64,000 bases of DNA. Origin: Acidobacteriota bacterium. GTDB taxonomy: Bacteria > Acidobacteriota > UBA6911 > RPQK01 > JAJDTT01. The notes under the pieces were generated by a model, which saw nothing but the letters and a program-made list of their open reading frames with translations, was not told the origin of the DNA and searched no databases. The stretch spans positions 3,904,001-3,968,000 of the forward strand of contig OZ253580.1 in the NCBI GenBank assembly GCA_965263035.1, written 5' to 3'. The position numbers and the translations under genes were made by a program. Of this stretch, positions 1 through 64,000 are shown one piece after another. Position 1 is the first letter of the stretch, and the number at the start of each line of letters is the position of its first letter.

Positions 1-63
1 TCATGATTTTTCTTGGTTGCGAATTGCAGATTGCAGCTCGGGGCGCCCTCATTCGTCATATGA

Positions 64-158
64 GGAGGGGCGATTTCCAGTCGCCCGTTCCACCGTTCCC
101 CCGTACGCTCATTCCCCCCTGCCCCGTCCGGAGTTCGGCGGTTAGAAACCGCCGCTCC
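64..158. repeat. Inverted pair of REP-like palindromes (GGAG-type)
   Basis: GGAGGGGCGATTTCCAGTCGCCC at 64-86 and inverted CGGCGGTTAGAAACCGCCGCTCC at 136-158; nearly the same pair recurs at 42261-42339. Confidence 0.75.
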
Positions 159-164
159 TGTCCT

Positions 165-1196
165 TTACTCTTCTCCGGAATGCGCATCCCGCCAGTCGAA
201 CACCACGTTCATCATGGTCTTGTCCCGGTGATAGGCCATCTCGTAGGCCTCCTGCATGCGAGTGTAGTGCAGCCGGTGGGTCACGAGGCGTTTGGGTTCC
301 AGCAGGCCGTCGGCCATCAGTGTGAAGAGATGAGCCCGGTGCCGCGTCTGTTGGGCGTCGCCGTCGGCTCCGGGGAAGAGGTCGGGATCCTTGCCGGAGA
401 CGGCGATGAGTGAGATGCCTTTGATGTAGAAGAGCTGCATGGAGAGGGGGTTGAACTCCAGTTCCTCTTCTCCGCGGCCCAGGAGACTGACGATGGAGAC
501 ACGGCCGCCGGGCCGGACGATCTCCACGGCGGTTCGGTAGGCGGGCCATGGGTTCGCCGTCAGAATGACCAGGTCGATGCCGCGGCCGGAGCTGAACTCG
601 TCCAGCTTCGCAGCCAGATCCGGATCGTCGCTGCTGAAGAGCCCGTGGGCCCCCATGCGCTGGGCCATTTCCAGGCGCAGGTCGCTGTTGCCGATGGCGG
701 CAGTGCGCGCCCCATAAAGGGGCCCGATGGCGACGGCGCCCAGGCCCAGCGTCCCCAGCCCGACCACGGCCACGGTTTCGCCCGGCCGGATAAGCGCCTT
801 GTGATAGCAATGGGCGCTCAGGGAATAGAGATTCCCGAAGACAGCGTCCTCGGGGTGAACGCCGTCCGGGACCTTGACCAGGATGCCCCCGGCTGGAGTG
901 CAGATGTATTCCGACTGGTGATGCATCTGGGACAGGGCGCGGTCTCCCACCTGAAATCCGGTGACGTTGGAGCCGACGCCCCGGATCTCGCCCAGGTTGC
1001 TGTCTCCTACCCAGCGGGGATAAACGGGGGCTCCGGGGACGTCCTCGGCCCCTTCGTAGTTGCCGCGGTCGGTCCCGATCTTGAACCCGGTCACGATGGT
1101 CCGGACCCAAACCTCGTCCGGCGCCAGATTCGAGGGATCGAGCTCGTGGTCTTCGATCCGGAGGTCCCGGGGGCCGTGCAGAATGGCGATCTTCAT
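165..1196 (-). CDS. Zinc-binding (MDR family) alcohol dehydrogenase-like oxidoreductase
   Basis: MKIAILHGPRDLRIE N-terminus, GroES-like domain, Rossmann motif VVGLGTLG, C-terminal LVTHRL. Confidence 0.85.
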   Translation of the reverse strand: MKIAILHGPRDLRIEDHELDPSNLAPDEVWVRTIVTGFKIGTDRGNYEGAEDVPGAPVYPRWVGDSNLGEIRGVGSNVTGFQVGDRALSQMHHQSEYICTPAGGILVKVPDGVHPEDAVFGNLYSLSAHCYHKALIRPGETVAVVGLGTLGLGAVAIGPLYGARTAAIGNSDLRLEMAQRMGAHGLFSSDDPDLAAKLDEFSSGRGIDLVILTANPWPAYRTAVEIVRPGGRVSIVSLLGRGEEELEFNPLSMQLFYIKGISLIAVSGKDPDLFPGADGDAQQTRHRAHLFTLMADGLLEPKRLVTHRLHYTRMQEAYEMAYHRDKTMMNVVFDWRDAHSGEE

Positions 1197-1369
1197 CTGG
1201 CCTTGCTCCTGGTTGATGTATCAATCTCGGTGCGATTCGAGACTGCTAACGTTACCAGCCCATGCCGGCTTTTGCCACGGTCCGGCAGCGGGAGCGGAGG
1301 AGGCCGAATTCGACTTCCGACTATCGTGGAAAGGGGATCGGCACTATCCTGGGAGCAGGAGGCTGACCC

Positions 1370-1972
1370 ATGACGGCGAAGCAGATTCGACGCAGAGACG
1401 CCCTCAAGACCATGGCCGTGGGATCCTCCGGTCTGGCGCAGCTGGTGGCGTCGGCACCGGTCGCGGGAACCGTTCCCGAACTGGCCGCGGAAGCTGCTCA
1501 CGGCGCGGTCGAGACCTGGAAGCCCAGTTTTCTGACGCCCGACGAGGCGGAGCTGTTGGCCACGCTGGCCGAGCTCATCATTCCGGAGACCGACACCCCG
1601 GGCGCCAGAACCGCCCGGGTCCACGAGCACATCGATCTGGTCTTGAGTCACGAGACCGAGGAGGTCCGGCAGGGTTTTCGCGAGGGACTGGAAGAGGTCG
1701 ATCGCCTCAGCCTCATCCGGTACGAGAAGGCGTTCGTCCGGCTTTCCCCGCAGGATCAGGAGGCGCTCCTGGGCCGGCTTGCGAATTCGGAACCGGATCA
1801 CCCTGAGAGAGCCGTGGGCCATGGCTTCTTCCGGGACCTGCGCCGGAGAACCGTGTTTGCCTACTACACCTCCCGGGAGGGGATCCACCAGGAATTGGAG
1901 TACCAGGGGAAGCAGGTGTTGGCGGAATGGGAGGGCTGCCCCCATCCCGGCCATCACGGGGACGAGGGGTAG
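1370..1972 (+). CDS. Gluconate 2-dehydrogenase subunit 3 family protein (Tat signal)
   Basis: RRRDALK twin-arginine motif, IIPETDTPGA and AYYTSREG motifs, directly upstream of a GMC oxidoreductase. Confidence 0.85.
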   Translation: MTAKQIRRRDALKTMAVGSSGLAQLVASAPVAGTVPELAAEAAHGAVETWKPSFLTPDEAELLATLAELIIPETDTPGARTARVHEHIDLVLSHETEEVRQGFREGLEEVDRLSLIRYEKAFVRLSPQDQEALLGRLANSEPDHPERAVGHGFFRDLRRRTVFAYYTSREGIHQELEYQGKQVLAEWEGCPHPGHHGDEG

Positions 1973-1996
1973 CCCGTCCGCTCGCGAGGTTTGGCA

Positions 1997-3682
1997 ATGG
2001 CACTGCGCGAATACGATGTCCTGGTCGTGGGCAGTGGAGCCGCCGGAGGGATGGCGGCCAAGGTCCTGACCGAGCACGGGTTGGAGGTGCTGGTGCTGGA
2101 GGCCGGCCCCCCCATCAAGAACACCGACTTCCTGACCCATTCCATGCCCTACGATTTCCCTTTTCGGGGACGGGGCAATCCCCAAGTCATCCGGAAGGAC
2201 GGCTGGCTGGCGGCGAGGGAGCAGACTCCGTTCTCAGGCTACTACACCAAGGACAGCGAGCATCCCTATACGAATGCGCCTACGAGTGCTTCGCAAAAGC
2301 CCTACAAGTGGACGGGCCGTTCCCGGATTCTGGGGGGACGGACCCTGCACTGGGGCCGCCAGTCCTTCCGTCTGGGCGAGTTCGACTTCAAGGCGGCGAG
2401 CATCGACGGCTACGGGGTGGACTGGCCCTTCACCTACGCCGACCTGGCGCCCTATTACGACAAGGTCGAGGACTACGTGGGAATCCAGGGGTTCAAGGAG
2501 GGCCTTCCCCAGATTCCCGACGGCCGCTTCCTGCCCCCCTTCGCCTACAACTGCTTCGAACATCTGATCCGGAAGGCAGCGGCGCGAAAGGGCTGGCGCC
2601 TGACAGCCCTCAGGACCGCCCAATTGAGCCGTTATCACCGGGGACGGCCGCCGTGTCACTACTGCGGAAGCTGCGGCTCCGGATGCGACGTGGGAGCCTT
2701 CTTCTCCAGCATCGCCGTCACCCTCCCCGACGCCGCGAAGACGGGAAAGCTGACCCTGCTGACCGACGCCGTCGTCCGGGAGGTGGTGGTGGACAAGGAG
2801 GGCCGGGTCCGGGGCGTCTCCTATGTCGACCGGAAGAGCAAGGTGGAGAGGAAGGTTCACGCCAAAGTGGTGGTGCTGGCCGCCGGCACTCTGGAGTCGA
2901 CTCGCATCCTGCTGAATTCGGTCTCCCGTATCCACCCTCGGGGCATGGCCAACGGCAGCGGCGTCCTGGGCCACTACCTCACCGATCATTTCACCGCCGG
3001 CCAGGTGATCGGGGTCCTGCCCGATCTGGTGGGGTCGAAAATCCGCAACGACGACGGCAAGGCAAACGGATCCTACATTCCCCGGCACAGCAACCTGGGA
3101 AGCCGCCATCCCCGATTCATTCGCGGTTACGGGATCATGGTCAAGGGGGGCAGCAGTGTCTTCCCGGGCCATGCCGACCTGATCGGTGGGTTCGGCGCCG
3201 GCTACAAGAAAAGGATCAAGGAGTTGCACCCGGCGGTGGTCCGGGTCTACGCCCGGGGGGAGCCGCTCCAGATCTTCGACAGCTACGTGGAGATCGACAA
3301 GGACGTGGTGGACGCGTGGGGCATCCCGGTCCTGAAGTTCCACTACAAGAGGACCGACAACGACCATCAGATGCTGGAGGATGCCTTTCAGAATCTGCAG
3401 GAGCTCATGCATGAGGCCGGAGCGGAAATTCTCCGCGAGGACAAGTCACTGAGCGCCCCGGGGGAGATCATCCACGAGATGGGAACCACCCGGATGGGAG
3501 ACGATCCGCGAACCAGCGTCCTGAACCAGTTCTGCCAGGCCCACGAGATCTCGAACCTGTTCGTCATGGACGGCGGTTGCTGGCCCAGCTCCGCCTGCCA
3601 GAATCCCACCGAAACCATTCTGGCAGTCGCTTGGCGATCCAGCGATTATCTGGCCGAGCAGTTCCGGACGGGCGATATTTGA
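1997..3682 (+). CDS. GMC family oxidoreductase
   Basis: VVGSGAAGG FAD motif, LGGRTLHWG, CHYCGSC, HEMGTTRMG and NPTET motifs. Confidence 0.92.
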   Translation: MALREYDVLVVGSGAAGGMAAKVLTEHGLEVLVLEAGPPIKNTDFLTHSMPYDFPFRGRGNPQVIRKDGWLAAREQTPFSGYYTKDSEHPYTNAPTSASQKPYKWTGRSRILGGRTLHWGRQSFRLGEFDFKAASIDGYGVDWPFTYADLAPYYDKVEDYVGIQGFKEGLPQIPDGRFLPPFAYNCFEHLIRKAAARKGWRLTALRTAQLSRYHRGRPPCHYCGSCGSGCDVGAFFSSIAVTLPDAAKTGKLTLLTDAVVREVVVDKEGRVRGVSYVDRKSKVERKVHAKVVVLAAGTLESTRILLNSVSRIHPRGMANGSGVLGHYLTDHFTAGQVIGVLPDLVGSKIRNDDGKANGSYIPRHSNLGSRHPRFIRGYGIMVKGGSSVFPGHADLIGGFGAGYKKRIKELHPAVVRVYARGEPLQIFDSYVEIDKDVVDAWGIPVLKFHYKRTDNDHQMLEDAFQNLQELMHEAGAEILREDKSLSAPGEIIHEMGTTRMGDDPRTSVLNQFCQAHEISNLFVMDGGCWPSSACQNPTETILAVAWRSSDYLAEQFRTGDI

Positions 3683-3819
3683 GATCCGAGACGAATGCCG
3701 CCGCGAGTCCCGGCCGTCTGGCGGAGCGTCTTTGAGGCACCCAGTTTCAACGGGTTCATCGGAGCGTGCTGGTGAACACGAATCGGATTCACAAGCTGAG
3801 TGCACCGAGCAGCAGCCGC

Positions 3820-6292
3820 TCAACGCCGGAAGTGCCAGTTCACGGTGTCGCCGGGCTGGGGATAGTTGGACTCGGACGCCCTTCCGTCCTGGGAGAGGAT
3901 GAAGACTCGGATCTGCGAGTCTCCGGGCTCGGCGAAATCGACGAGGGAGAATTCGTACAGGTAGCCGCTGTTGTCGATCTCCGAGCTGCCGTACGTCTTG
4001 ACGACATCGCTCCGGTATCGGCCGGTGCGCCCCGCGTACAGGAATTCTCCGTCCCGAAACAACACGATGGCTCGAGGCAGGACGAGGTTCTCCACGTCGG
4101 CGCCCCAGCCGCCGAGGAAGATCCGGCTCCGGTCCGGACTCAGACGAGAGACGACCCATCCGGCGACCCCGCGGTCGCCGATGGGGACCTTCCTTCCCTC
4201 CGGCGTTACCAGAAGGGATTCCCCTCCGGCCGCATCCAGCCGGTAAGTCGCGGGAGCGGGGATTTCCACGGGCAAAAGGGCGACGGACGATCCGGTGCTG
4301 CTCGTTTCGTAGATTCGGATCCGGTTGCTTCCGTCCCGGAAGGAGGTCTCCGGAACCAGGGCCGAGAAGACGGTGTCTCCGTCCAGGTGGGAGGTTCGGG
4401 TCACGGCGCCGACGGTGCCGTTGACGCCGATGGCCAAGGTCCGGCCGATCCGGGAGCCCTGGCTGCCGACGACCCGGCCCGAGATTCGCGACAACAGGAA
4501 GGAGGAGTCGAGATCGACCTGCCGGAACAGGTGGCTGCCGTCGATCTCCACCGTCAGGTCCGATTTCCCTTGGACCAACGCGTCCGTTCGCTCGCCCACC
4601 AGTTCGGCGTGGGGTCCGATCCGATAGAGATCCTGCTCCGAGAGTTCACCGTTCGCGGCTGCGAAGAGTGCCAGCTTCCGGTCCAGGCTCTTCCAGCGTG
4701 CCTCCAGGCGGGGATCGAACGAGAACTTCTCGCCGTCATCGTTGTAGACGATCTTCTCGGATCGTTCCGGCGCCTCGGTGTCCAGGGCAGACTGGCCGTC
4801 CAGCGGCCACTCCGTCTCGATGCCCAGCATCTCCACCAGGGTCGGAAGGATGTCCATGTAGTTGGTGCCGGTCACTCGTCGGCGCGAGTCGCCGGGGCGA
4901 AAGCTGGCTCCGTGGTCGGCGGTCAGCACCAGGAGTGTGGAGTCGTAAAGATCCTCCTCACGGAGTCTCCGAACCAGTTCTCCGACCAGACGATCCAGGA
5001 ACGTCACCTGCAGGAGATGGCGCTGGTAGGACTGGGTCACCAGCCAGGGGTCCTCCAACCATTGGTTCACCTCCAGACCACGGCTGTTGGGCCCCATCAC
5101 TCCGGCCACGCCCGGCCGCTCCGAGAGGGTGTACAACTTGCCCGAGGGAAGATATTTCCAACTGGCGTGGGGAAGCATGGTGTGCAGGAAATAGAGGGCC
5201 GGGGATCCGTTGCCGCGAATGGAGTCGACGAAGTTCCGAAAACGGTCGGGCCGTCGGGACCAGTCGACGCGGAAGTCCCTCCAGGCGCGGCGAATCTGAC
5301 CCGGAGCGCCGGGGTTCAGGAATTGGTTCCAGGTCTGGGTCACCGGCGGAAGCCATCGCGACGCCCAGGCCGGCGGGAGCAGGAGGTGGAGATAGGCGAC
5401 GGACAGGTCCTCGGCCAGCAGCCGGACGCGGGGGCCGAAGGGTGCGGGGATTCTCCGAGGATTCAGCCCGGTGACCTGCTCCCGAATCCTCAAGTCGTGG
5501 GAACCGGAGAGGAGGGAGAAGAGGTTCTTGGGGTACTCGCGAAACAGGGGGAGGGGAAAAGGACGCTGCCGGGGGGGTGCCCGACAAGATCACGGGAATC
5601 GACAACAGGGTGCTCTCATTGTTGGTGGTCGCGTTCCGGAACCAGTAGGAGTTCTCCGCCAGCTCAGCCAGGTTGGGAAAGAGGTTCGAGTCGATCTCCC
5701 GGCGCCCGTTGAGCAGGGAGATGAGTGGGAACTCGTCGAAGATCACCATCACGACGGGCGCCCTGGCGCCGGATTCGATCCCCACTTCGGAGTCCGGTTC
5801 GGGAAGGATCAGCTTCCGGATCTCCGAATCCAGGAGGAAGAGGAGGGGGAACAGGACGGCCGCCGGGATCAGATAGGAGAGATAGGTCCTGATCACCGAG
5901 AGCCGGCAATACGCGAACACGAAGGCCGCCCCGGAGAGCAGGGAAAGGACCAGCGCCGCCGTCTCGGGCGCCGGTAGCTTCTTGAGTCCCTGGAGGACGA
6001 GTCCGGCGGTCAGGAGGCCCAACAGGCCCAGGTAGGTCCCGGTGCCCAACTGCGGATGGACTCTGGCCAGACTCCGGACCACCAAAGCCGCCGCTCCCGG
6101 CAACAGGAGGGACAGCGCCAGAGTCAGCAGGAGAATGTCCACCCGCTCGCTCTGGTGGGCCGGCAGAAACTCGGGATGCCGGGTCAGGAGGTCGTAGATG
6201 GGCTGCGCCGTCGTGAACGCCGACAGGACCAGCAGGTGGATGAACCGGATTCGAATTCCGGCGGTTGGTTGGCTTCGGCTCGGATCGTTCAT
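3820..6292 (-). pseudogene. Membrane-anchored sulfatase-like (alkaline phosphatase superfamily) protein, frameshifted
   Basis: N-terminal TM helices and VIFDEFP in ORF 4958-6304; HTMLPH and LTADHG in ORF 3820-5493; the frames join at a G7 run (5571-5577), so this may be a sequencing error. Confidence 0.7.
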
Positions 6293-6476
6293 CTGTAGCG
6301 GCACCCAGCGGGGCTCCTACGGCTTCTCACAGGGTGACGACATTCCAACAAAAGGGGAGGAAAGAGAAAAGTAGAGCAGAGAAGCATCCCGATTCGTTGT
6401 CGGGGCAACTTCTACTTCTTCATTTTCGCTTCCGGCGTGCTATGTTTTTTCCGTCCGGCCCGGGGCTTGGAGTTGA

Positions 6477-7352
6477 ATGGTTGGGGCCGGCTTGGCAAGT
6501 CCCATGGATCATCTGGTTCGTCCGCTTTCACCGGCCGCCGTCGTACTGGATCTGGGTGCGGGGCCCGGAAGTTTTTCCTATGCCGCGACCGAGGCTCGGG
6601 TCTTGGCTGTGGACGTGGATTTCCCGGACGCCGCGCAAGGTGCTTGGGCCCGGGTCCTGGGAGATTCGGGCGCGATTCCCCTCGGAGAGGAAACCGTAGA
6701 CGTGGTGGTCTGCAACCATACGCTGGAGCATTTTCCGGACTGCCGGCAAGCCATTCGTGAAATCGACCGCGTGCTCCGGCCGGGCGGTTCGCTGTGGGTG
6801 GCGGTGCCCGATGGGCGTTGCCTGGACGATCGGCTGTACCGCTTCCTCTTCCGGGGCGGGGGACACGTGAACCGCTTTTCTCTCGCCAGCCTGGTGGAGG
6901 CCATCGAGACCGGCACCCGATTGCGGACCCGCTCCTGCAAGAAGCTCTACACCGGGTTCGTCTATCTGAATCCGCCGGACCCCCAAAGGGTCCGTTATTT
7001 CCCCCGGCCGGCCCGGCTGCTGGTCCGGATTCCGCCCCGGCTGCTGAGAGCTCTGCTCTGCTGGTTGAACTATGCGGTTCGGGTATTGGATCGTCTTCTG
7101 CGGACCCGGTTGAGCCAGTACGGCTGGGGGCTGGTGGTCCGGCGGGAAGACAACTCCTCGGGGTCGGTGACGGATCTGGCCCGGCTACGAATGGAAGCCG
7201 GCGACGCCAACGTCTGCTTCGCCTGTGGAGCCGGGCATGTGGAGGCGACGCTCAAACCCTTCCGCGTCCTCTTCCGGACCTGTTACGAGTGTCCCAATTG
7301 CGGGACCCGGAATCTCGTGTCTCCTCTGAGCGAGTCCCAAGGATCGGTCTGA
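6477..7352 (+). CDS. Class I SAM-dependent methyltransferase with C-terminal CxxC...CxxC ribbon
   Basis: VLDLGAGPG, NHTLEH and RVLRPGG motifs; CFAC and CPNC near the C-terminus. Confidence 0.85.
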   Translation: MVGAGLASPMDHLVRPLSPAAVVLDLGAGPGSFSYAATEARVLAVDVDFPDAAQGAWARVLGDSGAIPLGEETVDVVVCNHTLEHFPDCRQAIREIDRVLRPGGSLWVAVPDGRCLDDRLYRFLFRGGGHVNRFSLASLVEAIETGTRLRTRSCKKLYTGFVYLNPPDPQRVRYFPRPARLLVRIPPRLLRALLCWLNYAVRVLDRLLRTRLSQYGWGLVVRREDNSSGSVTDLARLRMEAGDANVCFACGAGHVEATLKPFRVLFRTCYECPNCGTRNLVSPLSESQGSV

Positions 7353-8963
7353 ATGGAGCCGTCTCCCGAATCGTCAGGCAAGAACAAGAACCGCTTCAAG
7401 GAGAAATTTCGGTACTATTCCGTCCGGATTCTTCTGGCCCTGGGGGTCGCGGCCCTCTGTCTGGCATTGGCCTCTCCTCTGGTGCTGAAAATTCTACGGC
7501 CGGCGTTGCTTCATTACCTGCTCGACAATCTCTCCGACGCCCGGCGGCTGGAGCTCTACGAGTCCCTGGCCGCCCGATCCGGCCAGTTCTACGACGCCGT
7601 GCCCGAACCCAAGGTGGGACGCCTGGGGAAGAGGGGGGTCGTGACCCGATATCGGGGCGCCGAGGTCAGGATCAACAACGCCGGGATGCGGAGTTCCTCC
7701 GACTACCGGGCCAAGCCGAAGGGGGTCTTTCGGATCGTCTGTCTCGGAGACTCCTACGTGTTCGGAACCGGCGGACCGGAGGAGGACCGGTTCTGCGATC
7801 AGGTCGGGGAGTTCTATCGCCACCGTGACCTCCGGGCCGGAGGCAAGGTCATCGAGACCTACGCCCTGGGCCTGGACAGTTGGACCCTGACCCAGGAGGC
7901 GTCCTATCTCTCCAGCCGGATCTCCGCCTACGATCCGGACATCATCCTGCAACTGAGCGTCTCCAACGACATTACGCCCTTGGCCGGCGTCAACGGCCTC
8001 GGCATGGCCACCTACGAGTTCAGTCCGGAAGCGAGGCAGTGGGGCTCCGGGCTGTTCTCGAATCAGGCGGCGCGATATTTCGGCGAGCGGAACTTCAGCG
8101 CCCTGGCCTGGAGCCTCTCGCCCCAGAGTCGCCAGGAGTGGACTCGCGCCTTCTCGGCCCTGGGCCGTCTGGTGGAGCTCCAACAGGGAAGGGGAGGCAG
8201 GATTCTGCTCTCGGTCCTGGACTACCCATTCTCCGGCCAGTTCTTCAGCGAGCTCTACACTTGGCATCTTCACCAGTCCAGGCTCCACGTCCCCTTTCTG
8301 GCGACTTCGTTCCTGCCTTCATTCGAGACGCAGTTGCCGCATGACGCACACCCCAACCAGCTGGGGAACGGCTATCTGGCCGCCCACTATATTCACGCCC
8401 TGAATCGGCTCGGATGGATTCCGGTTCCCGATTCGGATCTCCCGCACCTCCCGGAAGAGCTCACACTGGATCTCAATCCCGAACCCGATCCGGATCGCCT
8501 GAAGCGGGACCGGGAAGAATTCGTTTCCCGGCACCTGCGGACCGGTCTGGACTTCGGCCGGTTGAGCCGCGAGGAGACCCGGGCCTTCCTGGGGGGCATC
8601 TTTCCGGAACGAGGGGGGGAGAAGGCTCTTCAGGGTTATCCCTGGGCGTCCATCCGGAGCGGTTTCCTCATGAGCCGGCTGGAGGGGGGGCGCGAGCGCC
8701 AACTGGTGCTGGAGATCCGGATTCCGCCTCTGCCCGAGCTCTTTCCCTTCCGGCTGACGGTAATGGCGGAAGGCACGGAGATCGCCCGCCTTGACCTGGA
8801 TAAACCGGAACCTTCGGACCTTTACCGGTTGGAGGGGGACCTTCCCGCGTTGGATCGACGGGAGCTGGCCAGAGAGGTCGTCCTCATCACCTCGTCCTAC
8901 TTCGCCGGCATCGGCAACGCGAGAATGAAGTCGTTCCGCCTGGTTTCGGCGGAGCTGGAGTAG
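7353..8963 (+). CDS. SGNH/GDSL hydrolase family protein with N-terminal membrane anchor
   Basis: INNAGMR, LGDSYVFG, NDI and DAHPN motifs. Confidence 0.8.
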   Translation: MEPSPESSGKNKNRFKEKFRYYSVRILLALGVAALCLALASPLVLKILRPALLHYLLDNLSDARRLELYESLAARSGQFYDAVPEPKVGRLGKRGVVTRYRGAEVRINNAGMRSSSDYRAKPKGVFRIVCLGDSYVFGTGGPEEDRFCDQVGEFYRHRDLRAGGKVIETYALGLDSWTLTQEASYLSSRISAYDPDIILQLSVSNDITPLAGVNGLGMATYEFSPEARQWGSGLFSNQAARYFGERNFSALAWSLSPQSRQEWTRAFSALGRLVELQQGRGGRILLSVLDYPFSGQFFSELYTWHLHQSRLHVPFLATSFLPSFETQLPHDAHPNQLGNGYLAAHYIHALNRLGWIPVPDSDLPHLPEELTLDLNPEPDPDRLKRDREEFVSRHLRTGLDFGRLSREETRAFLGGIFPERGGEKALQGYPWASIRSGFLMSRLEGGRERQLVLEIRIPPLPELFPFRLTVMAEGTEIARLDLDKPEPSDLYRLEGDLPALDRRELAREVVLITSSYFAGIGNARMKSFRLVSAELE

Positions 8964-8995
8964 GACCGGATCGCAATTCGGGACCGGGAGCCGCC

Positions 8996-9685
8996 TCAGC
9001 CGCCGGTTCGCCCGCCGCCGAGAGGCCGCCTGGGGAGACGGGGCACCGGCTTTTCGAAGTGAACGGCGTCCTGAAGCTGGATGGTCAGGGTGGAGCCCCG
9101 GGGCAGAACCACGTCCTCCCCCCGCTTGAAGAGCGCCATGAGCCCGCCGACGGCGGCGCCGATAGCGGCGCCCGCCGCGGCGCCGCGGCCCATTCTGCCC
9201 CGCATGGCGCCGGCGGTGACTCCGATGATGGTCCCGGTCACCGCTCCACCGGCAGCGCCTGCCAGGACCTCGCCTTTCGCGCCTCCCTGAGCCCGGATCG
9301 TGCCCTCCTCGCCGTCAAGATCCGTTGCGTAGCCTTCCGAGGAATGGACTCCGGCTCTCATGTAACGTGTGGTCCCGTCGGGGAGGATCACCGTATCGAA
9401 TTTCAGCGTCAGCTCCGCCTTGCCCTTGAGCCGTCCCGCCCGTTTGCTCTTGTCCACGTAGCCGATGATGTAGCTGCCCACGGGAATGACGATCCGGTCG
9501 TGGGCGGTGACGGGGACCTCGACCTGGCTGGAAAACTTGTCTCCGGAGCGAGCCGACTTGGTGTTCAAGCTCTGCTGGAGGCTGATGAAGATATCGGACT
9601 TTCCGGGAATGACGGTGTCGTCGATGCTCTGGCCGATGAGGGGAATCGTGCTCAGGAATCCGGCTGCGAGAAGGTGTTTGATCAT
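8996..9685 (-). CDS. Exported TrbI/VirB10-like protein with glycine zipper
   Basis: Signal peptide, IPVGSYIIG..RAGRLKGKAEL, GAAGGAVTG/GAAIGAAVGG, GEDVVLPRGS. Confidence 0.65.
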   Translation of the reverse strand: MIKHLLAAGFLSTIPLIGQSIDDTVIPGKSDIFISLQQSLNTKSARSGDKFSSQVEVPVTAHDRIVIPVGSYIIGYVDKSKRAGRLKGKAELTLKFDTVILPDGTTRYMRAGVHSSEGYATDLDGEEGTIRAQGGAKGEVLAGAAGGAVTGTIIGVTAGAMRGRMGRGAAAGAAIGAAVGGLMALFKRGEDVVLPRGSTLTIQLQDAVHFEKPVPRLPRRPLGGGRTGG

Positions 9686-9842
9686 GCGAGCATTTCCTCC
9701 GCCGGCTTGGGAGGGCCGGGACAACTGGACGGTTTCTCCGGACCCAAGCCGCATTGATCGAGTCTACAACAGATGTTCATCTACTTGGATTGAACTGGGA
9801 GATCAGGGGTTCAACCGGTTTTCGGAGGTCGGCACGGGACTA

Positions 9843-11061
9843 GTACCCCGTAACACTTAAAGTTGTGGATACAGGCTCTTCAGCTTGATCCGTGCATCCT
9901 CCGTCTTGAACTGCCAGTCGATCTCGGTTTGCCGTTGGTTCCGATCCGCAACCCAAGCCCCGATCTCACGTTGCATCCCGGCCAGGCTTGGAATCCGGCG
10001 GTCCAGGCATTGTCCGCACAGCGCGCTCAATTCGATTTCTGCAATGTTGAGCCAACTGCCGTGCTTAGGCGTGTAGTGGATTTCCAGTCGTTGTGCCAGT
10101 TGGCGAGCGTGTCGAGGCTCGTAGGTCGCGTACAGCGATTCGATTCCGTGCGGGTTCAGGTTGTCCAAGACCAGGACCACCCGCTCGGCCTCCGGGTATC
10201 GCCTCTCCAACATGCCCTCGATCCACCGGGCCCAATCCTGTCGCGTGCGCCGCTCGGTCGCCTCCACATGGCAGCGGCCGGTCAGTGGCTCCACCTCCAG
10301 GAAGATCTGCGCGACCCCGTTGCGCACATACTCATGCTCGACTCGCTCCGGCTGGCCGGGCGCGACCGGCAAAGGCTCCCGCACTTCTCCGATCAACTGC
10401 TTGTTGGTCTCGTCCATGCAGACCACCGGACGACGGGGGTCGTACGGACGGGCATAGACTTCTAAAACGTCCTCCATGCAGGCTACGAATGCGGCGCTGC
10501 CCCGGGGCGGGATCCGCCAATACTTCTTCCGATGAGGCTGCAGTTGGTTTTTTTTAGCGTCCGCTGCACCGTCATCACCGACACCCGCTCGACCCAGCCC
10601 AGTTCCACTACTTTCTCCGCCAGCAGGCGCAGGGTCCAGCGCTTCCGTCCTGGCGGGGCCGGGGAGCAGGCCAAGGCGACCAGGCGAGCCTCGAACGCGC
10701 CGTCGAAGATCACTTTCCGCGGCGGCCGCACCCGCCGCTTGCGCTCCAAGGCGAACTCCAAACCCTGCTCCACAAACCGCCGTTTCAAGTGCTCGATCGT
10801 GCGGGCCGAGACGCCCAGCGCCTCGGCCACCCGGGCCACGGTCCATCCCGGCCCTTCCGGCCCGCGGTCGCACAACAACAGAGCCCGCGCGTACAGGAAC
10901 CGCTTGCCGGTGGTCTTGGTCGCGGCCCGGGTCAAGGCCTTCAATTCTGAGCGCTCTTCCACAGTGAGCGTGACACGATAGCGTGGTGCCATGAGAACTC
11001 CTCCTTCCGAGTCCTCCAGCCTCCCACCATAGTATACGAACAATTACATGTTATTGGGTAC
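9843..11061 (-). mobile_element. IS630-family insertion sequence
   Basis: Terminal inverted repeats GTACCCCGTAACA / TGTTATTGGGTAC, flanked by TA on both sides (9841-9842, 11062-11063). Confidence 0.9.
9857..10992 (-). CDS. IS630 transposase (two ORFs joined by a probable programmed frameshift)
   Basis: HTH ORF 10483-10992 plus DDE ORF (MDET, LDNL, HGSWLNIAE); A8 slippery run at 10548-10555 (TLKKN). Confidence 0.88.
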
Positions 11062-11064
11062 TAG

Positions 11065-11223
11065 GAGTCTGCGCGGTAGAAATGATCGTAGCGAGAAAGT
11101 GGGGAATCGAGGCCAGATTTTCTCGATTTTGAGGTGCATAGTTGTGCTATTCGCCGAGAAATCGGGGAAATCTGGACCGATTTTACCGCTTTCGCAGTAG
11201 ATCAATTTCTGCGGCGCAGGCTC
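11065..11223. mobile_element. 159-bp MITE, copy 1
   Basis: Imperfect TIR GAGTCTGCGCGGTAGAAAT / ATTTCTGCGGCGCAGGCTC, flanked by CTAG on both sides; near-identical copies at 50845 and 57234. Confidence 0.85.
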
Positions 11224-11338
11224 CTAGTGCGCCAATCGACCTGACCCGCATCCCGGCGTGGAATCTGCGGATGTTGTCTCCAACCCGGACCGGTATCTCG
11301 TTACGGGGCTCTGGACGCTCGCCGACTCGAAAGTAGGC

Positions 11339-11770
11339 CTATAAATCCGCGGCCATAGTAGATTTGGCATCCGACCGGCGCTCCAAGTAGCTCAACGCGG
11401 CGCGTAGGAGCAGTCCTGATCGCGTCTCCCCTTCACGGGCCGCAGCTTGATCCACGATTGCCAGAACGCGCGCCGGCACCGTGATGTTGACCCTCTTGGC
11501 CTTGCTCGACAGCTTGGATATATCGATGGCCACCACAGCCCAAATTCCGTCCTCATAGTCTTTGTTGGCTCGATGAGCTTCGAACGGTGTCTTCGCGGGA
11601 ATCGGTTCATCATCCAGCAGCAGTCCTTCGAGATGGCAAGCGATGGCCTCGCGAGCGGACTCGATGGCCTCCTCGAAAGTGTCTCCGGCAGAGAAGCAAC
11701 CCGGCAGATCCGGAACGCTCACTCCGTAGGCGCTCTCTTCGTCTTTGTGAATTACGATTGGAAACAGCAT
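11339..11770 (-). CDS. hicB: HicB family antitoxin
   Basis: YGVSVPDLPGCFSAGDTFEEA and C-terminal RHH-like KRVNITVP. Confidence 0.92.
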   Translation of the reverse strand: MLFPIVIHKDEESAYGVSVPDLPGCFSAGDTFEEAIESAREAIACHLEGLLLDDEPIPAKTPFEAHRANKDYEDGIWAVVAIDISKLSSKAKRVNITVPARVLAIVDQAAAREGETRSGLLLRAALSYLERRSDAKSTMAADL

Positions 11771-11964
11771 CAGCGTTCTCTCCATTTCCATTGAGCTTGT
11801 GGAAAAATGTTGCATAACGTGCCATTTGGAATGTGCTTGCTCGGATGCTTTACGGTGACACGTCCCGACTCTTCGGCGTGGGTAAACTGGTGGTGGCTCC
11901 CCCGGGTGTTCCGCAGCACCCAGCCATCCTGTTTCAACTTCCGAATGATATCCGCACTTTTCAC
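11770..11964 (-). CDS. hicA: HicA family mRNA interferase toxin
   Basis: GTG start, IIRKLKQDGW..RGSHHQFTH..GRVTVKHP; stop overlaps the hicB start (TGATG). Confidence 0.88.
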   Translation of the reverse strand: MKSADIIRKLKQDGWVLRNTRGSHHQFTHAEESGRVTVKHPSKHIPNGTLCNIFPQAQWKWRER

Positions 11965-12251
11965 AATGTGTATAGTACACATTTTCGGGTCCGTGCCAAC
12001 TGTACACACCAACACTGCTGTTCCCGATGTCGGATCAGCCTCAACCGCGCCTGCTTTCTCGTGAGAGGAGACGGTGAGCACAGACGGTTCAGGTGGGAGT
12101 AGGCTACCGAGTGGCAAGTAGAAAAGACCGTCGGTCTCTGCCGAAGTGTCGTTAGGAATGGATGGGATTATGAATCTCGGTTGGCGGAATCCGAATCGGA
12201 TTTCCGGATTTCCTGTTCACCCGGAAGGCCCGTCTTGAGCCTCAACCAATC

Positions 12252-12644
12252 TCACGATCCGGAAGGCTCGCCCCCATCCTCATCGCCGGACCCGAGGATC
12301 TCGTGGACGGCGGCGATTCCTTCCCAGGCCGCCGGGAATCCGGCGTAGGGCGCGATGTGGAGCAGAGTCTCCACGATCTCCTTCCGGGTGGCGCCGTTGC
12401 GGCGGGCCATACGGATGTTCAGCTCCAGGCCGCGCTGCCGCCCCAGGGCCGCCAGGGCCGCGATGGTGCAGAGGCTCTTGGTCCTGCGGTCGAGACCGGG
12501 CCGGGCCCAGACTTCTCCCGAGAGGAAGCCGATGACGTAAGCCTCGAAATCGGGTGAGATCTCCTGCCATGCCCGTTGCACCTGGCCGGCCTGATCCTCT
12601 CCCAACATCTCTTTGAGAATCCGGAGTCCTCGTTCCCTGTTCAT
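12252..12644 (-). CDS. Carboxymuconolactone decarboxylase family protein
   Basis: GEVWARPGLDRRTKSL and YAGFPAA motifs. Confidence 0.85.
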   Translation of the reverse strand: MNRERGLRILKEMLGEDQAGQVQRAWQEISPDFEAYVIGFLSGEVWARPGLDRRTKSLCTIAALAALGRQRGLELNIRMARRNGATRKEIVETLLHIAPYAGFPAAWEGIAAVHEILGSGDEDGGEPSGS

Positions 12645-12654
12645 GTGCGCTCCT

Positions 12655-13431
12655 TCATAGATTCAGGCCGCCGCAGACGTGAATGGCCTGGCCGGTGACG
12701 CTTCTGGAGGCGTCCGACGCCAGGAACAGGACCATGTCGGCGATATCCTCAGGCGGGATCATGCGCCTCAGGGCGATGTTGTCCGTGAACTCCGCCCTCA
12801 GTTCGGCGCCGGGCAGACCCGTGGCCACGTGCCGGTCCCGAAGGACCCGTTCGATCCTGTCTCCTTCCACGGGTCCGGGACAGATGGCGTTGGACCGGAC
12901 GTTGTAGGGTCCCAACTCGGCCGCAAGGGTCCGGCTCAGTCCGAGGACCGCCCACTTGGAGGCGGCGTAGGGCGCCCTCAGAGGAAAACCGATGCGTCCT
13001 GCCATGGAGGAGATGTGCACGATGGATCCGAACCGCCGGGCCATCATGTGGCGGTAGACGGCCTTGTCGCAGAGGAACGACCCTGTCAGGTTGACCGCGA
13101 ACACGTCTTCCCATTCTTCCAGGCTGACTTCCGAAATGGGCGCCGTGGGACCGGCGATTCCCGCGTTGTTCACCAGGACGTCGATGCGACCCCACCGCAC
13201 CAGGATCGTCTCCACCGCCGACTCGATCTCTCGTGGCTTCGTCAGGTCCAGGTCGATGGCCAGAGCCTCTCCTCCCTGGTCTTCGATTTCACGGGTGGTT
13301 TCGCGGACCCCGTCTATGCCAGTGACGGCGACCCGGTAGCCGCGATCCGACAAGGCGAGGCTGATCTTCCTGCCCAGGCCCACGCCGCCGCCGGTCACCA
13401 TGGCCGTGGGTTTCGAGTCGGCGTTGCTCAT
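12655..13431 (-). CDS. SDR family oxidoreductase
   Basis: TGGGVGLG, NNAG and YAASK motifs. Confidence 0.9.
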   Translation of the reverse strand: MSNADSKPTAMVTGGGVGLGRKISLALSDRGYRVAVTGIDGVRETTREIEDQGGEALAIDLDLTKPREIESAVETILVRWGRIDVLVNNAGIAGPTAPISEVSLEEWEDVFAVNLTGSFLCDKAVYRHMMARRFGSIVHISSMAGRIGFPLRAPYAASKWAVLGLSRTLAAELGPYNVRSNAICPGPVEGDRIERVLRDRHVATGLPGAELRAEFTDNIALRRMIPPEDIADMVLFLASDASRSVTGQAIHVCGGLNL

Positions 13432-14309
13432 CAGTCGATGATCTTGTTGAGAGGGTATTCCACGATCCCCACCGCCCCGGCCGTCCGAACCCGGGGAACG
13501 ATGTCCCGCACCACCGCTTCGTCGATGATGGTGTTGATGGCGGTCCAACCATCATCGGACAGAGACGAGAGGGTGGGTTTCTGGAGCGCCGGCAGGATAT
13601 TCAGGACCGCTTCGAGACAATCCAGGGGAACGTTCATCATCATTCCCACCTTCCCCTCGGCGGCCATGGCTCCTCGAAGCATCAGCACGATGTTCTCGAT
13701 CTTCTGCCGCTTCCAGGGGTCTTCCCAGGCGGCCTGGTTGGCGATGAACCGCGGGGTGCTCACCAGGATCGTATCGACCACCCTGAGGTTGTTGGCGCGC
13801 AAGGAGGAACCGGTCTCCGTCACCTCCACGATGGCGTCGGCGAGCCGGGGAGGCTTCACCTCGGTGGCGCCCCAGGAGAACTCCACGTGCGCTTCCACGT
13901 TGTGGCGTTTCAGGTAGTCCCGGGTCAGATTGACTCCCTCGGTTGCGATGTGCTTTCCGGCCAGGTCGGCCGGTTCGCGAATGGGCGAATCCTCGGGTAC
14001 GGCCAAGACCCACCGCACCGGTTTCCGGCTCACCTTGGAGAAGACCAGCTCGGCGACTTCGACCACCTGGGCCCCGTTCTCCACGATCCAATCGTGTCCG
14101 GTCAGGCCGGCGTCCATGACTCCGTCCTGGACGTAGCGGGCCATCTCCTGGGCCCGGATCAGGATGCACTCGATCTCCGCGTCGTCGATGGACGGATAGT
14201 AGGACCGGGAGCGGAAACGGATCTGGTATCCGGCCTTGGCAAAGAGTTGGGCCGTCGCCTCCTGGAGACTGCCCGCGGGAATTCCCAACGTCAAGATTCG
14301 TTCGCTCAT
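13431..14309 (-). CDS. hisG: ATP phosphoribosyltransferase (long form)
   Basis: [38 protein letters not shown]-terminal regulatory domain. Confidence 0.95.
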
Positions 14310-14710
14310 TTGGATTTCCCGCTCCCGTAGACCTTGGATGGGTCGAAAACCGGCTCCGCCGAGACGGCCAGTGTCCCGTCTTCCACCTTCCGAAAAAAGC
14401 AACTCCTGTAGCCCTTGTGGCAGGCGGCGCCTCCCACCTGAGTGATCCGGAACAGAAGAGTGTCGGCGTCGCAGTCCACGTGAACCGATCGGATCTGCTG
14501 CACGTGTCCGCTCTCTTCTCCCTTGCGCCAGAGACGGTTGCGGCTCCGGGAGTAGTAGCAGACCCGGCCGGTGCGGAGCGACTCCGCCAGCGCCTCCGGA
14601 TTCATGTACGCCAGCATGAGGACGTCGCCCGTCTCGTCATCCTGAGCGATGACGGGGACGAGCCCTCCTTGCTTGTCGAAGTCGATCTGGTCCTGAATTG
14701 ACACGCTCAA
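14306..14710 (-). CDS. hisI: Phosphoribosyl-AMP cyclohydrolase
   Basis: [24 protein letters not shown] and [10 protein letters not shown] motifs; start codon uncertain (TTG 14710 or GTG 14704). Confidence 0.93.
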
Positions 14711-15747
14711 CCTTCCTTTCCCACGGTGTCGAACATGGGTGCCAAGTCCCGGTGGTGATAGAAAAGCGCCGGCGTTCCGCCGGTGTGCACGAAGACGAGG
14801 TTGTGGCCCTTTAGCCAGCGGGCCCGCCGGACGTCCGCCAGGAGAGCCCCCATGGCTTTGCCCGTATAGACGGGATCCAGAATGATCCCCTCCCGCCGGG
14901 CCAACAGGGAAATGGCCTCCAGGCTTTCGGGGGTGGCGATGCCGTATCCGGCGCCGATGTAGTCGGGGCTCGCCTGAATGTCCTCCAGCGTCACGGCCGG
15001 CTCGAGTCCCAGCATTTCGGCCGCGCCGTTGGCCAGTCTCGCCATGTAGGAAGCGGTGTCGAAAGGCCACTCGATGGGCATGATCGCCTCCAGGGCCGCC
15101 TCCCATCCCAGCAGCTTCCGGCCCAGGAACATCCCCGCGCCGGTGGAGCCGCCGGAGGAGAAGTAGACGGCATCGGCTCTAACGCCCTGCTCGTCCAATT
15201 GTTCCCGAATCTCCAACAATGCCAGGGTGTAGCTCACCGCGGCCGCGGCCCGCGACGCCGGGTCGGCGATGGTGAAGACGTTTCGTCCTTCGCTCCTGAG
15301 GCTGTCGGCCTTCTCCTCGATCTTGTTCCAGAGGGGCGGCCCCATGGGTTCCGAGTTGAGTTCGATCCGGGCCCCGACCAGGTGATCCAGGAGGAAGTTT
15401 CCCTGGAATTCCATCTCGGCGTGATCCGTGGTCAGGACCAGGTGGCAATCCAGTCCCAGTTTGGCCGCGGCAGCGGCGGTCTGACGGCAGTTGTTGGACT
15501 GGATTCCGGCTCCCCAGACCAGGGTATCGGCGCCTTCCTCCAGGGCCCTCCCCAGGATGAACTCGTTGTGCCTGGCCTTGTTTCCGCCGAAGGCCAGCCC
15601 GGTGCAGTCGTCCCGCTTGATGAAGATCCGGGGACCACCCAGCGCCGAGCTCAGCCGGGGAAGCTCTTCGAGGGGCGTGGGCAGATGGGCCAGGGGGACC
15701 CGGGGAAGACGGTCGATCCTTGCTTGAAGTTCCTGGGGGCTGATCAT
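14707..15747 (-). CDS. D-cysteine desulfhydrase / ACC deaminase family PLP enzyme
   Basis: [30 protein letters not shown] and HTGG motifs. Confidence 0.9.
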
Positions 15748-15900
15748 CTCTTGGTCTTTGGATTGGAGTTTACAAGCTTCGATCAAACGATTGGTGGGGC
15801 GGGCAACGGAGCCCGCCACCGGACGCCAGTTTACCAGCCTCCGGTGAAACTCCGGCGCCGCATCGTCCGAATGCCCCGCGGCGGGCGCACGTCCGGACCG

Positions 15901-17490
15901 CTATTCGATTGCGGCCTCCTTGGCGTGGGTGTACAGCAACTTGCCCTTTTCGTCGTAGAAGGTGAAATCCATGCGAGCCTGCCCCTCGCCGGTCCGGTCG
16001 ATCTTCATGAGCAGGAAACCACCGGTGGGTTCCTCGTAGTGGTAGGGCTGTTTCACTTTTCCCTCGGGATCCGAGGATTTGGGATCGCCCGGAAAGTACC
16101 CGATGATCGCGTTGGCGTCGATCATCGAGCCGACGGAGAATTCCTGGAAGCCGGAGGGGTGGACCGCATGATACTGCCAGTGGCGATCCCCGCAGATGAT
16201 GACGAAGCGTTCGGGAGAGAACTGGTTGTCCGTCAACCAGCGGAAGAAATCGTTGCCTTCATATCGGAATCCACCTGGGTTGATGTGGTTGTCCCGCTTC
16301 GAGCCACTGCCGGGTCCCACCATGGCTGTCGCGGAGAGAAGGACCTTGAAGGTGGCGTCGCTCTCCAGCAGGGTTCGCTTGAGCCAATCCCTCTGTTCCT
16401 TCCCCCAGATCGACTTCCGGGGACCGTCGGGAAAATCGTTGGGGCTGCGGTAGTCACGTCCCTCCACGATCCAGATCTGGAGGTCCCGGTTCACTCTCCG
16501 CGTGGAGTAGGTCACCGTATCGGATGCTCGTGGATCGACGACCGGATACTGTTCCCGGAACATCCGGACCCCCAGTTCGTGGGAAGGAGCGGAGCCGGAA
16601 CCGGAGTGCTTCGAGTAGAGGTTCTCCTTGGGGTAGGCTCCGATCCTGTCCTGGGCATAGACGCGGGCCGGATTGACCGGATCGGAGTCGTTGAACCGGT
16701 AGTCGTGATCGTCTTTCAACCAGTAGGTGGCCACTCGGGCGAACAGATCCAGGAACCTTTGCTGCGAGTACTGCTCCTGGTGCTTCATCCGCAATTGGTG
16801 CTGGGTCTCCGCCCGTCCTCTCATCTGGTGGGCGCTTCCGGGGCCGTCGTAGTAGACGTTGTCTCCCAGACCCACGAAGTAATCGGGCTCCAAGGCCAGA
16901 ATGGAAGCCAGCGCCGGATAGCCCAGCGCCTTGTCCGGTCCGCTGTAGGGCGGTTGGGAGCCCCCCCCGGTGTAGTGGAATTTGCTGTAGTGCATGCAGG
17001 TGGCGAGGGCGAAGCTGTAGGAGACCTGCCCGGTTTCCCCGCCCAGGGTGGTGAATGCCGCCGCCGCCGATTTCTTGAACCGTGACTTGTCCGGTCCATA
17101 GACCAGGCGAAAGTGGTAGCGGGTCTCCGGCCGCAGCCCTTCCACCTTGACCTTCACGATGTAGTCGTTCTCCGGGAGGGCAGCGAGCCATTCAGTCCGG
17201 ATCGAGTTCTTGAAATCAGCCCCGGCCGCCACCTCGAAGCGGGCGATTCCCCCGATGCCCAGGACTCCCGACCAGCGGGGGTCGACGAGGCGATCCGTCG
17301 AGGTGAGACGGGACTGGAGTATCGCCGACGTGTCATCCACGGCTCCCGCCATCAGGCCGTGACCCAGCTCCATGGGAAAGGGATCCGCGGACTGGGAAAA
17401 GCCCGGGGTTCCCAGAGCCAGAAACAGGACCGGCGCGGGGATCCGGGACAGGCGGCCGATCCTTTCTCTAAGTTCCTGGAGACTGATCAT
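15901..17490 (-). CDS. PhoD-like alkaline phosphatase D family protein, copy 1
   Basis: GDNVYYD, KDDHDY, GRDYRS and GDRHWQY motifs; N-terminal signal-like segment. Confidence 0.88.
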   Translation of the reverse strand: MISLQELRERIGRLSRIPAPVLFLALGTPGFSQSADPFPMELGHGLMAGAVDDTSAILQSRLTSTDRLVDPRWSGVLGIGGIARFEVAAGADFKNSIRTEWLAALPENDYIVKVKVEGLRPETRYHFRLVYGPDKSRFKKSAAAAFTTLGGETGQVSYSFALATCMHYSKFHYTGGGSQPPYSGPDKALGYPALASILALEPDYFVGLGDNVYYDGPGSAHQMRGRAETQHQLRMKHQEQYSQQRFLDLFARVATYWLKDDHDYRFNDSDPVNPARVYAQDRIGAYPKENLYSKHSGSGSAPSHELGVRMFREQYPVVDPRASDTVTYSTRRVNRDLQIWIVEGRDYRSPNDFPDGPRKSIWGKEQRDWLKRTLLESDATFKVLLSATAMVGPGSGSKRDNHINPGGFRYEGNDFFRWLTDNQFSPERFVIICGDRHWQYHAVHPSGFQEFSVGSMIDANAIIGYFPGDPKSSDPEGKVKQPYHYEEPTGGFLLMKIDRTGEGQARMDFTFYDEKGKLLYTHAKEAAIE

Positions 17491-17516
17491 TTTGGGAGTT
17501 GCCGGATTGGGGTCTG

Positions 17517-19104
17517 CTATTCGAGAGCGGCCTCCTTGGCATGGGTGTAAAGCACCTTGCCCTTCTCGTCGAAGAAGGCAAAATCCATTCGAGCCCGCCC
17601 CTCGCCGGTCTGGCCGATCTTCAGGAGCAGGAAACCGCCGGTGGGTTCTTGGTAGTGGTAGAGATGTTTCACTTTTCCCTCGGGATCCGATGAAGTGGCG
17701 TCGCCCGGAAAGTGCCCCAGAATCGCGTTGGCATCCACCAGCGCGCCGACGGAGAACTCCTGGAATCCGGACGGGTGGACGGCATGATACTGCCAGTGCC
17801 GGTCCCCGCAGACGATCATGAACCGGTCCGGAGAGAATTCTTTGGCCGTCAGCCAGCGGAAGAACTCGTCTCCTTCATGTTGGAATCCCCCCGGGTTGAC
17901 GTGGTTGTCGCGCTTGAAGGCGTAGTCGGGTCCCACCAGCGGGGTCGGGGAAAGGAGGACTTTGAAGGTGGCGTCGCTCTCCAGCAGGGTTCGTTTGAGC
18001 CACCCCTTCTGCTCCTTCCCCCAGATCGTCTTCCGGGGTCCGTCGGGAAAGTCGTTGGGGCTGCGGTAGTCGCGTCCCTCCACGATCCAGATCTGCAGAT
18101 TCCGGTTTCACTCTTCGCGTGGAGTAGGTCACCGTGTCTGAGGCCCGTGGATCGACGACGGGAAACTGTTCTCGGAACATCCGCACCCCCAGTTCATGGG
18201 AGGGAGCATGGCCGGAACCGGAGTGCTTCGGGTAGAGGTTCTCCTTGGGATAGGTTCCGGTATCCGACCCGTCATAGATTTGGATGCGGACCGGATTGAA
18301 CGGATCGGAGTCGTTGAACCGGTAGTCGTGATCGTCCTTCATCCAGTAGGTTCCCACTCGGGCGAACAGGTCCAGGAACCTCTGCTGCGAGAACTGCTCC
18401 TGGTGCTTCATCCGCAGTTGGTGCTGCGTCTCCGCCCGTCCTCTCATATCTTGGTCGGCTCCCGGGACGTCGTAATAGACGTTGTCTCCCAAACCCACGA
18501 AGAAGTCGGGCTCCAAGGCCAGGATGGATGCCAGCCCCGGGTAGCCGAGCTCCTTGTCCGGTCCACTGTAGGGTGGTTGGGAACCGTGCCCCGAGTAGTG
18601 GAAGAAGCTGTAGTTCATGCAGGTGGCGACCGCAAAGCTGTAGGAGACCTGACCCGTGCGTCCGCCCAAGGTGGTGAAAGAGGCCGACGGGGATTTCTTG
18701 AACCGTGACTTGTCCGGTCCGTAGACCAGGCGAAAGTGGTAGCGGGTCTCCGGCCGCAGCCCTTCCACCTTGATCTTCACGATGTAGTCGTTCTCCGGAA
18801 GGGCGGCCAGCCATGCGGTCCGGATCGAGTTCTTGAAATCGGCCCCGGCCGCCACCTCGAAGCGGGCAATGCCCCCGATTCCCAGGACGCCCGACCAGCG
18901 GGGGTCGACGAGGCGCTCGGTCGAGGTGAGGCGGGACTGGAGAATCGCCGTCGTGTCATCCACGGCGCCCACCATCAGGCCATGGCCCAGCTCCATGGGA
19001 AAGGGGTCCCCGGACTGGGCAAAGCTCCAGTTCCCCAGCGTCAGGAACAGAGCCACTGCGGAGATTCGGACCCAACCGGTCTGGCGGGTGATTCTGGTGG
19101 TCAT
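17517..19104 (-). pseudogene. PhoD-like phosphatase, tandem copy 2, frameshifted
   Basis: Highly similar to 15901-17490; one extra T near 18106-18108 (ggtttcac vs ggttcac) splits it into ORFs 17875-19116 and 17517-18083. Confidence 0.8.
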
Positions 19105-19148
19105 GACCTCCTCCAAGTCCCGGCATCATAACCGATTTGGGGTGTCTG

Positions 19149-19172
19149 GGAGGGGCGACTTTCTTGTCGCCC
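19149..19172 (+). repeat. REP-like palindrome in the 3' exon of the intron
   Basis: GGAGGGGCGACTTTCTTGTCGCCC. Confidence 0.75.
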
Positions 19173-19460
19173 ACTGGATCGGGTCGGGCGCAGGGGATTG
19201 CGCCCCTGCACCCTCCCACACCACCGGACGTACCGTTTTCAGTATCCGGCGGTTGGAGTCACCCGAGGCTCTTTCGAGCCTCGTACAGGGCCTTTCTTTC
19301 CGGTTTCCGCCGCCGCTGAGACTTGATCTCCGCCCTTCCGGCTTGCCGGGCTCCACCCGTGGGCCTTCCATGCCGGGTCCGAGGGGCCTCCCCCCGCCCC
19401 GTTTTCGGAGGTATTTGCGATCCCGCTGACGAGTCCACCATAGGGCCCGTCCGACTCCTT

Positions 19461-21242
19461 TGGAGTTGACCCGCTTTCGTGGACACATCCAAAGTAGGGG
19501 AGTAAGGAGGGATCCACGATGGCAAGAAAGCAGAGACGGTATCCGCCGGAGTTCCGGCGGGAGATCGTAGGGCTGGTGCGCTCGGGGCGATCGCCGGAGG
19601 CACTGGCGCGGGAGTTCGAGCCCTCGGCTTCGGCGATCCGGAAGTGGGTCAAGCAGGCCGATCTGGACGAGGGGCACCGGAGCGACGGGTTGACGAAGTT
19701 CGAGCGCCAGGAGTTGCGTCAGGCGAGGCGGGAGATCAAGCGCCTGCGGATGGAGCGGGACATCCTAAAAAAAGCCGCGGCTTGGTTCGCCCGGGAGAGC
19801 GACTCGATCCCAGGAAAGGATTCGAGTTCGTAAAGGCGCACCGGGCCCAGTTTCCGATTCGGGTGATGTGCCGCGTGTTGGGTCTCTCCCCCAGTGGGTA
19901 CTACGCCTGGTTGAAACGTCTGCCCTCGAACCGGGCTCGCCAGGACCAGGCGCTTCGGGAAAAGATCGTGCAGATCTGGAACGAGAACCGGAGAGTTTAC
20001 GGTCGGCCTCGTCTGCATGCCGAACTGAGAGCTCGAGGGGAACGGACGAGCCCGAAGCGTGTGGGCCGATTGATGCGGGAAGCGGGAATTCAGGGGGTGA
20101 GCCGGAGGCACCGGAAGGCCGGGCTCACCCGGAGGGACCGGAAGGCGCGTCCCGCACCGGACCTGGTGAACCGGAACTTCGCGGCTGAGGGACCGGATCA
20201 GCTCTGGGTGGCGGACCTGACGTATGTTCGCACGCAGGCGGGCTGGTTGTATGTGGCCGTGGTCCTGGACGCCTGGAGCCGAATGGTCGTGGGCTGGGCA
20301 ATGGAGACCCATCTGCGGTCCGAACTGGTCGAGAATGCGCTCGCCATGGCGGTGATACGGCGACAGCCGAAGCAGGTGATCCACCACTCGGACCAGGGGG
20401 CACAATACACCTCGACGGCCTTCGGGAAGAGATGCCGGGAGGCCGGGGTGCGGCCGTCGATGGGCTCGGTGGGGGACGCTTACGACAACGCGATGTGCGA
20501 GAGCTTCTTCGCGACGCTGGAATGCGAGTTGCTGGACCGTCACCAGTTCCGGAATCCGAATCAGGCGAGGCGGACCGTCTTCGACTTCATTGAGGGATTC
20601 TACAACCGGCGCCGCCGACACTCGGCGCTGGGCTACGAGTCGCCGGTCCGCTACGAGCAGCAGGCAGCGTAGGACCCACGGCGTCGTCGAAACTCGATCC
20701 GGACGACGAGATCCTCGATTCGTGCTCTCGCCGAGTGCAGTGATGACCTGCTGGGGTCGTCTTTCCTGCCTCCAATGCCGGTCCTGCGGGCCGGGAGGCT
20801 CAGAAGGACTGACGCCGCCTCACGAACCGGTTCGTTTTCGCGCTGCTCGACCACGAAGCCAGCACCATCACCGTCGCACCAAGCGTCGCGCGCGACACGA
20901 TTGAAGAGGGCAGGGGGGCGCTGCCCCCCTGAGACCCCCGGATGCAAAGAGATACACACCACTCTTAAATCCCTGGAAAGAAAGCGCCGAGGCCCCCTCG
21001 TTACGCGGTATCCCATTGTGGAAAATCAGAGATTTCCCACAACGTGAGCCCTTTTGCTGACGCCTCCATCAGTCCCCCCACAGAAGAAAGAACGCTCTGT
21101 CAATGGTCAAAACCCTGACATTTTCTATGGCCATTGACATTCAGCGGGAGGAAGTCTTGCTCCCCAACGACAGAAGGAGTATTACAACCTAGACCAACGT
21201 AAACCGCACTAATAAACCGTCCACGAAAACGGGACACCTTCA
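19461..21242 (+). mobile_element. IS3-family insertion sequence (1782 bp)
   Basis: TG...CA ends, TIR TGGAGTTGACCCGCTTTCGTGGAC / GTCCACGAAAACGGGACACCTTCA, 3-bp target duplication CTT (19458-19460, 21243-21245). Confidence 0.93.
19519..20672 (+). CDS. IS3 transposase OrfA/OrfB (programmed -1 frameshift)
   Basis: OrfA 19519-19833 (YPPEFR..ILKKAAAWFA); A7G at 19767-19774; OrfB WVADLTY, HHSDQG, DNAMCESFF. Confidence 0.93.
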
Positions 21243-21592
21243 CTTCGGTCCTTCGCTCCACCGGCATTATCCGGCTTCTTCGCTACTATGACCTCTGCTG
21301 ACTTCTCAAAGGCTCTCACCCTTGAGATCTCCCCGAGTAAGGTGCTGCATCTTTCCCCCCGGGCCGCCCGGCTCTACCTGGTACGTCTGGATGGGGTTCG
21401 GGTTTCGCTGTTGCTCGCCAGCTCACCGCCCGCACCCGGCCTCGCTGCCGGTTCGTGTTCCTGCGGTCGTGGGTTTGCCTTCCGCTTCCTTCAGCTTCAC
21501 CTCGCGGCTACGCCTTGCGGTTCGGCTAGGGTTGGTCCCATCACCTCCCTTGGGATCTTTCATCCCTTAGATACAGCCCATGTCGGGCGCAC

Positions 21593-21744
21593 GAGCGGCG
21601 ACTTTCTTGTCGCCGATTGGGACAGGCGACTTTCTTGTCGCCTGCTCTTCCGTGTTGCTGTGCGAATCGGTGGTGGGAAAGTGTAGAGGTGGGACTCCGT
21701 CCCCCCTACCCCCCCCTGTTCGGCGACAAGAAAGTCGCCGCTCC
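21593..21744. repeat. Cluster of three REP-like palindromes (two direct, one inverted)
   Basis: GGCGACTTTCTTGTCGCC at about 21597 and 21626; inverted CGGCGACAAGAAAGTCGCCGCTCC at 21721-21744. Confidence 0.8.
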
Positions 21745-21814
21745 AGAATTGCTATACTCGCTGGCCGAATCGATTCAAGACTCTGAACGCCGCCCGTCGA
21801 CGGAGGGCGAACGC

Positions 21815-22573
21815 ATGTTGGATCTGAAAAACAGGACCGCCCTGATGGTGGGGACGAAGCGGGTGGGCGCCGTGGTGGCCCGGCGTCTCGCTCAAGCGGG
21901 CGTTCGACTGGCGCTCAGCTACCGGGGTTCCAAGAGTGCGGCCCAGCAGCTCCAGGCGGAGTTGGCGCCGATGACCCGGACCTGCCTGGTCCAGGCCGAC
22001 GTGAGCCGGCCGGAGGACGTGGTCCGGCTGCTGCGAACGGTCCGTGAGGAACTCGGGGACCTCTCCTTTCTCGTCAACCTGGCGTCGGGATTTCCACGGG
22101 CTCCCTTGGAGTCGCTGGACGCGGCTGCTTGGGAAGCGGCGGAGCCGGCGGCCCGGTCCAACTATCTCCTGGCGGTCCACGCCTCCCGCAGCATGCGCCG
22201 AAACCCGGGACCGACCCGGGGCCACATGATTTTCTTCAGCGACTGGGCCGCCGGAGGGACTCCCTATCGGAACTATCTTCCCTACCTCACCGCCAAGGCG
22301 TCTATCGACTTCATGACCCGCGCCTTCGCCGTCGAATTGGCGCCCCACGGCATTCTGGTCAACGCTATCGCCCCCGGACCCACCATGCGTCCTCCGGAAA
22401 TCAGCCTCGAAGATTGGGAGCGAAACGTGATCTCCCGGACTCCCCTCCGCCGCGAATCCGCTGCCGGCGAGATCGCCGAGATGATCGTGACCCTCCTCAA
22501 GAGCGAGACCATCACGGGCGAGACCATCCGCATCGACGCCGGCCGCCACCTGGCGGGTCCGGGCGTGGCTTGA
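21815..22573 (+). CDS. SDR family oxidoreductase (pteridine reductase-like)
   Basis: GTKRVG, NLAS, YLTAK, VNAIAPG, ITGETIRIDAG. Confidence 0.8.
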   Translation: MLDLKNRTALMVGTKRVGAVVARRLAQAGVRLALSYRGSKSAAQQLQAELAPMTRTCLVQADVSRPEDVVRLLRTVREELGDLSFLVNLASGFPRAPLESLDAAAWEAAEPAARSNYLLAVHASRSMRRNPGPTRGHMIFFSDWAAGGTPYRNYLPYLTAKASIDFMTRAFAVELAPHGILVNAIAPGPTMRPPEISLEDWERNVISRTPLRRESAAGEIAEMIVTLLKSETITGETIRIDAGRHLAGPGVA

Positions 22574-22644
22574 GCGCTCTCAACCGCGGTCGGGACGGAG
22601 CCGAAACTTGCAAGTTCCATGCCGGAAATGCAGTCTAGATATTG

Positions 22645-23652
22645 ATGTTACGGCCCATCGCACAGGCGTTTTCGCTGCTGATTCTTCTGTCGGGAGCCGT
22701 CTCGGCGGAGACCTCGCTGATCTGGTCCAGGGGGCCGGACCTGGCGCTTCCGAGAGGCGGTTACAGCGCCGCCGTCTACCAGGGGGGAATTCTCGTCGTT
22801 GGGGGGGTGTACTGGCGGGACGGCGTGAAACTGTGGACGGATCGGGTCGACTTCTACGACCCCAAGACCAAAAACTGGTCGCAGCGGCCGTCTCTCCCTG
22901 AGCCTCTGGGCTATGGGGGAATGGTCCGGATCGAAGACGAGCTCTACCTGTTGGGCGGAGGCAACGGTCCTCATCCTCAGCGCAAGGTCTTCAAACTGAC
23001 CGAAGAAGGCTGGTTGGGGGTCGCCGAAACTCCGGTGCCGCGCTTCTATGCTTCGGTGGTGTCGGTGGGTTCCACGATCTACCTGGTGGCGGGAGGCAGC
23101 AGCATGAGCGATCTGGACCGCTGTACCGACGAGATCTGGGCCCTGGACCTGACGACCGGCAACTGGCAGACGATGGCGCCCATTCCGGGACCGCCCCGAG
23201 TGATTCAGGCGGCCGCCGTCCTGGGCAACTCGATGTACGTCTTCGGTGGCTCCACCAAGAAACCGGGGCAGCCGATAGAGAATCTGGACGACGCCTACCG
23301 GCTCGACACCGAGACGGGGCAATGGACCCGGCTGGATCCGACTCCGGTGGCGGCCCGAGCCTGGTGGGCCGAACCGGTGGGCGAATTGATCTACCTCTCC
23401 GGCGGCTATGGCCATGCGTTCCAGGGAACCGTGTACGAATACGATCCTTCCGGAGACACCTACACCCTGCTTTCCAGCTTCGAGCCGGGCCTGGCGGATG
23501 CCGAGTTTCTGCACCTGGACGGAGCTCTCTACGGAATCTCCGGTGAAGACAAGGGCCGGTCCCGCTTCCCCGGGATGCTCATTGGCCGCTTTCCGAAAGA
23601 GCCGTCCGAGGAGGAGTCCGAGGAGGAGTCCGAGGAGGCATCCGACGAGTAG
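22645..23652 (+). CDS. Exported Kelch-repeat beta-propeller protein
   Basis: Signal peptide, repeated (L/I)Y(L/V)xGG...W Kelch motifs; acidic SEEE tail encoded by 12-bp repeats. Confidence 0.85.
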   Translation: MLRPIAQAFSLLILLSGAVSAETSLIWSRGPDLALPRGGYSAAVYQGGILVVGGVYWRDGVKLWTDRVDFYDPKTKNWSQRPSLPEPLGYGGMVRIEDELYLLGGGNGPHPQRKVFKLTEEGWLGVAETPVPRFYASVVSVGSTIYLVAGGSSMSDLDRCTDEIWALDLTTGNWQTMAPIPGPPRVIQAAAVLGNSMYVFGGSTKKPGQPIENLDDAYRLDTETGQWTRLDPTPVAARAWWAEPVGELIYLSGGYGHAFQGTVYEYDPSGDTYTLLSSFEPGLADAEFLHLDGALYGISGEDKGRSRFPGMLIGRFPKEPSEEESEEESEEASDE

Positions 23653-23703
23653 TCGAAGTACCACCTTTCCCGTGTCGAGCGCCCCATCCATTCCCGGTAG
23701 CCG

Positions 23704-26133
23704 ATGCGTCTGAAAAACGACGGAAAGAATGGAACCCGGCAGCAGGATTTCATTCAGTCGTTCCGCCTCCGGTACGCCGGTTTCTGTCTCGTGGTTCTGG
23801 CGTGGGCGGCCTGCTACTCGCCGTTGTTAAGTGGCCTGTGGGTGGTCCCCTATGATGCCCTGGCTCAGAATTTTCCCGCCGCGGCATTCTCCGCGACCGC
23901 GATTCAGCAAGGCGATTCGCCCTTCTGGAACCCATACCTGTTCAGCGGTCATCCCGCCCTGTCCGACCCCCAAATGTTCCTGTTCTCTCCCTTGCTGATG
24001 CCCTTGATGGTTCTGGGGAACCCTCATGACATCCACTGGTTCACCTTGGTCGTAGCGCTCCACGTACTTTTGGGCGGGCTTGGCTTCTACGTCTTGCTCC
24101 GGCGTGCGGACGTGGCGCTTTTCCCGGCGGTGCTGGGTGCCGTTGTCTTCATGTTTGGCGGGTACGCTCTGACGCGGTTGCAGCATACGACCATGATCTT
24201 GAGCTACGGATATTTTCCGTGGGCGCTGGTGCTATTGCGGCAGTTGTTGAGCTCTCCCCGTGTCGGAGTTGCGGTGGGTTGTGGCGTAGTCGCCGGGGGC
24301 ATGGCGATACACGGCAATCAGGTGGCGTACTTGCTTTCATTGGTTCTGGTCGGCGTCGCAGTGGCAGCGTTCTTCAAGGCGCCGGACAAGGTCGTATTTC
24401 TGCGCCGGAAGCTGCCCTGGCTGGCCGCCGGCGGGATCGTCGGATTCCTGGTACTGCTGCCTCAGCTCTACGGCATCTTTCTGTTCCTGGACGAGAGCAA
24501 CCGTCCCCATTTCGAGTACGCGTTCGCCGCCCGGCAATCCATGTGGCCTCATATTCCGGCAACGCTGCTGGTGCCCGACCTGTTCGGCGCTCTCGGCGAC
24601 AACTATGTCGGGCCCGATGACCGGACGGAGTCGTTGTTGTACGTCGGTGGCCTCGGTGTCTGGGTGCTGGCGTTCTGGGGCCTGTGGCACGGATATCTTT
24701 GGCGGCGCCGCAACCTGTTCTTCCTCGGAATCCTGTTTTTTTCGCTGCTGTACATGCTTGGCGACCTGACGCCGGCCTATCGTCTTTTCTACGAAGTCAT
24801 CCCCGGCGTCGCTCTCTTTCAGCGCCCACTGGACGGCGGTTTTCTGCTCAATATCGGCTTGGCGGGCCTGGTCGCCCTGGTGTTGGACGAAGTCTTGGGA
24901 AGAGATCCGGGGAAGCTTCCGACCCGCCGGATGCGAGTCGCAGGAAGAGTCTGCCTGGTGCTCCTGGGCACGGTATTCTCATTTGCCGTATGGAAGGGCG
25001 TGACTCTGCACCAGGATTGGCGGCCGGCGATCCAGGCCTTCGGTCCCGCCTCGGCTTGGATCTTCGCATCCGCGTTGGCTCTGTTTCTGCTACTGCGTTA
25101 CGAACGTCTGCGATGGCCGTTGTCCCTGGTCCTCACGGCCCTTCTGGTGGCCAACCTGGGATGGGTGAACCTGAACCGCAGGATCAATCTGGTCCGGACC
25201 AGCGACGTCAGCCATCCCGGTGGGTTGCCGAAGTTCCATCGGCAAATCCTGGAGTTCATTCGCGAAAACACGGCGGCCGGCGAGACTGGCGCTCCACCTC
25301 GCCGTGTCGATCTGATCTACGCTGGGGCACAACTTTCGAATTTGCCCAATCTCTATCCGTTTCACTCCATTTCGGGTGCCAATCCGCTTGTATCCGGCCG
25401 CTATCAGATGTTTGCCGGGAAACGAAACGTCTACTCCGGACCGCCCCTGTTCTCACCCATGATGCCCGGCTACTCATCGGGAGCATTGGATTGCCTGGAT
25501 GTGAAATTCGTGATCACGGCTCTGGACCTGGAGCAGTACGATTCCACTTACGATGCCGACGAATTGCCGTTGGTCACCCGCTTCGCGAACATCTCGGTCT
25601 ACGAAAACCCGGACGTGCTGCCGCGGGTGCGCCTTTTGAACCGGTTCCAGGTTGCCGGCAACAGGGAGCAAGCGGCGGAACTGCTGGCCAGTCCTTCTTT
25701 TTCTCATCACGGCAATGCCGTAGTCGAATTGCGGGAAGGGTGGACGCCCGAATTGGAAGAAGTATTCCGGGTGGGTGGAGCCGACCGTTTCGCCGCCGGC
25801 TCGAGTTTCGAGATTTCAACCGAACCGAGCGGCCGTGACCGAGTCCGGATCGTCCGTTACGAAAACGACCGGGTGGATGTAGTTGCCGAAAGCGACCATC
25901 CGCGCCTGCTCGTCCTGGCAGACGTGCTCACCGAAGGATGGAAGGCCTATCTGGGCGAAAAGGAACTGCCCATCCACTACGCCAACTATGCGTTTCGAGG
26001 AGTGTTTCTGCCTCCTGGACACAACCAGGTCAGCTTTCGCTTCCGGCCTTTCGACGCCGATGTCGCCCGCAACGTCCTGCGGAGGGTCTTCTCGGTCCGC
26101 GATGAAAATCCGGTGCCGATTCGATATCGGTAA
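23704..26133 (+). CDS. YfhO-like polytopic membrane protein (putative GT-C glycosyltransferase)
   Basis: PFWNPYLFSGHP, many TM helices, C-terminal GWKAY..ANYAFRGVFLPPGHNQV. Confidence 0.82.
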   Translation: MRLKNDGKNGTRQQDFIQSFRLRYAGFCLVVLAWAACYSPLLSGLWVVPYDALAQNFPAAAFSATAIQQGDSPFWNPYLFSGHPALSDPQMFLFSPLLMPLMVLGNPHDIHWFTLVVALHVLLGGLGFYVLLRRADVALFPAVLGAVVFMFGGYALTRLQHTTMILSYGYFPWALVLLRQLLSSPRVGVAVGCGVVAGGMAIHGNQVAYLLSLVLVGVAVAAFFKAPDKVVFLRRKLPWLAAGGIVGFLVLLPQLYGIFLFLDESNRPHFEYAFAARQSMWPHIPATLLVPDLFGALGDNYVGPDDRTESLLYVGGLGVWVLAFWGLWHGYLWRRRNLFFLGILFFSLLYMLGDLTPAYRLFYEVIPGVALFQRPLDGGFLLNIGLAGLVALVLDEVLGRDPGKLPTRRMRVAGRVCLVLLGTVFSFAVWKGVTLHQDWRPAIQAFGPASAWIFASALALFLLLRYERLRWPLSLVLTALLVANLGWVNLNRRINLVRTSDVSHPGGLPKFHRQILEFIRENTAAGETGAPPRRVDLIYAGAQLSNLPNLYPFHSISGANPLVSGRYQMFAGKRNVYSGPPLFSPMMPGYSSGALDCLDVKFVITALDLEQYDSTYDADELPLVTRFANISVYENPDVLPRVRLLNRFQVAGNREQAAELLASPSFSHHGNAVVELREGWTPELEEVFRVGGADRFAAGSSFEISTEPSGRDRVRIVRYENDRVDVVAESDHPRLLVLADVLTEGWKAYLGEKELPIHYANYAFRGVFLPPGHNQVSFRFRPFDADVARNVLRRVFSVRDENPVPIRYR

Positions 26134-26243
26134 CGCTGCTTCCGATGGCCGGGCTTATCGATCCAATTGGCAGCGCGCCGCTACGGTATGATCGGCAGCA
26201 ATCGATCCTTGTTCGCACACGCCGAGGACAGGAGAGACTTCCC

Positions 26244-27386
26244 ATGACAGGCTCGATCCGCACTGTCGTTGTTCTGGTCCTGTTGAGCGCCCCCGGTCTC
26301 GCCGGTCAGGGGAGCGAGATTCCCGGCTATCCACAGTCGGCGGACGTGGCGAACCCGGGCCGTTCCGGCGCGGGTGCGGTGTCTACATCCGATGGGGTCC
26401 AGTGCAAGGGCCAGCCTGAAGGCACGTCCTGCTGGATGGAGTTGGCCAACCAGCCGGGATGTTACGTCTGGAACAGCTACTTCCAGCCGGACGAGACCGT
26501 GACCTGGACCGCGGCGTGCGCCGAGGGTTTGGCTCAGGGCACAGGCATGCTCACGGAGGCTTGGGACGGAGGCAAGAAAGCAAAGGAAAAAACTGGGCGC
26601 CTTGTGAAAGGAAAGGCACAGGGGCGGTGGGCCTACCGCGACCAGGACGGGACCGTCGCGGAAGGCTCGTATGAGGCGGGGAAGCGTCACGGCCGTTGGA
26701 TCGAGAGCTTGGCGGACGGGACCGTCCAGGAAGGCTCGTATGAGGCGGGGAAACGCCAGGGCCGGTGGGTGTTGCACTTCGCTTCCGGGACCGTCATGGA
26801 GGGCCCGTTTGTGGGCGGGAACCAGCAGGGCCAGTGGGTCTTGCGTTTCGCTTCCGGGAATGTCTCGGAAGGCCCGTATGAGGCGGGGAAGCGTCACGGG
26901 CATTGGGTCGAACGCTTCGTTTCCGGGACCGTCCAGGAAGGCCCATATGAGGCAGGGGAACGCCGGGGCCGGTGGGTGTTGCGCTTCACTTCCGGGACCG
27001 TGGAGGAAGGCCCGTTTGCGGCGGGGAAGCGTCACGGTCATTGGGTCGAGCGCTACGCGGGCGGGGGTGTGCAGGAAGGCCCGTATGAGGCGGGGAAGCG
27101 TCACGGACGGTGGATCGAGCGCGACGGGGACGGGAATGTCTCGGAAGGCCCGTATGAGGTGGGGAAGGAGCAGGGCGGGTGGGTGTTGCGTCTGGCGGAC
27201 GGAACCGTGATGGAAGGCCCGTTTGTGGCGGGGAAGCGTCACGGACGGTGGATCGAGCGCGACAAGAACGGGTACGTCTCGGAAGGCGTGTATGTTGATT
27301 CACTGCGCCACGGATGGTGGTTTGTTCGCAATAAAGGGGTCGTGGTTGAGGAAGCGTACTTTGTGAAGGGGGAAGGCCAAAATTAG
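26244..27386 (+). CDS. Exported MORN-like 23-aa repeat protein, copy A
   Basis: Signal peptide, Cys-containing N-domain (CKG..CW..CYVW..C), ten EG(P/S)(Y/F)xxGxxxGxW repeats. Confidence 0.8.
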   Translation: MTGSIRTVVVLVLLSAPGLAGQGSEIPGYPQSADVANPGRSGAGAVSTSDGVQCKGQPEGTSCWMELANQPGCYVWNSYFQPDETVTWTAACAEGLAQGTGMLTEAWDGGKKAKEKTGRLVKGKAQGRWAYRDQDGTVAEGSYEAGKRHGRWIESLADGTVQEGSYEAGKRQGRWVLHFASGTVMEGPFVGGNQQGQWVLRFASGNVSEGPYEAGKRHGHWVERFVSGTVQEGPYEAGERRGRWVLRFTSGTVEEGPFAAGKRHGHWVERYAGGGVQEGPYEAGKRHGRWIERDGDGNVSEGPYEVGKEQGGWVLRLADGTVMEGPFVAGKRHGRWIERDKNGYVSEGVYVDSLRHGWWFVRNKGVVVEEAYFVKGEGQN

Positions 27387-27814
27387 GCTGTCCTCCCCAA
27401 TGAGAGCGCGAAATCAGCAGCGTCAACCTGGAAACACCCGGCGAAAGGAAGCTCCATCCGGCAGTATCCTACAGGGAGACGTTATCGGACCTTCGCCTAA
27501 AACGAATTCCATAGTCGGATTAACCCGCGGGGTATCCTCGCACCCTGGCGTTTCCCCCTGATTCCCCCACTGGCGGATGCTTCGTCAGTCGTCCTGTGCC
27601 TCTTGCCGGCGCCTTCGGACCTGCGCCACGATCACGCCGCTGAGCCCCAATACGCCGCCGATCAGTACGAAAGCTGGGGTGTCCGCGCCTTGCTCGCCGA
27701 GCGCAGCATTGAACGCGCCGCCGGCGAGCATGCCGATCAGCAGCGTTGTCGAACGACAGGGGCCACCGCGTCCAATAGGTCCGCCGAGACAAGCTAGCAC
27801 CTGCCGGCCCGAAT

Positions 27815-28681
27815 TTACCGTCGTTTCACGTCGATGGTTCGGCCGTAGATCCGGCGCGAGGGGGAGGTATAGTACTCGTCCCGCTGGTCGTAGACCACGA
27901 AAAGCTTGCCGGGGCTGATCTCGGGAACCGTGGTGTAGGCCCCGGTGATGTCCATGGCGAGCCGGGTCACCTGGGTCCAGGAGTGCCCCTGGTCCAGGCT
28001 GAAGGCCACGAAGATCCCATCGTCCTTGAAGTCGGGCTTGTGTCCGAAACTGGCCACCAGGGTGCCGTCGTGCATCTCGGTCAGGTCCGGGTCGACGCCC
28101 ACGATGTCCCGCCACTTGCCCCAGCGGCTGTATTGCCAGCGGAGGGGCTGGGCCTGGCTCCAGGTGGCTCCTTCGTCGTCGGAATGGGCCTGGTAGATGG
28201 GGTTTTCCCTTCCGGTGCGCATCAGGCAGATGAGCCGCCCCTCGTGTCGGCCCTGGCTGAGGCGGACGATCACCGGCTCGTTGAATCCCTCCTGCCCCAT
28301 GGGTCCCGTGGCGATGGTGGAGACGTAGGACCAGTTCTTGCCCACGTCTTTGGAACGGAGCAGCAGAGCCCGGAACTGTTTCATGCTGGGCTTGTACTGG
28401 CTGGGGGTGTCGTCCTCCTTGAAGACGCCGTAGATGCCGGCCAGGAGGTCGCCGTTGGGCATCTCCAGAATGGTCCGGTGCCAGAGGATCCCGGTGGGGA
28501 CGGTGTCACCCCGGTCGTCGCCCAGATTCGGCTTGGCCCTGGGGACGTGGGCGATGAAGGGGGAGGGGGTCACCATCTGCCACTGGTCGTCCGAATGCCA
28601 GGCCAGGCCCTGGAAGCGGCCGTCGCCGATGTACCGGCTGTAGTAGTCGAAGATCAGGACTCTGCCCGAGCGCAACTGGAA
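27815..28681 (-). pseudogene. 5'-truncated sialidase/BNR-repeat protein, copy A
   Basis: Asp-boxes SKDVGKNW, SDDEGATW, SLDQGHSW; begins mid-gene at the duplication junction. Confidence 0.75.
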
Positions 28682-28775
28682 GGTTTATCGATCCAACTCG
28701 TAGAGCGGCCCTACGATATGATAAAAAACGATTGATTTTTGCCCGCACACGCGGAGGAATCAGGAGAGACTTCCC

Positions 28776-29828
28776 ATGACAGTTCCGATACGTACGATCA
28801 TTGTCTCGCTCGTGTTGAGCGTCCCCGGTCTCGTCGGCCAGCTTCCCGCGGAGACCCCGGTGGGTCCGGGCCGTTCCGGCGAGGGTGCTGGATCCACGCC
28901 CGAGGGGGTCCACTGCAAAGGACAGCCCGAAGGCACGTCCTGCTGGATGGAGTTGATCAACCAGCCGGGATGTTACGTCTGGATCAGCCGCTTCCAGGCG
29001 GACGAGACCGTGACCTGGACCGAAGCGTGCGCCGAGGGGTTGGCTCAGGGCACAGGCACGCTGACGGAGGTCTGGGACGGGGGCAAAAAAAGAAAGGAAC
29101 AAACCGGGAGCATTGTGGCAGGAAAGGCACTGGGGCGATGGGTCTACCGTGACCATGATGGGGCCGTCTCGGAAGGCTCGTATAAGGAGGGGATGCGTCA
29201 CGGCCAATGGGTCGAGCGCTTGGCGGACGGGGGCGTGCAGGAAGGGCCGTATGAGGCGGGGAAACGGCAGGGCAAGTGGGTCCTGCGCTTCGCTTCCGGG
29301 ACCGTCATGGAGGGCTCGTTTGAGAAGGGGTACCAGCAGGGCTCGTGGGTGTTGCGTTTCGCTTCCGGGACCGTGATGGAAGGCCCGTTTGCGGCGGGGA
29401 AACGTCACGGCCAATGGGTTGAGCGCTTAGCTTCCGGGACCGTCCAGGAAGGGCCGTATGAGGCAGGACAACGCCAGGGACGGTGGGTGTTGCGTTTCGC
29501 TTCCGGGACCGTGATGGAAGGCCCGTTTGTGGCGGGGCAGCGTCAGGGTCATTGGGTCGAGCGCCACGCGGATGGGGACGTCTTGGAAGGCTCGTATGAG
29601 GCGGGGAAGGAGCAGGGCCATTGGGTGTTGCGTATGGCGGACGGGGGCGTGCATGAAGGCCCGTATGAGGCGGGGAAGCGCCAGGGTAATTGGGTCGAGC
29701 GCGACAAGGACGGGTACGTCTCGGAAGGCGTGTATGTTGATTCACTGCGTCACGGATGGTGGTTTGTTCGCAATAAAGGGATCGTGGTTGAGGAAGCGTA
29801 CTTTGTGAAGGGGGAAGGCCAAAATTAG
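28776..29828 (+). CDS. Exported MORN-like 23-aa repeat protein, copy B
   Basis: Paralog of 26244-27386 with nine repeats and a near-identical C-terminus. Confidence 0.8.
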   Translation: MTVPIRTIIVSLVLSVPGLVGQLPAETPVGPGRSGEGAGSTPEGVHCKGQPEGTSCWMELINQPGCYVWISRFQADETVTWTEACAEGLAQGTGTLTEVWDGGKKRKEQTGSIVAGKALGRWVYRDHDGAVSEGSYKEGMRHGQWVERLADGGVQEGPYEAGKRQGKWVLRFASGTVMEGSFEKGYQQGSWVLRFASGTVMEGPFAAGKRHGQWVERLASGTVQEGPYEAGQRQGRWVLRFASGTVMEGPFVAGQRQGHWVERHADGDVLEGSYEAGKEQGHWVLRMADGGVHEGPYEAGKRQGNWVERDKDGYVSEGVYVDSLRHGWWFVRNKGIVVEEAYFVKGEGQN

Positions 29829-30026
29829 GCTGTCCTCCCCAATGGGAGCGCGAAATCAGCAGCGCCAACCTGGAAACACCCGGCGAAAGGAAGCTCCATC
29901 CGGCAGTATCCTACAGGGAGGCGTTATCGGGCCTTCGCCTAAAACGAATTCCATAGTCCGATTAACTCGCGGGGTATCCTCGCACCCTGGCGTTTCCCCC
30001 TGATTCCCCCACTGGCGGATGCTTCG

Positions 30027-30242
30027 TCAGTCGTCCTGTGTCTCTCGCCGGCGCCTTCGGCCCTGCGCCACGGTCACGCCGCCGAGCCCCAATACGCCGC
30101 CGATCAGTACGAAAGCTGGGGTGTCCGCGCCTTGCTCGCCGAGCGCAGCATTGAACGCGCCGCCGGCGAGCATGCCGATCAGCGTCGCGAGCAGAGCCCT
30201 CACGACGAGGCGCTTGCCCGTACGGAATCTTCCTTCGGTCAT
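30027..30242 (-). CDS. Small two-TM membrane protein
   Basis: 71 aa with two hydrophobic segments; a partially deleted copy lies at about 27585-27745. Confidence 0.5.
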   Translation of the reverse strand: MTEGRFRTGKRLVVRALLATLIGMLAGGAFNAALGEQGADTPAFVLIGGVLGLGGVTVAQGRRRRRETQDD

Positions 30243-30378
30243 TATTCAGTCTCCAGATGCTCACTTGCTCCTTCGAGCCCTCGCCGGCGGCCGCGGGCGT
30301 TCCACAGCGTTGTCGAACGGCAGGGGCCACCGCGTCCAATAGGTCCGTCGAGACAATCTAGCCTCTGCCGGCCCGAAT

Positions 30379-31600
30379 TTACCGTCGTTTCACGTCGATG
30401 GTTCGGCCGTGGATCCGGCGCGAGGGGGAGGTGTAGTACTCGTCCCGCTGGTCGTAGACCACGAAGAGCTTGCCGGGGCTGATCTCGCGAACCGTGGTGT
30501 AGGCCCCGGTGATGTCCATGGCGAGCCGGGTCACCTGGGTCCAGGAGTGCCCCTGGTCCAGGCTGAAGGCCACGAAGATCCCATCGTCCTTGAAGTCGGG
30601 CTTGTGTCCGAAGCTGGCCACCAGGGTGCCGTCGTGCATCTCGGTCAGGTCCGGGTCGACGCCCACGATGTCCCGCCACTTGCCCCAGCGGCTGTATTGC
30701 CAGCGGAGGGGCTGGGCCTGGCTCCAGGTGGCTCCTTCGTCGTCGGAATGGGCCTGGTAGATGGGGTTTTCCCTTCCGGTGCGCATCAGGCAGATGAGCC
30801 GCCCCTCGTGTCGGCCCTGGCTGAGGCGGACGATCACCGGCTCGTTGAATCCCTCCTGCCCCATGGGTCCCGTGGCGATGGTGGAGACGTAGGACCAGTT
30901 CTTGCCCACGTCTTTGGAACGGAGCAGCAGAGCCCGGAACTGTTTCATGCTGGGCTTGTATGGGGGTGTCGTCCTCCTTGAAGACGCCGTAGATGCCGGC
31001 CAGGAGGTCGCCGTTGGGCATCTCCAGAATGGTCCGGTGCCAGAGGATCCCGGTGGGGACGGTGTCACCCCGGTCGTCGCCCAGATTCGGCTTGGCCCTG
31101 GGGACGTGGGCGATGAAGGGGGAGGGGGTCACCATCTGCCACTGGTCGTCCGAATGCCAGACTTGGCCCTGGAAGCGGCCGTCTCCGATGTGCCGGCTGT
31201 AGTAGTCGAAGATCAGGATCCGGCCCGAGCGCAACTGGAGGGTGCATCCGGAGATGATGGGTCCGTCTCCCTGTTCCTCGGTGGGGGACCAGAGCTCCCA
31301 GGTCTTGCCGCCGTCGGTGGAGCGCACCGTCCGGGGAATGTCACGCGGGTAGTTGGGCCCGGTGTACGACTCGGGATTGGGCCGGAGGACGGTCCCCACC
31401 ACGATGAGGGTCCCCTCCCGGGTGGTGGTCATGTAGGGGAAGATGGCGTCCTCCATGACCACCGTCTGGGGACCGACGCGGATTTCCAGTGGTTTCTGTG
31501 CCGACTCGGCGGCACCGGCTGCGGGGGTCGGTTGGGCCAAGAGAGCCAGCCAGCACGCGATTGACGCGGTTCGAAGCCGCTCTGCCGTCATCACAATCAT
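30379..31600 (-). pseudogene. Exported sialidase/BNR-repeat protein, copy B, frameshifted
   Basis: Signal peptide, FPY, STDGGKTW plus three more Asp-boxes; 5-bp deletion (CTGGC) at 30960/30961 relative to copy A. Confidence 0.78.
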
Positions 31601-31825
31601 GTTTTCCTCAAAGGTGAATCATAGGAATCGAAACCCGACGAAAAACGCACGAATTCTACTCGGATTCGATTGTGGGCTCCAACCGGGGAAGTCCGCGACG
31701 CCTATTAGTTCTTCGTAGGTGGAGAGGGTGGGCTGGTTCGACCGTGTGTCATTGTGCTGTCAAGGGCAGATACAGAAGTTGGGAGGTCTTCTACGACTCG
31801 ACGACACTCTCCGTGTCGCGGAGAA

Positions 31826-32101
31826 TCATTGGTTTGCGTCCCATGTACGGCCGGTTTGGGCTTCCCATTCCACATCCACTGGCGCGACGACGTCACCCTG
31901 TATCTCGAAACGTCCCTTGTCGATGCCGAAGAGACTCTTCGGCTTCTCGTGATAAGGCACGAGTCGAGAAACGGGAGATCCGTTCTTGGTGATGACGATC
32001 TCTTCGCGGTTTTTCACGACTTCGTCCAACAGCTTCAGACACTTCGTCTTGAACTCGGACGCCTCGACTACTCGAATGCCTGTAACGTTATGCCTACCCA
32101 T
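31826..32101 (-). CDS. Phd/YefM family antitoxin
   Basis: ASEFKTKCLKLLDEV..EIVITKNGSPVSRLVP; followed by a 12-codon MILRDT relic of a VapC-like toxin. Confidence 0.85.
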   Translation of the reverse strand: MGRHNVTGIRVVEASEFKTKCLKLLDEVVKNREEIVITKNGSPVSRLVPYHEKPKSLFGIDKGRFEIQGDVVAPVDVEWEAQTGRTWDANQ

Positions 32102-32294
32102 CGAGTGTCCTCCGCGAAGGCGGCGGGCCGGAACTCCACGCACCGGTACGCCGCCGGTCCATGCTTCAGTCTATCTACATTCGGAATCCGGGAGTCCAGC
32201 CGCCGTCTCAGGGAGTCCCGGGCCCGGAGGAAGGCCCAAGACTGGCCGTGGAGGTTCCGTCCTGGGTAAACTTGGCGCCGAATTGGAGGTATCG

Positions 32295-33080
32295 ATGGGT
32301 CACTTGGTTACAGATCGTCTCGGTGAATTGCTGCAAGAGCATAAACATCTCTACGGCGTCCTGTGCCGGGACGCAACGCTGACCGACATCGAGTTGATGG
32401 CGCAAGCCGGTTACCACCTGGTCTGGCTGGATCTGGAGCACTGTCCCCAGTCCATTCCCGAGCTGATCCGGCTCACCCGAAGCATCGAGCATCTGGGGAT
32501 GGTGCCCCTGGTGCGGATCCCCGAGCTGTTGCGAACCAACGTTCAGCCGCTGGTGGATGGGGGCGTCCGGATCGTGACCCTGCCGGATGTCCGGACCGTC
32601 GAACAGGCCGCCCGGCTGGTTCAACTGGGAAAGTTCCCGCCCCTGGGACAGCGGGGCGTTTCCTCCACCAGCGCCGGGATCGGCTTTCAGCTTGGCCCCG
32701 ATCCGCTGGAAACCCTGCGCCGGGCCGACCGGACGGTTCGGATGATGGTCATGTTCGAGAGCGACGAGGGCTACGGGAATCTGGAAGAGATCGTCGGCCT
32801 CGACGGAATCGACATTGTCTCCGTGGGCCCCGGGGACTGGGCCACCGGCCTGGGTCTCGGCGGCCGGGAGGCGAAAGACTACCTGACTCCCAAGATCGAG
32901 CGCATCCTGCGGGTGACCCGGGACTCGGGCAAGATTTCGGTCATGTCTGCCTCCGGACCCGCCGATTGGCGGTACTATTCCGATCTTGGCGTCCGAATAT
33001 TCATCGTGGGTGTCGACGTGGCGCTGAAGCGCATGGCGCTGGTGAAGGCGCTGCGCCAGTATCAGGGCGGGGAGGTGTGA
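32295..33080 (+). CDS. HpcH/HpaI aldolase family protein
   Basis: WLDLEH, PLVRIP, KFPPLGQRG, MFES and VGPGD motifs. Confidence 0.88.
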   Translation: MGHLVTDRLGELLQEHKHLYGVLCRDATLTDIELMAQAGYHLVWLDLEHCPQSIPELIRLTRSIEHLGMVPLVRIPELLRTNVQPLVDGGVRIVTLPDVRTVEQAARLVQLGKFPPLGQRGVSSTSAGIGFQLGPDPLETLRRADRTVRMMVMFESDEGYGNLEEIVGLDGIDIVSVGPGDWATGLGLGGREAKDYLTPKIERILRVTRDSGKISVMSASGPADWRYYSDLGVRIFIVGVDVALKRMALVKALRQYQGGEV

Positions 33081-33832
33081 TGACGGTTCGACTCGAGTTT
33101 GTGGGGCATGCCTGCTTTCGTGTCTTGGAAGAGGGAAGGCCGACCCTGGTCCTGGACCCGTTCTCCCTGACCATCACCGGTCTGCCGGACGACGATCTGA
33201 GTCTGGACGGAGACATCGTGATCGTCAGCTCGCTGACCGATGATGCCCACGACAACGTCGCTCTGGTCAAAGGTGCGCCTCACGTGATCAATGCCCTTGA
33301 CGTGGCCAACGGCCGGGTGGAGGAGACCATCAACGGCCAGCCGGTGGCGGCGATTCCGGCGGCGGAGACGCCGGATCATCCCGACGGCCCCGAAGACAAC
33401 GCCCTCTACGCGTTCCGGGCGGGAGGCCTCTGGTTCGCGCACATGGGAGACGTGGGGTATGAACTGGGCCGGGAGGAGTTGGCGCCATGGAAAGGCCGGT
33501 GCGACGTGCTGATGGCGCTGGTGGGCGCGGGTTTCACGGTCCCGTTGGACGCCCTGGACCGGATGATCGATATCCTGCAGCCCACCTGGATCGTTCCCAT
33601 GCACTACGCTCTCCCGCCCTTCGGTTTCCGGGGAGTTCCCGGCGGCAACATGAGTCCGGTGGACGTCTTTCTGAATCGGCGGCCGCGCGACGCGGTCATC
33701 GTCGCCCGCCATCACACCATCTCGTTCCCGACGCAGCGCGCCTGTGACGCACGGCCCACCATCGTGGTCCTGGAGCCGTTGGGCTACCAAGCGACGGCCG
33801 GTCTTCCCGAATTCCGGGTCTCGCCCTATTGA
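33080..33832 (+). CDS. MBL-fold metallo-hydrolase (beta-lactamase superfamily)
   Basis: GHACF, LDPF, DAHD, HMGD and VPMHY motifs. Confidence 0.8.
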   Translation: MTVRLEFVGHACFRVLEEGRPTLVLDPFSLTITGLPDDDLSLDGDIVIVSSLTDDAHDNVALVKGAPHVINALDVANGRVEETINGQPVAAIPAAETPDHPDGPEDNALYAFRAGGLWFAHMGDVGYELGREELAPWKGRCDVLMALVGAGFTVPLDALDRMIDILQPTWIVPMHYALPPFGFRGVPGGNMSPVDVFLNRRPRDAVIVARHHTISFPTQRACDARPTIVVLEPLGYQATAGLPEFRVSPY

Positions 33833-33898
33833 ATCCGGCGGTCGCGCGTCGCGCAGGCAAGAACAAGGGACGAGGAAGAGAAAAGCGCCGAGATCTTA

Positions 33899-34060
33899 GA
33901 GGATCGGCGAGACTATGGCGAGGACCGTTTCATCACCGTCGGCTTTCTCGACGAAGCGATGGTAGTCCTGGTCTGGACACCCCGAGCTGGCGCGTATCGG
34001 ATCACTAGCATGAGGAAAGCCAATGAACGCGAAAGGAAGCTCTATGCCCCGCGATTTTGA
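33899..34060 (+). pseudogene. brnT: 5'-truncated BrnT toxin
   Basis: Frame reads EDRRDYGEDRFITVGFLDEAMVVLVWTPRAGAYRITSMRKANERERKLY; no start codon upstream of this segment before the preceding stop. Confidence 0.78.
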
Positions 34061-34280
34061 TCCAGACACCGCGCTGGACCTGTCCAGGGACGGCTGGCCG
34101 GAGAAGTTTTCCAAGACCGCTGTTCGCCGCGGGCGGCCACCCCTCGCCAGACCGAAAGTGTCCACCACCATCCGACTATCGCAGGATGTGATCGATCATT
34201 TCCGAGCCGGCGGACGCGGCTGGCAGACGCGGATTGACGAGGCCCTTCGTGAGTGGATCGGGAAACCCGACACGGCGTGA
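34023..34280 (+). CDS. brnA: BrnA family antitoxin
   Basis: RGRPP..KVSTTIRLSQDVIDHFRAGGRGWQTRIDEALR. Confidence 0.88.
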   Translation: MNAKGSSMPRDFDPDTALDLSRDGWPEKFSKTAVRRGRPPLARPKVSTTIRLSQDVIDHFRAGGRGWQTRIDEALREWIGKPDTA

Positions 34281-34744
34281 GAGGAAATGCCGACCCTGGT
34301 CCTGGATCCTTTCTCCCTGATCCACACCGAGGTGGCCGACGACGGCTGGCCTTCCCGAGTTTAGTGTAACCTCCTATTGACGCCGGCGGAAGCAAGATTA
34401 CCCCAATATAATAATTATAGATATATAATTGCCATTCCTACATCTATAGTTCCACTAGCCACCCCTAAAACCTTTCTTCGGTTTGTTCCCGAAAAAATGT
34501 CTGTGCCTTGTTGATCTCGCTCATTATCTTATTGTCAGGCAAGTCTCCCCGAACAAAAATGAGCACTGACGCCGGCTCAGAATCATCAATATTCAAGTGC
34601 ATCGCCCAAAGGTTGAAAGCACACTTGTCTGTAGCAGTGCCGTAGCGACGTTTGAACAGCAGGTCTTGATTGGCTTTTCCGCGACGAATCAGAGCGTAGC
34701 AAAATGGATTCTTTTGCATCTTTTGTATTCGGTTTTCCTATAAC

Positions 34745-36482
34745 CCCAGATTATTCATGGGACATGTTGATAAGGGCTTCCAACCCGGCGTTTTCGTGCG
34801 GTCGCAGCCCGGTTTCTCTTGAAGCTCTGTCGATTCGACTGAATCGGCTCGAAAACAGGACGATTGAACCAGTCATAAACCGTTTTCCGGCCAGGGGGAC
34901 CGTCACCCGCCGACAGGTTGACTTTCCGGTGAGAAATCCCCACCGTTTCGGTCCCTTCCACGGGCCCGTTTTCTCCTCCGTCCACTATCCCGGCGCCCAG
35001 GACACCCGCGCCAGTCTCTGCCACAACCGCTTCCAGTCCGTCGCCCCTTGACTGATGACGAAAATCAATCGCCTCCCCTGACGCAGCGCCCGACTCGCCA
35101 CTCGCAACACCCGCTCGCGAAAACGACGCAGACTCCAGCCCCGACGCGTCGCCTGCTCCATCAGCACCCGACCCAGGTGCAGGATCTCGTACCCCAGCAG
35201 ATTCAGCAGGAACCGGACTTCGTTGTGGGGTCGAACGCCGGCCTCCGTCCTCGCTTCCGGCTTGGCTTCCGACTTCAGCGGTTGGCCCCGATAGTGCGTC
35301 TTGGGCCGGCTCGCGGAGGACAAGGCCGGATCGAGCACGTCCATGAACTCCCCCATGTGGCCTTCCGCCTTCCCCCGCTTTCGATACTGTGCCAGCAACT
35401 CCTGAGCCTCGTATCGTTTCCGGCTCAGGCTCGTCAGCAACCAGAAATGATCCGGATACAACTCCCCCGGTCGCTCCCGCACCACCAGCACCACCCGGAG
35501 CGTCAACTTCAGCGCCTTTTTCCCCAGGTAGCTGGCTCCCGGAAAAATCTCCCCGTCGATCAGGTCCCCCGTCTCGGCACAACTCGCCACCAACCCGTGG
35601 TACATCCGCTGGCGATAGTATCCGTTCCATTCGCTTCCCGGGGGATGCCCATGGACCTCGACCGGGAGACCGTCCACGTCCAGGTACATCGTCTTTTTCC
35701 GTCTCTTCTTCCGTGGGGTCTTTTTCCCCCGTTTTCGCCGCTGGCCTTCGATCATCTCGATCCGACGGCACGCCAGCTCCGTCACCGCCTGGTGCAGGAC
35801 CGGAAGGTTCTCCTCCCGGCTGAGCGTGTCCAGCAGTCGGGACAAGGTCGGCTGCGACGCCAGCCCCTGGCCCTCCTCCAAGGCCGCCGTGCCCCGACGG
35901 GTCCGGCTCGCCACCCGCAAGCTCGGATCCTGACGCAGGCGGTCGGCGTCGGACTGGTCGCGCCAGCCCTGACCCAGCAGCAGGAGTCGAGTCCGCAGCA
36001 GATCCGACAGCGGATAGCGGATCGAACTCGGGTGTCGCGGATCGTGCAACCGCTCGGTCAACCAGTCGATGAGGCCGCTGCGCTCCATCAGCTCCCGTTG
36101 CACCAGGGCTCCCGTGTCCGCACTGAGCAACTCGGGGCGGGTCTCGAGGCGGAGGGATCGGTTGAATGAGGGCCGGATCTGCGGTATCGTCTCAGGCATG
36201 GCGTGCTCCGTTTATTGTGGTTGTTTCTTAGCACTATAATCATACCACAAATGACGGGCACGCCGTCTCTTTATGCCGCCCTTGGAGGGGACGAAAACCG
36301 TGGAAATGCTTGGGTTTCGGCCCCACTTGAATCCTGGGGTTAAACCGACGTTGAAAACAAATATAGCGTTTCACCCAGGTCGGATCCCATCCGTTTTCTG
36401 TGGGTATCCCGTAACCCTCTGATCCGACTCGACATGACGGGCACGCTTGCTCATTTTATGTTTGCGTGGTGAATAATCTGGG
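34745..36482 (-). mobile_element. IS1380-family insertion sequence
   Basis: TIR CCCAGATTATTCA / TGAATAATCTGGG with 5-bp target duplication ATAAC. Confidence 0.9.
34985..36199 (-). CDS. IS1380 transposase (probably internally deleted)
   Basis: LSADTG, LASQPTLSR, LDVD, YRKRGKAE and NEVR motifs; the central segment looks short. Confidence 0.8.
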   Translation of the reverse strand: MPETIPQIRPSFNRSLRLETRPELLSADTGALVQRELMERSGLIDWLTERLHDPRHPSSIRYPLSDLLRTRLLLLGQGWRDQSDADRLRQDPSLRVASRTRRGTAALEEGQGLASQPTLSRLLDTLSREENLPVLHQAVTELACRRIEMIEGQRRKRGKKTPRKKRRKKTMYLDVDGLPVEVHGHPPGSEWNGYYRQRMYHGLVASCAETGDLIDGEIFPGASYLGKKALKLTLRVVLVVRERPGELYPDHFWLLTSLSRKRYEAQELLAQYRKRGKAEGHMGEFMDVLDPALSSASRPKTHYRGQPLKSEAKPEARTEAGVRPHNEVRFLLNLLGYEILHLGRVLMEQATRRGWSLRRFRERVLRVASRALRQGRRLIFVISQGATDWKRLWQRLARVSWAPG

Positions 36483-36692
36483 ATAACTCATATTTCTTGC
36501 TTCGAGACAATTCGGATATTTATATAAGTTAATAGCTATCTATGTTTCCCCCGCCGCGGGGAGAAACAGGCGTGATGAAGCACGCACGCCTCCAGTCGCA
36601 ATAGATATGAAGATATAGATGTATAAATACATGGATAATGCTATTCGACGGCAGATAATAGGAATAAGATGTGTGTTTCCGGAGCCGTCGGG

Positions 36693-38057
36693 TTATCCGG
36701 GTGCGTAGGCTCCCCAGGGTTTCTTGTCCAGGACCCTTTCCAGAAAGCGGAGGGCGTTCGCGCCCAGAATCTTACGGATCTCTTCGTCGCTGAAGCCGCG
36801 GGTCACCAGGCCGACGGTCCAGTAAGGCCAGTTGGACCACTCCATGGGACGGGCTGAGTAATTGGGAACAAAGGTCAGGTCGGTCCCGATGCCGACGTGG
36901 TCGATCCCGGCCACCTTGACGGCGTGTTCCAGGTGCCGGGCGAACTGTTCGAAGGTCGCCGGCCGGGGCGGGTCGCTGTTCCACTTGGAACGTTTCGCCG
37001 GGTCCCCCTGCTCCCAGAGCCGGTGGTCCACGATGTAGATCCCGATGAGGCCGCCCTTGCCCGCCACCACCCGGAGGTAGTCGTCGTCCACGTTGCGCTG
37101 GTCGATGTCCCGGTAGACGGCGGAACAGGCGGTGTGACTGTTGATCACCGGCTCCACCGAGGTCTCGGCTGCATCCAACGCGGTCCGGCGGGCGGCGTGG
37201 GAGAGATCGACGGCGACCCCGAGTTGGTTCATCCGGCGCACCAGTTGACGGCCCTCCCGCGAAAGGCCCGGGTCGCGGTGCCAGAGCTGGTAGGCGTCCC
37301 AGCCCACGGCGTTGGAGTGGGTATGGGTGAGCTGGGCCATGCGCACTCCCAGGCCGTAGAACAGGTCCAGGTGCTCCACCGACTTTCCGGGCACCCAGAG
37401 GGCGTGGACGCCCTGGAGTTGGGAGAGGAGTCCCAGCTTTCCCTGGCTGCGGGCCTTGCGCAGATCCTTAGCGCCCGCGATCCGCACCACGTCGGGCAAG
37501 AGGCCGTAGGCCAGATTGGAGGTGGCCATCCAGCGCAGGCACTGATCGAAGGTGTAGTGTCCGGCGTTGTCCTCCACGGCCAGATCCACCCCCGTGAGCT
37601 GGTAAAGAGCCCTCCAGTCCTCTTGCCAGCCGTTTTCGAAGGCGGACTCCAGGGGTTTGTGCTCCCACCAGGTCCGGCGTACCAGACGGGAGGCCTCCCT
37701 GGGATCGACGCCTTCGGCTTCCAGCTCCTTCCGATTCCACTGGAGCATATGCTGGAGTCGTGGCCCCGGCTGCCCGATGGCGGCGGCGACGTAGACGGCG
37801 CCCATGAGATCGGCGACATAGGCGTCATGGTGGAGCTGTAGGCCGTGTTCCAGCTGTTTCGGGGTCGGCTTCAACTCGGCCAGGAGGGTTTCTCTTCCAG
37901 CCATGACCCGTGACCGGATCGGCTCTCTCAGCGACTTGCCGGTCAGAGCCTCGGGGGTGGGGGCGGCCCGGCGCGAGTAGATGTACGGCGCTGCGGCGAG
38001 TCCGCCGGCGAGCGTCCCCTGCAGGAGAGAACGCCTGGAAAACGGTTGTTGCTTCAT
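36693..38057 (-). CDS. Membrane dipeptidase (M19) family protein with Tat signal
   Basis: SRRSLL, LGVRMAQLTH, VDLSH, NSHT, RNVDD, DHVGIGTD, KILGANALR. Confidence 0.88.
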   Translation of the reverse strand: MKQQPFSRRSLLQGTLAGGLAAAPYIYSRRAAPTPEALTGKSLREPIRSRVMAGRETLLAELKPTPKQLEHGLQLHHDAYVADLMGAVYVAAAIGQPGPRLQHMLQWNRKELEAEGVDPREASRLVRRTWWEHKPLESAFENGWQEDWRALYQLTGVDLAVEDNAGHYTFDQCLRWMATSNLAYGLLPDVVRIAGAKDLRKARSQGKLGLLSQLQGVHALWVPGKSVEHLDLFYGLGVRMAQLTHTHSNAVGWDAYQLWHRDPGLSREGRQLVRRMNQLGVAVDLSHAARRTALDAAETSVEPVINSHTACSAVYRDIDQRNVDDDYLRVVAGKGGLIGIYIVDHRLWEQGDPAKRSKWNSDPPRPATFEQFARHLEHAVKVAGIDHVGIGTDLTFVPNYSARPMEWSNWPYWTVGLVTRGFSDEEIRKILGANALRFLERVLDKKPWGAYAPG

Positions 38058-38079
38058 GACCCGGTTCCTCGTTTGGACG

Positions 38080-39975
38080 TCACCTCTCGAATCGGCGAAA
38101 CCATCCCGATTCGGGATTGGATTCCATCGTGCCCCAACGGGATCGCCACCAGAAGTCCGCCCGCGACCCGGTGGGAGTGTCCACGTCTCGAACCATCAAG
38201 TTCAAGCGCAAGGTCCGCCAAGTGGCCCCGGCAATCCCGTCCATAGAGGCATGGGGGATGGCCACCTCCAGGGTATACCCGGCTGGGGTGGGTGAGCTCC
38301 AGGCCCGCAGGCCGTCGATGGGGTCCCGACCGCCGAACACGATGGCGGCTCCGGGCTGGGAGCCCGGGGCGAGGCGTACTGTACGGTCACGCCTCGTTCC
38401 GGTGGCCTCATCGGACTGGCCCGGGCCGCCACTGGCTTCGGCGGGACGGGGGTCCAGGTAGAGGACGACGCTGTCCCGGAGCGAAGACCGCCTGCCGGCC
38501 AAGTGGATCCGCCGATCGTCCTGCACTTCCACACCCAGATACAGGTAGGCCCGGTCTTGAACCAGGCCGAAGCGAACCCCGAGATCCTGAGGGCCGGTCC
38601 AGGTGGAGGCGTCTCCAGTCAGCTGCCGGGGCCGAGCCATGGAGACGGGAAGGGACGGCCAATCGTCGAGTCGTCCGTCCAGGGTCGGCGAGCCCCCGTC
38701 CCGGTGAGCGATGAGCGGCCGGTGCTCCGCCGCGGCGTAGATGGTTCGAGTCCAGGATACGGGTTCGTGGAGCTGATCCGGCCGGTAGGTGGTCCGCACT
38801 TCTGCCGCCAAAGCGTCCTCGGCGGTGGGTTGCCAGGACTCGGGCCAATTCAGCGTGACCTCCAGCCTCTCGTTGGAGCCGGGCTCCAGCGTCTTGACGA
38901 CGGCGTAGGGAGACGGTGTCAGATGCGGGTGGGCTTCCCAGCGGACACGGACCTCCAGCGGTATATCCGCCCGGTTCTCCAGCTCGAGCCAAGTCCGTCC
39001 GCGCCCGGGGGAATCGGTGGTGATGGTGTCGAGTCGAACCGCATGCTCGCCGCCGAGCCGATTCGTGAGGCGGGCCATGGACTCGGTCCGCACGTCCTCC
39101 CCCAGGATCCCGTCCAGCTTCAGGTTGGCCATCACCGGTCCGTCGGTGGTCATGGTAATCCAGCTGATGTGGTCGAAACGGCCGTGGGAGAGCCCGGAGA
39201 GGGGAGTGGCGCCGCCGGTCGTGGCCAGTTGGTAGTATTTGTACTGGGCGCGCTGGTAGCGGACGTAACGGTGGCGATGGCCGGCAAATACCGTGTGGGG
39301 CCGGCCGGCCAGGGCCTGTTCCACCGCTTCCCATCCCGATCCCTCCCGGTAGTCCCAAAGGGGTTTGTGGAGGAAGACCAGGGTCCAGCGGACCTGAGTG
39401 TTGGCTTCCAGGATCTGCCGCGCGAAGGCGGCTTGCTCGGGTCCGATCCGGCTGGGTGTCCCGTCTTCCGTATTCAGGCAGAGGAAGAGGACTCCCTTGT
39501 ATACGAAGTGGTAGTAGGTGGGGCCGAACCGCTTCGTCCATTCCCTCCGCGCCGTGTCGTCCCAGATGTCGTGATTGCCGGGCACGTAGAAGAACCGCAT
39601 CCGGAGGATGTCGACGGAGTCTCTGAATTGCGACCACTCGCGCTCGACCTGGTCCGGGTCGTCGGTCGCCCCCTCGATGAGATCCCCCACGCTGACGACG
39701 AACTCCGGCCTCAGATGGTTGATCTTGCGGAGGGCGCTGCGAAATACGCCCTCCCGGTGTCCGCCGGTGCGGTCGGAGACGATGATGAATTGGAAGTCGT
39801 CCGGGTTGTTCAGCAGACCCTTTCCGGTCCACGGCGTGGGCCCCTCGATCTCGGGGAAACGGGTCGGGTGCGTCCCGGAGTCCTGGCTCGGAGGGGTCCA
39901 GGCGGCCACCAGTCCCAGTCCCGAAACCACTCCCAGGATCAGCAATCGGCGGAAGGCGGTGTTTCCTGTCTTCAT
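38080..39975 (-). CDS. Exported metallophosphoesterase with C-terminal CBM9/DOMON-like domain
   Basis: SDRTGG, GDLIEG, GNHD, HKP and GHRH motifs; PTLDGRLDDW..YLGVEVQDD C-terminal domain. Confidence 0.8.
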   Translation of the reverse strand: MKTGNTAFRRLLILGVVSGLGLVAAWTPPSQDSGTHPTRFPEIEGPTPWTGKGLLNNPDDFQFIIVSDRTGGHREGVFRSALRKINHLRPEFVVSVGDLIEGATDDPDQVEREWSQFRDSVDILRMRFFYVPGNHDIWDDTARREWTKRFGPTYYHFVYKGVLFLCLNTEDGTPSRIGPEQAAFARQILEANTQVRWTLVFLHKPLWDYREGSGWEAVEQALAGRPHTVFAGHRHRYVRYQRAQYKYYQLATTGGATPLSGLSHGRFDHISWITMTTDGPVMANLKLDGILGEDVRTESMARLTNRLGGEHAVRLDTITTDSPGRGRTWLELENRADIPLEVRVRWEAHPHLTPSPYAVVKTLEPGSNERLEVTLNWPESWQPTAEDALAAEVRTTYRPDQLHEPVSWTRTIYAAAEHRPLIAHRDGGSPTLDGRLDDWPSLPVSMARPRQLTGDASTWTGPQDLGVRFGLVQDRAYLYLGVEVQDDRRIHLAGRRSSLRDSVVLYLDPRPAEASGGPGQSDEATGTRRDRTVRLAPGSQPGAAIVFGGRDPIDGLRAWSSPTPAGYTLEVAIPHASMDGIAGATWRTLRLNLMVRDVDTPTGSRADFWWRSRWGTMESNPESGWFRRFER

Positions 39976-40109
39976 GAGTCCATTCTATGCGGCTACCTGA
40001 GACTTCGTCACGAACGGGAGATGAGAAAAAGGCGAAAAATGAGGGTTCGGCGGCTGGAAAACCGGCGCCTCCGGGTCTTCTGGTGGCAACTCGCGGCGGG
40101 ACAGGAAAA

Positions 40110-40186
<77 letters not shown>

Positions 40187-40365
40187 TTGCAGGACGGTGA
40201 ATTATAGCTCAGGCCGGAAACGGCTGGCAAACGAGCCGGTGACCACGACGCCCTCGCTCCTTTTCCAGGACGCGGGAGGCGCCCACAAGGGGCGCCCCTA
40301 CGGTTTTCGATCTGGCACCGGCGGGGCGGGTAGCGCAGAGCTGTTCCCTCGGGGCTGCTGCTAGA

Positions 40366-40830
40366 ATGAAGCCCGTGGCCAGGAACGTGGGGACCGAGAT
40401 ACCGGACCGGATCGTCGCCGAGATCCGAAGAGATCCTCCGATCCCGGAGGCGATTCCACTCGTCAGCGTGGACCCGGAGGGGTTCCCGCATGTCGCCCTC
40501 CTGTCCTACTACGAACTCTTTCTCCAGGACGGGATCCTCGGATTTTTCGTCCACCACGGAAGCCGTTCGGGACGCTTCCTCAAGACCGGGCGCCGCTGTA
40601 CCCTCCTCTTCGTGAACCCGGACTTCGTCATTTACGTCAAGGGACGGGCTCATTGGAGAGGGGATCGTGAGTCCTGCTCCGTATTTCAGCTCCAGGTGGA
40701 GGCCGTGCTGGAGGACTCTCCTCTGCCGGAGGAGGGAGATGTAGTCCTGAAATCCGGGATCCGGTTCGGAGCCGGCGAAACGTCGTTCGAGAGCCGAGCC
40801 CGGCTGCGGCGGAGGATGATATGGCACTAG
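40366..40830 (+). CDS. Pyridoxamine 5'-phosphate oxidase-like FMN-binding split-barrel protein
   Basis: LVSVDPEGFPHVALLS, GSRS..LK..RCTL motifs. Confidence 0.65.
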   Translation: MKPVARNVGTEIPDRIVAEIRRDPPIPEAIPLVSVDPEGFPHVALLSYYELFLQDGILGFFVHHGSRSGRFLKTGRRCTLLFVNPDFVIYVKGRAHWRGDRESCSVFQLQVEAVLEDSPLPEEGDVVLKSGIRFGAGETSFESRARLRRRMIWH

Positions 40831-42251
40831 CGAAGCAACGGGCCGACGTCGTGGTGGTTGGAGCCGGACCTGGAGGTTACGCGGCCGCGTTTCGGGCGGC
40901 CGATCTGGGACTTGAAGTGGTGATGGTGGATGCTCGGGGACGGCCCGGAGGCGTCTGTCTTCACGACGGATGCATCCCCTCCAAGACCCTGCTCCACGTG
41001 TCGGACCTCCTGACCCGGATTCGCGAGGCGGATCGGCTGGGCATCGAAGTGGGGGAGCCGAGGGTGAATCTGGACCGGCTCCGGGACTGGAAACGCTCGG
41101 TCATCGACCGGCTCGCGGCCGGTGTCGCCCACCTGGCCCGCCAGCGAGGTGTGCGGATGATCTGGGGGAAAGCTCGATTCCTGTCGTCGGGCCGGCTCGC
41201 CGTGGAAGGCGAAGAATCCGCGGAGATCGACTTTTCCCACGCCGTCCTGGCCACAGGCTCGCGGCCGGTCGTCTTGCCCGGCATGCCGATCGACAGCCCT
41301 CGCCTGTTGGATTCCACCACGGCGCTTGACCTGGAGACGATTCCCGAGAACCTGCTGGTGATCGGTGGGGGGTACATCGGCCTGGAACTGGGGACCGTGT
41401 ACGCGGCTCTGGGAAGCCGGGTCACGGTGGTGGAGATGTTGGACGGTCTGCTTCCCGGAGCGGATCGGGACCTGGTCCGGCCTCTGGAGAAACGGATCCG
41501 GAGTTCCTTCGAAGCGGTTCATCTGCGAAGCCGGGTCGGACGCGTCCGGGAATCCGGGGACGGACTGGAGGTGGAGCTGGAGTTGCCGGGTGAAACGGTT
41601 ACACGCGGCTTCGATCAGGTGCTGGTGGCTGTGGGCCGGCGCCCCAATTCGGAAGGCCTGGGCCTGGAGAACACGGGGGTGGCGGTCGACGCGCAAGGCT
41701 TCATCCGGACGGACACGCAGTGCCGGACCGACGATCCGGCGATCTTCGCCATCGGCGACGTGGCCGGCCAGCCCATGCTGGCTCACAAGGCCACCAGGGA
41801 AGCCAAGGTGGCCGCCGAGGTCATCGCCGGTGAGGAGTCCAGTTTCGAGCCGGAGGCGATTCCGGCCGTGGTTTTCACCGATCCCGAGGTGGCCTGGTGC
41901 GGCCTCACTGAAACGGAAGCGAAGGCCACCGGCCAGGAGGTCCGCGTGGTGCGGTTCCCCTGGGCGGCGTCGGGCCGGGCCCTGACCATGGGAAGGCCCG
42001 AGGGCATGACCAAGATGATTCTCGAGCCCGACTCGGGGCAGGTCCTGGGAGTGGGCATCGTGGGAGTCCACGCCGGGGAACTCATCGCGGAAGGAGTGGC
42101 GGCCATCGAAATGGCGGCTCTGGCCGAGGATCTGACGCTCTTCATTCATGCTCATCCCACGCTTTCGGAGACCTTGGGCGAGGCGGCGGAGTTCTTCCTG
42201 GGTCAGCCCACGCATCTGTTTCGCCCGCCGAGGAAACGCCGGAGCTTCTGA
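40821..42251 (+). CDS. lpdA: Dihydrolipoyl dehydrogenase
   Basis: GAGPGGY, GGVCLHDGCIPSK, GGGYIGLE and HAHPTLSE motifs. Confidence 0.95.
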   Translation: MALAKQRADVVVVGAGPGGYAAAFRAADLGLEVVMVDARGRPGGVCLHDGCIPSKTLLHVSDLLTRIREADRLGIEVGEPRVNLDRLRDWKRSVIDRLAAGVAHLARQRGVRMIWGKARFLSSGRLAVEGEESAEIDFSHAVLATGSRPVVLPGMPIDSPRLLDSTTALDLETIPENLLVIGGGYIGLELGTVYAALGSRVTVVEMLDGLLPGADRDLVRPLEKRIRSSFEAVHLRSRVGRVRESGDGLEVELELPGETVTRGFDQVLVAVGRRPNSEGLGLENTGVAVDAQGFIRTDTQCRTDDPAIFAIGDVAGQPMLAHKATREAKVAAEVIAGEESSFEPEAIPAVVFTDPEVAWCGLTETEAKATGQEVRVVRFPWAASGRALTMGRPEGMTKMILEPDSGQVLGVGIVGVHAGELIAEGVAAIEMAALAEDLTLFIHAHPTLSETLGEAAEFFLGQPTHLFRPPRKRRSF

Positions 42252-42260
42252 GGGGGGGCA

Positions 42261-42339
42261 GGAGGGGCGATTTCCAGTCGCCCTCTTCACCCTTGCCCCA
42301 TACTCACCCCGGAGCTCGGCGGTTGGAAACCGCCGCTCC
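42261..42339. repeat. Inverted pair of REP-like palindromes between lpdA and acnA
   Basis: GGAGGGGCGATTTCCAGTCGCCC and CGGCGGTTGGAAACCGCCGCTCC, as at 64-158. Confidence 0.75.
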
Positions 42340-42407
42340 GCCAGTTTGCCTTGGGCCGCCGATCAGGAGTATTTTTGGAGCCGCTTCCGAGAAAGGACCG
42401 GTCCACC

Positions 42408-45113
<2,706 letters not shown>

Positions 45114-45150
45114 CCCGGGATCAGGGAGGGGACCGGTTGAGGCTGAATCG

Positions 45151-45819
45151 TTGACGGCTCAAGGCCAGACCATTGAGCTGCCCATCTTTCCTCTCCCCGG
45201 GGTGGTGTTCTTCCCCCGGGTGATCCTCCCCCTGCACATCTTCGAGCCGCGCTACAAGGCCATGGTCGCCAGCGCCCTGGATGGGAACAGCCGCATCGGC
45301 ATGGTCCTGCTCCGGCAGGGCTGGCGGCGCCAATACCACGACTCCCCGCCGGTCTTCGGAACCGGAACCATGGGGTTGATCACTCAGCCGGAAGAGCTCG
45401 AGGACGGCAAGTACAATCTCTTGCTCCGGGGGCTCCAGCGCTATCAGATCCTGGAATTCCTGCAGGAAACGCCTTTCCGGCTGGCCCGGGTCCGGCTCCT
45501 GGAGGATGTGGCGCCGTCCGAGCCCGACGCCCAGACTCTTTGCTGGAAGATGGCCAAGCGCCTGAACCAGTTGGCGCCCGAGATCCGGTTTCCGCCGCTG
45601 GAGCCGAAATTGGCCGGCCAGCTCGATTTTCTGACCATGATCAACCTGATCTGTTGTTGTCTGGATCTCTCCGTCTACGACAAGCAGAGGCTGCTGGAGA
45701 CGGGCGATCTGGCGGTGCGGGCACGTGGAGTCCTGGGGGTGCTGGACCGGAAGCTGAAGGCCAAGAAACTGGTCTCCGGCTTTCAGTCCCTCCGGCCCGA
45801 GCATCCGGAGAGGAATTGA
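45151..45819 (+). CDS. LON peptidase substrate-binding domain protein
   Basis: LPIFPLPGVVFFP..PLHIFEPRY. Confidence 0.88.
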   Translation: MTAQGQTIELPIFPLPGVVFFPRVILPLHIFEPRYKAMVASALDGNSRIGMVLLRQGWRRQYHDSPPVFGTGTMGLITQPEELEDGKYNLLLRGLQRYQILEFLQETPFRLARVRLLEDVAPSEPDAQTLCWKMAKRLNQLAPEIRFPPLEPKLAGQLDFLTMINLICCCLDLSVYDKQRLLETGDLAVRARGVLGVLDRKLKAKKLVSGFQSLRPEHPERN

Positions 45820-45865
45820 GTTCCCGACCCGGCCACCGGCGGAAGCCGGCCGGACTGGATTTTCG

Positions 45866-47992
45866 ATGAGAGCTTCTGGGCTGCTGGCGCTTTGGCTGAC
45901 GACCTCCGTCCTCCCGGCGGCCGCGCCCGGTCTCGTCCAGACGCCGGCTGCTCCGGAACGGAATCTCAGCTACGACATCCAGGCCAAGCTGGATCCGGTG
46001 TCCAAGACGATCGAGGCCCAACAGGTCCTGAACTGGAAAAACTCCTCGGACACACCGGTCCGGGAGTTCCACTTTCACCTCTATCTGAACGCCTTCCGGA
46101 ACAACCGGTCCACCATGATGTGGGAGCAGGCGTTCGCCCCCTTCTGGAGGGACAAGGACCCGATTCCGGAGGACTACTGGGGCTTCATCGACGTTGGTTC
46201 CATCCAGGTCGAGGCGGACGGATCCCAGGGACCCACCCGCGTCGTGAGCCGCCGCTTCATCCATCCCGACGATGACAATGCGGAGGACCGGACGGTGCTC
46301 CAGGTGGAGCTGGACCGGCCTCTTGCCCTCGGCGAGCAAGTGCGCTTTCGAATCGAGTTCACCTCCAAGCTGCCCCGGGGCGCCCGCAGGACCGGCTGGG
46401 TGGAGGACTACTACTTCGTGGCCCAGTGGTTCCCCAAGCTGGGGGTCTTCGCCGACGGCGCCTGGTATTGCCACCAGTATCACTTCCACTCCGAGTTCTT
46501 CGCCGACTTCGGGGACTATGACGTGAGCCTGACGGTGCCTTCCGGCATGGAGGTGGGGGCCACGGGCCGCCGGGGCGCCGAGACCGACAATGGAGACGGG
46601 ACGCAGACTCACCGTTTCCAGCAGGAGAACGTGCATGACTTCGTCTGGGTGGCCAGCTCCCGGCTGCTGCCTCGAACCCGCCGGTTCGAACACCCCGGGC
46701 TTCCCTCCGTCGACATGCGGCTGCTTCTGCTGGAGGAGCACGAGCATCTGGAAGAACGGTATTTCCGAGCCATGGAGCATGCCCTGCGCCTCTTCGGGAC
46801 CTGGTTCGGACCCTATCCCTACTCCGTCCTCACCCTGGTCGATCCTCCCTACAACAGCCGCACCGGGGGGATGGAGTACCCCACTCTCGTGACCGGGAGG
46901 ACCGACTTCTGGTCGCCTCCGGAGACGCTCTCGCCCGAAGGAGTGACCATTCATGAGGTGGGCCACCAGTGGTGGTACGGCCTGGTGGCCAGCAACGAAG
47001 CCGAGGAGGCTTGGCTGGACGAAGGGATCACCTCCTGGGCCACGGACCGGGCCGCTCGCGAAGCCTACTCTCCCAGGGTTCACGTGGAATGGTTCCTGGG
47101 GGAGATCCCGGTGCCGTTCCCCTCCGTGGTCCGGCCCTTCGAAACCCGCAACCTGCCCTGGGTGCGCCGCGGTGGACGCCTCGACGTCATGACGCGCAAC
47201 TCCTGGAGTTTCCGGAACCGGCGCAGTTATTTCGTCAACGCCTACGCCAAGCCCGATATGGTGATGTGGACCCTGGAACGGTACCTGGGCTCCGAGGTCA
47301 TGCTACGGGCCGTTCGGACCTACTTCGAGCGTTACCGTTACCGTCATCCCACGACCGAGGACTTCGTCCGGACGGTCAGCGAGGTGGCCGGCGAGGACCT
47401 GGAGTGGTTCTTCCGGGAGACGGTCCACAGCGCCGAGGCCGTCGATTACGCAGTGACCGAAGCCCGGTCCGTGGCCATTCCGGACCTGAAAGGCATTCCA
47501 CCCGGCGAAGCCGAAGCGGAAGAGGAGGTGACCGTTCCGACCGGCGGCGAGAGTGCCGAGGCCGAGGTCCCGGCGCAATTGGAAGCGGAGGCCCCGGCTC
47601 CGGATCAGGGACCGGAAGTCGCTGGCGATGCCTCAACCGAAGAGGAAACCGCGTCGAAGAAGCTCTACTGGAGCCGGGTGGTGGTGACCCGCCTGCAGGG
47701 AGGGCGGTTTCCCGTCGACGTGGTCATGGAGTTCGAGGACGGGAAACGTTTCCGCCGCCTCTGGGACGGGCAGTACCGGTGGGTCCGGTACGAGTTCAAG
47801 CGGCCGTCGCGGCTCAAGTCGGCCGTGGTCGATCCCGACCGGAAGCTGCTTCTGGACATCAATCCCACCAACAACAGTCGGCTGGTGAAGCCGCCAACAA
47901 CTGGCGGGCGCTCTCTGGCTACATGGAAATGGACCGCGAAGTGGCTCTTCTGGTTGCAGAACCTGATGGAAACCTTCGCTCTGATCTCATGA
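45866..47992 (+). CDS. M1 family metallopeptidase, exported
   Basis: GGMEYP, HEVGHQWW..WLDEG; signal peptide. Confidence 0.92.
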   Translation: MRASGLLALWLTTSVLPAAAPGLVQTPAAPERNLSYDIQAKLDPVSKTIEAQQVLNWKNSSDTPVREFHFHLYLNAFRNNRSTMMWEQAFAPFWRDKDPIPEDYWGFIDVGSIQVEADGSQGPTRVVSRRFIHPDDDNAEDRTVLQVELDRPLALGEQVRFRIEFTSKLPRGARRTGWVEDYYFVAQWFPKLGVFADGAWYCHQYHFHSEFFADFGDYDVSLTVPSGMEVGATGRRGAETDNGDGTQTHRFQQENVHDFVWVASSRLLPRTRRFEHPGLPSVDMRLLLLEEHEHLEERYFRAMEHALRLFGTWFGPYPYSVLTLVDPPYNSRTGGMEYPTLVTGRTDFWSPPETLSPEGVTIHEVGHQWWYGLVASNEAEEAWLDEGITSWATDRAAREAYSPRVHVEWFLGEIPVPFPSVVRPFETRNLPWVRRGGRLDVMTRNSWSFRNRRSYFVNAYAKPDMVMWTLERYLGSEVMLRAVRTYFERYRYRHPTTEDFVRTVSEVAGEDLEWFFRETVHSAEAVDYAVTEARSVAIPDLKGIPPGEAEAEEEVTVPTGGESAEAEVPAQLEAEAPAPDQGPEVAGDASTEEETASKKLYWSRVVVTRLQGGRFPVDVVMEFEDGKRFRRLWDGQYRWVRYEFKRPSRLKSAVVDPDRKLLLDINPTNNSRLVKPPTTGGRSLATWKWTAKWLFWLQNLMETFALIS

Positions 47993-49014
47993 CTCTCGCC
48001 GGCTGCGCGGCTCAGGGTTGGCGGCATCTGCCGGCCCACAAGAAGTCGATCCTCTATCTCTATCTGGTGATCCTGGGATCGGCGTCCATCCTGCTCCTTC
48101 CCTTCATGGAGAGCTTCGAGTCCTCCTTGGGATCCGGCATCTATCGGGAACGGCTGGTGACGGTTCTGGACTACGACTGGTACCAGCTCTTCCGGGACCG
48201 GGTGCAGGGGGCGGGCGAGAGCTTCGGTCCCTGGGTCCTGGGAGCGGGTCCCTTCCTCCACACCCTGGAGGTTCTGCTGAAAGACGGCTTCGGCAAGTTG
48301 CCGGCGGCGGTTCTCGGCGCCGCTGCCATCTATCTTCTGCTGCACACCTTCGTACTCTCGGCGGCGGTCAGCTCCCTTCACCTCCACCCCGGCGGGGCCA
48401 GCACCCGGGGGTTCCTCCGCAACGGAGCCGAGTATTTCGGCCGGTTCCTCAGGCTGAGCCTGCTGGCGCTTCTTCTCTACTGGTGTCTGAGGCACGTGCT
48501 CCTGACCCCAGTGGACGGGTGGGTCGACTCGTTTTCCGACGCCGCCGCGACCGAGGTCACCGGTTTCTACCTCAGTCTGGCGCGCTATCTTCTGGTCCTC
48601 GTCCTGGTTCTGGTCCTGGACCTGATCCTGGACTACGCTCGAATCAAGGTCGTCCTGGAAGACCGCACCAGCGTTCTGTTGGCGGTGGTGGCCGCTGCCG
48701 GATTCTGCAAGAGGAATTTCCTGGGCGCCACAGGGCTCTATCTGCTCCTGGTGGGTTTCACCCTGGTCTGGGCCGGCCTGTATCTGGGCTTCGATACCCT
48801 GGTCGGAGACGATTCCTGGGGAGGAATTCTGGTGGCGTTCGTGGTGCAGCAGATCCACATGCTGGGCAGAATGGCGCTGAAGCTCCTGGGCTTCGGCGCC
48901 CAGATCCAGTTCGTCAAGAGCCGTGATCCCTGGTTTCGCGACCGGGAACCGGAAGGAGCGGAGACATCCTTGTCCCCCACAATCCCACGAGAAGGAGTCG
49001 AGGGAACGGCGTGA
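47989..49014 (+). CDS. Polytopic membrane protein
   Basis: Multiple hydrophobic segments, YFGRFLRL and DYARI; ATGA overlap with the M1 peptidase gene. Confidence 0.7.
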   Translation: MTLAGCAAQGWRHLPAHKKSILYLYLVILGSASILLLPFMESFESSLGSGIYRERLVTVLDYDWYQLFRDRVQGAGESFGPWVLGAGPFLHTLEVLLKDGFGKLPAAVLGAAAIYLLLHTFVLSAAVSSLHLHPGGASTRGFLRNGAEYFGRFLRLSLLALLLYWCLRHVLLTPVDGWVDSFSDAAATEVTGFYLSLARYLLVLVLVLVLDLILDYARIKVVLEDRTSVLLAVVAAAGFCKRNFLGATGLYLLLVGFTLVWAGLYLGFDTLVGDDSWGGILVAFVVQQIHMLGRMALKLLGFGAQIQFVKSRDPWFRDREPEGAETSLSPTIPREGVEGTA

Positions 49015-50789
49015 TGGTGCGTCTCCGGTGGTCGTTCCTGGCTCTGCTCTTTCTCACCGGCGCCGCCGGCGCCCGGGACGAAGGACGGCTCTTGGAGCAC
49101 CTGCGTCATCTTGCCTCCGACGAGATGCAGGGCCGAGGGAACGGTTCGCCCGGCATGGAGCGGGCCGCACACTATCTGGCGGAGGAATTCCGCCGGATCG
49201 GCCTGGAGCCGGCTGGGGCCGAGGGCACGTTCTTCCAGCCCTTCACCATCACCACGGGCCGGAACCTGGGGCCGGACAATCGACTGAGGATTCGGGGGCC
49301 CGAGAGCGCCCGAGAGTTCTCGGCCGGCGCCGAGTACCAGCTTGTGACCTATGGACCAAATCGGAGTGTTTCCGGAGAACTATTCTTCGCCGGTTTCGGA
49401 ATCACGGCGCCCGATGATCACAAGTACGACGACTACGGCGACTGGGATGTTCGAGGCCGGGTGGTGGTGGCGTTCGAGCACGAACCCCAGGAGCGTTTCG
49501 CGTCCAGCCCCTTTCACGGCAAGGACCTGACGTCCTATTCCACGGTGATCCACAAGGCGCTCAACGCCCGGAGGCGCGGCGCCGTGGCGCTGATTCTGAT
49601 TCCCGATCGATTCAATCACCCCAAGCGGGGTTCCCGCCGGACTGCGGAACTGGAAACCGTGGCCAACGTGGGGATCCCCACCGTTCGGCTGCCCGGACGT
49701 TGGGGCGAGCGTCTGCTCCGCGAGGCGGGACGGGATCCGTCCGAGATCGACCGGTGGATTCACCATCACCTCACCCCCTACTCGTTCCCCATGGATGGGA
49801 TTACCGTCCATCTGGATGTGGACGTGGTCTCGGTCAGCCACCAGGTGAATAACGTGCTGGGCTATCTTCCCGGTGACTCCGAGGAAGTGGTGGTGATCGG
49901 CGCGCACTATGACCACCTGGGGTACGGGGACGAATCCTCGTTGGCCGAACAACGCTTGGGGCAGATCCACAACGGGGCGGACGACAACGCTTCCGGGGTG
50001 GCCGGGCTGCTGGTCCTGGCCCGTGATCTGTCGGCGGCCCGGCCCGGCCGCACCGTGCTTTTCGCCGCATTTGCAGCCGAGGAGCTGGGACTTCTGGGGT
50101 CTCGCCACTACGTGCAGCATCCGCCTTTGCCGTTGGAACGAACCGTGGCCATGGTGAACCTGGACATGATCGGACGCAGCGACGGCGACGTGCTGATTGG
50201 AGGAGTGGGCACGGCGGAGGAGTTCCGGGACCTGCTCCACGAGGTGGAGGCGAACTCACCGCTCACCTTCAAATACGCCAGCACCCCCCGGGGTTCGAGC
50301 GACCATCTGTCGTTCGCCGCGGCGGGAGTGCCGGTCCTCTTCTTCTTTACCGGTCTGCATCCGGACTACCACAAGCCGTCCGACGACTGGGAGAAGATCG
50401 ACCTGGTCCGAACCTGGCAGGTGGTGGAGGCCGTGCGCCAGACGGTGGGCCGGCTGAACCGTCTGGAGAGTCGACCCCAATTTGTGGACCTTCGGCACGG
50501 GAGGATACCGCTCGACGAGCGGCCCTGGTTGGGGATCGCTCCCGACATGAGCTGGACTCTGGGAGGCGTCCAGATCGAGCAGGTCTTGAGTTGGAGTCCG
50601 GCCCACGATGCGGGATTGCAGGAGAAGGACGTGCTGGTGGAGTTCGGCGGGCGGGAGGTGCGCAATCTTCGGGACCTTCGGAACCTGCTCCGGTCCCGGA
50701 AGCCGGGAGACCAGGTTCAGATCCTGCTGCTGAGGCAGGGCCATCTGGTAGAGGCGACTGCACGGCTGGATCGCCGGTCGGCGCAGTAG
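49011..50789 (+). CDS. M28 family peptidase with PA and PDZ domains
   Basis: LASDEMQGR, GAHYDHLG, NGADDNASG, AEELGLLGS, SDH, DYHKPSD; C-terminal PDZ. Confidence 0.92.
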   Translation: MMVRLRWSFLALLFLTGAAGARDEGRLLEHLRHLASDEMQGRGNGSPGMERAAHYLAEEFRRIGLEPAGAEGTFFQPFTITTGRNLGPDNRLRIRGPESAREFSAGAEYQLVTYGPNRSVSGELFFAGFGITAPDDHKYDDYGDWDVRGRVVVAFEHEPQERFASSPFHGKDLTSYSTVIHKALNARRRGAVALILIPDRFNHPKRGSRRTAELETVANVGIPTVRLPGRWGERLLREAGRDPSEIDRWIHHHLTPYSFPMDGITVHLDVDVVSVSHQVNNVLGYLPGDSEEVVVIGAHYDHLGYGDESSLAEQRLGQIHNGADDNASGVAGLLVLARDLSAARPGRTVLFAAFAAEELGLLGSRHYVQHPPLPLERTVAMVNLDMIGRSDGDVLIGGVGTAEEFRDLLHEVEANSPLTFKYASTPRGSSDHLSFAAAGVPVLFFFTGLHPDYHKPSDDWEKIDLVRTWQVVEAVRQTVGRLNRLESRPQFVDLRHGRIPLDERPWLGIAPDMSWTLGGVQIEQVLSWSPAHDAGLQEKDVLVEFGGREVRNLRDLRNLLRSRKPGDQVQILLLRQGHLVEATARLDRRSAQ

Positions 50790-50844
50790 AGGATTGGTTC
50801 GAATCGTAGATTTCCCGGGGATTTCCCGGGTCGCGGGCTCCTAG

Positions 50845-51003
50845 GAGTCTGCGCGGTAGAAATGATCGTAGCGAGAAAGTGGGGAATCGAGGCCAGATTT
50901 TCTCGATTTTGAGGTGCATAGTTGTTCTATTCGCCGAGAAATCGGGGAAATATGGACCGATTCTACCGCTTTTGCAGTAGGTCAATTTCTGCGGCGCAGG
51001 CTC
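50845..51003. mobile_element. 159-bp MITE, copy 2
   Basis: Same sequence as 11065-11223 apart from a few SNPs, flanked by CTAG/CTAG. Confidence 0.85.
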
Positions 51004-51302
51004 CTAGAGCAACAGATCTGGTCTCCGTTCTTCCAGACGGCGGCAGGGCTACTCTCTTCCACTGAAGGAGATGGTGTCCATCCCAAAAGGCTGCACCGAA
51101 ATCCAGATCGCGGTTAGATCACTTAATGTGACAATGTCCTATCAGCCTGTGGCAAAAGTCGTCACGGCATTCGACCGTCCCTGCATCGTGCGCGGACTGT
51201 GTTGCTATCGGCTCACATACTCCCGGTATGCTCCCTCCGTTGCGCCTTGTCCGGCGGGCGCAGGAACGGTCTCGGTGCTCGCGGGACTTTCACCACGGAC
51301 TG

Positions 51303-52595
51303 CTATGCGATGCGTTTCCGGTTGCTACGGCGCCGGCGGCCAGAGGAATTGGAATTCCTCCCACGATTGGGCGACCCTCCGCCAGGCCGCATGCCACGTA
51401 CGTTATGACCATAGGCCTGGCGAGGGCGTGGCGGCCGCTCGGCGACGTCGGGCTCAAAGCCGACGACCTTCCGACGCGGAATCGGGGCCCCGATCATGCG
51501 TTCGGTGGCCTGAACCCAGCCGCGATCAATACCGGTGACGAAGGTACAAGCGATACCCTTGCGTTCTGCGCGACCCGTACGTCCGATGCGGTGGATGTAG
51601 GCTTCCGGAGTGTTCGGCACGTCGAAGTTAATCACATGGGAAACACCGCTCACGTCTATGCCTCGAGCCGCGATGTCCGTGGCTACAAGGATATTGAAGC
51701 GACGGGCGCGGAACCCGCTCATGGCGCGATCGCGCTGGGGCTGGGACATGGATCCCTGAAGACCTACGGCTCGGTGTCCGTCCCTGCTCAACTGATGCGC
51801 TAATCGCCGGGCGCGGTGCTTCGTACGAGTGAAGATAATGGCCGAGTCGCAATCGTCGCCGGTGAGCAGGTGTTCAAGCAGAACTCTCTTACGCCCCTCC
51901 CCGACCATGTACAGACCGTGATCGACGGTGGCGACCGGGGCTGTACCGGCCAGCTCGATCACGTGGGGATCCGTCAACAGATCGTCCGCCAGTCGACGAA
52001 TCTCTCTCGGCATGGTGGCCGAAAACAGCAGGTTCTGGCGCCGCTCGGGCATCGCAGCGAGAATCTTGCGAATGTCGGGCAAGAAACCCATGTCAAACAT
52101 GTGATCGGCCTCGTCGAGGACCAGCGTTTCTACGTAGCCGAGGCGGAGCACCCGCTGCCCGAGCAGGTCGAGCACGCGTCCCGGACAACCCACAATGATT
52201 TCCGGGTGCTGGCGTAGCGAGTTGATCTGGTTACGCGTCGAAACGCCACCATAGATTGTGAGGGTCTTCAGGCGTGTAAACCTGGACAGCGTGCGGATCT
52301 CAGCCGCGATCTGATTGGCGAGTTCCCGTGTGGGAGCGAGCACCAGAGCTCGAGGGGCCGGGCGGCGCACTTTGAGAAGCCGGTCGAGCAGCGGCAGTGC
52401 AAAGGCCGCCGTCTTGCCGGTGCCGGTCTGGGCCAAGCCCAGCACGTCGCGACCGGCGCGACCCGCGGGAATAGTCTCCTGTTGGATCCGCCAAGGATTC
52501 TCGAAGCCAATGCCGCGAATGCCGCGAATGAGGGCTTGATGGAGTTCAAACCGTTCGAAACCGTTCGAAACCGTAGATACGAAACTAGAAATCAA
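51303..52595 (-). CDS. DEAD-box RNA helicase (RhlE-like)
   Basis: AQTGTGKT, PTRELA, DEAD, SAT, ARGID and HRIGRTGRA motifs; start codon approximate. Confidence 0.93.
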   Translation of the reverse strand: MISSFVSTVSNGFERFELHQALIRGIRGIGFENPWRIQQETIPAGRAGRDVLGLAQTGTGKTAAFALPLLDRLLKVRRPAPRALVLAPTRELANQIAAEIRTLSRFTRLKTLTIYGGVSTRNQINSLRQHPEIIVGCPGRVLDLLGQRVLRLGYVETLVLDEADHMFDMGFLPDIRKILAAMPERRQNLLFSATMPREIRRLADDLLTDPHVIELAGTAPVATVDHGLYMVGEGRKRVLLEHLLTGDDCDSAIIFTRTKHRARRLAHQLSRDGHRAVGLQGSMSQPQRDRAMSGFRARRFNILVATDIAARGIDVSGVSHVINFDVPNTPEAYIHRIGRTGRAERKGIACTFVTGIDRGWVQATERMIGAPIPRRKVVGFEPDVAERPPRPRQAYGHNVRGMRPGGGSPNRGRNSNSSGRRRRSNRKRIA

Positions 52596-52969
52596 AATAT
52601 TTTTCTCCGCCGTGCGCACACAGGCAGATCCTGTACGGCACGACTGTAGTTTCCGACCCAGACAACAGCTAAGGGTAAGAGGGATTCGTGGGCGGCGCGA
52701 CCTTGGAAGGATTACTAAAGAGGTACTGTTGATCGCCACTTTCGGGCTGAGCCCGATCAGGGAACAAACAGGATAGCTGTTCTTGACGATTATTACCACC
52801 CGGGCACTCGCCATCATCCTGATACCGAGGCCAATTGAGTATTGCGGATTGTTGATGCAGTGCCTATCAGCATGACCGCCACCCGCCAAGCGGTGCGCCA
52901 GGATGAGAGAAGTGAAGGATCTCAATGACCGCTCACTCCAATTGCCCAGGTGTGAGGCATCCCGGTCAG

Positions 52970-53540
52970 CAAGCCTCGGCTTCGTCCTTTTCCGCGTAGT
53001 CCGAGGCTTTGAAGTCCGTCCATGCTTGGGCTCGTACCTTCCGTGCCTGCTCACGAAGATCGACGGCTTTGGCGCGGGCGTCGGCGAGGGTGATTGTCAT
53101 GGCGACCTGTTCGTTCTTCGGCGGGATGGAAAAAGTGAGGCCCAAAAAGCGGTTTTCGAGATGTTCTTCGTCGTTGGTGAAGTCCGGTCACGTTCGCTCC
53201 GATCTGGCGCCGAACATCGGAGATACGGAGAATCTCCATCAGAAACGTCGCGTCAACCGGCGCGGGTTGGCGCGCAACGGACCGGAAGATCTTGTCGCAA
53301 AGCAGGAGTTTCGGGCACCTCTCGCTAATCAAGGCAGTTTCGCCGACGAGCCGCGTGATGTTGACGCGGCTAATCAGGATTTGCCCTGGCTTCGCCTCAA
53401 GGCGTGGACGCGGCTTGAGGTGTTTGGGCAGAGTGGGTTGTGTTGCAACTTTGGCCGACGGCGGCTGGTAGCCTGAAGAGATCATGGAGAAGGCAATCCG
53501 ACCGCCGACCTTCAGGACTTTCGGTATCAGTCGGCAATTG
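52970..53540 (-). pseudogene. Type I restriction-modification specificity subunit (HsdS) relic
   Basis: Across three frames: GQILISRVNITRLVG..LCDKIFR..VRRQI..TG / TSPTTKNISK / GLTFSIPPKNEQ; two frameshifts; boundaries approximate. Confidence 0.6.
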
Positions 53541-53679
53541 GAGCACGGGAGAAGGGGAGCACGGGAGAAGGGGACAGTTACCTTCTCTCAGGAGTTACCC
53601 CCAGGCAAGGCTGATCAAGGCGGATCCGACAAAAACTGAGGTGCCGATTGCGGCTCCTTTCCAGGCTCCGTCGCCCGCT

Positions 53680-54429
53680 GCATTTGCAGCCGAGGAGCTG
53701 GGACTTCTGGGGTCTCGCCACTACGTGCAGCATCCGCCTTTGCCGTTGGAACGAACCGTGGCCATGGTGAACCTGGACATGATCGGACGCAGCAACGGCG
53801 ACGTGCTGATTGGAGGAGTGGGCACGGCGGAGGAGTTCCGGGACCTGCTCCACGAGGTGGAGGCGAACTCACCGCTGACCTTCAAATACGCCAGCACCCC
53901 CCGGGGTTCGAGCGACCATCTGTCGTTCGCCGCGGCGGGAGTGCCGGTCCTCTTCTTCTTTACCGGTCTGCATCCGGACTACCACAAGCCGTCCGACGAC
54001 TGGGAGAAGATCGACCTGGTCCGAACCTGGCAGGTGGTGGAGGCCGTGCGCCAGACGGTGGGCCGGCTGAACCGTCTGGAGAGTCGACCCCAATTTGTGG
54101 ACCTCCGGCACGGGAGGATACCGCTCGACGAGCGGCCCTGGTTGGGGATCGCTCCCGACATGAGCTGGACTCTGGGAGGCGTCCAGATCGAGCAGGTCTT
54201 GAGTTGGAGTCCCGCCCAAGACGCGGGATTGCAGGAGAAGGACGTGCTGGTGGAGTTCGGCGGGCGGGAAGTGCGCAATCTCCGGGACCTCCGGGACCTC
54301 CGGGACCTCCGGGACCTCCGGAACCTGCTCCGGTTCCGGAAGCCGCGAGATCAGGTCCGGCTCCTGGTGCTGCGAAAGGGGCACCTGGTGGAGATGACTG
54401 CGCGGCTCGATCGCCGGTCCGCGCAGTAG
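53680..54429 (+). pseudogene. Duplicated 3' end of the M28-PDZ peptidase gene
   Basis: Direct repeat of 50067-50789 with three extra 9-bp CTCCGGGAC units and a diverged terminal segment. Confidence 0.88.
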
Positions 54430-54434
54430 GGGCA

Positions 54435-54458
54435 GGAGGGGGGACATTCTTGTCCCCC
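54435..54458 (+). repeat. REP-like palindrome variant
   Basis: GGAGGGGGGACATTCTTGTCCCCC; a similar variant lies at 48955-48978. Confidence 0.55.
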
Positions 54459-54679
54459 ATTCCCCAATGCAGTGACGTCGTGGAGGAGGACATCCATGTT
54501 CCCCCGCACACGCTGGAATCAGGGGTCGCAAACCGCCATCCCCACGCCCCCCCTTTTTCTGCCAGGATTACGCGGGCCCGCGGCCGGTGGGGGAGCTTTT
54601 CTCTTTCCTATTTTCCTCAGTTTCTCAGAGGTTCGGGTCACCGGGTCCGTCACCCCAGCGTTCGTGAACGCCTCGGTCG

Positions 54680-55462
54680 TCATCCACAGGCCAGGACACG
54701 TTCGCCGAGCGGCTGCACGGGCCGAAAGTTGTTCGGATAGATGGCGCCGAACGTGGCGATCTGCTCCGCCGACATCGTAAGCGGATCGGTCAGGATTACC
54801 CAGTCGACACCCTCGGTGCAGGGCGGAGTCGTGAGCGATCCTCGGTAGCGCCACGTGGTTCGCGTGGCGGGCAGCAACGACGCCAAGTCGAGTTCGCCCG
54901 GAACCACGTGCGACGCCCCAGGTTCGCGCGGGAGGTGTGCCCAGACTGGTCGCAGCGCGCAGTTCGGCTTTCCTTCCTCGAACAGAACTCCGACCATCGC
55001 AAGCGAGCCGCCATCACTCCGATGCACCAAGTGCATCTCCAGCGGCAGCTGAGTGCCGTCAACCGTATGCTCGCTGGCATGGTGAAAGTGAAACTGTTGC
55101 AGGTCGAAGCGTACGCTGTTGAGGACGGTGGCGCTGCCGGGGTCCGGGTTCACCTGGATCGTTTTCCCGGTATTCCCGACGACGATGCGGGTCCGCCGGT
55201 AGTCAAACTCGATCGAGATCGGATCGGGACGCCGGCCGGCGGTCAGGTCGATGGGAGACTGCTCCTCACCCAAGGCGCACGCGCTGAACGTTGGGTCGAG
55301 TGTCCCCCAGAGAGCCGGGCCGTTGTGCGGTTCGTAGCCCCATGAGGGGCCGGTATTTGGCGATCCACCTTTGCCCCCGATAGGCGGCGAATCCCCGGCA
55401 CTCTGGCACCCAAATGGCGCCACCGCGCCGAAGGCGATCCCGGCCAAGAGATTTCGCTTCAT
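54680..55462 (-). CDS. Alpha-class carbonic anhydrase (putative lipoprotein)
   Basis: WGY, QSPIDL, QFHFH..SEH, EMHLVH, GSLTTPPCTEGV, NFRPVQPL. Confidence 0.95.
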   Translation of the reverse strand: MKRNLLAGIAFGAVAPFGCQSAGDSPPIGGKGGSPNTGPSWGYEPHNGPALWGTLDPTFSACALGEEQSPIDLTAGRRPDPISIEFDYRRTRIVVGNTGKTIQVNPDPGSATVLNSVRFDLQQFHFHHASEHTVDGTQLPLEMHLVHRSDGGSLAMVGVLFEEGKPNCALRPVWAHLPREPGASHVVPGELDLASLLPATRTTWRYRGSLTTPPCTEGVDWVILTDPLTMSAEQIATFGAIYPNNFRPVQPLGERVLACG

Positions 55463-55673
55463 GACGCCTCCGTATCTCTCAGGTCAACGCGACAACATTC
55501 GGCACCGGACGGCACACGATCTCATTGAAGAACTGATCGCCGAGCTTGAGCACGCTCTCCCAAACTGCGGGCGCGTCGAGCCAGCTCGATTTCTTCCCGA
55601 ACGGCTCCCCCGTAGAGCCAGATCCAAGCGTAGCTTCCGCCGTCGTCCTGGAGCCTTACCCTGGATCCGGGTC

Positions 55674-56117
55674 TCAACCTGTCTTGACCCAAGCTCTGAC
55701 TCGTTTCACGTGTGCCAACGGCCGCAACATCGCAGAAAAAACATCGCGCACGATCCCTTGCTCGTCCACCAGGAAAGTCACGCGCCCGGGTAGCCTCCAT
55801 GAAAAGGCCCCGTACAGACGGCGTACGGCATCATCCGGGTCGCTGGCGATCTGAAAGGGCAAGGCATTGCATTCGGCAAAACTCCGGTGTGAGTCCACGC
55901 TGGCACGGTTGATGCCGATCACCTCCACGCCCAGTCCTGCCAGGTCCTCATAAATGTCGCGGAGGGCACGAACCTGGAAGGTGCACCCCGGGGAATCGTC
56001 CGCCGGGTAGAAAAACAACACCACCTTCCGGCCGCGCAACGAGCTCAACCGGAAGGTGTCATTCTTCGTTGTCTTCAGAACGAAGTCAGGTGCGGTATCA
56101 CCGACGGAAACTGCCAC
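55674..56117 (-). CDS. bcp: Peroxiredoxin (BCP/PrxQ type)
   Basis: GDTAPDF, FFYPADDSPGCT and GRVTFLVD motifs. Confidence 0.88.
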   Translation of the reverse strand: MAVSVGDTAPDFVLKTTKNDTFRLSSLRGRKVVLFFYPADDSPGCTFQVRALRDIYEDLAGLGVEVIGINRASVDSHRSFAECNALPFQIASDPDDAVRRLYGAFSWRLPGRVTFLVDEQGIVRDVFSAMLRPLAHVKRVRAWVKTG

Positions 56118-56280
56118 AATCTGGAATGTCTACCAAAACGGGCCGAACGAAACGACAAAAGACGCAGGAGCGAAGATTAAAGGCGGGAACCAAACGTCTC
56201 GAAGATGTGCCGGGTCACGAAGAATCTTCTGGTCCGGAGACTGGCCGAACGGCTAGACCTTGGACCAAACGTGGAACCGG

Positions 56281-56709
56281 TTATTCCGTGGAATCCTGCG
56301 TGCGGTCGCCCATGTCGACGGTGCCTTTGAAGCTGCAGCCCTCTTTCAGAATGACTTGGGGAGCGATCAGCTTGCCTCGGACGCGTCCGGTTTCACTCAA
56401 GAGGATCTGTTCTTCTCCCCGAAGGAGCCCTTCTACAAGACCATCAACGTGAATCACCTTTGCCAAGAGATCGGCCTTGATCCGGCCTTCTCTCCCCACA
56501 GTGATGTTGCACCCGGTAAGGGATAGTTGTCCTTCGATACGACCCTCGATGAGCACATCCTGCGTTCCGCTCAACTCCCCCCTGATGGTGATTCTGGAGC
56601 CGATGACAGATCGGTCCCCGTTTCGCCCCGCGGCATCTTGCTGGTTAGAAACTCGAGGGAAGGTCCCTCGGTCCGAGGTCGATGTTCTCGGCGAATCGTT
56701 TTCCCACAT
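56281..56709 (-). CDS. Bactofilin (polymer-forming cytoskeletal protein)
   Basis: SVIGSRITIRGEL..IEGRIEG..GCSFKGTVDM beta-helix pattern. Confidence 0.88.
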   Translation of the reverse strand: MWENDSPRTSTSDRGTFPRVSNQQDAAGRNGDRSVIGSRITIRGELSGTQDVLIEGRIEGQLSLTGCNITVGREGRIKADLLAKVIHVDGLVEGLLRGEEQILLSETGRVRGKLIAPQVILKEGCSFKGTVDMGDRTQDSTE

Positions 56710-56756
56710 GTAGTACTCCCTTCGGCGATGATCTGCACTAGGGTAGATGACATCCC

Positions 56757-57070
56757 TGTCATCGCTCAGACGTCTCTCCCGCACTGGGCTGATCTTCCCG
56801 CCCGCATTGGACCACCCGGAAGTCCAGGCGTCGCACCACCGACCGGTTCCACAGCTCATTGACCTTGGACATCAGGGGCTGAGCCACCTCCCGGAGCGTC
56901 CGCTCCCATTCCCGATCGGACACGCCGGTCTCCAGAGTGCGCTTTCGAAGCCGAAGCGGATCCGTGCATTTTGTCAGCTGGTCCCACAGGATCTGGGATC
57001 AGAACTCCTTCAGGAAGATCACGGCCGCCTCCTCATCCCGGATCATCTCCTGCAACCAGAGCACGCAGAG
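56757..57070 (-). pseudogene. DciA/DUF721-like gene relic
   Basis: Frame reads EMIRDEEAAVIFLKEF*SQILWDQLTKCTDPLRLRKRTLETGVSDREWERTL..VRRLDFRV with an internal stop; boundaries approximate. Confidence 0.5.
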
Positions 57071-57093
57071 TGGGGAGCGGTTTGGGACCGGAC

Positions 57094-57774
57094 TTACTGA
57101 GAAGCTCTCGGAGCTTCGTAGAGCACGATTGCCTGGTTCTTGGTGGCAGCACCGACGACAATGCCCAACCCAGTCCCAATTCCAGTCGCAACTGCGGGGA
57201 CAAACAATAGGAACAGTCCCATCGCTTCTCCTAGAGTCTGCGCGGTAGAAATGATCGTAGCGAGAAAGTGGGGAATCGAGGCCAGATTTTCTCGATTTTG
57301 AGGTGCATAGTTGTTCTATTCGCCGAGAAATCGGGGAAATATGGATCGATTCTACCGCTTTCGCAGTAGATCAATTTCTGCGGCGCAGGCTCCTAGGTCT
57401 TCGTTTCCGTCTCTATTGGCATTGGTAACCATCATGCCTACAGCCCCAATCCCGGCTCCCGCTGCGGCTCCGATGATCGCGCCATTCCGGGCTCCGTTTC
57501 CCGCGCCACCTTTCTTCTGAGTTGCAATAGTCTGGACGTCTGTTTTCGGAATCACTGCTTGAGCGGAGTGAGTCTCGAGGTCCACGTCTGATGCGGACAG
57601 ACCTTCAAAGTCCCCTTCGACCCGATCCCCGTTCTTGAGCTCCACCGTGATGGGAGTTCCCAAGTCCAGATCGGAGACCTTCTCCCAGCGCCCCGGGATC
57701 ACCTCCGCGTGCGTCGGCTGCGCGATCAGACCCGCCAGGAGCAAGGTGAGGAATTGGATCCGGCAGGATTTCAT
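57094..57774 (-). pseudogene. Exported glycine-zipper protein interrupted by MITE copy 3
   Basis: Removing 57234-57395 restores the frame ...GNEDL-G-EAMGLFLLFVPAVATGIGTGLG..VLYEAPRASQ*. Confidence 0.8.
57234..57392. mobile_element. 159-bp MITE, copy 3
   Basis: Same element, flanked by CTA/CTA(G), inside a coding region. Confidence 0.87.
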
Positions 57775-58171
57775 CGTGGGGGTTGGCATAATGGCACGTC
57801 CTTATGCGCTGAAGTGTTTTCCACCAGGGCGCCGCTCACGGTCGCCCTCGAGTCAACGGACTCCTGCCTCCCGTGGGTCGTCCCCACAGAGGGCAGGTAC
57901 GCATCGGAAGATGTGAGTTTTTCGCCGGATTAGACTCACCGAGACCGGGAATGGACACGGCGTCTGGAGTTCCGAATCACGTGCGGCGGGGGCGGTGTCC
58001 ATTAATGCCTGCTAACGGACGCAGAGCGCCCAGCAAGGAAGACCGACAAAATCAGAACGGCGGACAGTGGTGTGTCCGGGCCAACTAAGCTCTACCACTA
58101 CGGGGCTCGGTGGTTGGGGGAGAGATGGTCCAGGCCGGTCGAAAGACCGTCCCGGGGCCGGCGCCTAACTC

Positions 58172-59821
58172 GTTCTCATCCAGAAAGTCGGGTTTTGGGG
58201 GATTGGGTAGCCCGAGGAAGACCGGGGAAACTGCAATAAACCGGCTCGATGGGGGCCGAAAGCAGGAAATTCAAGTCCGTTGAGAGCCGATCCCGGATTT
58301 TGAAGACACGAGTCCCTGACGGGGCATCGGCAATGGATTCAAGCTGCGCTTACAGCAGCAGGCGGGCCAGCACCAGCAGGTTGAAGCTGACGATCGAGAG
58401 GTACACATATTGCTGGAAGTGGGGCCAGCCCTTCCAGGTGCAGCGTCCGAGTCCGAACACTCGCTTGAGCCACGAGATGCACCCTTCGATGCCGGCCCGG
58501 AAGCGTCGCAGTTGCCGGTAGACCCAACTGGAGCGCACCATCTCAGGGACCTTCAGTCCGCGTTTCTTGGCAAAGGCGACATCCTGGACGCCTTGCTTTT
58601 TGGCCCACTCCAGATTGGAGCGGCTGGCAAAGCATCCGTCACAACTGACCTGTCGAGGCCAACGGCCGTACAGATCATACTGGCGCCGCATCCAGGGCTG
58701 GAACTGACCGGCATCGTTAGGGTTCCCCCGCACCACCTCAGCATCCAGCATCAGGCCGGAGACGCCGCCGGTCAGAAACAGCTTGTGCCCAAAGACCGTT
58801 TCCCGGCGCTTCTTTTTGATGATGTCGGTGTGCTCCTCAAACAAGGAGAGGACTTTCTCGGCGGCCGGAACCGTCTCTCCCCGCAGCACACGCCGCTCGG
58901 TCTGGTCGATGATCTTCTTCGTCAAATCCAAGTAATGGCGCAGTTGACCGGCGATGACCAGACTGGGCAGGTCGGTGAACCGATCCGCTTGCCGCAGCGC
59001 CCTCTCGGCGTCATGAGCGGTCTTGCGAGCGACCTTCAACAGATCCCGATAGGCTCGCAGACGACGCTTGCCCCGGTGGTTGGCGATGTTCGCAACAGCG
59101 TCGCTTGGCCCGGCGCCGGTGATCCGAAAAGACGATCTTGTGAGGTCGGGCCAAGCGGCGCAGCCAGCGGGTGAGGACTCGAACCGAGTCGGACAACATC
59201 TGGGAATCCCGCGGATAGGGGATGGGGCTTTCCACGGCCGTGGCATCGGCTCGGATCTTCCGTCCCCGTTCCAGTCCCTGGCCCTCCGCCCATTGCACCA
59301 GGAGCCGGTTGATCTGCTGCCAGGTTCCGGCTTGAATCCGGCTGATGTTGTCCTGGAGGCAGGAGGCACTGGGGGTCCATTGCCAAGGGAGTCGAGCGAA
59401 GCGACGAAAGCTCTGAGAGTCGCTCCAGAGGAACGCCAACTTGGTGTAGGGCAGCTGATGCCAGTTCTTGAGGATGGCCGCGCGCAGGACCTGCTCTGCG
59501 GAGAGACCCGGAGCCCCCTGGCCTGAACCGGCGGTGTCACACAGATCGTGTAGAACCAGACCCAGGATTGAGGGGTTGTCATCCAAGATCTTGGAAACAG
59601 CTCTCAATTCCTGGGCGAGTCGGTGACCGGGCCAGAGCCCGGAGAGCGGAAGCTGGTTTTCCCGTTTTCGGCGCATTGTTCAAGCCCCCGGTTTTGTGTA
59701 AGTCATTTGGTTGCTTTTATTTAGCACCAATAGACTACCAAACGACTATGACAGAATCGGGGCTTGAAAATGCCTCCTTAGTCCTTATTTCCCAATAACT
59801 TACGGCTTTCCGGATGAGAAC
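58172..59821 (-). mobile_element. ISNCY-type insertion sequence (1650 bp)
   Basis: TIR GTTCTCATCCAGAAAG / CTTTCCGGATGAGAAC with 6-bp target duplication TAACTC. Confidence 0.88.
58350..59676 (-). pseudogene. ISNCY-type DDE transposase, frameshifted
   Basis: GLSAEQVLR and IRADATAVE in ORF 59011-59676; EKVLSLFE.HT, FGHK, DGCFAS and RAGIEG in ORF 58350-59582; frame change near 59100. Confidence 0.8.
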
Positions 59822-60125
59822 TAACTCGTAATCGCCCGGAGCGTGACCTCTTGGCGGCGACCCTGAATTTGTGCCGGTAAAGTTCGTTACCGTCCCTGAT
59901 GCAAAAGCCACGAGCCAGGACAGAGGCCGGGGCGCCAGCTATCGTTCGCTCAACTTCCGACCACTGCGTGCCCCCGTGGGCACACTGACGCCCCAGGGGA
60001 AAGCAGCAAACATTGACCAGAGATCAGATCGACCACAGGGGAGCCCCTTAGTGAGGGAAGAACCCAAGAGGGGATCCCCCAGCATGCCGGACTGGGGGGA
60101 GATTAAGCCTTACGACGCAGACGGC

Positions 60126-60824
60126 TCAATCGACGCGAGTAATTGTCACTCTGGCGACAGGGTTGCGCCAGTCGGACTCGGAGGCATTGACGTCACCGGT
60201 CCCCTGAATCCCATTACTGATGTGAATGAAGCCTTCAGCCTCAGCCGCATCATGGACATGATTCCCACAGGGGGGGACCGGGTATGAATTCACACGACTC
60301 GGAATTGGCCTCGCTTCCCGCGTCGTAGGCTGGAGCATTCAAGGTCTTGGATCGAGGCGCGGAAAAAAACAGGAAGGCCGGTGCCGGAACTTGTACACCG
60401 CTGACGGCAAAGAAAGAGTCGTTGGTCGTCGCCAGCATGCCCACCACCGAAATAGATCTGTAACCGGGACCGCTTTCCACCATCACGCTGGCGGAATGAC
60501 CCGGTGGGATGACGGGTGGATCCCCGGGGCCGAGGGCCACGTCAGCATCGTAAACTCCCATCATGCCCATCGCCGCCTCCATCAGTGGCACGGGGTTCCT
60601 TCCTCCGCCAGCGTCGCCAATTCCATGCTGGCGGGGTGGCCGACCGAGAAGAGAGAGGTGGAGGAATCGTGGACCACGACCAACGGAGGGGTGATCAACT
60701 GACCCCGAGTCAGGTTATGAATGGTGACCTCGTAGGTGGTCTGGGCAAGCCCGGAGGCACCGGTCGCCCAGCCGAATAACGCCGTCACGCAAACCAAGAA
60801 AATCGGTCTCATCTGCTTTCTCAT
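60126..60824 (-). pseudogene. Exported spondin-domain protein with two frameshifts
   Basis: YEVTIHNLT..LAEEG / MLATTNDSF..YDAGSEANSE / GFIHISNGI..WRNPVARVTI; breaks at homopolymers near 60595 and 60273. Confidence 0.78.
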
Positions 60825-61185
60825 TGGATTCTCCTCTCCAACCACTTAGGTGCCGAAAGGGTAATCACGTCAATTGTCTTTAGATCTCAACTGGATCGGG
60901 TGCCCCGCGGCGCCGTCTGCACTCGCACGCTGACGTTCTCTGTGAAAAGTTAGGGGATCAACCAATGTTCTCTAATACACTGCACGGGACACCCTGGATA
61001 AATTTAGAACATGTAAGTGAGAATGGAGTGATATTTTGGGTTGAGATAGTGAGAATATCGCGAGATATTCCACCCAAACCGCTTTCGCGGTCGGCTACAG
61101 AGCGCCCCGCACCTGGATCCTCCGTCGAAACGACGCCGGGGGACGCTGAACCGGGCCTTGCTGCGGGGTCCGACGAGGTTGGGCA

Positions 61186-63543
61186 ATGAAGAGTCGCGAC
61201 GAATTGAGGCGGGAGATCGACGCGCTGCGGAACCGCAGCTCCAGCCTCAGTGCAGCGATCCTGCGCATCAGCGGGAGCCTCGACCTCGGCACCGTCCTGC
61301 GCGAGGTAGTGGACGGCGCCCGCGCGTTGACCGGCGCCCGTTTCGGCGGGGTCGCGACCCTCTCCGACTCGGGACAGGTCCAGGAATTCGTTACCTCCGG
61401 CATCACTGCGGCCGAGCACCAGCGGGTGGCCGACTGGCCCGACGGACTGCGGCTGTTCAAACACTTCCGGGATCTTCCGGGCCCACTGAGACTCGCCGAC
61501 CTCCCCACCTATCTCCGGTCGCTCGGGCATTCCCCGGACCCGTTTCCGTCGAAGACCTTCCAGTGGACGCCGATGCGTCACCGTGGCGTGCATGTCGGCC
61601 ACTTCTTTCTCGGCGAGAAGGAAGGCGGACAAGAGTTCACGAGCGAGGATGAAGAGATCCTGGTGCTGTTCGGGGCTCAGGCAGCCACGGCCATCGCCAA
61701 TGCCCGCACCCACCGGGACGAGCAGCGGGTCCGGGCCGACTTGGAGGCGCTGGTCGACACCTCGCCGGTGGGGGTCCTGGTTTTCGATGCCAGGACCGGA
61801 AATCCGGTGTCGGTCAATCAGGAGGCCAAGCGGATTGTCGGGGACCTCTGTGCGCCGGACCGCTCCGCGGAGCAACTGCTGGAGATCATGACGATCCGGC
61901 GCGCCGACGGGCGGGAGATTTCCCTCCAGGAGTTTCCCCTGGCGCAGGCGCTCAGCAGCGCGACGACGGTGCGCGCCGAGGAGATCGTCCTCCAGAGCCC
62001 CGATGGCCGGAGGGTCACGACGCTGGTCAACGCCACGCCGATCCGTTCCGAGGACGGCGCCGTCGAGTCCGTGGTCGTCACCTTGCAGGACTTGGCGCCG
62101 CTTGAGGAGCTGGAGCGGCTGCGAGCCGAGTTCCTGGGCATGGTGAGCCACGAGCTACGGGTTCCTCTGACCTCCATCAAGGGCTCGGCCGCCACCGCGC
62201 TGGGCACCTCGCCGGCCTCGGACCCGGCCACAACACACCAATTCTTCCGCATCATCGACCAGCAGGCCGATCACATGCACGGCCTGATCGACGACCTGCT
62301 CGATGCGGGCCGCATCGAGACGGGCACGCTGTCGGTCGTCCCCGAGCCCACGGAGGTCACTCGCCTGGTGGACCAGGCCCGGAACACGTTTCTGAGCGGA
62401 GGCGGCCGGCGCACCGTCCAGATCGACCTGCCGCCGGACCTGCCCCGGGTGATGGCCGACCGGCGGCGCATCGTCCAGGTCTTGAACAACCTCTTGTCCA
62501 ACGCCTCCCGTCACTCGCCCGAGTCCTCTCCCATCCGGATCGCCGCGGTGCACGACGGAGTTCACGTGGCGATCTCGATAACGGACGAAGGCCGGGGGGT
62601 GCCGTCGGACCTGCTGCCGCACCTGTTCCGAAAGTACACGCGTGTCGCCGGCGGTGGCCGGGGGATCGGAGGATCCGGACTGGGCTTGGCCATCTGCAAG
62701 GGTCTGGTGGAGGCCCACGGGGGGCGGATCCGCGCCGAGAGTGGCGGATCGGGCCTGGGAACGCGATTCACCTTCACGCTTCCGGCGGTCGAAGAGGCTG
62801 GGACCGTTGTCGCGGTCGGCTTCGCCCGGAGCTCTTCCCGCCAGACTCGAGGCGGGCGGGAGCGAACGCGCATCCTGGTGGTCGATGACGACCCGCAGAC
62901 GCTCCGCTACGTTCGGGATGCGCTCACGGCGGCCGGCTACTCCCCGCTCGTGACGGGAGACCCGCGGGAGGTGTCCCACCTCATCAAGACCAAGCAGCCC
63001 CGGCTGGTCCTGCTGGATCTGATCCTGCCCGGGACCGATGGTATCGAGTTGATGGAGAGCCTCCCCGAGCTGGCCGAGCTGCCGGTCATCTTCATCTCCG
63101 GCTATGGTCGGGACGATACGATCGCCCGGGCCCTGGAGACCGGGGCCAACGATTACATCGTCAAACCCTTCTCGCCGACGGAACTGGTGGCAAGAGTTCA
63201 GGCGGCCCTGCGCCGGCGCGACGAGCCGTCCGAACCCTTCCGGTTGGGGGATCTGGCCATCCACTACGAGGACCGCCGCGCGACCCTGGCGGGCCGGCTG
63301 CTGCAGCTGACGGCCACCGAATACGAGTTGTTGCGGGTGCTCTCGGTCAACGCGGGACGGGTCGTGACGTACGAGTCCCTGCTCCGCCAGGTGTGGGGCG
63401 GTTGGGGATCCGGCGACTTACGACCGATGCGCGCCATCGTCAAAAGCCTCCGCCGCAAGCTGAGCGATGATGCGGCCAAGCCGACCTATATCTTCAACGT
63501 GCGCCAGGTCGGCTACCGCATGCCCCAGCCCGACTACCGGTGA
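61186..63543 (+). CDS. Cytoplasmic hybrid sensor kinase/response regulator (GAF-PAS-HisKA-HATPase-REC-OmpR wHTH)
   Basis: SHELRVPLTSI, NLLSNA, DEGRG, GSGLGLAI, VVDDD..LLDL..KPF, LTATEYELL..VRQVGY; no TM segments. Confidence 0.92.
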   Translation: MKSRDELRREIDALRNRSSSLSAAILRISGSLDLGTVLREVVDGARALTGARFGGVATLSDSGQVQEFVTSGITAAEHQRVADWPDGLRLFKHFRDLPGPLRLADLPTYLRSLGHSPDPFPSKTFQWTPMRHRGVHVGHFFLGEKEGGQEFTSEDEEILVLFGAQAATAIANARTHRDEQRVRADLEALVDTSPVGVLVFDARTGNPVSVNQEAKRIVGDLCAPDRSAEQLLEIMTIRRADGREISLQEFPLAQALSSATTVRAEEIVLQSPDGRRVTTLVNATPIRSEDGAVESVVVTLQDLAPLEELERLRAEFLGMVSHELRVPLTSIKGSAATALGTSPASDPATTHQFFRIIDQQADHMHGLIDDLLDAGRIETGTLSVVPEPTEVTRLVDQARNTFLSGGGRRTVQIDLPPDLPRVMADRRRIVQVLNNLLSNASRHSPESSPIRIAAVHDGVHVAISITDEGRGVPSDLLPHLFRKYTRVAGGGRGIGGSGLGLAICKGLVEAHGGRIRAESGGSGLGTRFTFTLPAVEEAGTVVAVGFARSSSRQTRGGRERTRILVVDDDPQTLRYVRDALTAAGYSPLVTGDPREVSHLIKTKQPRLVLLDLILPGTDGIELMESLPELAELPVIFISGYGRDDTIARALETGANDYIVKPFSPTELVARVQAALRRRDEPSEPFRLGDLAIHYEDRRATLAGRLLQLTATEYELLRVLSVNAGRVVTYESLLRQVWGGWGSGDLRPMRAIVKSLRRKLSDDAAKPTYIFNVRQVGYRMPQPDYR

Positions 63544-64000
63544 GTGCTGTCCCTGGCGGGTTGGAGGTCTCCAGGGCCTCCGGAGGATTCGCCTTGATCT
63601 CGACCTTGAACTCTGGCGGCTTCGCCGAAAACCGGGGAGTCAGGGGCGTTGGTTAGGGAACAGCCGACGTTATGGTTAGCAGGTTGCAGTGACACCATGA
63701 AGGCAGAGTCAAATCGGACCTTTATGATTGCAGGCCCTCCCATTCTGTCTCTCTTGGGTCTCGCCCCTGCCGAAGTCGTGGCCGCGTACGTGGCTGATGC
63801 ATTCGGCTTGATTGCCGCCCATATTGCCCGTCGCTACGGAGCCGAGATTGACTTCGGCCTGAATCAGGGCGCAAAAAAGAAGGCGTAGCGCGATCAGGAG
63901 AGGCGAACCGGAAGCCATCAGGGGAAGGGATCCGGCACAGCCTCTGCTTCCTGCCGATCGAATCCGGCAGCGACCAGTTGACGGGTGATGGTGAGTGTAT

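Follow-up and report, generated by a model that had tools for sequence, protein, structure and literature searches.

The interrupted intron at the locus

The window, that is, the whole stretch of 64,000 nt analysed here from contig OZ253580.1 of an Acidobacteriota bacterium, contains a group II intron on the minus strand at positions 19178–21592; an insertion sequence (IS) of the IS3 family interrupts it after its first 350 positions. Once the IS was removed (1785 extra bases including the duplication), the intron was exactly 630 nt long, in agreement with the approximate size that had been predicted. It presents the typical group II ends, GUGCG at the 5' side and AU at the 3' side, and the exon junction sequence around it is GCCGCTC/CCAGTGG. 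The insertion site lies between divergent genes, and the intron adjoins an apparently frameshifted gene. The features of the locus are given in Table 1.

Table 1. Features of the interrupted intron, of the IS that splits it and of the adjacent target sites (window coordinates).
Feature	Position	Strand	Evidence
Intron positions 1–350: GUGCG 5' end and DI-DIII	21243–21592	-	Rfam D1D4-3 and D1D4-1; 100% identity with other copies
Match to RF02001 (group-II-D1D4-3)	21344–21511	-	Rfam, 81.4 bits, E 1e-14
Match to RF01998 (group-II-D1D4-1)	21248–21341	-	Rfam, 47.2 bits
DId stem-loop bearing EBS1, loop GCGAGCAA, whose GAGC is complementary to GCUC of the exon	21407–21422	-	EBS1/exon co-variation in sister genomes
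Remainder of DIV (intron positions 351–553), ORF-free; joint fold GAGGCUC-GAAA-GAGCCUC at 19265–19282	19255–19457	-	
Match to RF00029 (Intron_gpII, DV/DVI)	19178–19254	-	Rfam, 40.4 bits (cut-off 40)
Domain V, 32 nt, start CCGCC, CGC replacing the usual AGC triad	19221–19252	-	Rfam alignment
Domain VI (19181–19218) and 3' end CCGAU at 19178; 3' exon begins with C at 19177	19178–19218	-	
Candidate branch A	19184	-	Minimum-free-energy fold
IS3-family IS, 1782 bp, ends TG...CA	19461–21242	+	rve integrase core, inverted ends, target duplication
IS inverted ends	19461–19484 and 21219–21242		
IS orfA	19519–19833		
IS orfB (rve integrase core)	19644–20672		
AAG, 3-bp target duplication flanking the IS	19458–19460 and 21243–21245		
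5' exon target: hairpin GGCGAC-AAGAAA-GTCGCC (21597–21614), then GCTC (IBS1, 21593–21596), abutting the intron	21593–21614	-	
Second hairpin copy in the 3' exon, followed by CCTC rather than GCTC	19154–19171	-	
Empty exact target, hairpin and GCTC, next base C, 130 bp from the intron	21722–21743	+	

The structural parts that had been read from the letters in the original prediction were all located. The GTGCG end was found at 21592 and is followed by about 350 nt of DI-DIII. The DIV spans intron positions 350–553 (204 nt) and is closed by GGAGTC/GACTCC with 192 nt between the arms, where about 190 had been proposed, and the short DV with its CCGCC start and CGC triad, the DVI and the CCGAT end follow in the expected order. 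Of the kinds of Rfam model recommended for checking this structure, three models (two D1-D4 models and the DV/DVI model) scored above their gathering scores. The D1-D4 models were matched alike by an uninterrupted short copy and by a full-length copy of the intron (see below), and the hairpins of DV and DVI were recovered in the minimum-free-energy fold of the uninterrupted copy. The DV/DVI model RF00029 reached its cut-off in one of the three copies scanned, the window copy, so that surveys based on ORFs or on RF00029 can miss such families. The claim that no reverse transcriptase (RT)/maturase ORF or YADD motif lies in the window also held, as the Y[AV]DD motif was absent from all six frames of the window and none of the eight TIGR04416 matches of the genome fell inside it.

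The IS carries about 570 bp of extra sequence past orfB, in which there is an opposite-strand ORF of 121 amino acids without known family. After the insertion of this element at the base of DIV, the window copy is probably inactive.

Short and full-length copies in the genome

The size of the family was determined by BLAST of the 630-nt copy against the 6.198-Mb genome. The 30 aligned pieces gave 24 copies and one 51-nt fragment. Twenty-two copies are short, 19 of them intact and three, including the window copy, broken by insertions. The other two are full-length introns of 1848 nt each, on the same chromosome, so short copies outnumber long ones 11 to 1. Both the sister copies and the RT-encoding parent for which a BLAST search had been proposed were found in this way. 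The shared sequence is bounded exactly by GTGCG and CGAT in 24 of 24 copies, and the flanks past the hairpin that precedes the intron are unrelated. All 22 short copies have the same deletion joint, with a GAAA-tetraloop hairpin as its cap; the exact joint GAGGCTCGAAAGAGCCTC was present in the 20 short copies compared (20/20) and in both of the other broken copies. Five short copies at separate loci are 100% identical, and two further copies form a second identical pair. The DIV of the short copies retains only about the last three RT codons and the stop codon, and the approximately 180 nt ahead of the joint correspond to sequence upstream of the RT-homologous start. Judged by their sequences, the 22 short copies all derive from one deletion event.

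Diversity among 20 short copies was 0.012 in DI-DIII, 0.037 in DIV and 0.003 in DV. Long and short copies are 97.7–99.4% identical in the ribozyme parts (DI-DIII) and only 77–80% identical in the first ~180 nt of DIV, the part to which the RT is expected to bind, as in other introns. Five of the six sites differing between the two long copies show the same polymorphisms among the short copies, and in the window copy parts of both long-copy haplotypes are combined as a mosaic. A 41-nt block of DIV conserved between long and short copies was found in none of 80 distant RT loci when up to 8 substitutions were allowed, and the block was therefore regarded as genus-specific. The 5' part of DIV was also considered as an RT-binding structure. 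A plausible consensus fold was obtained from eight sequences, but only four pairs were changed on both sides, which is too few, and no such structure is claimed.

The RT proteins of the two 1848-nt introns are identical, with a 466-codon open frame that contains the YADD motif. Pfam identified the RVT_1 and GIIM domains and no nuclease domain, TIGR04416 was matched with 363 bits (cut-off 300), and the best PDB match was the GsI-IIC RT (451 bits), followed by LtrA (124) and 6me0 (110). The 57 codons ahead of MEQVV were examined as a possible N-terminal extension of the RT. They lack protein-level conservation in relatives and the alignment with the GsI-IIC RT begins only at residue 56, so they were taken as non-coding DIV sequence. 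A shortened DV with CGC in place of AGC is a feature of class C introns. The assignment of the family to this class (IIC) is supported by the CGC triad, the GsI-IIC-like RT, the absence of an endonuclease domain and the position of every copy after a hairpin plus 4 nt, the RT lineage having been judged on the full-length sister copies by best PDB match and Pfam. The genome also contains a second, unrelated family of group II RT/maturases, with three complete copies and another that is split (317–318 bits with TIGR04416), which shares 33% identity with the cognate RT.

Target sites, strand bias and sister genomes

An inverted repeat followed by GCTC was seen by eye ahead of all 24 copies, one of them degenerate, and the insertion lies exactly 4 nt past the DNA hairpin in every copy. 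The 5' exons end in CCGCTC in 24/24 copies and the 3' exons start with C in 23/24. The exact consensus GGCGRCAAGAAAGYCGCCGCTC precedes 17 of the 24 copies. It occurs 92 times in the genome and 75 of these sites are empty, the next base being C in 75/75. The remaining seven copies are located behind other hairpins, which by eye resemble the consensus in nothing but their stem-loop form and GCTC. The 18-mer of the hairpin has 170 occurrences in the genome and constitutes a repeat family. The hairpins are not followed by a T-run, the next bases being CCATT, CCAGT, CTGTT and similar, and the targets do not have the form of Rho-independent terminators. They are instead REP-like (repetitive extragenic palindrome). 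The EBS1 loop matches the four-nucleotide exon target by predicted pairing and co-varies with it between species (GAGC:GCUC versus GAGG:CCUC): EBS1 is GAGG and the exon CCTC in 8/8 copies of the sister genomes G001, G003 and G008, and GAGC is found with exon GCTC in the genome G004.

The replication origin region was placed by the GC-skew minimum (2.86 Mb) and dnaA (2.872 Mb). Of the 24 copies, 20 run in the direction of the fork, i.e., lie in the lagging-strand template (binomial p 0.0015, a test that presumes correct placement of the origin and treats as independent events copies that are related). Exact sites with this orientation are filled in 14 of 33 cases, those with the opposite orientation in 3 of 59 (Fisher p 2e-5). 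This bias agrees with the lagging-strand template preference stated for class C introns in PMC8919778.

The sister genomes differ in their content of both forms. G001, which is complete (99% completeness), has a single short copy, its best match to the cognate RT being only 36% identical, and the DIV module of the short copies is common to it with 91% identity. G008 (90% complete, 670 contigs) has several copies at contig ends and no RT match at E <= 1e-20. These two genomes indicate that the short form can persist without its helper. G003 contains five long copies and one short copy. Among the complete genomes examined, a large short family is present only in the one studied here, which has the cognate RT as well.

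Probable spread of the short copies, and related systems

The locus is very probably a copy of a class C intron that lost its RT gene once and then multiplied as a non-autonomous element to 22 places. The original prediction had proposed a non-autonomous IIC element moved in trans; its ORF-less family, shared joint and RT partner were observed, and from these we infer its mobility. The ORF-free DIV, the single joint and the presence, in the same genome, of a related intron with an RT gene are as in a trans-mobilised ORF-less family, and the 22 copies with one joint beside an RT-encoding parent support this reading. Mobilisation in trans by the RT of the full-length introns is, from the sequences, the most likely route. 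The RT from the two full-length copies would bind the excised short RNA, which would reverse-splice into single-stranded sites formed by a hairpin and GCTC/C at replication forks, and the RT would then copy the inserted RNA into DNA. In the window copy, the IS3-family element was inserted later at the base of DIV. RNA data came from Logan contigs of four runs (X14, X15, X18 and X1), whose depth and ends are uninformative. In run X18, a single 150-nt contig spans the exact exon-exon junction (29 nt on the 5' side, depth 2.6). It is at most a hint of splicing, as it falls below the bar for reliability, its 5' side is repetitive and a strain with an empty site is a possible source.

Other explanations of these data were considered. 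A one-off deletion relic without later spread could be suspected from the window copy, itself broken and beside the apparently frameshifted gene, and the original prediction had named such a relic as a case that would refute it. The identical joint in 22 copies at different loci, five of them 100% identical, refutes it, and a DIV that keeps almost nothing of the RT gene does not fit it either. It also seems very improbable that the short copies were mobilised by the RT of the second group II family, even though that family is represented in the genome. Identity between its RT and the cognate one is only 33%, an intron RT is as a rule specific to its own RNA, and an intron sharing 97.7–99.4% of DI-DIII with the short copies has an RT of its own.

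HYERs are, reportedly, the hydrolytic endonucleolytic ribozymes of Liu et al. (Science, 2024). A HYER-like ribozyme, independent of protein, which would cut or reverse-splice into single-stranded hairpin DNA or RNA and be retained or spread without a cognate RT, is an unlikely explanation, although it might coexist with mobilisation in trans. HYER1 has 637 nt versus the 630 nt of the present intron, and HYERs are ORF-less IIC introns reported to be active without protein, according to 10.1101/2024.08.31.610620 and PMC12990946. The retention of a short copy in G001 without the cognate RT, the joint trimmed to a neat GAAA-capped hairpin and the almost invariant DV point in the same direction. 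However, reverse transcription is needed to fix a copy in DNA, and the large short family coincides with the cognate RT, whereas G001, which lacks it, has one copy. Spread at the DNA level, with the intron as a passenger on the REP-like repeats moved by recombination or by a repeat-specific transposase, has hardly any probability. The hairpins do form a repeat family (the 18-mer present 170 times), and two weak matches to Y1 transposases (39 and 36 bits) were detected in the genome. Nevertheless, the shared sequence ends exactly at the GTGCG and CGAT of the intron in 24/24 copies with unrelated flanks, seven copies lie behind hairpins alike only in shape and GCTC, EBS1 and the exon change together from species to species, and the strand bias is that stated for class C retrohoming in PMC8919778.

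A wider reading of the same data is doubtful when taken as a whole. According to it, the short intron would be a long-established lineage of its own instead of a recently crippled one, engaged in a SINE/LINE-like partnership with the resident autonomous intron in which repeated exchange between long and short copies keeps the ribozyme arms matched; REP-like hairpins at forks would be exploited as landing sites. The RT gene was lost independently three times or more within the genus, and such repeated losses would suggest a tendency of class C introns to yield ribozyme-only parasites or HYER-like RNAs with their own activity.

Elements of this kind have already been described, in the ORF-less family of Thermosynechococcus and in the HYERs, and the present family is an unusually clear example. 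What it adds are the REP-like hairpin targets, three or more independent losses of the ORF within the genus and exchange of sequence between long and short copies. The original prediction regarded ORF-less bacterial introns as uncommon. This does not stand for class IIC, in which, with the HYERs as described in 10.1101/2024.08.31.610620 and PMC12990946, they are no longer an undescribed rarity. A literature search yielded no paper directly on non-autonomous ORF-less group II introns under those joined terms. Here the helper and the rules for target and strand can all be read from one complete chromosome, and with gene-less copies at 11:1 this makes a compact natural system. It raises the questions of the least that a class C intron RNA needs for movement in trans, of the origin and persistence of an RT-free ribozyme lineage, and of whether HYER-type RNAs are by-products of such families.

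The nearest known case is TeI3 of Thermosynechococcus elongatus, with 17 ORF-less copies beside eight ORF-containing TeI4 partners (Mohr, Ghanem and Lambowitz, 2010; PMC2882425). Both cases share identical deletion break-points, a single ancestor followed by proliferation, close ribozymes and a proposed RT acting in trans. Unlike TeI3, the present family is of class C, without endonuclease domain and with one hairpin-type target, and its short to long ratio is 11:1 versus about 2:1 in TeI3/TeI4. The likeness to HYERs, by description, is limited to size and class. HYERs are defined by their ability to hydrolyse DNA or RNA at specific sequences without protein; the near-identical RT-encoding partner in the same chromosome is a further difference from them. 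As in MITEs and SINEs, a short derivative without genes is more numerous than the autonomous partner and retains whatever the enzyme of the partner requires; in contrast to them, the element here would be a ribozyme that locates its target by base pairing, with only the copying borrowed. With canonical IIC introns (GsI-IIC, B.h.I1 and O.i.I1) the family shares the RT, closest to that of GsI-IIC, the small ribozyme with its CGC triad, insertion after a stem-loop, an IBS1 of 4 nt and an IBS3 of 1 nt, and the lagging-strand template preference. Canonical members have the RT inside DIV and sites after Rho-independent terminators, whereas the hairpin used here is REP-like and without a T-run. Non-terminator hairpins such as attC are also used by other IIC lineages, as stated in PMC3001079, and a group II intron of Pseudomonas putida is located at REPs in two of nine copies (table in PMC1525189).

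Identity of the window intron and its copies

The intron of the window was recognized by three curated Rfam models for group II introns, all at or above their cut-offs. It begins with GUGCG and ends with CCGAU, its domain (D) IV is closed by GGAGUC/GACUCC pairs, and its DV has 32 nt with CGC at the AGC position of the Rfam model. Without the insertion sequence (IS) that splits it, it measures exactly 630 nt. All coordinates and motifs of the original prediction held, as did its statement that the window has no reverse transcriptase (RT): no Y[AV]DD motif was found in the six frames of the window, and none of the eight TIGR04416 matches of the genome lies within it.

The genome holding the window (G000) is a single contig of 6.198 Mb. 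A BLAST search with an uninterrupted intron copy as query gave 30 aligned pieces, corresponding to 19 intact copies (630-632 nt), three split short copies, two copies of 1848 nt and one 51-nt fragment. Both the sister copies and the RT-encoding parent that the original prediction had proposed to look for were thus present in the same genome. Pairwise identity among 20 short copies was 94.9-100% (median 97.9%); five of them, at separate loci, are identical and two others form another identical pair. The same deletion joint is common to 22 of the 22 short copies, which have a single origin. One split copy (locus L038) contains an IS21-like element (IstB-like ATPase and rve/HTH transposase) and the gene of a 694-aa large serine recombinase, and its intron positions 121-264 are gone.

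The two 1848-nt copies differ at six bases and encode identical proteins, in which the only Pfam domains detected were the group II maturase domain and RVT_1 (E 3e-38). The protein scored 363 bits against the NCBIfam group II RT/maturase model (cut-off 300). Its best solved structure by far was the GsI-IIC RT (451 bits), followed at 291-346 bits by three further group II RTs, taken here to be class C proteins of gut Firmicutes; LtrA (124 bits) and 6me0 (110 bits) came far below. The GsI-IIC RT alignment starts only at residue 56 of the open frame, which is also roughly where conservation among relatives sets in, so translation probably begins with the MEQVV methionine codon, an ATG at intron position 538. 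Short and long copies can be aligned over positions 1-528 and 540-630. What the short form has lost is the RT gene from slightly upstream of the start codon up to the last three codons, and an 18-nt hairpin (GAGGCUC-GAAA-GAGCCUC) seals the gap. A relic of a one-off deletion, the case that the original prediction set against its own reading, would keep degraded RT codons in DIV and have no gene-less sisters. However, the approximately 180 nt of DIV that were kept lie upstream of the RT start, so that almost no RT codons are left, and 22 gene-less copies exist.

Coordinates of the features, in the window unless preceded by C1 (the single contig of G000)
Feature	Position	Strand	Remarks
group-II-D1D4-3 match	21344-21511	minus	Rfam 81.4 bits, E 1e-14
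group-II-D1D4-1 match	21248-21341	minus	Rfam 47.2 bits
Intron_gpII match (DV and DVI)	19178-19254	minus	Rfam 40.4 bits, cut-off 40
Split short copy 1 (window intron, 21592 to 19178)	19178-21592	minus	IS3-family insertion
Split short copy 2	C1:3067627-3070027		Same IS3-family IS as window copy
Split short copy 3	C1:5180457-5185638		Locus L038 (G000:C1:5179457-5186638); nested mobile elements
REP-like hairpins	19154-19171, 21597-21614, 21625-21642	minus	
REP-like hairpin	21722-21739	plus	
IS3-family IS	19461-21242		1782 bp
Further IS3-family copies	C1:33273-35055, 335678-337458, 2263592-2265372, 3067892-3069672, 3654979-3656759, 5239137-5240918, 5410148-5411929, 5833455-5835235		
One more IS3-family copy	Spans contig ends of C1		
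Second group II family, full copies	C1:5537513-5538613, 983769-984869, 5842098-5843198		
Second group II family, split copy	C1:5053504-5056830		Split by ~2.2 kb
PhoD-like phosphatase genes, tandem	15901-17490, 17517-19116	minus	
Short-chain dehydrogenase gene	21617-22573	plus	Divergent from PhoD-like gene
tRNA gene	40113-40186	minus	Rfam 75 bits

Target sites and strand

The 5' exon ends in ...CCGCTC in 24 of 24 copies and the 3' exon begins with C in 23 of them. An inverted repeat, read by eye and degenerate in one case, directly precedes GCTC in every copy; 17 copies have the exact consensus GGCGRC-AAGAAA-GYCGCC, and the other seven a different or imperfect hairpin. A DI stem-loop bears GCGAGCAA, whose GAGC is complementary to the exon GCUC and would form the EBS1-IBS1 pairing. 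In the sister genomes G001, G003 (five long copies and one short) and G008, the loop reads GAGG and the exon CCTC in eight of eight copies, whereas in G004 GAGC is paired with GCTC. As this is a clean compensatory change between species, it demonstrates that the sites of short and long copies alike were selected through EBS1-IBS1 pairing.

The genome has 92 consensus target sites, 17 filled and 75 empty, and C follows in 75 of the 75 empty ones. Since no T-run was found 3' of the target hairpin and the 18-mer hairpin has 170 occurrences genome-wide, the landing site is a repeat resembling repetitive extragenic palindromes (REP) and not a terminator. It often stands beside a second hairpin, GGGGACTCCGTCCCC, and in 19 composite repeats of about 60 nt this second hairpin lies upstream of the GGCGRC-AAGAAA-GYCGCC one. 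Two weak Y1-transposase matches were observed elsewhere in the genome.

Cumulative GC skew is lowest at 2.86 Mb and highest at 5.84 Mb, and dnaA is at 2.872 Mb. The sense strand is co-directional with the fork (the lagging-strand template) in 20 of 24 copies (binomial p 0.0015), and exact sites are filled in 14 of 33 co-directional vs 3 of 59 opposed cases (Fisher p 2e-5), both p-values being indicative only, because the copies share ancestry and the origin was placed by skew and dnaA. Of the empty exact sites, 56/75 are opposed to replication. The bias of the copies agrees with the preference of class C introns for the lagging-strand template stated in PMC8919778; the window copy is among the four exceptions.

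RT-gene loss and probable exchange among copies

Among 40 other genomes of the same order, 16 gave some match, and near-full-length matches were confined to the genus and one other genome (G031). Deletion joints differ among the short forms of the genus. G003 (L027, L119-L123) has a short copy besides five full-length ones. In DI-DIII and DV-DVI the short copy matches the long copies of that genome at 100% identity, and it keeps four RT codons from the start and eight from the end, fused in frame as a 12-codon mini-ORF. The deletion is recent and separate, and marks an early stage of ORF loss. The short form of G008 has a joint not seen elsewhere in the genus, with a DIV ~72-75% identical to all others; G000 and G001 share a DIV lineage, 91% identical to each other and only 77-80% to long copies. 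From these differing joints and DIV lineages, at least three losses of the RT gene can be counted. In G001 (99% complete, one contig) a single short copy is present, and the best match to the long-copy RT is 36% identical. In G008 (90% complete, 670 contigs), about eight 5' and seven 3' intron ends were seen, most of them where contigs end, and the RT had no match at E <= 1e-20.

One short subfamily of G000 is 99.4% identical to the long copy in DI-DIII but only 77.5% in the 5' part of DIV. Five of the six sites at which the long copies differ (149, 210, 212 and two matching short-copy positions 619 and 621) are also polymorphic, with the same alleles, among short copies, and the window copy joins the 5' haplotype of one group to the 3' haplotype of the other. 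These sequences are most simply read as copies exchanging sequence by recombination, gene conversion or template switching. Nucleotide diversity among short copies is 0.003 in DV, 0.012 in DI-DIII and 0.037 in DIV; the lower values fit selection on the ribozyme, although sequence exchange among copies could also produce them.

Best supported is the original prediction of a non-autonomous element mobilised in trans, for which the analysis establishes the intron class, the single origin, the presence of the helper and the target and strand rules. In this class C intron the short RNA would still locate and enter hairpin plus GCTC|C sites, and the RT of the two full-length copies would bind it and copy it into DNA; reverse splicing and present-day activity likewise we only infer. 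A 150-nt metatranscriptome contig (run X18, locus L002:1201-2430) joins both exons exactly at the intron boundaries and could be spliced RNA or come from an empty-site strain; that run carries an intron with several base differences from the G000 copy.

According to reviews, bacterial ORF-less introns are rare and nearly always found beside a related RT-encoding intron in the same genome (PMC4424553, PMC3245105). The classic case is Thermosynechococcus elongatus (PMC2882425), whose CL/IIB1 introns comprise 17 without an ORF, sharing a single deletion, and 8 with one; a genome survey (PMC8919778) reports that certain genomes have seen a rise in ORF-less introns. Class IIC introns of about this size that lack an ORF have been described since 2024 as HYER (hydrolytic endonucleolytic ribozymes; 10.1101/2024.08.31.610620, PMC12990946). 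The G000 family therefore belongs to an already known kind. Distinctive in it are the short to long ratio of 11:1, the REP-like landing sites, the EBS1/IBS1 switch across species, the repeated RT-gene loss in one genus and the polymorphisms common to helper and dependants.

The inserted IS and the neighbourhood

The IS3-family IS interrupts the window intron after intron position 350 and has inverted ends TG...CA and a 3-bp AAG duplication. Its orfA has an HTH_Tnp_1 domain and its orfB an rve domain (358 bits to the NCBIfam IS3 transposase model). As it entered at the first base pair of the helix closing DIV and separates DIII from DIV by an extra 1.8 kb, we infer that the window copy is dead. 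About 570 bp follow orfB, with a 121-aa ORF on the opposite strand (20651-21016) that has no Pfam match. The genome has about 10 full copies of this IS (97.8-100% identical), two of them inside copies of the gene-less intron at differing positions; as intron DNA is only ~0.3% of the genome, these insertions look non-random, or tolerated.

A second, unrelated group II family is present in G000; its RT shares 33% identity with that of the first. The 64-kb window gave no rRNA match; the anticodon loop CUGAUAA of its tRNA gene suggests tRNA-Ile(GAU). About 60 bp separate the intron with its IS from the start of the nearer PhoD-like gene, to which they are upstream, in the gap shared with the divergent short-chain dehydrogenase gene. 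This nearer gene, the first past the intron, is covered by overlapping ORFs of 413 and 188 aa, which suggests a frameshift near 18083. The PhoD-like paralogue downstream of it is intact (529 aa).
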